Positions 1 through 64,000 are shown, counted from the stretch's first letter. The stretch: DNA of 64,000 nt from Callorhinchus milii (GCF_018977255.1 NW_024704742.1:119910001-119974000), one strand, 5' to 3'. Notes: generated by a model from the letters alone, not told the origin. Numbers and translations are program-made.

Positions 1-666
1 AACCTGAACTCAAAAGCAATTTGTCTCATCATATCCACATATACTTTGCTACAGACGACACTGCTTACATAAAAAAGGTCTAATTGGTGGCAAAACAAGT
101 GTATAAGCAGAGGTCACACAAAATTGATGCTGGAAGCAGCTGGAAAGTACGGAGGACATGAACTGATTGCATTGAGGTGTCAATAAACAAGTCTCACTTC
201 CCATAAATTGAAACATTCTCCGCTGATCATTGTTGAGCAAATAATGGTTGAATTTTGGGTTAAGCCCCTGTGCATAAGAGACTATTAACAAATAGCACAT
301 GCCTATAAAGCGGTATTGTTTTTTAAAAATTACAACAGTTGTTCTGTTGTTGAGAACACAACATTGACTGAATCTTTCAGAATTTCTGTGAGGTAGGACC
401 AGTTATTTTACCCCTTCCATCTCATGCGAGAGGAATCAGTGGAAGCGCCAAGTAACCAGAACTGCCTCTCCTTGAGGAATTTGGTATCAGTTATAGACTA
501 TGATAGACTTGTGTTGAAGGCTGCTCAAGAAGTAGCAATATGTTGACACAATTGGAAAGCTGTTAGTAGAAGGGCTAGACAACCACTGACCCTAAAGATT
601 GAGTCGGCCTGTGCCCAGTTATAATCAAGATCAAGTCAGTCTTATGAGGATTCAGACAGCTGAACC

Positions 667-2452
667 AGGGGGAGGAAGGTGACCAAAGGTACGGTCGAAA
701 ACAAAGGTCTTCAGCCGAGACCTGAAAATAGGAAGAGAGGGGGCGAGGTGAAGGGAGAGAGGAAGGGAGTTCCAGAGCCTCGGGGCATAGTGGCTGAAGG
801 CACAGCCAACGAAGGTGGAGCGGAGGACTCTGGGGACAAGGAGCAGGCCAGATCCGGTGGAACGAAGGCAACGGGCACTGTTGTGAGGAGAGAGGTCAAA
901 GAGGTAGGGGGGTGCAGAGGAGTGGAGGGATTTGAAGACAAGGGTGAAGTTGATCCTCCCTGGGACAGGCAGCCAGTGCAGTCTGGCAAGGACTGGGGTA
1001 ATCGGGTAATGGAGTTTGGTGCGGGTAAGAGTGCGGGCGACAGAGATTTGTATGACCTGAATTTTATGGGTGGTAGTGGAAGGGACACCAGTGAGGAGGG
1101 CGTTTGAATAGTCCAGCCGAGAGGTGACAAAGGCGTGGATGGACCAGGGTTTCAGCGGCTTTTGGAGTGAGATATTGGCGGAGACGGGTGATGCGTCGGA
1201 GGTGGCAGAAAGCGGTACGGGAGAGGAAGGATAATTGGGGGTCGAACCTGACACCGAGGTTGCATGCATGTTCGGAGAGTTTAAGGGGAAGTCGGGTAGG
1301 TGGAGGAGGTGAGAACCGTGAGATTTTAAACGTTGACGAGAGCCAAAGAGTATGGCTTCCGTCTTGTCAACATTTAGCTGAAGGAAATTTGCGCTCATCA
1401 GCCCCTGAGGTCTGACAGACAGACTGACAGAACTTGAGGGGACTGGGGGTGGAAAAGTAGAGTTGGGTATCGTCCATATACATGTGGAAGTGTACCGCAT
1501 GTTTGCAGATGACATCCCCAAGAGGGAGCATATAGATCAGAAAAAGGAGGGGGACAAGGATGGATCCTTGGGGTACCCCACAGGTAATCGGATGAGAGTG
1601 GGAGGAGAAGCCATTTGTGCAAATGTACGGCTGGAGGTTTGTGAGGTAGGACTCGAACCAGGCGAGTGCGGTCCCACTGAGGTGGATGACGGAGGAAAGG
1701 CAGTTGAGGAGGATGGCATGATTGACTGTGTCGAAAGCGGCGGAGAGGTCCAGGAGGACAAGGAGGCAGAGCGAGCCCTGGTCACAGATAGAGGGGATGT
1801 CGTTTGTGACTTTCACAAGTGCAGTCTCTTTACTGTGGGCAGGGTGGAAACCGGACTGGATGGGTTCGAAGATGGAGTGGGAGGAGAGGTGTGCAAGGAG
1901 TTGATTTGCAACAACGCATTCTAGGACTTTTGCGAGGAAGGGCAAGTTTGAGATAGGGCAGTAGTGGCTGGGGTTTGAGGGATCTAGGGAAAGTTTTTTG
2001 AGGAAGGGGGTGATGACAGCAGTTTTGAGGGAGGCAGGGACTGATCCAGAGGAGAGGAACTGGTTGATGACATCAGCCAGCAGTGGGCAGAGGAGGGGGA
2101 GCTGGGTGACCAGCAGGTTGGTGGGGAGGGGGTCGAGGCAGCAGGTGGGTTTCATTGAGGTGATGGTGGGTGAGAGGGAGGAGGAAGAGATGGGGAGGAA
2201 GGAATGTAGGACGGGTTGTCATGGTAGGAGCTGATGATGGGGATGGTGAGGGGGATGGAGAGGAGGTGGTGGTGGGTGACAAGAGGCAGGAGGATGAGGC
2301 TGCCTGGCGGATGTTGTGGATTTTGGATGAAAAGAAGTCCATGACCTCCTCGCACTTGGCGTTGGATGTGAAGATTGAGGAGGCCTGAGGGGGAGCATGG
2401 AGAAGGTAGTGGGTGGTGGAAAAAAGGATTTTAGGATTGTTTTTAGCCTCCA
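667..2452 (-). mobile_element. L2 LINE, 5'-truncated and frameshifted ORF2 (reverse transcriptase)
   Basis: Motifs PISNLPFLAKVLE, QSGF..HS.ETAL, LLDLSAAFDTV, GVPQGSIL, HMYMDDTQLY, SRLDYSN and LHWLP are spread over several frames. Confidence 0.92.
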
Positions 2453-2593
2453 AGATCTCCTGTCTCCACTTCCGATTGGAGTGTAGATGTTTACGACATC
2501 AAAATGTGCACTCCTCTTCTTCCCGCTAAAGCATTAGTTGTGAACTCACTTCCAAGCATTCCTAAAATCTAATAATTTTATACTTAGCAATTA

Positions 2594-2767
2594 CAGTAAA
2601 ATTTGCATTAGTCTTATCTGCATAAATTGTATAATCGTCTAAGTCGTACATCTGCCCAAGTCCCATTCAAGAGTTTATATTCTGTACAGGTTTGACATAA
2701 CTCATATTTTGCATAAGTCAAATTCAATGTGTGGTCTCAACTGATATGACTCATGTGAGGTTTACTG
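2594..2767. mobile_element. Tc1/mariner (Tigger/pogo-like) MITE remnant
   Basis: TA|CAGTAAA at the left end and gaggTTTACTG|TA at the right end: CAGT-type terminal inverted repeats with a TA duplication. Confidence 0.55.
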
Positions 2768-3249
2768 TATCGAGTTTCCTGTTGGAATGAGTGGCTATTT
2801 TTATGCCTGGACCTTTCAGCTTTGTCAATGACAACATGACAGAAAAGAGGGGCATTTCACAATACTGACCGTAAGTTAGGGGATATAATGGGGGCATGGT
2901 TACAGCAGAATCACTTTTACGAATACACAGAAAAGGTCATTAATTTGAACTCAAAAAATAGTGTGCGTTTAATCCGAAAACCTAACCCAAATATGTGCTA
3001 AAACATTCTTCAGTGAAACACCCATTTAAAAATGTGAATATTTATAGAAGGAAGACATTTTAAACCCAATAAAAATGGATATTAAATGACAAACTAAAGC
3101 AGTATTAGGTTTTGACTTGAATGATGGAAAATAACACAATGAAGGACTATCATACGGAGGCTGGTGAAATGTGGTTAAAATCGTTTCAGACTGGTTTAAG
3201 AATAGCCTCTTCTCTCAGCAAACTGGAGAGTCCTATATGAAATGGATAA

Positions 3250-3480
3250 TCTAAAACCACACAGCTAGCCATTGAAAGCACTGTCTGGCAAGCTAGCCAG
3301 GACCACCCCACCCATTAGGGCTTTGACTTGCAGGTTTAACAGGAGCTGAGTGGGAAGAATCGTTGCCCTCAGTGACTGATCTGCCCCTCCAAATCCTACC
3401 GGTGAGCCAGGCTGGCTGTGCTGTCATCAGCAGTGCCCTGGAATACTGCACCTGATTCAGGAACTGAACAACCAAGACTG
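3250..3480 (+). repeat. Unnamed interspersed repeat family A, copy 1
   Basis: Aligns by eye to the reverse complement of 60662..60920; shorter pieces at ~11091..11180 and ~45607..45670. Confidence 0.75.
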
Positions 3481-5569
3481 CACAGAGGGTGGACTCCTGT
3501 CCCACATTCCATTGCCAAACATGTCACCTTGGAACCATTTCACCTCCAAAGAGATCCCACTTACCTCCCCACCTCCAACAACTCCAAGCAGAATAGTCAC
3601 TGGTTGGTCATTTGATATCCGACTAGCGTGGGTTTGAGCCCTTGCAAGGTAGATGAGGTTTAGACAATCTCAACCCAATTTCCAATATTCACGAGTCCAA
3701 CCAAACAATAAACTAGGACACTAACTGATTCACTCAGTCAAGAGACGAAAGGTGCAGTGAAACAGGTACCTTCTGGGTTTGGGGAAGAGGCATACAATTG
3801 GGAGAGCAGAAATGATAGCTTTGCATAAGAGCTGTAATAAAACAAATTGGAGAACAACTGATTTTCACAGTGATCAACTGAAATGAGAAGAATCTGTTGC
3901 ATTCTTATCTCACCTTTGCAAGTTCAAAAGATGTTTTGTACATGTCAGAAAGACAAATCTCAATGCTCTACCTCTCTGTATTCAATACTGGCAACTGATG
4001 CAATTGGCTATTTATAGGTGCATGAAACAATTTTCAGACTGACAAATAACCTGAAGGTAAAACTCTGAAAAACTACTTTTAGCTAAGGATATTAGGACAG
4101 TTGTAATTAAACATGGCACCTGTTTTATTTTAAATAAAGCCTATCTACATTATGGATCAAAACAGTGCTGCCTACAAGAAGGTTGCAGAGTCCCACAGGA
4201 GACTGGCATTTAAGAATTGAATGATACCGTTCAATGTTGCTAAAATTAAAGACTGCCTCAGCACCACATTGATACGATCAGTCAAGCTCATTTCTATTCA
4301 CTCCACCATTCACTTGGAGGAGGACCAGATAGTCATCCCTCAGGTTGTTGGCAATCCAATCTATGAACAACATTTAGGAGATGGGCAAGACAAATGCAAC
4401 ACTTCACATTTTTCACTCTAAATCTCGAGAGTAAATGGCTCCAGTGAAGGAGCCATCATCAGCAAGGACATGATGAGCTGAACGTTTAAAATACAGAGAG
4501 ACAGGGAAGCCAGTCTATGATATTAATGCCCAGCCTCCACTCAAGAGTCATCGCCAGTATTACTGATTGGTAACTAAGAGAGCGGAAATGTCGGGGTTAG
4601 TATGACCTTATCTCAACAAAGTTCGTCACAGTAAAGCAATTTCTTTAGAGTAATCTAGGCAATTGTAGATAGATTTAATATATCAATTCACTAAACTCTA
4701 TGTTTAATTAAAAACTGAGCCTTTATGTCAGTATTATATCCATAAAAGGCAGAATGCAATTAAAATCTGGGAGATCTCTGAACTAAAAGAAAAAATGATA
4801 CGGGGTCAGAAACCCAAGGTGTTGCTATTAGACATTGTAATGATATCACAATTTTTTGGTCATCCTGTATTAATGTCCATGTGAACTAATCTGCCATTGT
4901 TCAGTTCAAAGTGAGTTGCAGTTTACCCAATTACATTTTTATTCACTCCACCAATTGCTTTGATGCCATCTTGGGCATTCACTGAATCTTTACTATGGCA
5001 TTAAACCATTCTTCAAAATGAGTCAGGATTTCAAGTTAGAGCTCCACTGGATCAGACATCAGCAAATACTATTGACAGGCTTCATCATGAAATGTTAACA
5101 GTCAGATGCGTTGGGTATAAGTCAAGGCCTGCTCATTGATTTCTGATGGAAACAAATCCACTCAACTTGTCTTTGAGCACAGATTCAATAAGCAAATCAA
5201 AAGCTTATCTGAAGTAATGCTGCATTCTTGTGCCTCAGGTTATGACATCGATCTGAATATGGCACATTCTGGCAAATAAGATTTTACTGCACTTGATTCT
5301 ACTTGCACTGCAAAACTTGATACTCAGCTACCTTCTTTTCCTTACTAGTTAAAAACAAAACATATTTGCCAATGTTACGTAGTAACCTACATATTCCTAT
5401 TCAAGTTTCTCAGTTATTAGCTTATTTTTTCCCAGAGAAGCTGAAGTGTCATTTTACTTCTGTTGGTTGATGTTTGGTATCAACTGAATATTGAAAAATA
5501 AAGCTTTACAGGTTCAGCTTCACATCATATTCTGCCAGATATTTTAAAATAGACAAAACATTACATGTT

Positions 5570-5773
5570 TATACTGTATACCATACTGTATACCATACTG
5601 TATACCATACTGTATAATATACCGTATACTATACCGTATAATATACCGTATAATATACTGTATAATATACTGTATAATATACTGTATTATATACTGTATA
5701 ATATACTGTATAATATACTGTATAATATACTGTATAATATACTGTATAATATACTGTATAATATACTGTATAT
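5570..5773. repeat. 12-bp minisatellite (ATACTGTATAAT)n, about 17 units
   Basis: Read directly, with variants ATACTGTATACC and ATACCGTATAAT at the left end. Explains the IQYI/YNIL/YYTV ORFs. Confidence 0.97.
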
Positions 5774-6194
5774 ACATACATCATATTTTTAAAACATGAT
5801 TGTAGCAAGATTGAATGCACCCTCCAAACAAACAACTTGCATTTATATAGCCCTTTACTTGGGTAGCGTCTTAGAACTCTTAACAATGGAGGAGCTTGAC
5901 GCCAAGCTGGGGAGAGATCATAGACACTGTCAAAGAGGAAGGTCTTTAGATGCGATCTGAAGATAGGCAAGAAGGAGGCACCTTTATTATAGCTGAGTGA
6001 AAGGATTTCCCATCTTCGCTTAACATGATGGGCCAAACACCCTTTTTCTGTAGTGTAAATTTCTAACATTCAGAAAAGTTGGCATCATTCCTGTAGTTCC
6101 TGGTTATTTTGATTGTAAAATGGAACATGACATGTTATAATAAACAGCTACAATTTGGTTTAAGACCTATTTGATAAAGCAACAAAATCCTTAC

Positions 6195-6312
6195 CATTCT
6201 TGCTGATATCCAATTCCCTGAGATTAATGAGATTTGCAATGGATACCGGCAATGCTGTTAGGTCATTATCTGGCATGCTCAGCTTGTGCAGACATTGACA
6301 ATTGAACAGTTG
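6195..6312 (-). CDS. ERBIN: Erbin second coding exon (118 nt, LRR repeats)
   Basis: Translates [39 protein letters not shown](G), in frame with the previous exon. Long polypyrimidine tract plus caacAG acceptor; donor G|GTaagg. Not in the ORF track. Confidence 0.93.
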
Positions 6313-6367
6313 CTGTTGGCAGAAGAGAGGAGAAAGAGAGTTAAATTAAAGCAAGTTCAAAACAATT

Positions 6368-8492
6368 AACAACAACAACAATATTTCATTTTTAGAGCAT
6401 CTTTCACGTCGGGAGGACGTCCCAAGGCGCTGGACAATTGGGTCGGGACCCGAGCAGGGGGAAAATGGTTAGGGGGAGGGAAGGGAGGGAGCGAGGAGGG
6501 GGTAGAGAGTCGAGAGGGGAGCTGAAGGCACGGTCAAGCAGAAAGGTCTTGAGACCGGCCTTGAAAGGAGGAAAGGGAGGAGGCAAGTCGAAGGCACTGG
6601 GGGTTGGAGTTCCAGAGCCTAGGGGCTGAGAGGCTGAAGGCCCGGCCACCGATGTTAGGGCGGTTGGGGCGGGGGATGTGGAGCAGACCGGAGCCAGAGG
6701 AACGGAGGGTGCGGGCAGGTAGGTAGGGGGATAGTAGGTCGGAGAGGTAGGAGGGAGCAAGGCCGTGAATGGCCTTGTAGGTGAGAATGAGGATCTTGAA
6801 TTTGATCCTCTGGGGGATGGGGAGCCAGTGGAGGCGAGCGAGGGTGGGAGTGATGTGGTCCCGAAGCCTGGTGCGGGACAGTGCACGAGCTGCAGAGTTC
6901 TGAATGATCTGCAGCTTGTGGAGGGAGGTGGCGGGAAGGCCGGCGAGGAGAGAGTTCCCATAGTCCAGCCTTGAGATGATAAAGGCGTGGACCAGAGTTT
7001 CAGCAGCGTGAGGGGTGAGGTAGTGCCGTAGTCTGGCGATATTCCAGAGGTGATGGAAGGCGGTGCCAGTTGTGGCGCGGAAATGAGGAATAAAGGACAG
7101 CTCAGGGTTGAACAAAACGCCGAGGTTCCTGACTGGCTTTGAGAGGTGGAGAGTGCAGCCTTGGATGCTGATGCTGTCAGCGCCTGAGGTGCGGAGGCGC
7201 TAACGCGAACCAATCAGGAGGGCCTCAGTTTTACACACGTTGAGCTGAAGAAAGTTGTCTCTCATCCAGGACTCGATGTCAGACAGGCAGCTGTCAGGAC
7301 ATCGGTGGTCGTGGAGCTGAGGGTAGAGGAGGAAAGGTAGAGTTGGGTGTCATCCGCATACATGTGGAAGTTAACCCCATGTCTGCGGATGATGTCACCA
7401 AGGGGGAGCATATAGAGGGTGAAGAGGAGGGGACCGAGGACAGAGCCCTGAGGGACACCGCACGAGACAGTGCGGGGGTGGAGGAAAAGCCATTTGTGGA
7501 AACAAAATGAAGACGGTGGGAGAGGTACGACCTAAACTACTCAAGGACAGGGCCTTGAAGGTTGAGGTGGGCGGACAAGCAGTGGAGGAGGATAGTGTGG
7601 TCGACCGTATCGAATGCTGCCGATAGGTCGAGGAGGACGAGGAGGCAGAGGGGGCCCTGGTCGCAGATGGTCAAGATGTCACTGGTGACCTTGACCAGGG
7701 CAGTTTCTGTGCTATGGGCAGCACGGAAACCCGACTGGAGGGGTTCGAATAATGCATGGGTGGAGAGGAAACAACTCAGCTGGGAGGCGACAACTCTTTC
7801 AAGGACATTGGACAGGAAGGGGAGGTTGGAGATGGGCCGGTAGCTTGATAGCTGCGACACATCAAGGGAGGGTTTTTTCAAAGTGGGAGTGATGGTGGCA
7901 GTTTTTAGGGGAATGGGAACAGAGCCAGAGGAGAGGGACAGGTTGATGATGTCTGTGAGAAGTGGGGCAAGGAGGTGGAGCTGTGAGATAAGGAGTGGAG
8001 TGGGGATGGGGTCAAGGGAGCAGGTGGTGGGTTTCAGGGACAGGATGAGTTTGGTGACAGAGGGTGGGGAAACAGGTTCGAAGGTGTGTAGGGGAGGATG
8101 GGTAGGAGTTGGAGTGTGGGAGGGAAGGGGTGGGGGTGGGTGGAAGTTCGAGGGGGAGTGATCACGGAGCGGATTCCCTTGATTTTGGATTTAAAGAAAT
8201 CCAGCATCTCCTCGCAGTGAAGGTTGGAGGAGATGACCTGCTCGGGGTGGCGGGGGGGACGGAGGAGTCGGGATGTGGTAGAGAACAGTAGCCTGGGGTT
8301 GTTCTTCGCCTCCAGGATTATCCTGGAGTAGAAGGACAACGTGGCCGAGGTGGAGCGGTAGGTTTTGAGGAGGTCCAGCCAGATTTGTCGGTGGACCGTT
8401 AGGCCAGATTTGAGGCAGGTGCATTCAGCGGCCCGCACCTGGCTCTTCAGTGAGCGGAGGTGGGTGGTGAACCAGGGGGAGGAGCGAGAGTA
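6368..8492 (-). mobile_element. L2 LINE with 3' tail, 5'-truncated and disrupted
   Basis: [36 protein letters not shown] and LHWLP motifs. The 3' end reads AGCGCCTTGGGACGTCCTCCCGACGTGAAAG...(TTG)n. Confidence 0.93.
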
Positions 8493-11350
8493 AGAAGTCA
8501 ACAGTAAAATTGAATGATGATGAATATGTTTGAGTGTACAATAGAGATATAGATTCAGAAGGCCTTTCGGTCCATTTAATCTTATCCGTCAGCAAAACCA
8601 ACACCATCTTTTTCCCAATACCCCATTGAGTCTGTGTACTACCCTCAACCACACTTCCTAGTAACTTGTTCCAACTATTGATTACAGTATACATTAAAAA
8701 AAATTAGTGTCTATCCTGAAATGGTCCTGCACAACTCTAAACCTGTGCTCTCTTATCCTGGTGTCTCAACATATCTGAAAGTATTCTGGTTTAATTTTTT
8801 TCCCCAGATAAGTATCGTGCGTCACAAGTTCTTTTCTCCAGGCATTGTTACTTGTAATTGTTACTTAAAGTAATTGTTACTTGTAGCTCATCCCTTGAAC
8901 ACGGAGAATCAGCTTTGTTTTACGTTTTACGTTTCTACCTTAGCTTACTTCTTAGGCCTGGAAGGTCCCTAAATGCACTACAATCAGAATTGACCCGAGA
9001 GTAGTTTTAATACATCTTTTCAAACTTAAATGAGTGCTGTTTCCAGCTGTTTTCAAAGCATGGTGTAGATGTTGAACGCAAAACTGTTGTGCAATTTGTG
9101 GAAATACAAAACTTTTTTTTTTAACAATGGTAGGGATAATATTGGAGAAATCGTGCAAATGCTATTGTCCTTAATGGAAGAATAGATAATATATTTTGGT
9201 TAGCAGATATCACATGCTCAGATTGAGGAATAATGACAGCAGAACTAGACACCCAGAAGCAAATATCTCATCAAAACAAACTGGATTGCAGGTTAAGAGA
9301 AACAATTCAGTAAAGAAAGAGTGCAGCTAGATCTACTCAAGGTCTAAAGCACATCCAACATATAAATTGTGGTAACTCAAGATATTGTGATCCCTCAACT
9401 ATAGCATTCAGAAACATATGGACACTTTTATAGGTTTGGTTTCAGTACTAGTAAAATAACATGCATCTAATAAATTAAATTATTGCAAATACCTGATCTG
9501 AACAAGAAAAATGCTTTGTAGGCAGCTAATATTCAGTGTTTTAAATTCCACCAAAAAATAACACTCAAATGAGTTTAAAGTTGTCAATATTGTCCCAAAA
9601 ATTGATTGAGACCAATTGAAGTTTTCAATGCAATGAAGCTTGTTACTAGACATTACGTTCTATATACATTCCCTTAAAATCAAGGAAAATCTGGTTAATT
9701 GGAATTCCTCAGTTATCAATCCTCTACTTACGTGGCTACCCGCACAACTGGGGTGCATACTTTTCTTCAAAACGATTAAGGAAAAAAAACACACGAATGA
9801 TTTACGGGCTGCATTTTACAGCATCCGCCACAAACTAGATTTATAAATCTAATCATTCTCAGTTATCCTGTCTCCTGTTGTGAAATAAAGCAAAGTCCTA
9901 TGAAAATTCCATTACAAATGTCATGAAGATAAACAGCCACCCAGTGCTTTGAAGTCCAAAAAATTGCAGTAATATTTTTTAAATAATTGGCTATGGAATT
10001 GAACCAATTTTGACATGACTGAGAAACTTAATGCTTTAAAAATGATTGTTTTATTGAACCCATATGGAACCCACAAAATAGGTTTCAACACTTCAGGTGT
10101 TAATAATTATCATTGCATTTGATAAATCAACTTTCATTTTGGGAGGACGTATCAAACTTTATCATAAATGCCTTAGTTATGGATATGAATATCATGATGA
10201 GTATTCAGCAATTTATCATACTGTTCAAATAACCAAATTGATCTGACCAATACATAGCAAACATACATCATCTCAAAGGTCTGGGTAAAATTTAAAAACA
10301 CATGGTTGGAATGATATTAAAAGTCATTCGGCCCATTAAATAAATTCTCTCCACAGTGCATATAACAATTGCCCATCATGGCTGCAAATCCATTTGTTTG
10401 GTGATGATTTCCCTCCCCCAAGCTTTCTGACCCAAGGGAAAACTTCAGAAGATTAATCTACACTTATGCCACAAATATTCAACTATTAAAATGTGTTAAG
10501 ATAACCAGGCAGGACTAATATTTGATCACAGACCCATGAAAATCAGATGGGGAACAAATGGTCTCTGCTCTAAAAGGCTAAAACAGCTGGAGGAGGGGGA
10601 GTAGAAGGTATGAATCACATGAGGTTTGTGCTTCGATGTATCCAGTGACTTTGATGTGGCAAGCCGGGGAGGGGGGAGAGTCTAAGCAAGAGCATGATCA
10701 AGGTTTTGTTGTAATGCTCATCAAAATCCAAAAGTCAACCAGCATTCAGACTCACATGTTAGGAAATATGGGGAGGGGGAGGAGAGGGTGGAAATTACCA
10801 AAATGAGTTCCAGCTTTAAAGAATGTTCTTATGACAGAATGTTTTGGTTTTGTGAGCCAGGTGTTTCACACATGTGGAAACCGATCACAATGTTGAAGAG
10901 TATCCAAACCAAACAGTGTTCGATTTACAATTGGAAATTTCCATTCATCTGATATTGAGTGTGCACTCCCTCCCTAGAGAGGGACCATGTGTTTTTCCAG
11001 AATTTGAACGTTTATGCGCAATTGGCAAGAGCCAAGGCTTGGGATGTCCACAGTGTGAATTGGGATATGGATGGAAGTTAACGAGCTAAAATGGCAAGTT
11101 TCCCACTGCTTGTCCAGCTAGCATTACTTTATCAGAGTTTGCAAGGATCCCTGCTCCCAGTGGCTGCTCTGTCCTTCCATGTGCTGCTGACAAGCCACAG
11201 CTTCTGGAAGTGAGTTCCACATTTTCAACACCCTCTGTGTAAATATGTTCCTCTTAAAACTCCCCTGTAGATCTGCTACTGGCTCTCTTCTATTGATGGC
11301 CCCTCATTTTGGCAACAAATGAAAACAACCATAATCCAGGGCTCACTGGA

Positions 11351-11486
11351 AGCTGTGCAGTCTCAAATGTTCTCAGCTTTCAGGATATATTGTAAACATA
11401 TTGAAAACCTGGATAGAGACAACTCCAGCTGCAACACCAGTCACTGAGCTATTGAAAACACATCTCCAATATCTGTATCACAGCTG
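11351..11486. repeat. Unnamed repeat family B, copy 1
   Basis: Homologous, in the same orientation, to 37485..37620; ends AGCTGTG...CACAGCT. Confidence 0.7.
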
Positions 11487-11877
11487 CTGTAGCCACTTGG
11501 GCAGAATACTGGAGGAACCACACCCCAGGAACATGAGGTCAGACAAGCAGCTGAGATGAATGCGTCAGTAATGAGAAGATTACAAAAAAGGGCAAAAAAT
11601 TATGATAAACAGGAAAGCATTTGGGGAAAAGCAGGTAGATGAACAAAAAGAACTAAGTCATCCAGGTATGCAAATAATACTATAATTTGATATATTGCCT
11701 TTTCACGTCGTTAATGACTTCTCAAAGCGCTTACAGAATATATTGTACAGAGGATTGATTGTGTATTTTCTGGGCAAATTTATACGCAGTTAGATCCAAT
11801 ACATACTTACAGAAAGGAATAAAAGAAAGACATAGGACTATTGGCTTTATTACAAGAGATCTATCTAAAGCAAGGAA

Positions 11878-13200
11878 CTATAAGACCATAAGACGTAGGA
11901 GCAGGAGTAGGACTTTGGGCCACTCAAGCTTGCCCCGACATTTAATAAGATCATGGCTGATCTTCTAACCTAATTCCATTTACCCGCCCTATCCCCATGT
12001 CCCTAAATCCCTCTATCCTTTAGAAATCTATTAACCTCAGTTTTGAAATATGTTCAAGGACTGAACATCCACAGCCTTCTGGGGTAGAGAATTCCACAAA
12101 TTCACCACCCTCTGAGTGAAGAAATGTTTCCTCAACTCAGTTTGAAAAGGCTGACCCTTAATTTTGAGACTATGACCCCCTAGTTTTAGATTTTCCAACC
12201 AGGCGAAACAGTCTCACAGAATCTACCCTGTCAAGACCCTTAAGAATCTTATAGGTTTCTATAAAATCACCTCTCAATTCTTCTATATTCTAGAGAATAT
12301 AGGGCTAGTTTACTCAACCTATCTTCATAGGTCAACACCCTCATCCCCGGAACTAAACTAGCGAATCTACCCTAAGGCGAGTATGTCCTTTCTTAAATAA
12401 GGAGACCAAAACTGCACACAATATTCAAGGTGCAGTCTCACCAAGGCATTATACAACTGCAGCAAGACTTCCTTATTCTTGTACTCGAACCCTTTTGCAA
12501 CAAATGCCAACATGGCATTAACCTTCCAAGTTGCTTGCTGCACCTGCATTCTAATATTTTGCGACTGGTGTACAAGGACACCTAAATCTCTCTGAAAACT
12601 AACACTATCTAGTCTCTCCCCCTCTAGAAAATAATCCGCTTTTCTATTTTTACTGCCTAGGTGAATAACTTCACACTTCCCCACGTTACACTCCATCTAC
12701 CACCTTCTTGCCCACTCACCTAGCCTGCTTATTTCCCTTTGCATTCTTCTTGTGTCATCCTCACAGCTTACTCTCCCACCTAGCTTTGTATCGTCCACAA
12801 ATTTAGACATGTTAAGTTCTATTTCCTCATCTAAATCATTGATATAGACTGTAAATAATTGAGGCCCAAACACTGATCCTTGTGGCACTCCACTAGTCAC
12901 ATCCTGCCAATCTGAGAAGGACCTGCTTATCCCTCCACTCTGTTTTCTTCCTGTTAGCCACTCTCCAATCCATGCTAAGATATTACCTTTAATTCCATGG
13001 GCTCTAATCTTATGCAACAGCCTTTTATGTGGCACCTTGTCGAATGCCTTCTGGAAATCCAAATACACCACATCTACTGGTCTCCCCTATCTAATCTGCT
13101 AGGTACATCCTCAAAAAACTAAATGATTTGTTAAATATGATTTCCTTTTCGTAAAGCCATGTTGACACTGCCCAATTATGTTATGATTTTCTAAGTACCG
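11878..13200 (-). mobile_element. CR1 LINE 3' part (reverse transcriptase and 3' UTR), nested in an older plus-strand CR1 remnant (~11830..13570)
   Basis: VYLDFQKAFDKVPH, SGVPQGSVFGP, FVDDTKLGG and HLEYCVQFWSPY with in-frame stops; CR1-type tail near 11878..11960. Confidence 0.92.
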
Positions 13201-13611
13201 TTTAACTAGCATGGTAGTGAAAGAAATGAGACCTTATTTGGAATATTGGATTCAAAGTTGAGCACCACATCTTTTAAACTATATATTAGCCTTGGAATAA
13301 GTCTGGTAAAAAATTACCAGAATTAATCCTTGGATAACAGTAACTTAACTATGAAATGCAGAGTAATGTGCATCACACCTCCAAAAAGCTCATGAACACA
13401 GAATCAATCCAGGCATCTAAAAGGGAGGCAGACAAGTCCGTGGGAGGTGAGGGAATTAAGTGATATGGGAAGCAGAAGGGAATTGGGATTAAAAACAGAT
13501 GCCATGATCAAATAAAAGGGTGGAGAAGGCTTATTGGGCCAAATGCCTTGATAAGCTTAACTCTTGCTCTTATATTTCAAATACACTACAGGAGCTTAAA
13601 TATGTAGAAGA

Positions 13612-13842
13612 TCCCTTGTCCACCCGTCCCACCATCAGCGGTCTAGCTTTCAGCATCTCTACTCCCACTCTATGGAACTCCATTCCGGATTCCCTTCAAC
13701 TAGCCCTTTCCTTCGCCTCCTTCATGGTCCATCAAGACCTTCCTCTTCATCCATTTTCTACCCCACCTCGGGTGCAAACCTAGACTATCCAGCACCTTGG
13801 GACATCCTCCAGATGTGAAAGCACTATGTAAATGTCAATTTG
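13612..13842 (+). mobile_element. L2 3' fragment
   Basis: RPTISGLAFS..PTLWNS followed by the tail CCAGCACCTTGGGACATCCTCCAGATGTGAAAGC. Confidence 0.75.
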
Positions 13843-14956
13843 TATTCAAATGTAAGATCAGGTAAATGGATTTAGAGTAGATACAGTGAAGGAGGAGTTC
13901 AGCACAGTAAGTCAATTAGGCTTCTGTTCTTAATTTCTATGATTCTATTCAATGTTGCTTTTTGAAACATATTTCACTGGTTTAGAGAAAATCCAATACA
14001 TAGACACGTAGTCATCATTTATGGAGTTTTCTGCTCAATTACTCCAAACATTACATTGTTCATATTAAAAACATTTTTTAAAAAGTAGCTTCTTTCACAT
14101 GTTGAGCCATTGACTATGCATTTCCAGTTTTCATTTGTTAAAGCCTAAAGATACAATATTGGTCACTACAATACACAGTAAATGTTCTTCCTCACATTCT
14201 GACTCTGACCAAGATTGCTTTTCTTCACCTTATTGCCCGCTTCCGTTCTTTCAACAACTATATCTTGGCTTTCACTCAGGGTATTGTATCGGGCCGGTGA
14301 TCTCATATCAAATGCCTCAATTGTGCTTTCGATACCTCCCGACTAGACTTCTTAAATGCACTCTTACCTAGTTCAACCATCCATAAGCTCCAGCTGATAC
14401 AAAACTCTAACACCTAGAGCTTCACCCTTGTCAAACTTTGCATGTTCATCACTGCAATCCTCAACAGGCTACAGTCTCCCAATGGCTTGGCTTCACGGCC
14501 CTCACCTTCACCTACAAATCCCTTCAAGCTCTAGAACCTCTCTATCTCTGATCTTCTTCTACCCCATTCTTCTGCTTGCTTCTTCCCCTCAGCAAACTTG
14601 CGTTTATTGTGTGTTCCCTCCATACCACCAACGTTGGCTGAGCCTTCAACAACTACACCTCTAACCTCTGCTGTTCCCTCTGTCTACCCCTCTCTATCAG
14701 TCTTTAAATCCTGCCTAAAACGTATCTTTTCAACCACACTCACATAAAATTTACGATCACAAGGTTGTTCACCCACAAAATACGGTCATTCCACTTTATA
14801 CTAAATCCTGTGAAATATTATGACACTTTCCAGATGTGAAGCTCTCTATAAATTGTAAGGATTATTATTAATTATTACTGATTAACATCAATAAAGTGAA
14901 CAGCTGAAAAAGTTAAACAATTTTCTTGGCAGGCAAAAACAAGGAGACTATCTCAC

Positions 14957-15145
14957 CTTTGGAAGCTCTTCAATCTGGTTAGCGTCTAAATAAAGTTCTT
15001 CTAAGGTCTTGTCAAAAGAGAAGATCTCCTTGGGGACTTGCTCCAGACTGCAGTGTGAATAGTCCAACACAGTGACCGCTTCCTCTTCTCCTCGTAGACA
15101 GCGACATGGCACCAACCGTCCAAATATATTGCGCTTCGACGTCAT
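14957..15145 (-). CDS. ERBIN: Erbin (ERBB2-interacting LAP/LRR protein), first coding exon; whole exon 14957..15154
   Basis: 189 nt translate to [63 protein letters not shown]. Acceptor tttgcAG|TGCCTGATCATG, donor AAG|GTgaga. CRCLRGEEE and [10 protein letters not shown] match ERBIN rather than LRRC7 (CRCFRGEEE, SLQQVPKEVF) as I recall them. Confidence 0.93.
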
Positions 15146-16549
15146 GATCAGGCACTGCAAACACACACCCCAGATTTAGTTTTTGTAGCTGTGTATCCTT
15201 AAAAACAGTACACTCCAACTCATATAAAAAATGTAGAAAACAAAAGTAACATTGAGCTTCCGAAACACACAACAATGAATCCCTGAAGTGTGTTTGGAAG
15301 CAATGTGTGTGTAAATTCATGAGGAAGTCAAGACTGTAAATTCTTGAGGAAGCCTCTGTTGTGCTTGTTTTACGTAGATTCATATTTGATGACATTAACC
15401 TTTGACCACAAGTATACAGCAGAACAGCAGAATTAAAATAATTGTGTAGATAAATAACTGCAAACACCCTTTATCCTCTTGTCATCTGGTGGTTTATTAT
15501 AATAAACATTCAAATTGGATCACAAGTACAGTATTAAAAGGTACAATTTAGATTTTTAAAAATGCATAAAATTATTGTTTAGAAAGATATTCAAGCACCA
15601 TAAAACTAGATATTTTGATTAGCAGCTGTTAGTGAGCCAGGTTTCTATATATAAAAAAAATTGCACACATAAAGTACTTATTTCCCTGGTTGGGAAATGG
15701 AAATATGTTACATTCAACATCAGACACAACCCTAAGCTGAACCAAACATCACATCATTATTGTCACTTAATGATCCAGTGACATTTCCATTTACCTAACT
15801 TCCAGAACAACATTGCTGATATCCTGTCAACTTTGCTAAATTGAGGGGCAGCTCTGAACAAAGAATGAAGTAAGAATGTGCATTTTTAGAGTGCCATTAT
15901 TATCACACTTCTCAAAGCCCTTTAAAGTAAATACAGTCAAGTACAGTAACTACTTTTTCAGGGAAATACAGAAGCTATTCTGCTGAAGCAAAGATCCCAC
16001 AGACAAAACTGTCATCAGGTGAACAACCAATTTATCTGGAGGATTCCAGGGTGTAATTCTGACTTCAATAGCTTGCTCAATTGTCCATTCTTCAGGTGCA
16101 AGAATGGACAATGAGAATCAGCAGGATATTCAACTGCGTGCCCGAGAGAGGGAGGAGCTCATGCAGATTTAAATGGGTGCCGCTGCTCACATTGGTCATC
16201 TCAAAGCCCCTGAGATATCAAGTTTGTGGTGTCGTCATCGCAACAGGTTTATGCACAACCCTCTGGAACCCAAAATGACCCTGAGATGAAGGAACATTTG
16301 AGAACAAAGGTCAGAGATTGGTGAAGAAATTAAGTGGCCAAAAACCTGGCACAATTGTTGGTTACTGCTAACTTTGTTTTCCTCAACATCAGACATTCTA
16401 GAAAGTAATGCATATCAATCTCCACTATTACACAGCAACAGCATTTAGCACGAGTGAGCGTGGACAGACCACAGGATCAGCAGTTGAGTATTTTAAACAG
16501 CACAGTAGTAAAACGAGCAGTGCTATGAAAACCCAATTCAAGCCTAATT

Positions 16550-16823
16550 CTTCTCTTTGACCGTGCCTTCAGCTCCCCTCTCGACTCTCTTCCCCCTCCT
16601 CGCTCCTTCCCTCCCCTCACCCTGACCATTTCCCCCCTCCTTGCTCCCTCCCTTCCCTCCCCTCACCCTGACCATTTCCCCCCTCCTCGCTCCCTCCCTT
16701 CCCTCCCCTCACCCTGACCATTTCCCCCCTGCTCGGGTCATGACCCAACTGTGCAGCGCCTTGGGACGTCCTCCTGACGTGAAAGGCGCTTTATAAATGG
16801 AATCTTGTTGTTGTTGTTGTTGT
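16550..16823 (+). mobile_element. L2 3' UTR with a triplicated ~46-bp C-rich unit
   Basis: Matches the reverse complement of 6368..6540; CCTGACCATTTCCCCCCT recurs at 16621, 16667 and 16713; (TTG)n tail. Confidence 0.88.
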
Positions 16824-17049
16824 AATTCAATATATATTGGCTGTTCACCTCTGACAGCAAGTCCCTGGGACCTGACTACAAATAACATGGCTACAACTGA
16901 GAACTTAGCCAAATAAGAACTCTTGGGGCAAGGGAAACCGGGGAAACTCTCATCGACTACCACCCTTTGGCACATTATAACATTGATGCTTTGAGCCTTC
17001 TAGAGAGGCATTTTAATGGTTTTCTCCACTATTTACATAATGTGTGGCA

Positions 17050-17835
17050 TCATATGAGAGATTAGGAACATATAACAGGAGAGGCCATTCAGCCCCCGAG
17101 CCTGTTCCACCATTTTTTAAGGTCATGGCTGATCTGTATCTCAATTCCATTGGTCTGCCTTTTCTCCATATCTCTTTATATTCTTACCTNAAAAATCTTT
17201 CAACCCATCTTGAAAATTCCAATTGACCCAGTGCTCTTTTTACTACTGTGCTGTTTAAAATACTCAATTCCTGTCCAGTGGTCTGCACGCATATTTGTGC
17301 TTAATGCCTTTGCTATGTGATGGTGGAGCTTGATATATGTATTGCTTTCCATAACACCCGATCTGAAGGAAAGTAAAGTCAGCAGTAACCAAAAGTGGTG
17401 TGTGACTTTTGGACCACATCCCTTTGTGCGCAAAAAAAAATGCTTCCTGATTTCACTACCTCTAGCTCTAATTTTTAGATTATGTCCCTTTGTCCTGGAT
17501 TCCCTCACCAGAGGAAATAGTTTCTCTGTATCTACACTATCACTTAACTGGTTGTCATTTTAAACACCTCAGTCAGACCACCCTCACCTTCTGAACTCCA
17601 GGGAATACAAACTAAGTTTATGCAACCTATCCTCATGAACTGCAAGTTGGTATTGTTGTAATTTAACCTCTTCAGACCCAAAATCATTCTGGTGAATCTG
17701 TGCTTTTTCCTCTCCAAGGCCAATATATTTTTCCTGAGGTGAGATGCCCAGATCTGAATGCAGTGCTCCAGATGGGGTCTGTCCAAGGCTCTACAAAACT
17801 GAAGCATTACTTCCTCGCTTTTATATTCTAACCCC
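17050..17835 (-). mobile_element. CR1 3' fragment interrupted by a non-CR1 insert (17230..17416)
   Basis: GLEYKSEEVMLQ..ALDRPHLEHCIQIW and ESRTKGHNLKIR; CR1 tail at 17050..17140. Confidence 0.85.
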
Positions 17836-19964
17836 CAATGGTGGGAACTGTTGGGGATTGGAATCAAATACAAAATATAAATTACTAAGAGTGGGAACTG
17901 AAAATAAAAAGAAATGGACAAAATGTACAATACAACTATGTGAAAAGTGTTTATGTACTCTGAAGCCTAAATCATAATAGATACTTTCATTTAAAAAAAC
18001 TTCCACAGTTGAAGGGTTCTTTTTTCAAATCAGTTTTTTCATCAATCAGATAGCTATGAAATAGCTGTCATACTGCAGACAGAAACTAAAACTTTCACAC
18101 TGTTTGGCAGAGTCTAGTTTATTCTTCAAAAAACAAGCACTTAAGTAATGTCTGCAAAAGAACATAAAAGTTTAATAATAATGGAAAATCTGATCTTAAG
18201 ACTCCATCTGCAGTTTACAATTACAGAAAAAACAATTATACTGATTTACTGAAGTACATTTAAGCCAATTTTCCATTTTAGCAGCCATAGTTTCGTTTTT
18301 TTATTTTAAAAAATAAGAGTAATTGCAAAACAAAGGGAAATATAGTTCCAAAAAAAAGTTTACAAGAAAAAAAGTTTCAAGCAAACTGCTGAAAAACGTT
18401 TTGATCTGCTACTCGGGGAAAATGCAGCACATCAGACTCTGTCGTGGCTGGGCTGATTTCAGAAGACAAGCGTCACTGTTCCTTCCCCCAGGCTGTCAAA
18501 ACCAGTAAAGCACCAGTAAAATAGATCACAAAGGGCTGGTTTTGGCTGCGTACTTCCTGTTATACTGTACAAACTGCTGATGCAAGGTCAAGAGTTTCCC
18601 ACTAATTTACGTCTATAATCTCTCCCTCTGCTGTTTCCTTGAATCATGCAGTCCTTTCCTAACAATGTCTGGACAGCAGTGAAAAAGGGACATTGTTAGA
18701 AACCTGTATTGGTTAATTGTTTGCTTTAATTTTAACACTCTTACGACTTTTTTTTTCTAAAAAAGCATTCACATTCAGAACCTACAAAGATTAGTTAGTG
18801 TCTCCTACACTCACTTCTGTGTAACTTTTTTAAAAAAAAATGAGGTTGGTGGATAAGTCTACGTTATTGGAATCTTCACAAATACAACTTAACCTACTCC
18901 ATGTTCACAAGAATGGACAAAAAAGGCCCTTCGACCCATTTAACCTCGTCTATCCAGAATACCAACCATACCCTCTGCCCTTTACAACATCAAGTTGTTT
19001 ATTAACCAAGTCCAGAGTTTCGACCTCAACCGTCCTGCCGATTAACCTTGCCCAGCTGTTGATTTCCCTCTGTGCTCAACTGAAAGAAGCCACTTAATCC
19101 CCAACACAACACAGGCATTTCAAAATTCTGACTCATCTGAAACATTGCAAAACAATTTACAGCTCAGTGAAGCAGGGTGGTTCCCTCGGAATCAAGAGTC
19201 AAAAGTCCCAGCCTGATAAAATTCCAATTCTCAAGTGCCATCCTATCTTTTTGCAGAACCGTTTTGTGGTTATTTACTATCTTCTGAAAATCTCGAAGTA
19301 GAATTAAACTCGGGCTTCCAATCGAGAAAATTACTTGCTGGTCTCAGTTTAGCAATCTAGATTTTGAGCACAGTGTGAACCATTTGATGGAGAATTGCAA
19401 CAGGCAGATTAACAGTGAAGCACTCGCCTTAACTCATGATCATGATGCAGTTACCAAGGGCTTCACTACCTGAATAAGCACCCGGGGATGCTTTATAAAT
19501 GCAAGTTGTTGAATAAAGACATTACATTTTTTTTAAATCAATGTTTTCTGTTTATGCAAATACTAGAAAGAGATAATAAACTTTTTTTTAAACTGGTGTG
19601 TATTTTAATTCCATTTCAGAATGTTGTACGAAAATATTCCTAGCTGAGCCACAATCGCGAAATTGTCTTTACATTTTGTCTTTGCAGACTCCAAGGTGAC
19701 GTTAGGAACACAGAGCCAGTGGCTTCATAATCCCCTCTTAATAAGCCATTGTTTCAGCCACTAGCAACAAAACAGAAGTGCAAGGTGTACATCAATCCGA
19801 AAAAAAGGCAGCAAATATTCTTGTGAGCAGCCTGACCCCATTGACTACCAATGATTCATTGAAGGGAGTGTACTCACTCACGTGCAAGAACTGTTTCCAT
19901 TTATGCTCACTATTTGCTATAATTATTCTGACAGTTTACAACTGGAATGTGAATCAGATTGTAG

Positions 19965-20260
19965 ATTCAAGTCCCACCTCATATTTTGAGCTGACAGTCT
20001 TGGCTGACACTACAATACAATACAGAGGGAGCCTTCCTTTAGATCTGAATGTTAAAAGATCCCATGGCACAATTTGAAAAGAGAAGTTTTTTCCTCCCGT
20101 GTCCTGACCAATAAACCCCCAGGAAAAAAGGGTAGTGCACATTATTGAGCACAAATTTGTTGTTGGATTCATAACAAATAGTGTCAGGACACTCTACGGA
20201 AACCTCTGTGAAGAGTTTTGAAACATTTCAATGTGATAAGACACTATAACAAATGTAAGG
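19965..20260 (+). mobile_element. Degraded Deu-domain SINE (SacSINE1/AmnSINE1-like)
   Basis: Contains TAAAAGATCCCATGGCACAATTTGAAAAGAG...GTGTCCTGACCAATA, the Deu core as I recall it, plus an L2-like tail. Confidence 0.65.
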
Positions 20261-22839
20261 ATCTTTATATATTTTATTCATTATTAATTTTAAAATCTTT
20301 TGGAATACGTGTTAAGCTTTTCTTAAAACACAACCAACATCAGCAGGACTTTGGTGCTTAAAATCCAAGAATATGATTTACTTAATGAATACATTAGGAG
20401 AAGACTTTTTTTTAAGCACTCAATATACAGATGGTCAAAGAATACACTTCACATTTGTACCAGGATAACAAGAGTGGAAGGTTAGCCTAAACATAATTTA
20501 CAGAAGTCTGCCTTAAGTTAAATGTGTACATGTTTTATCCTGATCCATGCAATAAATGTTAAATGGTTTATTTTGCAGATTTTACTTTCAAGTTTGGGCC
20601 CCACAAAATAATTTAATCCCTCTCCTCTTGAAGGTGCTGACACTTGCACAGCCAAAGGGCGGTTGAACTGTGGAGGAGATCATAGCTTAGTTCAATCTTC
20701 TCACCTAGAATGCATACCTTGCAGCTGAGTCACTGATAGCTTTCAGAAGCAGAAATCTTGGATGATTCTGTGCTCTTCCCTATCCAAAGGCACTAAATTC
20801 AATTTCCCCACCCTAACTGCTGCCCCCACTGCAAATAAGACAATAAGAATGACATCAAACATATGGTCCTCTGCTCAAAGGTTAAATGCACTGCCCTGTT
20901 TAGCAGTAATCTCATTCTTATCACTTTAATAATCCCCATTCCAGTTGTAAACTGTCAAGTATTGAAATGTCTATAAACAAACAGAACGAAAACAGGATAC
21001 AATTATCATCAGGGATATGCTTGAGCAAACCAATGATGCCTGGCTAATATTTCTAGTCGCTCCATATATACAGGCCTGAGTCCAAGCCTAGAGGGCAGCT
21101 TAATAGGTCCTTTTTTTAAAACAAAGGATTACAGACTAGTTAAACATTAATTGTGAGGTGTGAGTGTTTTATCGAATGCTGAATGACTGTATGCATGGCA
21201 GTGGAAGCAATAAGTTACACCTCACTCCACTAAATCCAGTGAGACAAATAAAACAGCAATCAAAGGAAGTCCAACAGACCGGAAGACATTTGGCACGTAC
21301 AGCTGTAAAGGTGCACAAAATTGATTTCAACTTGTCCAATTGGACTGAAAACTGTCTTGATTATGTGAAATAGAAGTGAAATGGTAAATAGCCAGGTGCT
21401 TGGCTGAGGAGCAATGTTCTTCCGCTCCAAACACTCCAACACAGATTGTGATAATGAATATTATAGACTGGTTGCGGGAAAATAAGAAATGTATTGCAGA
21501 ATTTCAGATGCTGAAAACTGCAGCTATGATTTGGAATAATACGTACACTTTTTTTTCTCTTCTTACAATATTTGAATTCCAGATATCCACGCAATTTAAA
21601 GGCACGGCACTACTTGAAATACACAATTGATTACACACAACACACATACACCTCGTTTTACGTAAAAGCACATATACTGGGGAAAAATAAGGAAAGTAAG
21701 GTTTAAAATGTTGACAAAAGTAAAAGAGTTAGGTCTTTAGGGCTTTTCGAAGTTAAGGAGAGTGGTAGCATAGCAAATAAAGTCTTGCATTTGATATAGC
21801 GCCTTATCACGTCTCCGAGACGTCTCAAAGGACTTCAGAATATACTTTAAAGTGAACTGACTGTATATTTTGTGGGCAAAGTAGTTATGGGAGGGAACTG
21901 TAGAAGATGGGGCAAAAAGCTTGGAGACCAATGGTGGAGAGAAGGAAGTGGAGAGTGCGCGATAACTCAGAGTCAGCATAGATACAAGGTTCCACATCTG
22001 CCTTTGTATCTCTTCATCTACCCTGTAGGTTTCTCACCTCCAGGAATTCACTGTTGCCAATAGGTAATTTCCCCTAACCGACATTTTATATTTAAGATTT
22101 CGCCCACAAAATATGCAGTCAATTCACTTCCAGTATATTCTGCGAGGCACTTCAAAACATCTCGTAGATGTGATAAGACACTATATTATATGCAAGGATT
22201 ATTATTATTATATTCATGCTTCTAACTTTGTTCAGACAAAAATTTTTTATCCCCATTCTGTACACACACGGGTTTGGTCTCAGCTTACTTCACTTCGCAT
22301 TTCTATATATAAAGCAACCATCACGAATGCTAACCAAATATAGAAAAAAATTGACACCTGGATTCAAAAACTCAGAGCTGTGGTGTGAGCAGAGCACAAC
22401 AGGATGCAATGGTTTAGGGGAAAGAATCTACACTTGACATTGCTGATAAAACTTATGCATGCAATAAGATGCAGCTCATACCTACTTATTTACTGCAAAC
22501 AGGTCCCAATCTGTATTTCGTTGTGCAGATTATTCCTAGATTTTAGCAAACAGCTAAAAACAGCTCTGAATTCAGGACTTCAATTTTGTCTTATAGCTTT
22601 ATAAAATAATTTAATATATTCTTCAAGAATAGCCTTTTATTTTATTTTAAACATTTTTTTATAGGAGTTACTGGTGAGAGTGAAGGGAGTGGGGAACTAC
22701 ATTTCAGTGGCCCTTTTTAAAAAAAATTCCATGACAACTGCATCAATTCTACTCAGTATTAACAAGAACATTTGATTCAGCACCTACGGGTGAAATACAT
22801 CTCACACAATTAGATTTTTTTTGAAATGTATAATAAAGA

Positions 22840-23380
22840 TTATTGGCCAAGACCAGGAGAAACTTCCTTCTCTTTTTGAATAGTTTAATGGGATCCTCAA
22901 CACCCACCTGAAGAAGCAGGGCTTGGTCAACACTTCATTGAAGGACAACGGTTCTGTCAATGCAGTGCTCCTAAATAGTGCACTGGAGGATCAGATAGAC
23001 AATGAGCTGATACCCACAATGTTCTGGCCTAGAAGGTCTACCTCAAATGAGCCCAGTTCATGCAGAAGAGAATAATCTTTGCATTTGATGTGGCGCCTTA
23101 TTACATCGTCAAGACATCGCAAAACATTTCATAGGATTTCACTGTGCAGTGTAGCGACTATGTCTTTTGTTGAAAGCCAATTTGTGCAGGCATTTGTCCC
23201 ACAAAAAGTCATGAAATGAATGACTAATTTTTTTTATCTGGACGATTGGTGGCCAGGACATTGGGAGAAACTCCCTTCTCTTTTCGAATAGTACCATGGG
23301 ATCATTAATGTCCACCTGAACAGGCAGACGGGACTTCAGTTCAATGTCTTGTCTGAAGGGTGCATCGCTCCCTCAGTCCT
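22840..23380 (-). mobile_element. Two adjacent degraded Deu-domain SINEs
   Basis: Reverse-complement Deu core (GGCCAGGACA..GGGAGAAACTCCCTTCTCTTTTCGAATAGTACCATGGGATC..CACCTGAACAGGCAGACGGG) at ~23250, and a more diverged copy at ~22845. Confidence 0.7.
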
Positions 23381-23422
23381 GAAAACGTCCATGTTTCTAT
23401 GCAGGATTTAAGTATCTGCTTG

Positions 23423-23683
23423 TTCCAGGCAGGGCGAAACCTTGGGCAAGTTTCCTTACTCCACACGCCTAATAATAATCCCTCCAAAACCAAAAACAAT
23501 AATAAAAATTGGTCATTTTCAATCTACGACTGTTTGTGGGACATTGCTGTGCGCAATTTGCTGCCGCGTTCGCCCACAAATATACAGTCAATTCACTTTA
23601 CAGTGTGTTCTGTGAAGCGCTTTGGGACGTCCTCCCGACGTGAAAAGCGCTATATCAAATGCAAGGTTTATTATTATTATTAT
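23423..23683 (+). mobile_element. Young tRNA-Ala-derived SINE, 5'-truncated copy
   Basis: Nearly identical to 45303..45558; (TTA)n tail. Confidence 0.9.
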
Positions 23684-26600
23684 TTGCAAATCACTCATTC
23701 AAGGCATTGAATGAGTAACGAGATTGCAGATTTTAAACTCGAACACAAAATCCAAAAGTATTCTTCACATCCAAATACTATATTGTATTGGTCAGCGTGA
23801 ACAACAAAATCCAAATATCCACAAGTAAATTCAATGCCTGTAATTGCACCTCTACAGTTAAGTGTTAATTGCATGGTTATTTCAGTTGCTGGTATTTTGT
23901 TGGCAAGAAAAATGCACAAAGCCGGTTTGTAAAAGAAAAATCATAGAGCTATCAAACAATGCTTAATGATATACCAACGTCCATCACTTAAAGCAATTAC
24001 AGTACTTCTGGTTCTTTAATTTAAGTGCTTAGTCTAATTTTATACAGTTACACACTTACACAGTGAAGGCAATTTTTTCTGATCAATCCTGATGTTTACT
24101 GAAATTGGAATTATTCAAGTACGGTTATTAATTCAGGGACAACATCATAACAAACGCATGAACAACCTTATTGAACAGGATGATAGCCACCAGCAAATAG
24201 AATTGTGCAAACAGCCCACAATGTGCTTCATAAAAATAATTGGCCCACAAGCATAATTTCAAGACAGTTGTCCAATCAGGTAAAGAGGGAAGGTTGGTTC
24301 AGATGAAGGACAAACCTTTGTTTTTGTGGTTCATACCATTATTAAAATACTTTGATTACCACCTTGAAAAGGCTCCAAGATCTACATATATTTATTTATA
24401 TACTTAAAAAAGATTCAATGAGTGTTTCAACTGATGTTCCATCAAGATGGTCCAATATGCATTCAGTCATCCTGCTCATTCTCGAACACCTTTTAGTCAT
24501 TTCCATTCTCTCCCACTGCAAAAATGATGAAAAGGATTTACTAGTTTCGATGGAAGCACTGAACTCTGAAAACCTTTATCTATCATTACAAGGAAAGGTT
24601 GTTGAGGCTAGGACAGTGAACTCATTTTTACAAAGTAGCTTGATGCAGTGATGGGAGGATAGTGGGGTAGATGATCTATAAGGATGAGATCAAATGAGCC
24701 ACAGGGCTTTCTTTATACAAGACAATCTTGTGATTAAATACAACATGAGAATTGAAATATTTTAACAAAAGGATTCTTTCCTTAATAACTCATTTTTCAG
24801 GAAACAAACACATACTTGGGAAGGAAGGGTATTAAAGAGAAAAGGCATGCAAATAGGATTAAAATATCTGTCATGTTCTAATAAAAATTGTAGAACACAC
24901 TTGATGACTGGATAGCCTAAAAATGAGTAGACCAATTTTCGCCATCTTTCCCTTATCTCAAGTCTCATTTCCTCTCACTTTAACTCTGCTAAACATAGTG
25001 AGATTGTCACAGCACAGTTAAATCAGTACTATTTTGAAATGTTATATTGGAGTTTCCAAATTGACCACAAGATTTTTTCCAGTCATCCATCCAAAGTTTC
25101 TACCTTCAATGGACAATACTGTATCTTACTATCACAACATCTTAATCAAGAGTGGCGATTTGCATAAGGTGAGTATCAAAGTGAAATTGTTAAAGATACT
25201 GAAATGCTGAAACATTTTTGTTTAAAGATAACATCAAGACGTTTCTGTTTGCTGAACAAATTTAATGTTACAAAATCCAGGAAGTATTTCTGAATGTGAA
25301 AAGATGCTGAGAACTCATGTTGTCATCTGTTTTTTCCTTCAGACATTTTGTGTTGATTTACATTTGTGATTAAGATTCCTAACGTTAAAGACAGTTTTTT
25401 TTCTCATGTTACACACACACACACACACAAAATATAGTACTGAGCATTGATAGATCTCACCAGGTATCCTAAGAATGATACAGTGAAGAATACCTAGATG
25501 TTTGCTGTGAAGAGGCAGATTCCCCCAGATTTATTTAAACCATTTTAAAGATTATCTAGAAAGAATATTGCAGCATGGAAATAGGCCATTCGGCCCAACT
25601 AGTCCGTGCTACTGTTTATATTCCACATGAGCCAGCATTCCTCCTTTTCCCCTCTCCAATACCTCTCTCTATTCCCTGAATGAACCAACTATGATTAGAA
25701 CTTCCAGGCGTTCCCCATCAACACTGCTTGGTGAATTATAACAACAACAAATTGCATTCATATGGTACTCTTCACTTGGGACAGCCCCTCAGAGCTTATA
25801 CTTGTACAAGCAAAACTCCCACATCACTGTAACGACTGAAACTGAAGCTTTGCAGTCATGGTCCATGCTCAAATGGAATCAGGAAGATCCGTTCAGCCTC
25901 AGACACAGGCAATAAATATTTAAATGCTTAAAACAAAAGAACTCACAGGACAATCACCTATTTTGTTTAAGGCAGACCTTTTTTTAAAAAAATCTATAAA
26001 AGGAGCAATATATACACAGGTACACGCAAAAACATGCAGACCTTTCTTCATATCCACAAAGAAATGCAATTCACCTCTCCCACACTGCAGAGCAATAGGA
26101 GTGAATAACAAGACAAATATTATGAACTGCTAAATATGTAGGAGCAGGGATTTGTCTGATGAGACCACATTTCTTGTGAGTGTATATGTGGGGATGAGAG
26201 GGGCGGGGTTTGGGGGCTGTTCTGTGGCCTGCATTGGTTAAGTTGTTGAGAATCAGAAAAAAAGGCATTTCCTCATATCTATTAAAACAATCAACTGTTA
26301 TTAGAAATCTCCTTCTCGAAGCCTAAATAATAATAATCCTTGCGTTTGATATGGTACCTTATCACATCATTGAGACGTCTCAAAGTGCTTCACAGAGTAT
26401 ATCGTAAAGTAGATTGACTGTATTTTGTGGGCAAAATAAAAATTATACTTAACAACTACCTAAGAGCGAGAGAATCAGAAACTGAATCCTCCCAGAATTT
26501 GTATTTACTGCACAAACACAGTCATTGGGACACCTTTGAGCAAGACATCCAACCCACCTTAATCCGAAATATTAAAGAAAACACCACAGTGGTTTGGTTA

Positions 26601-27089
26601 ATTCTTCCGGCTTCTAATTTACGAACGGTTTAGCAACCATCAAACTTAAACCTCAGTTTTGATCGATTCCCCCTCATTGCTTCCATGAAACATTAGCCAG
26701 AAAGAAGTGAAAAGGGAAATGCTACAATTAGCCTTGGGGCTAGGAAAAAGAAAATTAGTCAGGAATTGTATCTCACATTGCCCTTCTGTAACTCTGGATG
26801 GAAATTGCACTTGCCTGGACACTGGGGGGAAAGACAGATTGTATTGCCTCTCCCACCACCCACCCTTCCAAACTCACATATGAAGAATTATTATTCTGAA
26901 TACTGGAACTACAAATCTCATGAATTTACCTCGAGATGAAAAATATGAGAAATCAAAGGAATAAGACTAGTGTAGAAGAAAACACAGGCCTGAAAAAAAC
27001 TACTGTGGCTGGGAAATAATGTGATTGCAACATACAAATTTCCCAGCCACCAGAGAATACAGAAATAAGTCGGACATGCTCAGTCAGGT

Positions 27090-27870
27090 CAGTTCCTGTT
27101 TAACTGGTTGAAGCAACATGCAAGCCTTTTAATTTGGGCAGAAAAAGAGTAAATATTGAATGGGCGTATTTTGCAAAGTGCATAGGAGCAAAGAGACTTG
27201 GGAGTCCAGGTACAAGTCCTTAAAAGTGGCAGCACAAGTAGAAAGGGCAATGAAAAAAAGCTATTGATATTCTATCTTTTTATACATAGGGGCATAGAGT
27301 ACAACAGCAAAAGTTTGTACAAATCATTGATTAGGCTGCAATTCAAGTAGTCTGTTTAGTTTTGGGCACCTCACTACAGGAAGCATGTTAAGGCTTTGGA
27401 AGGGGTGCGGAGGAAATTTATGAGAATGACACCAGCGGTGAGGGGTTTTAGTTATAAGGAGAGATTGGAGAAGTCAAGTCTGTTTTCATTGCAACAGCGA
27501 AGGCCGAGGCACAAACTCATAGAGGTGACCAAATTATGAGGAGTTTGACAGCATAACTAAGGAGAAGATATTTACACTGGTAGAAGAGTCAGTGACTAGA
27601 GGACATAGATGTAAAATAGCCAGAAGAAAAGCTTAGGAGAAATGTTTTCACTCAGAGTTGTTGGGATATGAAATGCCCTACCAAGTAAGGTGGTACAGGT
27701 AGAATCCTTGTATGTTTCAAGTGAGAAGAAGACGGTGTATGAAAGATAAAGGCTTGAAGGGGTACAGGGACAGGGCAGTGGGATTGAATGAACAACTTGC
27801 TCTAGGAGCCTATGCAGACTCGATGGGTCGAATAGCCTCCTTCTGCGCTGTAAATTTCTATGATTCTAGG
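27090..27870 (+). mobile_element. Degraded CR1 3' part
   Basis: Recognisable CR1 blocks (gagcaaagagacttgggagtccagg, tttgggcacctcactacaggaag, tagaggacatag) and the tail gatgggtcgaatagcctccttctgcgctgtaaatttctatgattcta. Confidence 0.8.
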
Positions 27871-29266
27871 ATTAATCTGTTAATTAAAAGGTTAATTAAA
27901 ATTCACAAAACAAAGATGCACCAAATACTTGTCTTTTATTATAACCCAATCTGGAATACTTTGAAAGTTTGTTGCTACAGGTAAATCCATGAATAAAGTT
28001 AGAAAATGGAAAGGCTCATGACCACAGACAAACCAAGTGTGACATGATTTATTGATCCACTGAGAAAAGATGAATTGCCCTCTTCAAGGCAAAGGTGATA
28101 AAAAGCGGCCTCACACTATATATCAATGATAGGGATCAGTGAGACAAACTACAAACTAATAATCCACTAGAAGAGAATCAGTGGCCAACAAAATACAAGC
28201 AACTTGGTGTAAACATTTCAATCTTCCATTTTATTCTTTGTCGCAGTGCACAGTTCAAAAAGGTTTATTGGCTACTGCTGACACGTCAGGGTTTGGGGCT
28301 GTGATGGATGGGAAATTTTGGTAGGAAGAATGAATTCACTCTCATCAGCAGATATCGAAGATAAAACAGGTTAAAAGCTTCAATGGTTTGCAAGAATTAA
28401 TAAAAGTTTAAACTGCTAATAATGAAAAAGAGGATTCAAACAATGACTACGTCTGTTGCAACTGTTTGTTTACCCAGTACTGCCCAATCTCTTTCCTCTT
28501 CTCCCCCTACCCGCAAAAAAAGCTTTGAGGAGAAATCACGCCTTACCTCAAATGAAGTCAGCAGAACGCATAGAGGTTGAGTAGCTGTGGATTATAAGAA
28601 TTAATCCAACAGAGAGGTTCAGATAACAAAGAGCAAGAGCAAAGTTTCAGCAGTTTGTTCGTCAATTGAACCGGGAGATTGGATTAGCACTAATCCTCAT
28701 GACAGACATACAGTATTAGATGGAGTCGTTATTTTAAAACAATGTCAATTGTTAGGGCAGCAGTGCCAAACCCAGGACACCAAACTCATTTGGAGAACTC
28801 GCCCTCCACATAATATAGGCGGAGCTTTTAATTGAACACTCGCATGGCACAATGGGCTGAAAAGCCTCCTTCTGTGCTATAAATTTCTAAGCAAGGTGGC
28901 CCCTCAGCTAATCATTCCGATTGGGCCGAATAAGTAGTTCTCTGAAGGGAAATAAATATATATTTTTTAAAGGATAAAAAGCTGAATGCTAAACAAGACA
29001 CATGGGCCCCAAGCAGAATCAATAGGTACTTTGAGGATGAAAGTATTAAGGGATATGGAGAAAAAGCTGGTTAATGAGATCAAAGATCTGCCATAATATA
29101 ATACAATGGTAAAAGGCTCTACATGTCAAATAACCTACTACTGTTCTTGTATTGGCTGTGAAAAGCGGGGAATGAAAAGTGCCTAAATTACTCACTTTAC
29201 AGCAACCAACCCAAGACCATTGGTAGAGGCCTAGGGACAAGATTGCTTATTGACTGCATCCAGAGC

Positions 29267-29455
29267 ATAATAATCCTTGTATTTGAAATAGCACCTTATC
29301 ACATCTTCAAGACGTCTCAAAGCACTTCATAGAATATACTGTAAAGTGAACTGACTGTACATTTTGTGGGCGAAATGCAGCAGCCAATTGCACACAGTAG
29401 TGTCCCACAAACAGTATCCCACAAACGCTCTAACCACTGAGCTACAGGACTCCAC
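29267..29455 (-). mobile_element. Internally deleted copy of the tRNA-Ala SINE family
   Basis: The reverse complement starts GTGGAGTCCTGTAGCTCAGTGGTTAGAGC and jumps straight to the 3' Deu remnant and tail. Confidence 0.8.
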
Positions 29456-32400
29456 TCACATAGAAGTAGACAAAGATGAAGCAAGAAAAACATGGAAGGG
29501 GGGTGGGGAAGAGAAGGGGAACTGAAAACATGATCAATAGTTTAAAATGTGAGTGAAAGATTCTCATTTGTGGGAAGGCAGGATAATGAACTAATCTGTC
29601 AGAACAAATCCACTCAAAACAAGCTAGGATTGGTCATTACTCTTGCATTCCAGAGACTTTTTTTCCTCTCTTTTTTAAGCGTGATGTTAAAATTAACTAT
29701 GGTTTGAAAGAAATGGCAAAGCGAACAACCATGCAGACTCATGTCACACCACAAACTATTTGACAACTAGATTACAGAGATAATGAGTGCACATTATGAT
29801 AGAATCCTTAAACCAAATTACTGCATCTAAAATCAATGTAATACCCACTAGACACTTGGTAGTCTACCAGCCTCGACATCCGATTAACACAACAGCTAAT
29901 CACTTTCACAATAGCTGCAAAGATAAATGGGAAAAATCACAGCGAACACATATTACATGTCATTTTAAAAACAATTGGAAAATAGGTACAGGATGAGATC
30001 AGTTAGTTTATCAATCTTGTTCCACCAGTTTATTAGATCTTGGCAGATCTTTTAATCCCAGTATCCTGCCCTTAATGCCTGTCTCTATCTGGCTGGGTTA
30101 TGTATTTTGGAGGGATTGCTATATTGAAGAGTTCCATCATGCGGTTCCCCAGTCAATTTCTATTTCCAATAACCAAGTTGCCTTGAACCTTTCGGAGCTC
30201 AGGTGTGTACAGCTATTATGTTGCACTTTCCCTCCTGAGAAGAGCCTGATGTGATATTTCGCATCTTAAGTGGTCTCATTTTTATTTTCAAATATATTTA
30301 AAATCTCATTGGTATCAAGTCCAGTTTCATTCAGTATAAAAATACACTCCTTTCACTGACACCTTTATTTACCATTGATACTTTGACAATTTGATGGATT
30401 TGGACCAATGAGCCGTGCATGTAGGTCTTTGACCTCAGGTCATTGTGGCATCACTGTGAAACGTATGAAAATCATTGCTCATTCGGAAGGCATAAAGTAT
30501 GGTGAGAGAGAAAAAGAATCCTCCAGCAGCTTATTCAGAGAAACAATGTAAAGGGAAATATGAAGATTGGTTATTAATAATGGGGTCTTGTTGTTAACTT
30601 ACTGAGATTACTCAGATTTGTATATGAAAATAGTATAATTTGGGTAAGTTACCAAGCACCATGCATGCAATTGTGGCTCAGTACTTATCACTGCTCTGAG
30701 GAGATAAAGGATGATGAGAAGAAAACCAAAAATATCATGAAAACGTTGAACACAATTTGAAGCTGCAAAGTACAACCACTTATTCTGGACAACGGGAAAA
30801 ACACAGCACTAACCTCAGAACTGAAAGAGCAAGATCATTTACAGCAAAGGTCCATTGCTTCATTGACTTTTCTTTTATCAATTAGTTGGCGCATAACAAA
30901 AGCATTTAGCACCCACCATGAATGATCTGAGAAGAACGTTGCCCTGCGTTGAATTGAGTGAGCGAATAAATAAAAGTTTACTCATTCAACATCAGTGTCA
31001 CTGCGATTTACACAATGTTTGCAAACAAACAATGATGAAATACCATTCTGAAATGAACCTAGATTTCAAAAGAATTAGAAAATTCCAAGACCCAGGTTTG
31101 CAATCCAAACTCACCAATTTTTCCACGGGAAAATAAATCTGAATTATTTGGAAGCACAGATGACTGCCAAAGAAATACAAAAACAAATTGTACATAACAT
31201 AATATGTAGGAGCAGAAGTAGGCCATTCGGCCCTTCGATTCAATCATGGCTGATCTTCTAATCTAACTCCAGCTAATAACCTGACCATGCCTTATCCCTA
31301 TATCCCTTAAGAGCCAGGCAATATTCTATAACATACTATGTGGTAGGTGATGAAACCAGTAATCTAATGAAAATAATTATGATCCAGCAACTCATTAAGC
31401 ACTTAATAAAAACATGGGTGATAGTAAAATGCTTGTAAGGCAAATTGTACAGATTACTGAACAGACCATAATACAATATTGTAGGAGCGCCGGTCAGCAA
31501 AACAAATCTCAGGCATATTTAAGAATGATGTCAACCAAAGAATGGCACAAAAACTCACACTGAAAAAGCACAGTCAAGGGAAAGCAACTATTTCTCATTC
31601 TCAATTACTGCTAGAACCTTCAAATTTAAAATCCACCAATCCACTCAGATTACCTGCATAAAAAAGGGAGTTAGGACTAACATAACACTCGATTCAACGC
31701 ACAAACCAAATATGAAATGACAGTAATTATTTTGTGAAACAGGGGAATGCATTTCCTCGAAAACATTGAACCACAAAATGATACCATCTTCACCCTCCCA
31801 ACATCACTTTTCAAGCTCCAGGGTTAAACTAATGGGGGGGAGGGAGGGTGGGGGGGAGGGGCATGAAGAGCAGAAGAGAGGGAAATAACAAGCAGATCAC
31901 CAGCGCTCATTAATTTTATCTCTCCGTTCACAACCCATGAGCATATTTCAAAATGACAAGCACAATAAAATAGATCAAAATAAACAGGCTTCATTCCTGC
32001 CTGGTTAGCTCATCCACACCTACACCATTCATGCATTACGTGGCCAGCACAATTCCACTGTGTTCTTACCCACTCTTAAATCTGTTCCTAAATGAAACAG
32101 ATCGTAATCAAAATTTGGCAAAGATTGAAACCAAAGTTATTGTTAAAACAAATTACCATCCATCTGCCAGTAACTCTCCATGAGCTCGAGGTCCCGGTTG
32201 AGCTCTCAAGGGAAGTGGCTTCATGAAACATTGGATCAAAAACTAGTAAATCACATGCCTTCTGATGTCCGGTTGCAGAGCACCACAAGGGAAAGGTTTA
32301 GGAACAAGTCTGTTTTTGTATGGTCATGCGGTATTGTGATGCAGAACCAGACAAGGGAGTAGAAAGTATGAAAATAAGGGGTAAAACAGATTTTTTTAAA

Positions 32401-34908
32401 AAGAGTCGATAAAAAGTCAAGTTGGAAATGCCAGAAACTGGATACCCAATTAGTTCATCTCACAATACAGGAACAGGAAGGAGTCATTTGGCCCATTGAG
32501 CCTGTTCCACCGTTTTCCAGGAAATCAGGTGTTTTGTTTGGTCAGGCAGCTGTCTGACCAATGCAGAAACCCATTACAGTGCTTCATAGTATCCAAACAA
32601 GAAAACTTTTAAGCATGGTGATGGGTCCCCACACACATCAGACACCCGGCTGACCCCCAAAAAAGGTGTGAACCCTGTCAAACAGAACTTAGAAGGAACC
32701 ACTTCATGCAGATGGTAATGAGATTGTAGAACTCACTGTCTGGTGGTTGGATCAGATAGTGTAAATGGATTCAAACTAGACCCTGACATGAAGCTCAGAA
32801 CATTAGAAGGGTGTGGGAGGGAGTAAGGAAGGGGTGAAGACTCCTATGGAGTATAAATACCAACACAGACCGGTTGGGCCAAGTGGCCAGTTTCCATGCT
32901 GTAAATTCTTTGTAACCTTTGTTTACGTTTTCAATATCTCCAGAATGTTGGATTAATTTTTTTACAAATCGATTTGAAGCCATAGATGATAAATAGAACA
33001 GTTACTGTGATATTGAACACAAGAAAGATGATCTATGAAATGAAGGCAATGAGTCACAATGAATGTTCAATGAGTAAGATTTTGGGGGTAATTTTACAAA
33101 AGCTTTGTTCTTTGAAGCACATCTTGATGTCATTCATCCTGGAGATTGGATAGACTCCAGCAATGCAAATTATACAAGGTTTGTTGGAAGGCTACAGGGC
33201 TTGAATGGCTTTTCCTTGTTCCATGTTGTTTCAAGTCAGTAATTCAAACGGGCATCAAAATAAAAAAAGTTACGATTTTGCCGATCTGGACCATCAAGAT
33301 TTAAAAGTTCACTCAACAGGCTTGCCAGTAATCGAGATTAATAAAAAACTATTTTACTGCTGTTGGATTCAAATTTAGCTGCACCAAATTTTGATGCAGA
33401 GAATACAAAAACATCCAAAGCACAATTATTAACAAAAATATTCATTACAGATCACTACTATAACAATGTTAAAATAAGTTGTGTGAACAACATATAAACT
33501 CGGGCAGTTATTCAATTTCTTTTAAAAAAAACCTGGCACATGACTTGTTTACAAAATATTTTGAACTTCACACACGCAATCCCCTCCCGGAGTTTATGTT
33601 TAACCAAACACACGATAACATCCTGAAAGACTGCATAGATCTGACTTTTTAATTTAGTTTCTAGAAAATCTAGCAGACAAACCAAATAGCCAGGAAGTTA
33701 TATTCAACATTAAACTAAGTTTCTAACATTCACAGCTTCACAACTGCACACAATAATACACAAACGTTATGATTAAAAAATGTAATTGCAGTCTATCACA
33801 GGTAACTTCAGCAGAATGCTCTAACCACAAAGGCTGATATTCTGCTATTTTTTCCATCTGAATCTTTACCCTGTATGACTCCCTCCTGTTCCTGTACGGT
33901 GAGATGAACTAATTGGGTATCCAGTTTCTATCATTTCCAACTTGACTTTCGTAAAAAAAATCTGTTTTACCCCTTATTTTCATACTTTCTACTCCCTTGT
34001 CTGGTTCTGCATCACAATACTGCATGGCCATACAAAAACAGACTTGCTTATATTGTTTATATAATAATCTTTAGCCAAGTTAAAACGTTGGCAGATTTGA
34101 AGCTCAAGCCCAGTTCATAAAAGCATACTTTTTGCTGTACACTGACTATTTTTGCAAGCCCCTGAAGATAATATCATAATGTAACACACTGAGCAACTCT
34201 GTGTAGGTGTTAAACCACAAGCAAGACACACGTAACAGGTGTTCTTATCAAGTGTCTAGCTCCATTTTACAGCAGAAGATGTCTTCCAACCAAAATCCAG
34301 AGGAACACTGAAAGATGCTTAACTGAAAGACGTTTTTTTAATATATAAGCTGCTTTTTAAGTCACCAACAGAAAAGAACATACCAGACTACAAAGTTACA
34401 CCCAACAATCTGAGAAAATCAGCATACCTGATTGTTTAACCCTTCCACATACTCCTTAGTGAATCACAGCATCACTTGCCCAGGAATGCAATATCTTTAT
34501 CCAATCTGTTAAATTACTTGAGACAATGAAACACTGCATATGAATAGAGACTCACACCCTCGATTCTTCACTCACGGATCCTCAATGTCAGCCAACCCCA
34601 GTGGGTTGCTAAGAACTCTGGGACGCTGCCCTGTGTGAGGCGTCCTATATAAATGCAAGCTGTTGTTGTTTCATATTTTTCCACCCGAAGGGAAAGAGAT
34701 AAGCTACTCCATAAGTGGCCTGGTCCATTATATAGTTCTAATGCAGTTGCCCTTCAGCTTTTAGGTTCCTGGTATCTGCTCTATCATCAGTCAAATTCAC
34801 ACACAAAAATGCTAACCTCATTACGTGACTTACTCTGTGGCTTTGCATCGTAGTTTTAAGATACATTTAGTTGCTGTGAGGATTAATAACGCCCCAAATG
34901 CTTTGTTT

Positions 34909-35595
34909 TGCAGTAGAACCTCACTAATCCAGTCGCTCAAGGGACTGGGCAAAAGTGACCTAACTCGTGAGGTGACTTGATCACTGAAACAGGTCGGGTG
35001 ATTTAGGTCACTGATGTAATGTTAAGGGCATTGGTAATGGGCAAAGGTAATAAACATTCAACAACCATACTTTGTAATCTCATTAAAATAAAGGCACTGT
35101 CACATTTAAAACAAAAGCTGTCATGTATTCAGCCTTCCTTTTGAGAATCCATCCAACTAGTGTTCTGCCAATGCCACAGATCACAGCTGTCTGTCTATGA
35201 CTTTTGCTCTCAATCTTTTTGATTAAGTCCATTCACTCACAAAGGGACAATTCCTCCCGTGGTGGCACGTTTACAGCACTTGTCAACAGTTACTAAATCA
35301 AAACAATGTACACACAAACCATGTGCTCTGAGTAGAACATTTACTGAGAATTGGCGGCAGGAGCTCAGGTTAGGCTGCGGGCTGCACAGGTTAGTTGCGG
35401 AGGGGGGTGTTTGTACCGGAGGAAGGCGCTGAAGTGGCTGCAATCAATGACCGTTGCCCTGTATAGTGAGGTGCCGGTTTACTGAAGCAGGGAGCCTATC
35501 TTTTAACATTGACAATGAGAGAGACTGTGAAAATGTGCCTGCAACTGTGAGGTGGCTGGATTACTGAGGTGACCGCAAACCGGGTTTCTACTGCA
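34909..35595. mobile_element. Putative non-autonomous Tc1/mariner (pogo-like) DNA transposon
   Basis: Perfect 10-bp inverted ends TGCAGTAGAA/TTCTACTGCA and repeated subterminal GAGGTG(A/G/C)C motifs. No clean TA target duplication. Confidence 0.5.
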
Positions 35596-35604
35596 TTTTC
35601 TTTA

Positions 35605-36400
35605 GCTGGTGACACCATCTGCAGACATAGGGTCAACTTCCACATGTATGCGGACGACACCCAGCTCAATCTCTGTGGCTTGGCTCCCATCAGCGCCTCG
35701 GCACCCCAGGCACTGACAGCATCACCGTTCATGGATGCACTCTTCACCTCACCAGTACGGAACCTTGGCATCTTGTTCAACCCTCAACTGTTTTTTAAAC
35801 CCCACATTCATGCTATGACCCGTTCTGCCTTCCCCACCTCCATAACATTGCCCAACTTCAACACTCTCTCTCCCTTCAAATGCCGAAACCCTCATTCATG
35901 CTTTCATTACATCCAGGCTTGACCAAGCTAACTCCTTGCTTGTAGGACTTCCCAACTCCTCTCTCCAAAAGCTGCAGATTATTCAGAACTCTGCAGCTCG
36001 TGTTCTCTCCCGCATCAGGCTCCGTGATCCCATCACCCTGATCCTCACCCAACTTTACCAACCTGTCTAAAACTTTACCAAACTCCCTTCACTCAGCTGG
36101 TTTCTGCTCCATGTCCCCGACCTTGCCCGCTCCACCATCAGTGGTCAGGCCTTGAGTTTCTGCCCGCACCCTCTGGAACTCCATCTCAGAGCCCTTCCAC
36201 TTCACTCCCTCCCTTGCCTTCTTCAAGGCCCATCTCAAGACCTTCCTCTTTGACCATGACTTTTGTCATCCTCCCATCTTACCTCCTTGCCCTTCACTCC
36301 TCTTGACTCCAACACCCAGCTTGAGTGCAAACCCTCACTGTCCAGCGGCTTGGGACTTACTCATGACGTGAAAGGCACTATATAAATACAATTTGCTGTT
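35605..36400 (+). mobile_element. L2 3' part with internal deletions
   Basis: [26 protein letters not shown] and an L2 tail. Confidence 0.85.
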
Positions 36401-37484
36401 CTTTTTTCATTATAAATCTTTCAATTGAGAGACAATGGACAATTAACTTAGCGTTAAAAGAAAAGTCAGTGCATAGTAGGACAACTTCTCATGTCTCCTT
36501 AGCCAGGGGAACAAAGAACAATTGCAGCAACCACAATGCTGAAGTATTGAGATCAGCTACCTGGACACGAATTGGGATTCAAATGCATGATCTTATAGAA
36601 AATCTACCGAATACTCATTTGTCCACTTGCCCATCGGGGAGCTACACTCCATATTTTATTTTCAAAAAGCAGATGGTAAGAAACGTTCTTTAGCTAAACC
36701 TTCAATACACAGAGATTATTCTTACAGCATCAAAATTGCAGAAATACATTCTTCAGCTAACCTTCCTATACAAAACAATATTTTTTAAACTTGATATTGA
36801 GCACCGTAAGTTAACCTTCACATTCATTCACATAATAAGTAGCATTGCACCGAGAGATGACCTTCTCCAAACGTGTGCTTCTGTTGCAGTTGGGAGTGTT
36901 TGTTTACATTAATGGAAGATTTATTTCCTCAGTTTAAAGCCAAACCATTCAAGTCAAAAACAGGAAATCATAGTCTATCAGCGAGATCTTGGTGAACAGT
37001 CTGTTTTTGCAAAGCACTGAACAAATTCATCATAATCACTTGGAATAGTAGAATGAAAATTTCAATGTTTAACAGATTTGATACACAAATCTGTTGTGCG
37101 ACACTGCAACTTCCAATCAATAACCAATGACTGGCAACACATACACCCTCCCCAAGCCAACATCAACACAATAGTTGAACCCGAAGACTGAAAATTTCAG
37201 CGGACAGCTGTTGCTAATCAATGAGAATTAAACAGAGTATCACACAGGGAAACAAGAAAAGCTTTAACCTGTCTAATCTTTCTTGATAGCTGTGTCCACT
37301 CACCACTGGTAACATTCTAGTAAATCAATTCTACACTCTCTCGATGGTACAATATCCTTCCTGTAGTTACATTTCAATTTTGCTTCATGGGATGTCAGCT
37401 TAATCATTTTTTTCACCCCAGACTGTGCAATCAATCCTATAATTTTTATGGCACGGCCTAAACCACAGCCCAAACCTCACGGCA

Positions 37485-37620
37485 AGCTGTGTATTCTCAA
37501 ATGTTCTCACAGCTTTCAGTAAATATTGTAAACATATTGAAACCTGGGACAGAGACAACCCCAGCTGTAACAGCTACTGAGTTGTTATAAACACACCTCC
37601 AATATCAGCATCACAGCTGT
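37485..37620. repeat. Unnamed repeat family B, copy 2
   Basis: Homologous to 11351..11486. Confidence 0.7.
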
Positions 37621-38789
37621 TCTATCAGGTGAGAGTTAGCAAATCAGAAATTCAATGCACGTCGCACAACAACAGTCAGCCTAACAATCCCATTGGTCAT
37701 CCTTCTAACCATATTTGCAGCTCAGTTTGAAACACACTCTGCTGAAGTTTGGAATAAAACAAACATGCTAACCATTTCTGTTCGGCATGCAACAACAGGC
37801 TATTTGTGTTATATGTAGAATTGATCAACATACTTGCATTGCAGCATCAGTACAGATATTAAGTAATAATAGTCCTTGTAGTTTCTATAACATTTTTAAT
37901 CTTAGGCCTTTTCCAAACACCAGACCCCATAGAAATCTCTATCTCATATTCGTTGCTGTCACAGAAACAGTTCTTAGGATAACAACCATGTGATATTAGT
38001 TAGAAGTTCCAAACAAGCAGAGTCGTGGTTAAAGGCCTCTCAGAAACGGTCCAACATTCTGCACAATACACAGATGATATGCCAACGATCGCAAACTATA
38101 ATTCAGTACATGATGGTCTCCTGATTTTAATTATTCATGGTTAACAGTTTCCAAGAGGAGGGAACCAATAATGCTATTTAAGTTATAGGACCTATACTTT
38201 GATTACAGCACCTTATTTGTTCTAATGATGCTGAGATAAGGCCACCTCTCAGCTGCATACTCCAGCTTTCAGTTAGAATGAAAAAGGCTCTTTTTAAACC
38301 ATTGCTCTTATCGCTCCCAAATATCAAACCAACAGTCATCCCATTAAAACAATTTCTTAAATATATCCAGAGCCTATGGCTCAACCACCCTTCCTGGCAT
38401 TCCATTCCAACTAGTGACAGCCCTCTCTATTTGAGGAAATACTTCCCAGCCTGTGTTCTAAAATCGTCTTCATATCCTGCATCTGTGACTTATCTTCTGA
38501 AAATGAAAATGGATTGTTCTGGGTTCACTTTCTCAGTTACATTAAGAATCTTAAAATACCTCTACATGACTGTTTGTGGGACACTGCTGTGTGTGATTGG
38601 CTGCTGCATTTTGCCCACAAAACATAGTCAGTTCACTTTACAGTATATTCTGTGAAGCGCTTTGAGATGTCTCAAAGACTTGATAAGGTGTTATATTAAA
38701 TGCAAGGATTATTATTATTACTACAATATCTCATCTAAATAATCTTTTTGAGGCTTCAAAACACTAGCGTATCAACAGACTCTAAGCAA

Positions 38790-41110
38790 ACATGTTGTCC
38801 CCATATTCAAGAAGGGCAACAGAATTAAACCAGGCAACTACAGTACAGGGCCATTAGCCTGACCTTAATAATAAGAAAAAATATGGAATCAATCATCAGA
38901 AAGGAAGTGGAAGTTTACCTATATAAAAATAATTCATAATTGAGAACCAACACTGGTTCAGAAAGGGTAGGTCTTGTCTGACTAATCTCATTGACTTTTT
39001 TGAGGAAGTGACAACACAAATTGACCATGGAAAGCCACTTGATGTAGTAAATCTAGACTTCTAAAACACGTTTGATAAAACACTTCAAGACACAGACATA
39101 GATTCAAAATTGGCTGAAAAGGAGAAGCAGAGGGTCTTTGTGGGTCAAAAGGTGGGTCAAAATGGAGAGAGGTACTACAACAAAAAGATTACATTTATAT
39201 AGCGCCTTTCACATCGGGAGGACGTCCCAAGGCACTGGACAGTGTACAGCATTTCAGACCCGAGCTGGGGTCAGGAAGGGAGAAGGGAGGGGAAGGGGGT
39301 GACCGATGGCATGGTCGAAGAGGAGGGTTTTGAGGCGGGACTTGAAGGAGACTAAGGAGGGGGAGAGGCGGAGTGATTGGGGGGTGGAATTCCAGAGGTT
39401 GGGGACAGAGTGGCTGAAGGCTCTCCCCACAATGGTGGGGCGAGTGGGTCGGGGAACGTGGAGTAGGCCAGAGCCAGCTGAGTGGAGGGAGCGTGCGGGT
39501 TGGGAGGTCGTACAGGTAGGGTGGGGCGAGGCCATGGAGGGCTTTGTACGTGAGGACCAGGATCTTGAATTGGATCCTCTGAAGGATAGGGAGCCAATGG
39601 AATTGGGCGAGAATTAGGGAGATGGGGTCACGGAGTTTGGTGCGGGAGAGGACACGGGCTGCAGAGTTCTGGATTATCTGCAGCCTGTGGAGGGAGGAGT
39701 TGGGAAGCCGACCAGCTGGGCGTTTGCATAGTTGAGCCTGAAGGCATGAACAAGAGTTTCAGCGGCCTGAGGGGTGAGGTAATGGCGGAGTTGGGCGATG
39801 TTACGGTGGTGAGGGAAGGCAGAGCGGGCCATGGCTTGGATGTGGGGAAGAAAAGACAGTTGAGGGTCGAACAAGACACCCAAGACACCTGGGTTCCTGA
39901 CTGGCTTGGTGAATTATCGTGTGCAACCGTGGAGCTTGATACTGCCAGAGCCCGAGGAGCAGAGGCGCTGTTGCGAGCCAATCAGGAGGGCCTCAGTCTT
40001 GTTCACATTCAACTGTAGGAAATTTGCACTCATCCAGGACTTGATGTCCGACAGGCAGTCTGTCAGGACAGTAGTGGTCCTGGAATAGTGGTCCTGGAGT
40101 TGAGAGTGGATGCAGGAAGATAAGAGTTGGGTGTCATCCGCATACATATGGAAGTTGACCCCATGTCTGTGGACGGTACTTCAGAGGTTTGTCCTGGGGC
40201 CCCATTTGCTCCTCGTATATATTAATGACCTGGATTAGCAGACCCAGTATAAGATTGTGGACACCAAGTTGGGGGAATTGTGGAATCAGAGGAGGCAGCA
40301 AAGGTCCTACAAAGAGAGCTTGATATAATATGCACATGGGCTGATAACTGGCAAATGAAGTTTAATACTGCTCAATGCAAGCTACCACATATAGAGTTCA
40401 AGAATAGGAAACACAATTACTCCATGGATGGGTAAAACTTGCTAAGTTGAAAGATATCTTGGATTGTTAGTTACTTTTCTCTCTTTCTATGTCAAAACAA
40501 AGTGAGGGAGCAATAAACAAGACAAACAGGGTGCTATGCTCTATTGCTGAATCAGTTGAGTTTAGACCCCGAGACATCATTCTCAGTGTATGGTGCTCTG
40601 GTCAGAATGCATTTTTAACCCTGTATACAGTTCTGATCACTGTGACACAAAGGGCTCTCCAGGCCCCAGAGGCAGTGCAGAGGAGAGCAATGAAGTTGAT
40701 CCCCAGCGTTAGAGGAATGAGCTATAAGCAATGACTAGACAAGCTAGTGTGCTTCAGTTTTGAGAGAAGATGACTATGCAGGGATCTCAGAGAAAAAATA
40801 TAAAATTTTAACTTGGATAGAAAAGGTAAACCCAGATCAATATGTATCATGACAGCAGAACATGGGGATATAGGTTTAGAGGTGCAAAGAGCAATTTCAG
40901 GCCAGATACCAGGAAGGTTTTCTGTACACAGCGGTGAGCAACAACTGGAACAGATTTCCAGGAAAGATGGTAAGAGGGCAGGACACGAGATTCATTTAAA
41001 AAGCAGCTTGATGCAGCAGGGAATAAGGGGAAGGAGAGGTTGGGTGCACGTTCTGGAGGGATGAGATCAGACGGGCTGAAGGGCCTTCTTTATCTTAACC
41101 AATCTTATGA
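38790..41110 (+). mobile_element. Degraded CR1 split by a younger L2
   Basis: CR1 blocks on the left (cccatattcaagaaggg, ggtcttgtctgactaatctcattgacttttttgaggaagtgac); reading resumes at ~40175 with gtcctggggcccc..atattaatgacctgga and ends in a CR1 tail. Confidence 0.8.
39177..40174 (-). mobile_element. L2 3' part inserted into CR1
   Basis: [41 protein letters not shown] and an L2 tail at 39177..39240. Confidence 0.9.
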
Positions 41111-44100
41111 TCTTGTCATTCCAGTAATTCCTCTTAGTGCATCCCTTTAACAATGGGGATCAATCGCACTGTGCAGCAAAGGAGGAAACTATTACTGAAT
41201 CTCAGTTTAGGTATCAGCCAGAGGCTGAATAGACTATAAATGGAAAGACAACATTTTTGGAGCAGATTTGCATAGACAAACTATTCCCAGGTCATGTTAC
41301 ATCTACAAGTGGAACAGCAAGTGCAGGGTCAAATGTTAGTGTTGCAACTGCAGTCCTCAGGTTAGCAGTGATCCCAGATATAAAACTGAGTGGGGGAAAA
41401 AGGAGTCCAAACCACAATAACTGAAGCATTTTCTCACTTCCTGTATCCCAGTTATCAAGACTACTATTATAGTGCAATGTAAATACAATTCCTATTATCC
41501 TTACAGTGTAAATCTTCTCATTGTACAGAGTGGTCTTTGTTGGGTGAATTAGCACAGAAGAAAATCATGCATGCACACATTGGAAAACAAACATTTGGGA
41601 ATACATAACCTATCTATTTTAAAGCTTTAAGGGAAGAATTCATTCCATTGAATCCCATAATTCAGAACATAGCAAAGTGACACTTAAAATCTCAGTCCTC
41701 TTTATGGGTTTCTTTTATATTTGAAATTGCTGATTAAAAGGCAGCCTTGGAGTAGACATCTGTAATGCATGAAGCATAGCATATCACCAAGCCTTTATTC
41801 CAACATTCCCAGCATTCTCCAGTGATGTCATTGCAGAAAGATATATGAGGGTAGGGTTGTGTAGGAGGGATGTGGTTCCTGGCTCTGTAACTAGCAGTTC
41901 TGAAGTATACGAAAGTACCAAGTAACAGCATCCTGGTCTCTATCATTCTTCTTGATAAACAGTTCCAGCTGCATAACCAGCTCCATATGAAGAAAGACTC
42001 TCTGGCATGTGTCCAAAAATTGTTCTTCTCAACCCTGAAACTATGATTCATGGATTCTGGCAGTATATTGTGATGAAAGGCAATCCCAGGGCATAGAAGG
42101 TTGGTCACTTTTCAAGACTGGTGAACTGCCCAATGCCCCATTAGATCAGCCCACTGAACCAGAAAGGCAGGATATATGCTTTTGCCAAATGATGACTTTT
42201 CTAAGAATGTGTCAAAAATATACTCCTACGAAACCAAGCCTGTCTACTCATGCCTCTGAGGGTAAAGGCGTCCTGTAGTGCATGGAGCCATACAGATCTG
42301 TAAACTAATCCTGTTTGGCACCAGTAAGGGACACTGTGATTGGTGTCAGTATTCTTATACTGCAGACACAAGAGACTGGAAACAGAGTATGACAAGCAGA
42401 GCAAAGAGGTTGGCAAAACATACACTTGATGAAAACATAGATAGCGTCATGTAAATTGCCATTAGAAGAGTACATGTTTTGTGGAACTTGCTCAAACACG
42501 CTCACCTACACATTTTACGCTAGATTGCTAAACAATATTCAAAGCTAAATCACCAGGATCTTCCTGGAAGGTTTAAAATTTATACATTTAGGAAAAGCAT
42601 TGCGTTTGCCATCTTCCAATCCCAAAGGTAAAGAGACAGTAAAAAGAACTAACCCAAACATACAGATTCTTTTTTAAAAAGGGGGAAAATCAAGAAGGGA
42701 TAAAATTAATGCAGGTTAATTTTCCTTAAGAATTCAGTGTAATATAAAATGATTATATATATTTTGTTTTTGTAATATTTCATATGAATTCCAAATCTCT
42801 TTAAGGATCTAAGCAGCTAAACATTTTAATTACAGCTCTACCACACTGGAGCCAGAAACAGAACTGAAAGGGGATCAGATTAAAAAACAGCTTTAATTCT
42901 CACAGGCTTTCTTACAGAAGAGAAAGTGATGATGAGCAAGAGTTGAACACAAAACCGCAATTAGGGATACATGGACTGGGGTGAACCCATGAAGATATGC
43001 AGATACTCTGCCATCTCCCAACACAGCGTGTGTTGAGACGGATTTTATCAATCAGTATGTTTTTAAAAAATCTTCTTTGTATTAAAGCACGTCCCCAGAG
43101 TAAGCGCACAGAAAAATTTGCACGGTTATGTGGTAAGTGAGGGGTAGTGGGACTAGTTGTCAGCTCTTTCAAAGAGCCGGCAAAGGCACGATGGGCCAAC
43201 TGGCCTCTTTCTGCAAGATTTTTTGAAAATACAACTGTGTTGGGTGGGGTGGGGGATTTCAAAAGCATGTTTAAGCAAGCAATCAAAGTAATTTCCACAT
43301 CTTATAATGAAGTCACAACAATGAACATTTCAGTTTAGACACCGCAGCATGAAAAGTTTATCGTGGTGAGCTATTATTCTCATTAGTAATGACCAAATGT
43401 AGCTGAGCTCATCTTATGCTTGATACACATACACAAAAATACATCTTTAATAGAACATGCAAATTCACCATTTCCTAAAGAATCTTGCGCAGCATTGTAT
43501 TTTCCAAGTCATGGCATGACAAAACAAATCACTGCAATTTTGATTTGTACAAAGATGCAACATTAAATTTCAGTAGGGTAATATTTCAGTCTCTTCCCCA
43601 CCACTCATTAAATTTTACAAACTAACCTTGGACTTTCCTTCACTTCCAGTTTCACTTTCTTTATTGTATTATTTTTCTTTGCACCTTTTCCCTCTCAAGA
43701 ATTAAATCAAACTCGTGTTAGTTCCAGTCGTACCCATATTCTCCAATAGTTCCATCAAATCTTAATTCTTCACATGGGCTCCGCCAGTGAGTGGCAGACA
43801 GCATGCTACTCAACCACTGGGAAGCGATGTGAAGACAAGGGGAAAAGAAATGCATCCTAATCTAGTGCTTAGACGTGCACATTTCAGCATGGATCACTGA
43901 TTGTGATCAGGAGGCACAAACCCAGGCTAATTCCCCTCTCCCTCACCCAAAGACACACCAGTGCTAAATGTAGTGTCCCACTCTTTCTTCCAAGCTCAGC
44001 AAAGTGATCAATCTTGGGATCTCTCTGTTCAGCTTCGTAACAAACCATATGGCATATTTTCATTAAGAAACCCAATTTCAAAGAGAGAAACTAAAATCCT

Positions 44101-44349
44101 CCACATGTACAGACTTGTTTTAGGATAAGATTCAAAAACATTCCAAAGAATTCCAAATTTCACTAAATTCAAAAAAAAGCTAATGAAGGGAACAATTATA
44201 ACAAATAATTGAAGAATAACAGAAGTCGTTGGGAACACTCAACAAGTCGACCAGCATGTACATAATGTACTGGAAAGGGTAGTTAGTGTATATTTACATG
44301 AATATGACAGGCAACTTCTGCACAGCCATGAAGTGACTGATCGATATTA

Positions 44350-44595
44350 TCTGATGAAATGTTGGCTAGGACACCGGGAGAAACTCCCTTCTCTTTTTAA
44401 CTAGTGCCATGGGATCTCTACTGAACAGACAGACGGGACCTTGGCTTAATGTCGAATCAAAAGGACAGAACCTCCCGACATTGCACTGTTCTCCTAGCAT
44501 TGTATTGGTGGGTCAGTTCAAAGTCTTAATGTGGGGCTTGAACCCATAACTTTGCCTCAGAAACAAGAGTGCTACCAACTGAGCTAAGCTGACAC
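44350..44595 (-). mobile_element. Old Deu-domain SINE with tRNA-like head
   Basis: Reverse complement shows TAGCTCAGTTGGTAGCAC (A box) ... GGGTTCAAGCCCC (B box), followed by the Deu core. Confidence 0.7.
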
Positions 44596-45241
44596 CAATT
44601 ATAGGGTTGCCTAGGGAAAACAAAATTTGGATAGAAGGACATTTCCTTCAGGGTAACAGATGCTGCCATAAAAAGTTTCCTGATGTTGGATATAAAATTT
44701 GTGCTCAAACATTGTACAGGATTTTGGTACAGTGTCAAGAAGATGGGAGAAAGGGAAAATGAACTGTGCCTGCAGGCACCATTTCTCTGCCGGTATCAGG
44801 ATAGTTATTTACGCTTCATCCCCATCAGATTTGTGTTTTCAGAAAGAGTGTGTTCAGCAGTGCATTACTTTGAATTCAGTGAACAGTGATTAATTACCCC
44901 TTTACTGGCCAATGCATTTGCTCTAAATTAGCTGTCCGCCTGCAATTCATTGTCTTGTGACCTGCTTTTAGTAAACCCGAATATCAGGGAATGAATTGTA
45001 CCTTTTATATTAGTTTTCCTGCAGCTTAAAGGAATTAACACTACAAGTTTATTTTGTATGTTTAACAGTGCAATGAATTAGAACTTAACGAGACTGCACA
45101 AACTCACTGACGCAAGCACTTCCGTTTCCTTTGGCCTCTGATATCAGACACCAAAAGCAACTTAAAACGAATAGCTGCATTCATATTCATTCAATGAATA
45201 CTGTAACATTCAGAACTCTGCCGCCAACATACTTATCCGGC

Positions 45242-45558
45242 GTGGAGTCCTGTAGCTCAGTGGTTAGAGCACTCGCTTTGCAAGCGAGAGACCTGAGTTC
45301 AATTCCAGGCAGGGCCAAACCTTGGGCAAGTTTCCTTACTCCACACGCCTAATAATAATCCCTCCAAAACCAAAAACAATAATAAATTGGTCATTTTCAA
45401 TCTACGACTGTTTGTGGGACATTGCTGTGCGCAATTGGCTGCCGCGTTCGCCCACAAATATACAGTCAATTCACTTTACAGTGTGTTCTGTGAAACGCTT
45501 TGGGACGTCCTCCCGACGTGAAAAGCGCTATATCAAATGCAAGGATTATTATTATTAT
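45242..45558 (+). mobile_element. Full-length young SINE: tRNA-Ala(TGC)-like head, partial Deu domain, L2 tail and (TTA)n
   Basis: A box TAGCTCAGTGG, anticodon arm CTCGC-TTTGCAA-GCGAG, B box GTTCAATTCC. The tail GCTTTGGGACGTCCTCCCGACGTGAAAAGCGCTATAT is shared with L2 copies in this window. Confidence 0.92.
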
Positions 45559-48500
45559 CCAGACCAAACTCCATACCCACATTGGTATGGAATATTATTT
45601 CTGACATGCTTGTCCAGCCGCCTTAGGATTTTACAAGGTTAACAGGAGCCGAGCGAGAAGAATCCCTGCACGTCCAGCGCTTTGGGACATCCTTCCGACG
45701 TGAAAGGCGCTATACAAATGAAATTTTATTGTTGTTGTAGTCAGGTTCTGCCACTGTTAAGTGCTCTGAGACTCTACCCTGTGTAGAGGATGCTGTAAGT
45801 GCAAGTTGTTGTTGTGACTGAAGCCACTCTATTAATGTGATGAGTGACCAAACATGAGAATATTTTAGACTGAATTATCCACAGGTCAAGTCTCAACTAA
45901 AACAGACTGTTCAAACTTATACTCAAGAGAAAAGATCCATTGAATGAGAAACTCAAATGAGATCACATCATGCAAATAAACAGTGAAAAAATATTCAATG
46001 GTGTCTCGTAATTACCAAGGCTTTAAATAATTTGTTTTTTTAATTAAGTGTTTTTTAATACTTTAAAAAAATATTATTGTTCAATACTGAAGAACTTCTT
46101 ATGTTTAATTAATAAATTAGTTAATAAATAAATTTGACCTGTCACGTACACTGACATCAGACAATCAACTTTAATTTGATGGTTACAATGAAGATAAGCA
46201 GATATATTTTGCTGCAGATAAATTATGACCAACAGTTCAAAAAGACTATGTTGTGTTATTAAAAATTATGTTATTAATTATTAACATAATACTGTTAATT
46301 ATTAACAACATTTTATTCCAGATCAGCTCATATAGAAACAATAACTCGTCAGCAATCTATAAACACCCGAGGTATCTGCTGGTTAGACTGAGACCAACAG
46401 ACTATTTATTATTGAAGCTACAACATTGATGTTGATGACAGTGTGATTGATACATCAGCTTTGTTCAGTTAAATATTGAGCACACTTGAAAACCCACCAT
46501 TACTGCAGTATGATCCACTACCAAAGATTTTTTAAAAATGGGATTGAGTAAGATACAAACTACACAAAATAATGTTTACTTATCCAAACATGATGAGGCT
46601 CAGTGAGCTACTAATGAATTTATTCACCTTCCCATGTACCCCACTGATCTGATGTTTTTACACAGAGCATTCTGGCGGTCAGATTAGGAGCAGGTTTTCA
46701 GACAATGAAAGATCATGATTATATACTTCCACATTAGTGAGCTTCAGCACCACTTAAACTAGCCAGCCCGAGGAAATCAATCGTTACTTGGACCTCCCAG
46801 CAGTTTTATGGCTGAAGGTAAATAATAATTATTAATAATTATCACTTCAGGAGGACATCTCAAAGCCCTTCATAAAATACACTGTAAAGTGGAATGGCAG
46901 TGCGTGTTTGTGGGTGAACCCTCATATTCTAACCCTCACATTCAAATGCTATAGAAGTGCAACTATACACTGTAACTTAAATACTTAACGTGTTCAGTAT
47001 CTTCTGAAAATTGAAGCACTAGACTTCAGACATTATATAAAACAGGGCAACTTTTCTGGTGAATTTTACCACTTTGCAGCTGGGTGATTTAGCTACCAGT
47101 TTAACAAAAAGAACTGCGAAACCAGTCATGTCTCATACACCTAGACATACTCTATGCTTACCATAACATGGGATTCTTGCACAGGTAGTTTGTTGGGGTT
47201 ACTTACATAACTGAATATGGTCATTTGGTTTTGTATCAATTTTCAGTCAAGCATGCACTTTCCAAATGCAATTCATGCAATTAGAATTATTTGTCTCAAT
47301 ATTTACTGATGTCCAGATACTTATAAAACTTTTTGATTTCAATAAAGCAGAGAAATAGGATACATCAGAATGCATGTTTATAGAATGATTCAGTGAAAAA
47401 TTAAGTTACTGCCAGAAGCTTGCAAAAGAGCAATTCAAATCATGAATTTGAAATGAGTTCGGGTAATGAAGCATGTGCCTCATTGGTAAAGTATTAACTA
47501 GGGTTGGTAGGGTAATCCTCCCTCTTTGAATGGAGTGAAGGCCCTCAGGGAAATTCACTGTAACAGATACTCCCCTGGAGTCTTCCAGTGTGAAGCCATG
47601 TATTTCCCCCCCTAATTCCCACACTGCATAAAGCAATGTGATTTCATGACGTTTCAATTTAACACAGACCAAGACTGAAAAAAAGTCTGTAGATGACTGA
47701 GGTTATAGTTTAACTTCAGTCAGTTGAGCTTCAAATGAAAGCTGAAATCACCTTACAGGGAAAGTTAACACCAGAAACGCTTTTGCTTTATTCGCTATGT
47801 TAGTTCTGTACCAAAAACTGTCTTATCCTCACCTACAATCCAGCTTTTTCAGAAGAAACAAGAGCATAACATGCTTTACAAAAAACTGTTCCAAGAGGCA
47901 CACAACATGACAGGCAATCTAAAATTCTTGATTTATTCAACTCCACACACACACACAATATATGAACATGCCTGGGGATAGAATCTAGAGACGGGTTCAG
48001 AGAAGGGCAACATGCAGGTCAGTTGAGAGGATTGTAACAAAGCATTAATCATCCTGAATTAGATAACCTCTCCAACTATATTAGTTCACAATGTTTTCAT
48101 AATATGAACAGCTCCAACTTCCCCTGACAAGTCTTGGCCAGAAGGGAAGTTAGTATAAATATGCTACATCCAGTTTAAGAAGCAAATGAACTGGAATCTG
48201 GATTAAGCCCATTGAGTGATGATATACTAGTATTTTAGAACCAGAATCTCAAAGATGGAACTCAATTTTGGGGAAAAATATACAAATGGAAGTTAATAAA
48301 AAAAGTTCACAGACTATCACATTTTGATAGCGTTCTACTTCCAACAAAATAGATCCCTGATGGCGAAAAGTGTAAGGTTCCATCATGCAAAAATTACAAA
48401 TAAAACCAGACTGACAGGATATCAATCTATAGCTGTAAGACTTCAGACAATAAATCTCCCTTTTTGGCATTACATGGGTTTAGAGCAGAACATTTTCTGG

Positions 48501-51500
48501 ATGCAGAGTGTATTGGCACTGGAGGGTAATGAGAATGAATACTGTATTCCCTATGAAACTTGGGTGAATCAGTATTTAAAGGCACTGAGGCAATAAAGGA
48601 TACTCTTAAAGATGAGATCAAAAGGGAATCAGTGGATTTATATTTCTGGTTGCTTTATCAGCAGTAAAGTTGGATGGAAGGAATCAATTTATATGCATAT
48701 TTGGGCTGTAATCAAAGTCAGGGAAGACCATATTTATTAACTTGCTTTCGATATAGCTCCTATCACGTCAGGAGGAAGCCTCAAAGTGCTCCACAGGATT
48801 TATTGCGAAATGTTGTCACCATGTATTTTGTAGGAGAACCTAACAGTCAATTTGCCCCACGAACACCCCTGAAGCAAATGACCAATTTTATCTGGGTGAG
48901 AGTCCAGATTCCAATTTTCCATATTATCTGGTTTGAACCTATTTTAACATTGAGCGATATTTTATAGACTAAAAAATGATGTGTGTTCAAATAATGGGCA
49001 GTGAATCATGAACTGCAGTGGACTAAAAAGCTGAGCTCCCAAACAAATTTTGGCTATTTTTTCTCAGCAAACTGCAGGCCTTAAACAGCCCAGGTCAAAA
49101 GAGGTTGGTGCTGGTGATTAATTCCCTTTTCGGTGCCTTTCAAATTCAAATTTTTTGGTAAAAATGACAGACATCTATTTAATTGGTCTGCAAATTTCAT
49201 CCAAATTTCATCCAAAAAAATGAACAAAATGTTCTTTCGATTTTACAATTAGTAGATTCATACTGTGGAATGTCAAAAATTCCCTTCTAGTGGTCAGACT
49301 AGAAACGAGGAAGAAGCCACGAATAGTTAATGATGGGGTCATAAAGTAAGGGGATCTAAAAGGGTTAGGTTTGTTCTTAATCCCGCCATTCTTGAATTCT
49401 CATCTGCCTGCACACAGGCATGCAAGAAATATGTTTTGCTGTAAAGGGTGGGCGGTTTCCAGCATCAGGGATATTTTGCAACTGTTAAACGTTCCAGTAT
49501 TTGTTTAACTGTTCCCTGAAAGGATTTACATGTATAAGAAATTAAATCATTGCAGAGAGTTGTCAAAATCTTTTTTTAAAACTGAAAAAGAGATAGTGGA
49601 AATACCACTGAGCCATGTAGTGTTTGTGGACAGGACAGTGCACATGTATGCACTTTAAAAATAGGGATAATTACTAGAATTTGATGAGGCATTTTCCCAC
49701 TGATTTCCTCGTTCCCCCCCATCCACCACAGGCATAATCCTAAAGCTTTCAGAGAATAAACAGTACATTGTCTGGGAAACCTAAAGTTGGAATGAAACAA
49801 ATAAATAGGAAAACTATGGCCCATGTTATTAAATCTGTTGCATGTGACACCGAGTTAGGGCACTGGAAATGGGAACAATTACAAAAAGATTCAAGTTATA
49901 GATTATGCTCTGGTAGTCAGTTCAAATTACTATTCTCCGTGGAAATGTTTCAGTCTCTTCCGAAAAGCAACTGCAGACAATTCGCTAGGTGGTACAGTGA
50001 GCATCTACACAGGTAAATTAAATTTACAGCATTTCTGAAACAGCAGTTAACCTCAAAACAGATACACATGCAGAATTTAAAAAACAAGTAATTTCTTAAT
50101 TTTTTAAATAAAATTTCATGTTGAATACATTTTCTTAAAATAAAAAAATGTTTTGCCCGAAAGCAATTTTATTTGAGGAAGGTTAGGAGCTACAAAAAGA
50201 GTACACACAAGCCCTGTTGGATTTGTGTGAAATGTATTTTTTGGGGGGAAATTGAGGAGATACATAGGGAGGTGATTCATAAAGCAAGACTCTACAATAG
50301 TTATTTTAAGAACTGGGATTGCACAAGGAAGCCTTAAGCCAGAAACCAAAATGTCAAAAATGCTTCCCAGGTCATAGGCCTGGCATGAGGCCATGACTGA
50401 TGCACAGCAATTAGCAGAACTAGGCAGGGGGTTATCCTATTGAGATACCAAATCATGTCTTGAGCACACAAGTGTTGAAAACAATGGCTGTTTTAAAGAC
50501 CCACTTCAAAATAGAATAAATGAGATTGCGGAAGCCTTGCTCCAGTATTTCTATCAGCTTCTTTCAACATCTTACTGCACAGCAACTTTCTCCAAAACAT
50601 GGGTACACAACTCCCAGGACATTTTGTGTCAGTGTAATTCACACAATCAGATGAGCACCATCTGTTAGAAGCTTCAACCTTCAACAGCATTACCCAATAC
50701 TAATATCCGGGTCAGCATTCACCCACGTTGTTGAGGTCTTAGTACATGAGCCAATTAGCGATCTAAGCTTTGGCTCCGTTCCACCCATCAGATCAAAACC
50801 CATCAGATAAACACTGAAATTTAATTTGTTTGTTACTTGTAGGGATTTGACAATTTTATTTTGCTGCATCACCGTAAGCTGATAATATACAGCTCATGCG
50901 TAGTTTGTTTTGTTTAAATGTAAACTTATTATGTACATTCAGTACAAAAACTTATATGAAAATTTAGAAACACTGCATTTCACAAACATGAAAAATTATG
51001 CACTGTACTACTCAATCAGAAATCAACTGCTGACCAATTAAACTGGCAGCAATGGTATTCAATCTGGATGGCATCAAACAGAGCACTACAACAGCCAAAA
51101 TGAAGGAAACTAAAACAAAACTAACCACCTAAATACCTTACATACATGCCCTGGAACAATTTCACTTCAGGAATCACATCATCAGCAACATCAACATGAC
51201 ATTCATTGTCAGTGTCTCAGAACTTAACAATGGCAGACCTGACACCAAGCACAGTTGAAGAGAAAGGTCTTCAGTCGTGATCTAAAAGAGGGGATGGAGG
51301 AGGCAAGGTGGAGGGATTGAGGGAGAGAATTACAGAGTTTCAAGGCGTAGTGGCTGAAAACGTGGGTTCAATGGGTTCAGATGTGTAGGTATAAATTGCT
51401 TGCATTTCGTTACAGTGGTTTATGACATCCAAAAGCCTTAACATTTCAGATAACTGCCTTTCTTCATTCCTATGTATCCATTTCTCTTCATTTAGACCTT

Positions 51501-54500
51501 TCTCAATAATATTAATCCTTGCATTTGATATAGCACTTTTCACATCTTCTAGATGTCTCAAAGCGCTTCACAGAATATGTTCTTGTTTAACAAAGCTCCA
51601 TTTACCTTTTAATCAAATTTATAGTTCAATCTTTACATTCACTTACCCATGTCCTCTTAACAGACCTCAAGCATCAAAAGTTTGGGTCACATTTAACAGT
51701 GTTACAATAAGCTGAAAGAAGTCAAGAACTGAATAAGAACACACTACCAATTAAACAGTGTAACATTATAAAGACAATCATTCAGATGAGAAGCACATCC
51801 AGTGAACCTTTCTATAATCTTAAAATAGTTATAGCAGTATCTCTTTCTCCAGAATCTTCACCAAGAACAATCCATTCCTCAAAGTCATAAATCAAATATC
51901 CTAGCAAAATATTTTAAAATTTGAAATGTGATTTTGCCTTTTTACTACAGCAGTTGAATCCAAAAAGACTTTTCAGAAGTCCGATAAAAAGTTTGCCACA
52001 CATATTAAGCTTTCAATTTCACAAATTCAGGTTACAGTAACCTAGCAATGTACTCAAGAGCTCCAAGGTACGTTTCTGCTTTTAATAGATCTCATCTTTC
52101 CTTCACCACCTCTACCCCAATAAAAAACAGAGTGTCTTTGGTTTTAGGACAATACAAGTCAAATTTTTATACCACACTTTGACCATAGTGTTTCTCTGAA
52201 TCCATAGCTTGACCTTCGCAGCAGCACTGTAGCTAGATTTAAAGTTACACTTTCATCAACACTGTTAAATTACATATGTTCCGTTCCGGTGGCTGCAAAT
52301 GCTGAAAGAGGACTTGCTATTTTGCGGGAAAGGAGAAAAGGGTGGAAAATTAAATGCACGCAAAAATATACTGTTACTTAATCTGCAAGGCAAAGTTTCA
52401 AATGCAAGCTCCTATTTGAGAGATTGGACCCCAGCTCAGATCTGGTCACTCCTCAGATCACTATAAATTATAGCAACTTCTCATACCCTTTTCTAAAATT
52501 ATTTAACTGAGTGGAGGCCCACTCTCTAATAGCATTGAACATATTAAGTTTTAATGGACTGCTGAAGAATTTATATTTTTTTAAAATTAAAAGCTTTCCA
52601 ATTGCCTAGTATGTAAATATGCAAACTGGAGGCTCAAATCCAGGTCTATAATGCCGGGGTACAAGTTGGGATACTATATTTGGCCACACTGTCCCTGAGG
52701 TTAATTAATTAATTAAGGTAGAGAAAATCAGCTTCGTTTCTCATTCCTTATCATTTACCTTCTCTGTTTCTCTCTCAACTTTGTACACAACCGATTAAGA
52801 TTTCAAGGTTGATAAACTACAGCACTGCAATTAGAAAAGCCTCAAGATAGTCAGCGATTTTGTATACTGACCAATGCAGCAAATTAAAGCAATGTTGTTT
52901 ACGGTCATTGGTAGGAATTTTCTTCAGTACCTCTTCTTGGTCCTCTGCGGAGAGGAAAACAATTCAAAGAAATAGCTGCACTAAATTATAGCAACTTCTC
53001 ATACCCTTTCCCAACTTCAGTACAAAATGATGAATGACCATGGATTAAACTAATGCAGAATCGATCTAAGCTTGGGTGATGCCTTTTTCATCAAGTATCT
53101 TTGAAAACCCAATTTGAGGTCAAAATCATTTTACATGCCAACTCTTACATGAGGTGTGAAAAAGTAGTAGTGAATTTTTGTAAACTAATGTCGAATTTCC
53201 TACCCCATTACCAGTGTCAACAGGTATAAGTGACAAGTGCTCTGGCAATCTTATTGTGATCACAATGGGCATTTAGTGCACAGTGCAATACAAAGATTCG
53301 CTCAGGATCTTGAATAGGAACAAATGACATTTTGGGAGGGAAAATAATCACATTAAAAATAAAACATTCAACCTCACAGATCATAACTAAAAATGATTTA
53401 GTGCAACCAGTTTACTCTGTAAAACATGATGCTGAATCATTTTAACTCGCATTAATAAAAATCAACATTACAAAGCAACTTTGTTGATAGGCTGCATACC
53501 AAAATTGCAGTAGCAACAGGAAGTTTTCAAAACGTATTTTCAAAGGAGGCAACAATTGCCAATTTAGTCATTTCTTTATCTGACTTATCCGTCAGGATAT
53601 TTATCTGGCTTGTGGCAATGTGCCAACAGGAATATAACTTCCGTACAGAAGGCAGTTTTACTAGTCATAGGAAATAGGCATAGAAAAAAAATGGGTTGAT
53701 TAACTGCTCAAAAGACAAGCATTTCTTCCTAGATATTTTGAAAGCCATCAAAAATACTATTGTTCTAGAGAAAGACCCAACTGTGCATTTTTAAGGCATT
53801 TATACACACATGGGATGTGACTTGTCTAAGGAATCATACTTCAATTCATTTATTCCAGAATTCATTCCAGAAGAATCAATGAATGCATACAACTACTGAA
53901 TCCAATTACTTAAGTGCAGCTGGGACCATTTCAGATTTTTCAGATGTCATTTATTTTAAAAATGCCATAAAATGACCACACAAGACAGCTGTATGCACAA
54001 GAATAGACCAAGACCAAATCTTGGTCTAATCTAAAGTGTTCAATTGTTTGAACTAAAACTCTCCCATCTCCCCTCAATTTTTCTCCTCCCAATTATTTTC
54101 TCTTCCAATCGAGTCTCATTAGGTCATATGGCTGCACGAACCTCAATTCATGTGTAAGCCTCAACAACAAATGTTTTCAGGCTAGTCAACCCTGCGGTAA
54201 CACGACTTGGTGCTCACCTGACATGTTACACATACACACTTTGGGTTGTGTGAGATGGGGAAGAGAGAAGACACAGTTCAGTGAATATAAATTAACACTC
54301 TCCCCCTTTCCAAACGATGGGTGCTGAAGCAAATTGTTACACCCCCAACTGTTGCCTTGGTTGAGATCACCAAATTTAGCACTGCTAGAAAAATCAACCA
54401 GTGACCTTTCCCATCTGTGTGGCTTAGATTCTCATGAATAAGCTCGCTGAGCAACATTACAGCTTCTAAAATGTACAAAGTTTAATTTAGCTCTGAACAC

Positions 54501-57289
54501 CCACATAAAGCATGTCTTTGGATTATTAAGTAATTTGTTCCCAACACAAGTGTCCCATTATAAGAATATGCTTCACTGTCAGACATCCTACTTAGCACGC
54601 ACATTAGTATGCAATTTTGACAGCAATTAGAGACTATCTGATTTTACAGGCTGGATGCTGAAGTTCAATTTTAGTTACTACACGTAACTAATGAAAAGTA
54701 GTTTGCCTCCTTCCCCTCCCTCTGCTGCTCACTTTCCTTGCATTGTAGAAGATTTTCCAATTAGGATTACACTCAATTATACTCAGGGTCTTAATCCAGC
54801 AGTGAAACAGTAACTCTTTCAAACAGTCAACATTGGTTAATCCAACCAAAGTAGCAAAAAAAAGTCAAAGAAAACAACAACTTACATTTGCATAGCGATT
54901 TTCACCTCAGGAGGACGGCCAAAACCGAAATCCTTTTCATTTCCAGGAACTTGTCTAGATCTTTTTTTGGTCAGCTGGGTTTCTGCGTGCGTCACAATGC
55001 TTAAGAGTATCCAAACTAAACAGAATTTCACATATATTTGCCACTAACAGATGGAAAATCCCCATATCTGGAATGCACACATTCTGTCTTCTCTCTCCCC
55101 AACTGTCCCAATCAGCTCCAAGGCAACCTTGGGACAAAGGTTTGGTAACAATGAACCTGGTTAAAACCCGACACCCCTCCCCCTTGATGCCTCTCGATTC
55201 CCTATCCTCAGCCTCTATAATCAATACAAACCCCCTCCCCCCATTCTTACTCAGAAGGTAATCAACAACTGGAACAGCTTGTCAGGAAAGGTAGTTCAAG
55301 CCAGGGTACTGGATTCATTTAAAAAGCAGGTTGATGCTGTGGTTGAGGGGAGGGAGGAGAAACAGTGGGCTCCCCTCAACAGTTCAAGCAACAGGCGCTC
55401 CCTCACCCCCCCCCCCCACCCCTGCAGTCTACTTGATTGTTGTAACAATGCTATGTAGATAGTTGGTATGGTTAGCTTTGACCTACTTTACTTGTCAATT
55501 TTTTTAAAGTCTTGTGCACTTCCTATTTTGTCTTCACTCTGAAGCAATCATTTGCATTTTGTATCTCATTTACCTGTTAATATGCTGTCAAGGGCAAGCA
55601 GCCCTGATGGTGTATGTAGTGATTAAAGTTGCAGCTGACGGACCAGAAGCTCACTGATCCGAAAACTGCAGCTCTATCTATCCAGACATACAGCGTTTGC
55701 TAATCTCAGTCAGGGCCGCACGGGAAACCTAAATTTTCTTCATCCTTTCCCAAGGGTTATGGCGGATAAAACCAGACAGATTTTCTTCTCGTGGCCCCTC
55801 TTCTAGTAATACATGTGTGGCAGCCAAGTGAGGCATCATAGTAGATGTATAGTCGTCCTCTATTGGCAAATGGCCTGCTGACACTCAATGCCAAGGCTTA
55901 CACATGAGTAATGGTGGGATATGGGAGCACAACCAGTGCCCATGAATCAACATTGCAGCTGAGGAGGCTGGGGACCAGGTGCATTGGCCAAGACAAATAA
56001 TCAGACTAATTATTTTTAACACCTAATTACGTAAGCAGGTTGCATCCCTCCAGCAAGAAACAACTTCTCACTCCAGACACAGGGAAATTTCCGTGTGTAG
56101 ATGGCATACATAGGTGGAATTCAGTCTGGTTTGGATTCTCTAAACCATGGTGATTGGTTTCCACGTACATTGACACTCCAGCTGACCAAAATAGTCGTTC
56201 AAAAATTGTTTCAAAATGTTTTCCCTGCAATCCCAATGATTTACCAGTCGACAGCTTCTGGGTAGATCTTAAACTTTTTCTTAATGTTATGTTAGCTTCT
56301 TTCCCTGTAACTTTTATTCCTGTTCTTAGTAATTGCAAATATGAATATATTGTCTCAAAATTCTAGTTTCTCACCATCACGCTTAAGTGGATCAATAATC
56401 TTTTCACCGTTGCTTATTTGAACATACATTTGTTTTTAAAAAATTGTATTTAGAAGCAATTGCTTGTTCGGTGCCAAATTTATTTGTATTTATGGTACAT
56501 TACAACCCTTAAATTAGTTCCAGAAAATGCAAGAATAAAGTAACCATAGACCCAAAGAACCTTAATCCAATTTAAAATATTTAAATTAACAAATAATCTA
56601 TCCTTAAATTATGGTCCTGTATTAAATTTCAGTTAAACATCCCTATCATACAAATCATTGATTTTTTAATGTGTATAGCGATACCTGACCCTCCCAGTTG
56701 GCCAAAAATCACCGCAACCTTAATGCCCCAAAGATTCGTAAGAAAGCTTTACCGTGGTATATTATTGGTTGTAAAAATGTACCATGTTCACCTTGACATC
56801 CATTTCAAGAAAGTGGCTTTATTATTGTTGTTTTAACAGTGATGAGCCCTCAATAAGTATGTATTGTGAACCAGGAAATGTTGCTCTCTTTTCTAGTGTG
56901 AATTGACCATGAAGAGAAACAAAGCAATGCAAAAGGTTAGGAAATGTAACAAAGCAATGATATTGAAATTCGAGGTTGACACGGGTAGGAAATGGGTGAC
57001 ACACGTAATAAATCCAATCCTTTTTGTTCGTGTGGTCCAACCTATATTTGGAATGGGATGAAAATATATTTCACTAGCGGCTGTTAAGGATCTCAAGTGA
57101 AAATTAATTCTCATCTCCAGACCACTGAACAAAACTGCCCCAAATTTTTTACCTAATTTGGTCATTTTAGTTCTGATAAGTATGGTTTGAAAATGTAAAA
57201 GTAAAATGTTTTCACTTTATTTAATACAGAAACTCGGTTCCTTGCTGGTTTTCACAGTTGGTTTCAAAACATAAAATTTCAAGATACAA

Positions 57290-57430
57290 CAAGAACAAGA
57301 TTACATTTTTATAGCGCCTTTCACATCGGGAGGACATCCTGGACAGAATACAGCATTTCAGACCCAAGCTGGGGTTGGGGGAGTAAGGGAGGGGAGGGAA
57401 AGGGGGGTGGCCGATGGCATGGTCGAAGAT
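57290..57430 (-). mobile_element. L2 3' end
   Basis: Close match to 39177..39320. Confidence 0.8.
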
Positions 57431-57469
57431 GCAGTACTCCATGCAGAGATGATAGGCACATATTAATTA

Positions 57470-57850
57470 ATAATAATCCTTGCATTTGATAACACAAAAT
57501 ATCTCAAAGCACTTTACAGGAATTTAATATAAAGTGTAGTGACTGTATTTATAAGCAACCAGTTTCTGCAAAACAATATCCCACAAACAACCATGAAGTG
57601 AATAACCATATTTGCATCTGGGGGATTTTGGGGCAGCACACCCAAGACAAAGATACCTCTCTTCTCTTTTCAGATGGAACCTCAGTTTAATATCTTATTT
57701 AAAGATTAGCACCTCGGACAATGCAGCATTCCCACACCACTAAATTTGCACGTTATCCTAGAGTCGAGACCAAAGATCTTGACATGTGACTTGCATCCAT
57801 AACCTTCTGACTCGAGAGGTGAGAGGGATTCCAACTGAACCAGGTTGACA
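57470..57850 (-). mobile_element. Degraded Deu-type SINE with tRNA-like head
   Basis: SINE tail (taataatccttgcatttgat) at the left; cagttggaatccctctcacctctcgagtcagaaggttatggatgcaagtc on the minus strand at the right. Confidence 0.55.
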
Positions 57851-58618
57851 ACCAACGAACTGTATTTTTTTAAAAAAAAAACAAGAGTGGATTTGACCCA
57901 CAACTCCAATGGAGACTGAACTTTGAACATAACCACTTGGCATTTGTTGATTAGTCACTCACCAAAGTGAGGAAGCAAAAACATGACAAATATGATGCTG
58001 GGTTGCATCACCAGAGCAGTTGAGCTCAAATCCACAGAAGTCTTTCACAAACTTTAGAGCGCACAAGTTCTGGTAACTGTAAAATAAAAGAGCTAATGAG
58101 TCCCGTCAAGGCAGGGAACAAGACAATTGCAAAGCTGATCCCAGAATTAGATGAATAAGATAAGAAATTAGATAAACAAGGTATTTAAAATATAAATGAG
58201 AGAATGGAAATATGTTCAAATATTTAAGCAGAACAAGAGACAGCATTGTTCCCTCCCCAGCCCACTCACTTGGTTTTGGTGACTCAGGCCTGCTTCAAGT
58301 CCCACACCCATCACTGGTGGGCAAACTTTCAACTATTTCTCCCCCATTCTTGAAACTCGCTTTCTAAATCACTTCACTTCACACCCAGTCTCCCTGCTTT
58401 CAAAACTCATCCAAGAACTCTTGAATGTGCCTTCAACCACCTGCTCCCCACCGCCTCATCAAACTCTCATCAAATCTCTGTAAAGTGCTTTAAGAAAGCA
58501 TTTAGTACAACCTGTCACTGTCAAGACATTAAAAATATTTTTTTTTACACAAAAGGTAATCAACAACTAAAATGGAATTACCAGGAAGGGTGGAAAAGGC
58601 CAGGAGACCAAACACGTA

Positions 58619-58649
<31 letters not shown>

Positions 58650-59670
58650 TTTAAACTGCTTGTTGCTGTATTTGGACATTCTGGAAAGGCAAGATCAAAC
58701 GGGTCAAAGGGCGTCTTCATCTGAACCTCATTTATATCAAGATTTGTCTGGTAATAGATATTGCAGTAGTTTGAAATTAAATATAGCATCTCCAAAGCTC
58801 CAGCGTAAGGCAAACTAATTTATGATATCTTAATAACGAAAGCACCATTGTATTCTTAGACCATCATCTCAGTCAGTCCCAGGTGCTATAACCCCAGTCA
58901 GCTGGAGTAAATGTGCGATCAATGATGCGTTAGAAAAGTACACTCCCAAGTTGATCCTTCAGCTGTGCACAGTCAGAACCACTCCCTCCTCTCTCTCAAC
59001 CAATGAAGGGTCATATTTGCAAGTGAATTTCCACTGAATATATTTGTACAGTACTTAGTTTCCTATGATTACTAACGATCACAAGCAGACTGTTGATTTT
59101 GCAGAGATTCAGTTATTGGGTTTCTAACAATTAAAAAAAAGCTCCCCCTAAACAATGTACTGGTTATTCCCAACATCCACAGAAAGTAGTGGAGTATTCA
59201 ATATTATTCAGATCAAATCAACAATTAGTCTATCATTAACTCTGTCAAAATGTTTTCCTCTCTCAAACGATTGCCAAAGTTACATCAGAAGGGAACTGTA
59301 AATACAAGGTTCGTACAATGAACTCCATCTGGATCTCAGAGTTCAGATACCATTCATAATCCATGAACAAAGAGCAAAATTCATCCAAAGTCACCTGAAG
59401 TCGAATGAATTACTGCTATGCAATTCACTTCCAGTACCCATTCTATACAATGTACATTACCTGCTAATTACTGTGTGTAATACCACTGAAGACAAGTTAG
59501 TCAAGTTCCACCCAGAGGACTGTCTATAAGTACTTTTGGCAGGACACATTGAATCTGAACAACAAGAACAGGTTTTCGTTTAGTCTAAAAAAACAATTCA
59601 CTGAATCCGAAAATTCATAGAGGCCGTGTAAATCAAAACAACATTTAATATCAAACTCAGTGTCCTGTGA

Positions 59671-59876
59671 CCAAAACACAAAATACTGCAGATGCTGGAA
59701 TCTGAAACAAAAACAGAGATAACTGGGAAAATTCAGCAGGTCAGGCAGCATCTATGGAGAAAGGAAAGTGAGTTCTGACGAAGGGTTGTGGACCCGAAAC
59801 GTTGACTCACTTTCCTTTCTCCATAGATGCTGCCTGACCTGCTGAGTTTTCCCAGTTCTCTCTGTTTTTGTTTCAG
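59671..59876 (+). mobile_element. Short Penelope-like (PLE) inverted terminal-repeat remnant / non-autonomous element
   Basis: 73-bp inverted arms (59702..59774 and 59804..59876), hammerhead motif in the loop, and flanking 14-bp direct repeat TCAGTGTCCTGTGA. Confidence 0.75.
59768..59810 (+). ncRNA. Minimal type-I hammerhead ribozyme motif
   Basis: GTGAGTT-CTGACGA-A-GGGT(TGTGG)ACCC-GAAAC-GTT-GACTCAC: stem I, CUGANGA box, stem II, GAAA box and loop-less palindromic stem III. Confidence 0.75.
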
Positions 59877-60369
59877 TGTCCTGTGAGTTTGACATTCTCA
59901 ATTTGGAGACTTTCAACATGGCAATCCATTAATTCTTAAGAAATTTAAAAAAACTGGCTGTCAATACCGTAATTGCTTTACAGCAGGTAAAGATAATGCC
60001 ACCTATAAAATCATTATCACCTACTATGCTACCTACAAATTCTGCATTTTTAAATATGAATCGTTCAAAAGCAATAGTTTTTGAAGTGCAAAATAAAATG
60101 CAGTTCAACTATACATAGTCTCCATAGTTTATTGATTAGCGGGGGAAATTAAATGTCTTTAAATTAAAATAGACCCCCATTTGATAACTAATCAGAAAAA
60201 AAATTCAAAAAAAAGTAAATGGCCATTAAATTATTCACAAATTCATTAGGTACAAACTTTGACAAATCAACTCCAAAAAAAAATGCATTTCTACCACACT
60301 TTATCCAGATGAGTTTACACACTTTGTATATTGATCAGTTATTCACACCTTCATTACCTCCCAGTTAAG

Positions 60370-61760
60370 ACTTTTCTGTAGCACACCTCTCTGGTCTCCT
60401 CGCTCCATCATTCATAAACTCAAACTCACCCAAAACTCCACCACCCAACCATTGCCAAATTCCGTACAACCATCGCCCCAGTCCTCACCAAGCACCATTG
60501 ACTCCTCATCTCACAGCATATCGATTGGAAGGCATTCACTCGCCTATAAATCCCTCTTTACCTCTCCGATTTTCTCATAGCCCATTCCTCTGCTCGCACC
60601 CTCTTTCCTAGCAAACTTGTGCTTGCTGTAAATCCTCCTCCTTCTCAACTCTACCATCAGAGGTCTCGCTCGTCCAGTTGCTGAGCCAGGCAGGTCCGCA
60701 GTTTTCCAGGGCACCGCTGATGACAGCATAGCTACCTTGGCAGGAAGTGGAAGGGCAGACTAATCACTGGGAGAGAGAATCCTCCCACTCAGCTCCCGTT
60801 AACCCAACAAGCCAAAGCCCTAACAGGTAGGGCGATCCTAGCTGGACAAGCAGTGGGAAAGTTTGCCAGACAGTGCTCACGATGGCTGCTATGCAGTTTT
60901 AGCTGCTACCTTTTAACCAAACCAAGTTATTTATGATCACTTGAACACTTTCATTCCTTTGTCCATTATTGTGGAATGTTGTCTATATGATGCGCTAATT
61001 AAATAAGGAATGAAGTTATGCTAATTAAATGAGGGCTAAAGATGGGAAATCTACCTCAAAAAGGTTTAACATTTTTCAAATTCTTTCTAGCCTCCTTGTC
61101 CTTCATGACCTCTCCACATTATTTGACACAGTGAACTACTCCACCTTTCTTCTACTTATTTCCTCCTGACGTTCAAGGCACTGTATAAAAATGTTGTTGC
61201 TTCACCTCACTGGCACCATACTTTCCTGGTTCTAGTGTTACATGTCCTAACATCTCGAATGGCTTCATTTCATCACACACAAGGCCATTTGGTGTGTGTT
61301 CTTCAAGTCCCTGTTCTTGGCCATCTGCTCTTCCTCTACTCCATGCTCCCCATTGGTGACATCATTTGCAAGCATGGAGTCCACTTGTGGATATATGTGT
61401 GCTGATGATACCCAACACCAGCTCAATCCTCCACAAGTTCCATCTTATTCAGACCTCTTTCCTGCACCAGGTTCGGCCACTTTTCCTCTAATCTCCTGCA
61501 GTCCCACTTTCCTACCCACTCCCTCAACTCTGCTAACTCAGGCATGTCCCCGACTCCGGTCCCACCACTCGCAGGAGAACTTTCAGCCACACTACCCAGC
61601 TCTCTAGAAATCCATATCGAAAATCCCTTCAATTCACCCTTCCCTCTCTGCTTTGAAAACCACCTCTGACTGCAGCTTCTGTCACCTCTATGCACCATCT
61701 CTCACCATGCTTGGTTTCCCACTCCATCTCTGTAAAATCTCTCAAGACTTTATCCTTCAA
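60370..61760 (+). mobile_element. Heavily degraded L2 fragments, interrupted by repeat family A
   Basis: YMCADDTQ at ~61395, plus cataaactcaaactcacccaaaactc and ccaccatcagaggtc blocks. Confidence 0.6.
60662..60920 (-). repeat. Unnamed interspersed repeat family A, most complete copy
   Basis: Reverse complement aligns with 3250..3480; both translate as MLSSAVPW(N/K)TA in the ORF track. Confidence 0.75.
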
Positions 61761-62967
61761 GAAAGGTTCAATATAATATACAAGTACAAAGCAAGATACT
61801 TAAAAATTCACAGCAAGTCCGCAGTTTTGAGAATACAATGAGCTGTGAAGTATAAAGAATATTACATTCAGTAAACCGTATCGCTTTCAATTTGCACAGA
61901 ATAGAAAGACTTACAATATAGCAGGCAAATTAGAAGTACACAACAGCAAGTGCAAATTGTCACTCTAGTCATTTAGACATCATTAAGAGGCAAAGGAGAG
62001 CAATATATTCAGCATTTAGCATATTTCCACAGAATGAGGAAGAAATTCAAGTGGATGCATAGTAATAAAGCCTTGAGGGAAAGAAAGGCCAGCTCAGCTT
62101 CAGAAAAAAAATGTCAATTCCATGATTTCTATTTAAATGAGTCCTCAGGGCTGAGACATTTAGACTCTGGCTGTAGAACTATCCATTATGCATGCACATG
62201 GGTCCAAATTTTTAAGTGTCAGTATGACTTCCATAATTGAAGCACTTTGAGACATCTCAAAGACGGGATAAGCCACAATATCAAACGCAAGGATTAGTAT
62301 TATTATTCTATGAAACGCCTTTGTTCAAACCAATTCAGATGTTGAAATAAAAAAATTCTATATATTTATGGGGTGGTCTTGTGCAGTTTGAAATGGTTGC
62401 AATTCAAGTTGTGAGTTACAATAATATTGTACATCTAGGTGATAAGTCAATTAGATTATAGTACCTGCTTACTTGAAGCAAACTGATGCTGATCATGGCA
62501 TACTACTGATAATGCAAGTTATTAATATTACTGAAATTAAAATCATCTAAAAATATCACATGTATTCCTTAGAATTTAGACAAAAATACCAGTGTCACTC
62601 TGAACATTCCAAGAAGGAGAACCAGAAGTAGAGACTCTGTACCACATTTTGGGGTGTTGTTCTTACATCACCAACGAGGCAAGGCGTAAATGAGGCTTCA
62701 GCATTGAACCATTCCCATCCATATAGGCTGAAGAAACCCAGAAGTGCCAAACATTAAACTTCATATTTCTGGATCAATATCTTCTCCCAGACAAACTTTT
62801 AACAGTCTGCAAAAATTCTATATCCATTAACTAAGCCAATATTAACCTAAAGCTTTGAATAAGAATCAGTAGACTGGTATGAATTAACTATCTGAATCAT
62901 CTTAAAACTCAAAATTTTCTTCTGTAGCATGCTGAAGACATGGATCCTTTTCTTTTCTGCTGGAGGA

Positions 62968-63240
62968 ATAATAATAATCCTTGCATTTGATATAGCGCCT
63001 TATCACGCCTTCGAAACATCTCAAAGTACTTCACAGAATATACTGTAAAGTGAATTGACTGCACATTTTGTGGGAATACAGTTCAAGAGGTGTCCATCAC
63101 CTACCAGTGTGATAATAATAATCCTTACATTTGATATAGCGCTTTTCACGTCTTCTAGACGTCTCAAAGCGCTTCACAGAATATACTGTAAAGTGAATTG
63201 ACTGTATATTTGTAGGGAAAACGCGGCAACCAATTGTGCA
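62968..63240 (-). mobile_element. Two 5'-truncated SINE tails in tandem
   Basis: TAATAATAATCCTT(G/A)CATTTGATATAGCGC... at ~62968 and ~63113. Similar tails at ~21775(-), ~22100(+), ~26327(-), ~38568(+), ~51507(-) and ~62240(+). Confidence 0.85.
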
Positions 63241-63831
63241 GATGCCCAAATGGTTACTAATCATGTAAAAGCCTCGACTGAATGTTGGCAAACTGAGTTC
63301 TTCATCATAGTTGAGCCTGATCCTGCTCTCACCAGACATTCACAGGACATGTCACTGGGTAGCGATAAGGAGCCGGATACCAAACTGATTTTCCCCTCCC
63401 AAGCCTAGGGGTGCAACAGTCAATTTTAACACGCTAATTACTGCCTTAGCTGAGGTCAGATGGGTTTACAGAAGGATTTCAATCGCTAGCATTTTGCACT
63501 TAAGGCATAGATCTGCATCTGAATAGGTTAATGCCAAATTACTATAAGAAAAGATCAATTTTCATTTCAACATACTGCAATTCAGAGAAAGAAATTCAGC
63601 TGCTTCCTCTTCAAGGGTTAATTGTGATGGGTTCAATCGTGGAAAAGATTTATATCAAAATAGCCAAAAGTTTTCAAAGTGTAGGAAGCCATTCAGCTCT
63701 TTATGTCTATGTTGGCATCATGAATGCACCAATGCAGAAGTATAATAGGGACACTGAAACTGCCAGACATAAAGACATACTGAAACCGGAAGTGAATTTT
63801 GACGTCAATACTTTGCGTTTCCCTCCACAAA

Positions 63832-64000
63832 CCACAGACCATCCAGAACTCTGCACCTCANTTTTTCTCCCAAACTAGGCTCTGCAAGTCTATCACCCCC
63901 ATTCTCACCTGGCTGCGCTGACTCCCCATCCCCCAGAGGATTGAGTTGAAGTTCATCATACTCATTTTCAAAGGCCGCCATCAGACTCCTTGCACCTTAC
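63832..64000 (+). mobile_element. L2 fragment running off the window edge
   Basis: atccagaactctgca...atcacccccattctcacctggctgcgctgactccccatcccccagaggattgag (IQNSA/LHWLP region). Confidence 0.7.

What the first reader, a model, noticed from the sequence alone, without database searches (positions are those of the whole stretch)
59657..59886. Mobile hairpin whose loop is a minimal hammerhead ribozyme (Penelope/retrozyme-like), with a 14-bp target duplication
Seen: arms 59702..59774 and 59804..59876 are reverse complements over 73 bp with 3 differences, two of which would be G-U pairs in the plus-strand RNA. The 29-nt loop is CTGACGA-A-GGGT-TGTGG-ACCC-GAAAC-GTT. TCAGTGTCCTGTGA occurs at 59657..59670 and 59873..59886. 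Known: CUGANGA + stem II + GAAA + NUH is the hammerhead core, and minimal hammerheads with a loop-less palindromic stem III (here AACGUU) occur in Penelope-like element terminal repeats, where they are thought to act as dimers. Inference: this is a recent, ~200-nt, non-coding PLE-mobilised element in which stem I has been extended into a long duplex. Predicted cleavage is after U59803. The motif is antisense to ERBIN, so it would not cut the pre-mRNA, but the pre-mRNA would still carry a ~73-bp hairpin that ADAR or Dicer could act on.
Basis: partly seen in the sequence, partly recalled or inferred. Interest (0 to 1): 0.8.

Follow-up and report, generated by a model that had tools for sequence, protein, structure and literature searches.

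The report
Truncated fold-back Penelope-like retroelement copy
The hairpin with a hammerhead motif in its loop is real, but it is an ordinary dead-on-arrival insertion of a Penelope-like jumping gene, whose way of integrating often leaves two shortened copies head to head, not a new kind of mobile ribozyme.

Summary
There are 73-bp arms with 3 differences, a 29-nt loop with an intact minimal hammerhead core, and a perfect 14-bp flanking duplication.

The element is two 5'-truncated copies of the 3' terminus of a Penelope-like element (PLE), joined head to head. An open frame with reverse-transcriptase and GIY-YIG-like motifs sits about 200 nt upstream of the same terminus elsewhere in the genome.

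I classified 60 hammerhead-motif sites from an unbiased sample:
- 27 have an inverted upstream copy, and the junction falls at many different positions.
- In 25 of those 27, exactly one arm carries the roughly 34-nt "tail".

Source variants are mirrored in both arms. The fold-backs are therefore made anew at each integration and are not copied from a hairpin master. The long "stem I" and the "hammerhead as loop" geometry of this copy are accidents of where the two copies met.

Inverted 5'-truncated copies, a one-sided tail, variable duplications and a minimal hammerhead in the repeat are all published PLE traits (PMC8557442, PMC3846280, PMC4209133).

- No Rfam hammerhead model matches.
- Only 13 of 30 similar copies keep the core.
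- There is no tandem, retrozyme-like layout.

This scan reached the same reading on other genomes. Interest is low.

The parts
59657..59670 (.). Left copy of the target-site duplication (TCAGTGTCCTGTGA)
   Evidence: It is an exact 14-nt direct repeat of 59873-59886. Among 24 similar fold-back copies that the script could score, 21 have flanking repeats of 8 to 16 nt.
59671..59705 (-). The 'tail': a 31- to 35-nt extension found on this arm only. On the minus strand it is the far 3' end of the PLE terminus.
   Evidence: This end is constant to within a few bases in the 30 aligned copies. Linear copies end either before or after this stretch. Exactly one arm carries it in 25 of 27 inverted pairs. 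A one-sided tail of 30 to 40 bp is a published PLE trait (PMC8557442, PMC3846280, passages read).
59706..59773 (-). Inverted arm: a 5'-truncated antisense copy of the PLE terminus. It stops one base past the predicted hammerhead cut site.
   Evidence: It is the reverse complement of 59805-59872. In other insertions the inner end of this arm falls at many positions.
59772..59872 (+). Sense arm: the PLE terminus from 3 nt upstream of the hammerhead core to the tail-less end. It shares GT (59772-59773) with the inverted arm as junction microhomology.
   Evidence: In the sample, 31 of 60 motif sites have the sense copy starting 1 to 7 nt upstream of the core, and 27 of those start at 3 or 4 nt. 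The right end is slightly ragged among copies.
59775..59803 (+). Minimal hammerhead motif: CUGACGA, one extra A, a 5-bp stem II with a 3-nt loop, GAAA, then C-G-U-U. The predicted cut is after U59803.
   Evidence: Read directly from the sequence. The pattern occurs 713 times forward and 708 times reverse in the genome, with 0 for the control. It fits the features listed for PLE minimal hammerheads in PMC4209133. No Rfam hammerhead model matches it.
59873..59886 (.). Right copy of the target-site duplication
   Evidence: The first 4 bases could equally belong to the element.

Best explanation
This is one dead-on-arrival insertion of a Penelope-like element (PLE).

Inferred from the anatomy and from published biochemistry: the PLE enzyme nicked the two target strands 10 to 14 bp apart. 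It copied only the last 100 to 140 nt of PLE RNA, the stretch that runs from the hammerhead to the sites where reverse transcription starts. It left two such copies head to head.

Shown here:
- One copy starts at the outer start site and so carries the roughly 34-nt tail. The other starts at the inner site.
- The sense copy runs to a preferred 5' end 3 nt before the hammerhead core.
- The inverted copy stops 29 nt short of that, so the hammerhead core is left unpaired as the loop.

The hammerhead is the parent element's own minimal ribozyme, carried along as a passenger. In this context it has no helix III partner, and nothing indicates that it cuts.

The insert probably has no function. Any transcript through it would carry a duplex of about 73 bp.
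For: 1. The parent shares the terminus. In L111 a 470-aa open frame with an RT motif (YIDD) and a GIY-YIG-like motif is followed, about 200 nt later, by the same hammerhead, arm and tail. The terminus there carries this subfamily's variants.
   - Pfam gives RVT_1 at E = 6.9e-5. It gives GIY-YIG at E = 0.001 and 0.13. All are below the curated cut-offs.
   - The nearest clusters in the ESM Atlas carry RVT_1, GIY-YIG and HTH_animal.
2. I took an unbiased sample of the first 60 motif sites on contig 1. It held 61 motifs, of which the script classified 60.
   - 27 have an adjacent inverted copy, with variable inner ends.
   - The tail is on exactly one arm in 25 of the 27, on both in 0, and on neither in 2 (one of those two was cut by my search window).
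   - Among single copies, 15 have the tail and 18 do not.
3. In 29 aligned fold-backs there are 13 variants mirrored in both arms, against 138 single-arm variants. My estimate of the chance expectation for mirrored variants is under 1. The majority-rule arms are perfectly complementary, 68 of 68.
4. Flanking duplications vary from 8 to 16 nt.
5. All 6 close pairs in the list are head to head.
6. The published PLE layout matches: an inverted 5'-truncated copy at the 5' end, a 30-40-bp tail at one end only, and the hammerhead in the repeat (PMC8557442 and PMC3846280, passages read). The purified enzyme of an anole PLE cleaves and extends both target strands and starts at two adjacent internal sites (PMC11167929, main text read).
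Against: - The Pfam matches to RT and GIY-YIG are all below the curated cut-offs, and no solved structure matched.
- I did not recover a full-length element, so the terminus is tied to 5'-truncated coding fragments only.
- The 30 copies most similar to the window share a similar junction within about 15 nt. That could also fit some copying from a fold-back template. They were, however, selected for similarity to the query.
- How the two copies are joined (priming on both strands or self-priming) is not shown by any result here.
Confidence: 0.88

Rival explanations
1. This is a non-autonomous hairpin retroposon family. A fold-back master RNA, with the hammerhead as its loop and stem I extended into a long duplex, is transcribed and copied in trans by PLE enzymes.
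For: - The similarity search gave 2183 first-look candidates. The 40 that were scored are mostly about 200 nt long and 86-95% identical to the window copy.
- In 30 aligned copies both outer ends and the rough position of the junction are similar.
Against: - Those 30 copies were selected by similarity to the query.
- In the unbiased sample the inner end of the inverted arm ranges from 32 nt upstream of the core to 111 nt downstream of its first base, and the tail sits on either arm (13 against 12).
- Variants are mirrored in both arms far more often than chance allows. A hairpin master would not produce that.
- In most of the 30 copies the inverted arm runs further into the hammerhead. It then pairs with the hammerhead's 3' half and masks it.
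Confidence: 0.06
2. This is an exapted or functional RNA hairpin at this locus. It could be a self-cleaving ribozyme, or a precursor of small RNAs or an ADAR target, acting within the host gene's transcript.
For: - The core nucleotides are intact in this copy.
- The duplex of about 73 bp is very stable.
- Rfam microRNA-precursor models give sub-threshold matches, for example 44.6 bits against a gathering score of 73.
Against: - The microRNA matches are generic long-hairpin matches, all well below their gathering scores.
- Only 13 of 30 similar copies keep the core, which is what neutral decay looks like.
- The predicted lowest-energy fold pairs G5-G8 of the core with C15.2-U17, which is not the active fold.
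- Published PLE minimal hammerheads cut poorly even as dimers, or need the element's own protein (PMC4209133, PMC11167929).
Confidence: 0.04
3. This is a miniature inverted-repeat DNA transposon (MITE or fold-back element) that happens to contain a hammerhead-like string.
For: It has long terminal inverted repeats and a flanking direct repeat.
Against: - The duplication length varies from 8 to 16 nt between copies.
- The ends are asymmetric, with the tail on one arm only.
- Single, non-inverted copies of the same sequence are common. Some continue upstream into a 3' untranslated region, and a few into a GIY-YIG-type coding remnant. In L111 an RT plus GIY-YIG frame lies upstream.
Confidence: 0.01

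Closest known systems
Canonical endonuclease-positive Penelope-like element insertion unit: pseudo-LTR, adjacent inverted 5'-truncated copy, one-sided 30-40-bp tail (Craig et al. 2021, PMC8557442; Arkhipova et al. 2013, PMC3846280)
   Same: Head-to-head inverted copies, a tail at one end only, short target duplications of variable length, the hammerhead in the repeat, and an RT plus GIY-YIG parent.
   Different: This is an extreme truncation. Both copies keep only about 100 to 140 nt, so the whole insert is a 202-nt hairpin with no coding sequence and no direct repeat.
Minimal hammerhead of metazoan PLEs (Cervera and de la Pena 2014, PMC4209133). Dimer cleavage is reported by Lunse et al. 2016, which I know only through the review PMC6765202; the paper itself is not held.
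   Same: CUGANGA and GAAA boxes, one extra base between A9 and G10.1, a G10.1-C11.1 pair, no helix III, and a palindromic C-G at 15.2/16.2.
   Different: - Stem II is 5 bp here. It is 7-8 bp in the Schistosoma families described there.
- In this copy the flanking sequence pairs over 73 bp because of the inverted copy.
- Activity was not tested.
PAc, the Poseidon-type PLE of the green anole studied in vitro (Frangieh et al. 2024, PMC11167929)
   Same: - The hammerhead lies roughly 75 to 110 nt upstream of two alternative ends. These correspond to the two internal start sites of reverse transcription that define the tail.
- Both target strands are extended.
- Uncleaved RNA is the template.
   Different: - The family and host are different.
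- The sequence at the start sites here is GU-rich in the element's sense, whereas an AC-rich stem-loop is reported there.
- No biochemistry was done here.
Non-LTR retrozymes of animals (PMC7229834, search listing only; bioRxiv 10.64898/2026.07.22.740005, abstract and passages read)
   Same: A hammerhead-bearing, non-coding sequence related to PLE repeats.
   Different: Retrozymes are head-to-tail tandem arrays that give circular RNAs. Here no same-strand neighbour lies within 1 kb among the 100 listed motif sites.

Membership tests
Penelope-like element (EN+) insertion | A single ORF with a reverse transcriptase followed by a GIY-YIG endonuclease, upstream of the same terminus | tested here: met
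   - L111 has a 470-aa frame with YIDD and a GIY-YIG-like motif about 200 nt upstream of the same hammerhead, arm and tail.
- RVT_1 scores E = 6.9e-5, 23.1 bits against a cut-off of 29.6.
- GIY-YIG scores E = 0.001, 19.8 bits against a cut-off of 22.6.
- The nearest ESM Atlas clusters carry both families.
- The Pfam scores are below the curated cut-offs, so this feature is met at motif level only.
Penelope-like element (EN+) insertion | An inverted 5'-truncated copy adjoining the 5' end | tested here: met
   The window copy has one. So do 27 of 60 sampled motif sites.
Penelope-like element (EN+) insertion | A 30-40-bp tail at one end only | tested here: met
   In the window the extension lies at 59671-59705 and is absent from the right arm. 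The tail is one-sided in 25 of 27 inverted pairs.
Penelope-like element (EN+) insertion | A short target-site duplication of variable length | tested here: met
   It is 14 bp here. It is 8 to 16 nt in 21 of 24 scored copies.
PLE minimal hammerhead (descriptor of PMC4209133) | Conserved core (C3-A9, G12-A14, A15.1, U16.1, H17), an extra base after A9, a G10.1-C11.1 pair, a palindromic 15.2/16.2, no helix III | tested here: met
   Read from 59775-59803 and compared with the features named in the paper's text.
PLE minimal hammerhead (descriptor of PMC4209133) | Self-cleavage, as a dimer or with the help of a protein | not testable with these tools
Indirect evidence comes from a genome count. The first 19 nt after the predicted cut site are preceded by the element's own TT in 3224 copies. 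In only 14 are both preceding bases something other than T. Cleaved RNA has therefore left almost no 5' ends in the genome.
Rfam hammerhead families (types I, II, III, HH9, HH10; names recalled) | A match to a covariance model | tested here: not met
   No hammerhead family matched among 21 hits at E up to 10 over 59400-60200. None reached a gathering score anywhere in the window. This is expected, because those models include a helix III.
Non-LTR retrozyme | Head-to-tail tandem repeats, each with a hammerhead | tested here: not met
   None of the 100 listed motif sites has a same-strand neighbour within 1 kb. The only two close pairs are on opposite strands (read by eye).
MITE / fold-back DNA transposon | Symmetric terminal inverted repeats and a duplication of fixed length | tested here: not met
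   The tail is asymmetric and the duplication length varies.
microRNA precursor families (Rfam MIR1507, MIR533, mir-3202 and others) | A score at or above the gathering threshold | tested here: not met
   The best score is 44.6 bits against a threshold of 73.

The most novel reading that the evidence does not exclude
The palindromic helix III of the minimal hammerhead may serve mainly to pair two PLE template RNAs at their extreme 5' ends, not to cut RNA.

Under this reading a dimeric enzyme primes one RNA from each target strand, using one of the two start sites on each. The two cDNAs then meet at the paired hammerheads and are joined head to head.

Four results here would fit:
- the strict one-tail rule, 25 of 27;
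- 31 of 60 sense copies starting within 7 nt upstream of the core, 27 of them at 3 or 4 nt;
- 11 of the 27 inverted arms ending between 5 nt upstream and 18 nt downstream of the first core base;
- the near absence of copies that begin at the predicted cut site, 14 against 3224.
Probability: 0.12. Interest if true: 0.55.

Novelty: new member of a known kind. Interest (0 to 1): 0.2.

Why it matters
For this locus it matters little. This is one decayed copy among thousands of a known kind of retroelement insertion.

The family as a whole is a large natural record of PLE integration events. Several counts made here bear on how these poorly understood elements integrate:
- about half of the hammerhead-bearing copies are head-to-head pairs;
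- the tail is on exactly one arm;
- there is a sharp preferred 5' end 3 nt before the hammerhead;
- almost no copies start at the predicted ribozyme cut.

They also agree with the in vitro finding that uncleaved RNA is the template (PMC11167929).

For annotators: short hairpins with hammerhead motifs in such genomes should be masked as PLE fragments. They should not be called ribozyme genes or microRNA precursors.

Tried and rejected
- **Rfam scans.** I ran one at E up to 10 over 801 bases and one at gathering scores over the whole window. Neither found a hammerhead family. They found only sub-threshold microRNA, snoRNA and other matches, plus one tRNA at 45246-45317.
- **First motif scans.** The scan of the window used the wrong spacing and found only chance matches. 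A shorter one was one base too wide and gave 18 hits. The corrected pattern gave 1421.
- **Upstream coding sequence.** I read 7 kb upstream of 20 long linear copies. Shared sequence ends within 150 to 700 nt, and only a few copies reach a GIY-YIG remnant.
- **Solved structures.** The 470-aa frame matched no solved structure by sequence.
- **Sequencing runs.**
  - No RNA holder is listed.
  - All four runs laid are contigs, so nothing can be said about expression, editing or RNA ends.
  - No contig joining 59670 to 59887 (an empty site) appears among the 15 joints shown. A further 45 joints were not shown, so an empty allele is not excluded.
- **Papers.** Lunse et al. 2016 is not held. A search for 'Penelope', 'hammerhead' and 'shark' found nothing on cartilaginous-fish PLE hammerheads.
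- **Earlier notes.** This scan holds no notes for this window.
- **ERBIN.** I did not test that the host gene is ERBIN or which strand it is on. ORFs of 130 aa or more in the window are mostly retroelement-like (by eye).
- **Stem II covariation within the family.** It is not informative. The variation in the listed matches is mostly CG to TG or CA (by eye).
- **Fold-back master hypothesis.** Considered and rejected; see the rival explanations.

Full report
**1. The observation**

The sequence is as described.
- Arms 59702-59774 and 59804-59876 are reverse complements over 73 nt with three differences. One is a U/C mismatch (59720/58858 is written here as 59720 against 59858) and two would be U-G pairs in plus-strand RNA. 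The repeat finder extends the arms to 77 nt at 95%.
- The 29-nt loop, 59775-59803, holds CUGACGA, one extra A, a 5-bp stem II with a GUG loop, GAAA and then C-G-U-U. Every conserved hammerhead core position is present, and the predicted cut is after U59803.
- TCAGTGTCCTGTGA flanks the insert on both sides.
- The insert folds at -139 kcal/mol, against -49.9 +/- 4.5 for shuffles (z = -19.7).

**2. It is one copy of a very large family**

The window's own genome is G000, 991.5 Mb. Earlier notes of this scan call it a cartilaginous fish; I did not check that.
- A similarity search gave 2183 first-look candidates. Forty were scored, and most are about 200 nt long and 86-95% identical.
- A strict pattern for the motif (both core boxes, fixed spacing and the first bases after the cut) occurs 713 times forward and 708 times reverse. 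The reversed control gives 0.
- The 21 nt spanning the cut site and the start of the arm occur 3224 times.

**3. Anatomy from 30 similar copies**
- In the window's orientation the left end is constant to within a few bases.
- The right end is slightly ragged, and two copies are cut shorter.
- The centre is the most variable part.
- Of the 24 copies the script could score, 21 carry flanking direct repeats of 8 to 16 nt. Three of the 30 (L007, L009, L011) share their flanks and so are one insertion that was later duplicated.
- The left arm is about 34 nt longer than the right.

**4. Linear copies and the parent**

The same sequence also occurs as single, non-inverted copies. These end either at the position of the right arm's end or about 34 nt further on, at the position of the left arm's outer end.

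Twenty long copies share up to about 700 nt upstream. A few of them reach a coding remnant with a GIY-YIG-type motif; Pfam gives GIY-YIG at E = 0.001, below its cut-off.

A search with that coding piece gave 1148 first-look candidates. Two of the matching regions were fetched and read:
- In L111, a 470-aa open frame carries an RT motif (YIDD), a cysteine-rich linker and a GIY-YIG-like motif. About 200 nt after its stop comes the same hammerhead, arm and tail, with the variants typical of the window's subfamily.
- In L112, a 342-aa frame matches Pfam RVT_1 at E = 6.9e-5, or 23.1 bits against a cut-off of 29.6.

The nearest ESM Atlas clusters carry RVT_1, GIY-YIG and HTH_animal (score 0.97). An RT fused to a C-terminal GIY-YIG endonuclease defines canonical Penelope-like elements (PMC8557442, passages read). 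The copies I read are 5'-truncated fragments. I did not look for, or single out, intact ones.

**5. The fold-back is made at integration and is not inherited**

To avoid the bias of a similarity search, I fetched the first 60 motif sites listed on contig 1. They hold 61 motifs, and the script classified 60 of them; it left L087 out.
- 27 have an inverted copy directly upstream. By eye, the two L045 motifs and L087 are further head-to-head cases.
- The inner end of the inverted copy ranges from 32 nt upstream of the core to 111 nt downstream of its first base. In L043 the inverted piece is only about 25 nt of tail. In L053 and L088 both arms hold a complete hammerhead.
- The tail is on the inverted arm in 13 pairs, on the sense arm in 12, on neither in 2, and on both in 0. 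Among single copies, 15 have the tail and 18 do not.
- In 29 aligned fold-backs (L029 was left out because it lies the other way round), the majority-rule arms are perfectly complementary, 68 of 68. Thirteen variants are mirrored in both arms of a copy, against 138 single-arm variants. By my estimate, fewer than one mirrored pair is expected by chance.

Both arms of a copy therefore derive from the same template sequence. A hairpin master would not give mirrored variants or junctions this variable.

In the window copy, the inverted arm happens to stop one base past the predicted cut. The two arms share GT at 59772-59773. This is why the whole core is left as the loop and the arms look like a long stem I. 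In most of the 30 similar copies the inverted arm runs further and pairs with the 3' half of the hammerhead.

**6. Comparison with what is known**

All of these traits are published for PLEs:
- An inverted pseudo-LTR, a 31-bp tail and duplications of 8 to 10 bp in rotifer elements, with self-priming discussed as the cause (PMC3846280, passages read).
- Minimal hammerheads without helix III in the repeats of metazoan PLEs. They have an extra base after A9, a G10.1-C11.1 pair and a palindromic 15.2/16.2, and pairs of motifs 100 to 700 bp apart on opposite strands were noted. Cleavage in vitro is poor (PMC4209133, parts 1 and 2 of 4 read).
- A purified anole PLE enzyme cleaves and extends both target strands. 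It starts reverse transcription at two adjacent internal sites whose spacing is the tail. It assists hammerhead cleavage, and it inserts uncleaved RNA equally well (PMC11167929, main text read).

The two alternative ends seen here match that two-site picture.

Rfam's hammerhead models do not match, which is expected for a motif that lacks helix III.

A retrozyme-like tandem layout is absent. Among the 100 listed motif sites, the only two neighbour pairs within 1 kb lie on opposite strands. All 6 close pairs in the list are head to head.

**7. Does the ribozyme matter here?**
- Only 13 of the 30 similar copies keep the core pattern.
- By eye, the variation in the list is mostly CG to TG or CA.
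- The first 19 nt after the predicted cut are preceded by the element's own TT in 3224 copies. In only 14 are both preceding bases something other than T. Hardly any copy starts at the cut, so cleaved RNA was not a common template.
- The predicted lowest-energy fold of the insert pairs part of the core with C15.2-U17.

**8. Age and fixation**

The window copy differs from the majority of the 30 copies at 5 of 201 aligned positions, plus 8 indel columns. Its arms differ at 3 of 73 positions.

Four runs of the same organism label were laid, as contigs, from two studies. Left-flank contigs run 24 nt or more into the insert in 4 of 4 runs, and right-flank contigs do so in 3 of 4. No empty-site joint is among those shown. 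"Recent" is therefore not supported, though it is not excluded in evolutionary terms.

**9. Verdict**

The hairpin is real and correctly tied to PLEs. It is a routine by-product of PLE integration, not a new mobile ribozyme.

Two earlier follow-ups of this scan reached the same reading on other genomes (e1-7788964 and e1-7790974). I tested it independently here.

Noticed in passing
window 59772 (3 nt before the hammerhead core); loci L031-L090: There is a sharp preferred 5' end. In 31 of 60 sampled motif sites the sense copy starts 1 to 7 nt before the core, and 27 of those start at 3 or 4 nt. Contigs from sequencing runs break to unrelated, A/T-rich sequence at 59772-59773: 62 and 37 contigs in run X1. 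Long copies carry a TATA-like TTAAAAG about 30 nt upstream, and also a pyrimidine tract ending in CAG directly before this point (by eye). The end may be a transcription start in the repeat, but the cause is open.
   Followed up: partly
G000, genome-wide: Almost no copies begin at the predicted hammerhead cut. Both bases before it are non-T in 14 copies, against 3224 that keep the element's TT there. This is genomic support for uncleaved RNA as the template.
   Followed up: yes
loci L031-L090: In head-to-head pairs the roughly 34-nt tail is on exactly one arm in 25 of 27, and never on both. About half of single copies have it (15 of 33). The literature says the tail is 'often' one-sided. Here it is close to a rule.
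   Followed up: partly
window 45246-45317, plus strand: A tRNA-like sequence scores 54.1 bits in Rfam. From the printed alignment, the anticodon loop reads as a Cys-type GCA, by eye. It may be a tRNA gene or the head of a tRNA-derived SINE.
   Followed up: no
G000 C17: 5696214, 5722484, 5750038 (L009, L007, L011): Three fold-back copies have identical flanks about 26-28 kb apart. This is one insertion carried along by a later segmental triplication.
   Followed up: no
window 652-2498, 6404-8588 and 39195-39758, minus strand: There are long open frames with reverse-transcriptase-like motifs, for example a YMDD-type box. Their recurring C-terminal stretches also turn up in other loci, and they look like LINE fragments (by eye).
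   Followed up: no
L025 2243-3055; L045; L081: Larger head-to-head pairs of the same element have arms of 200 to 300 nt that include the 3' untranslated region. The 202-nt hairpin is the short end of a continuous range.
   Followed up: partly
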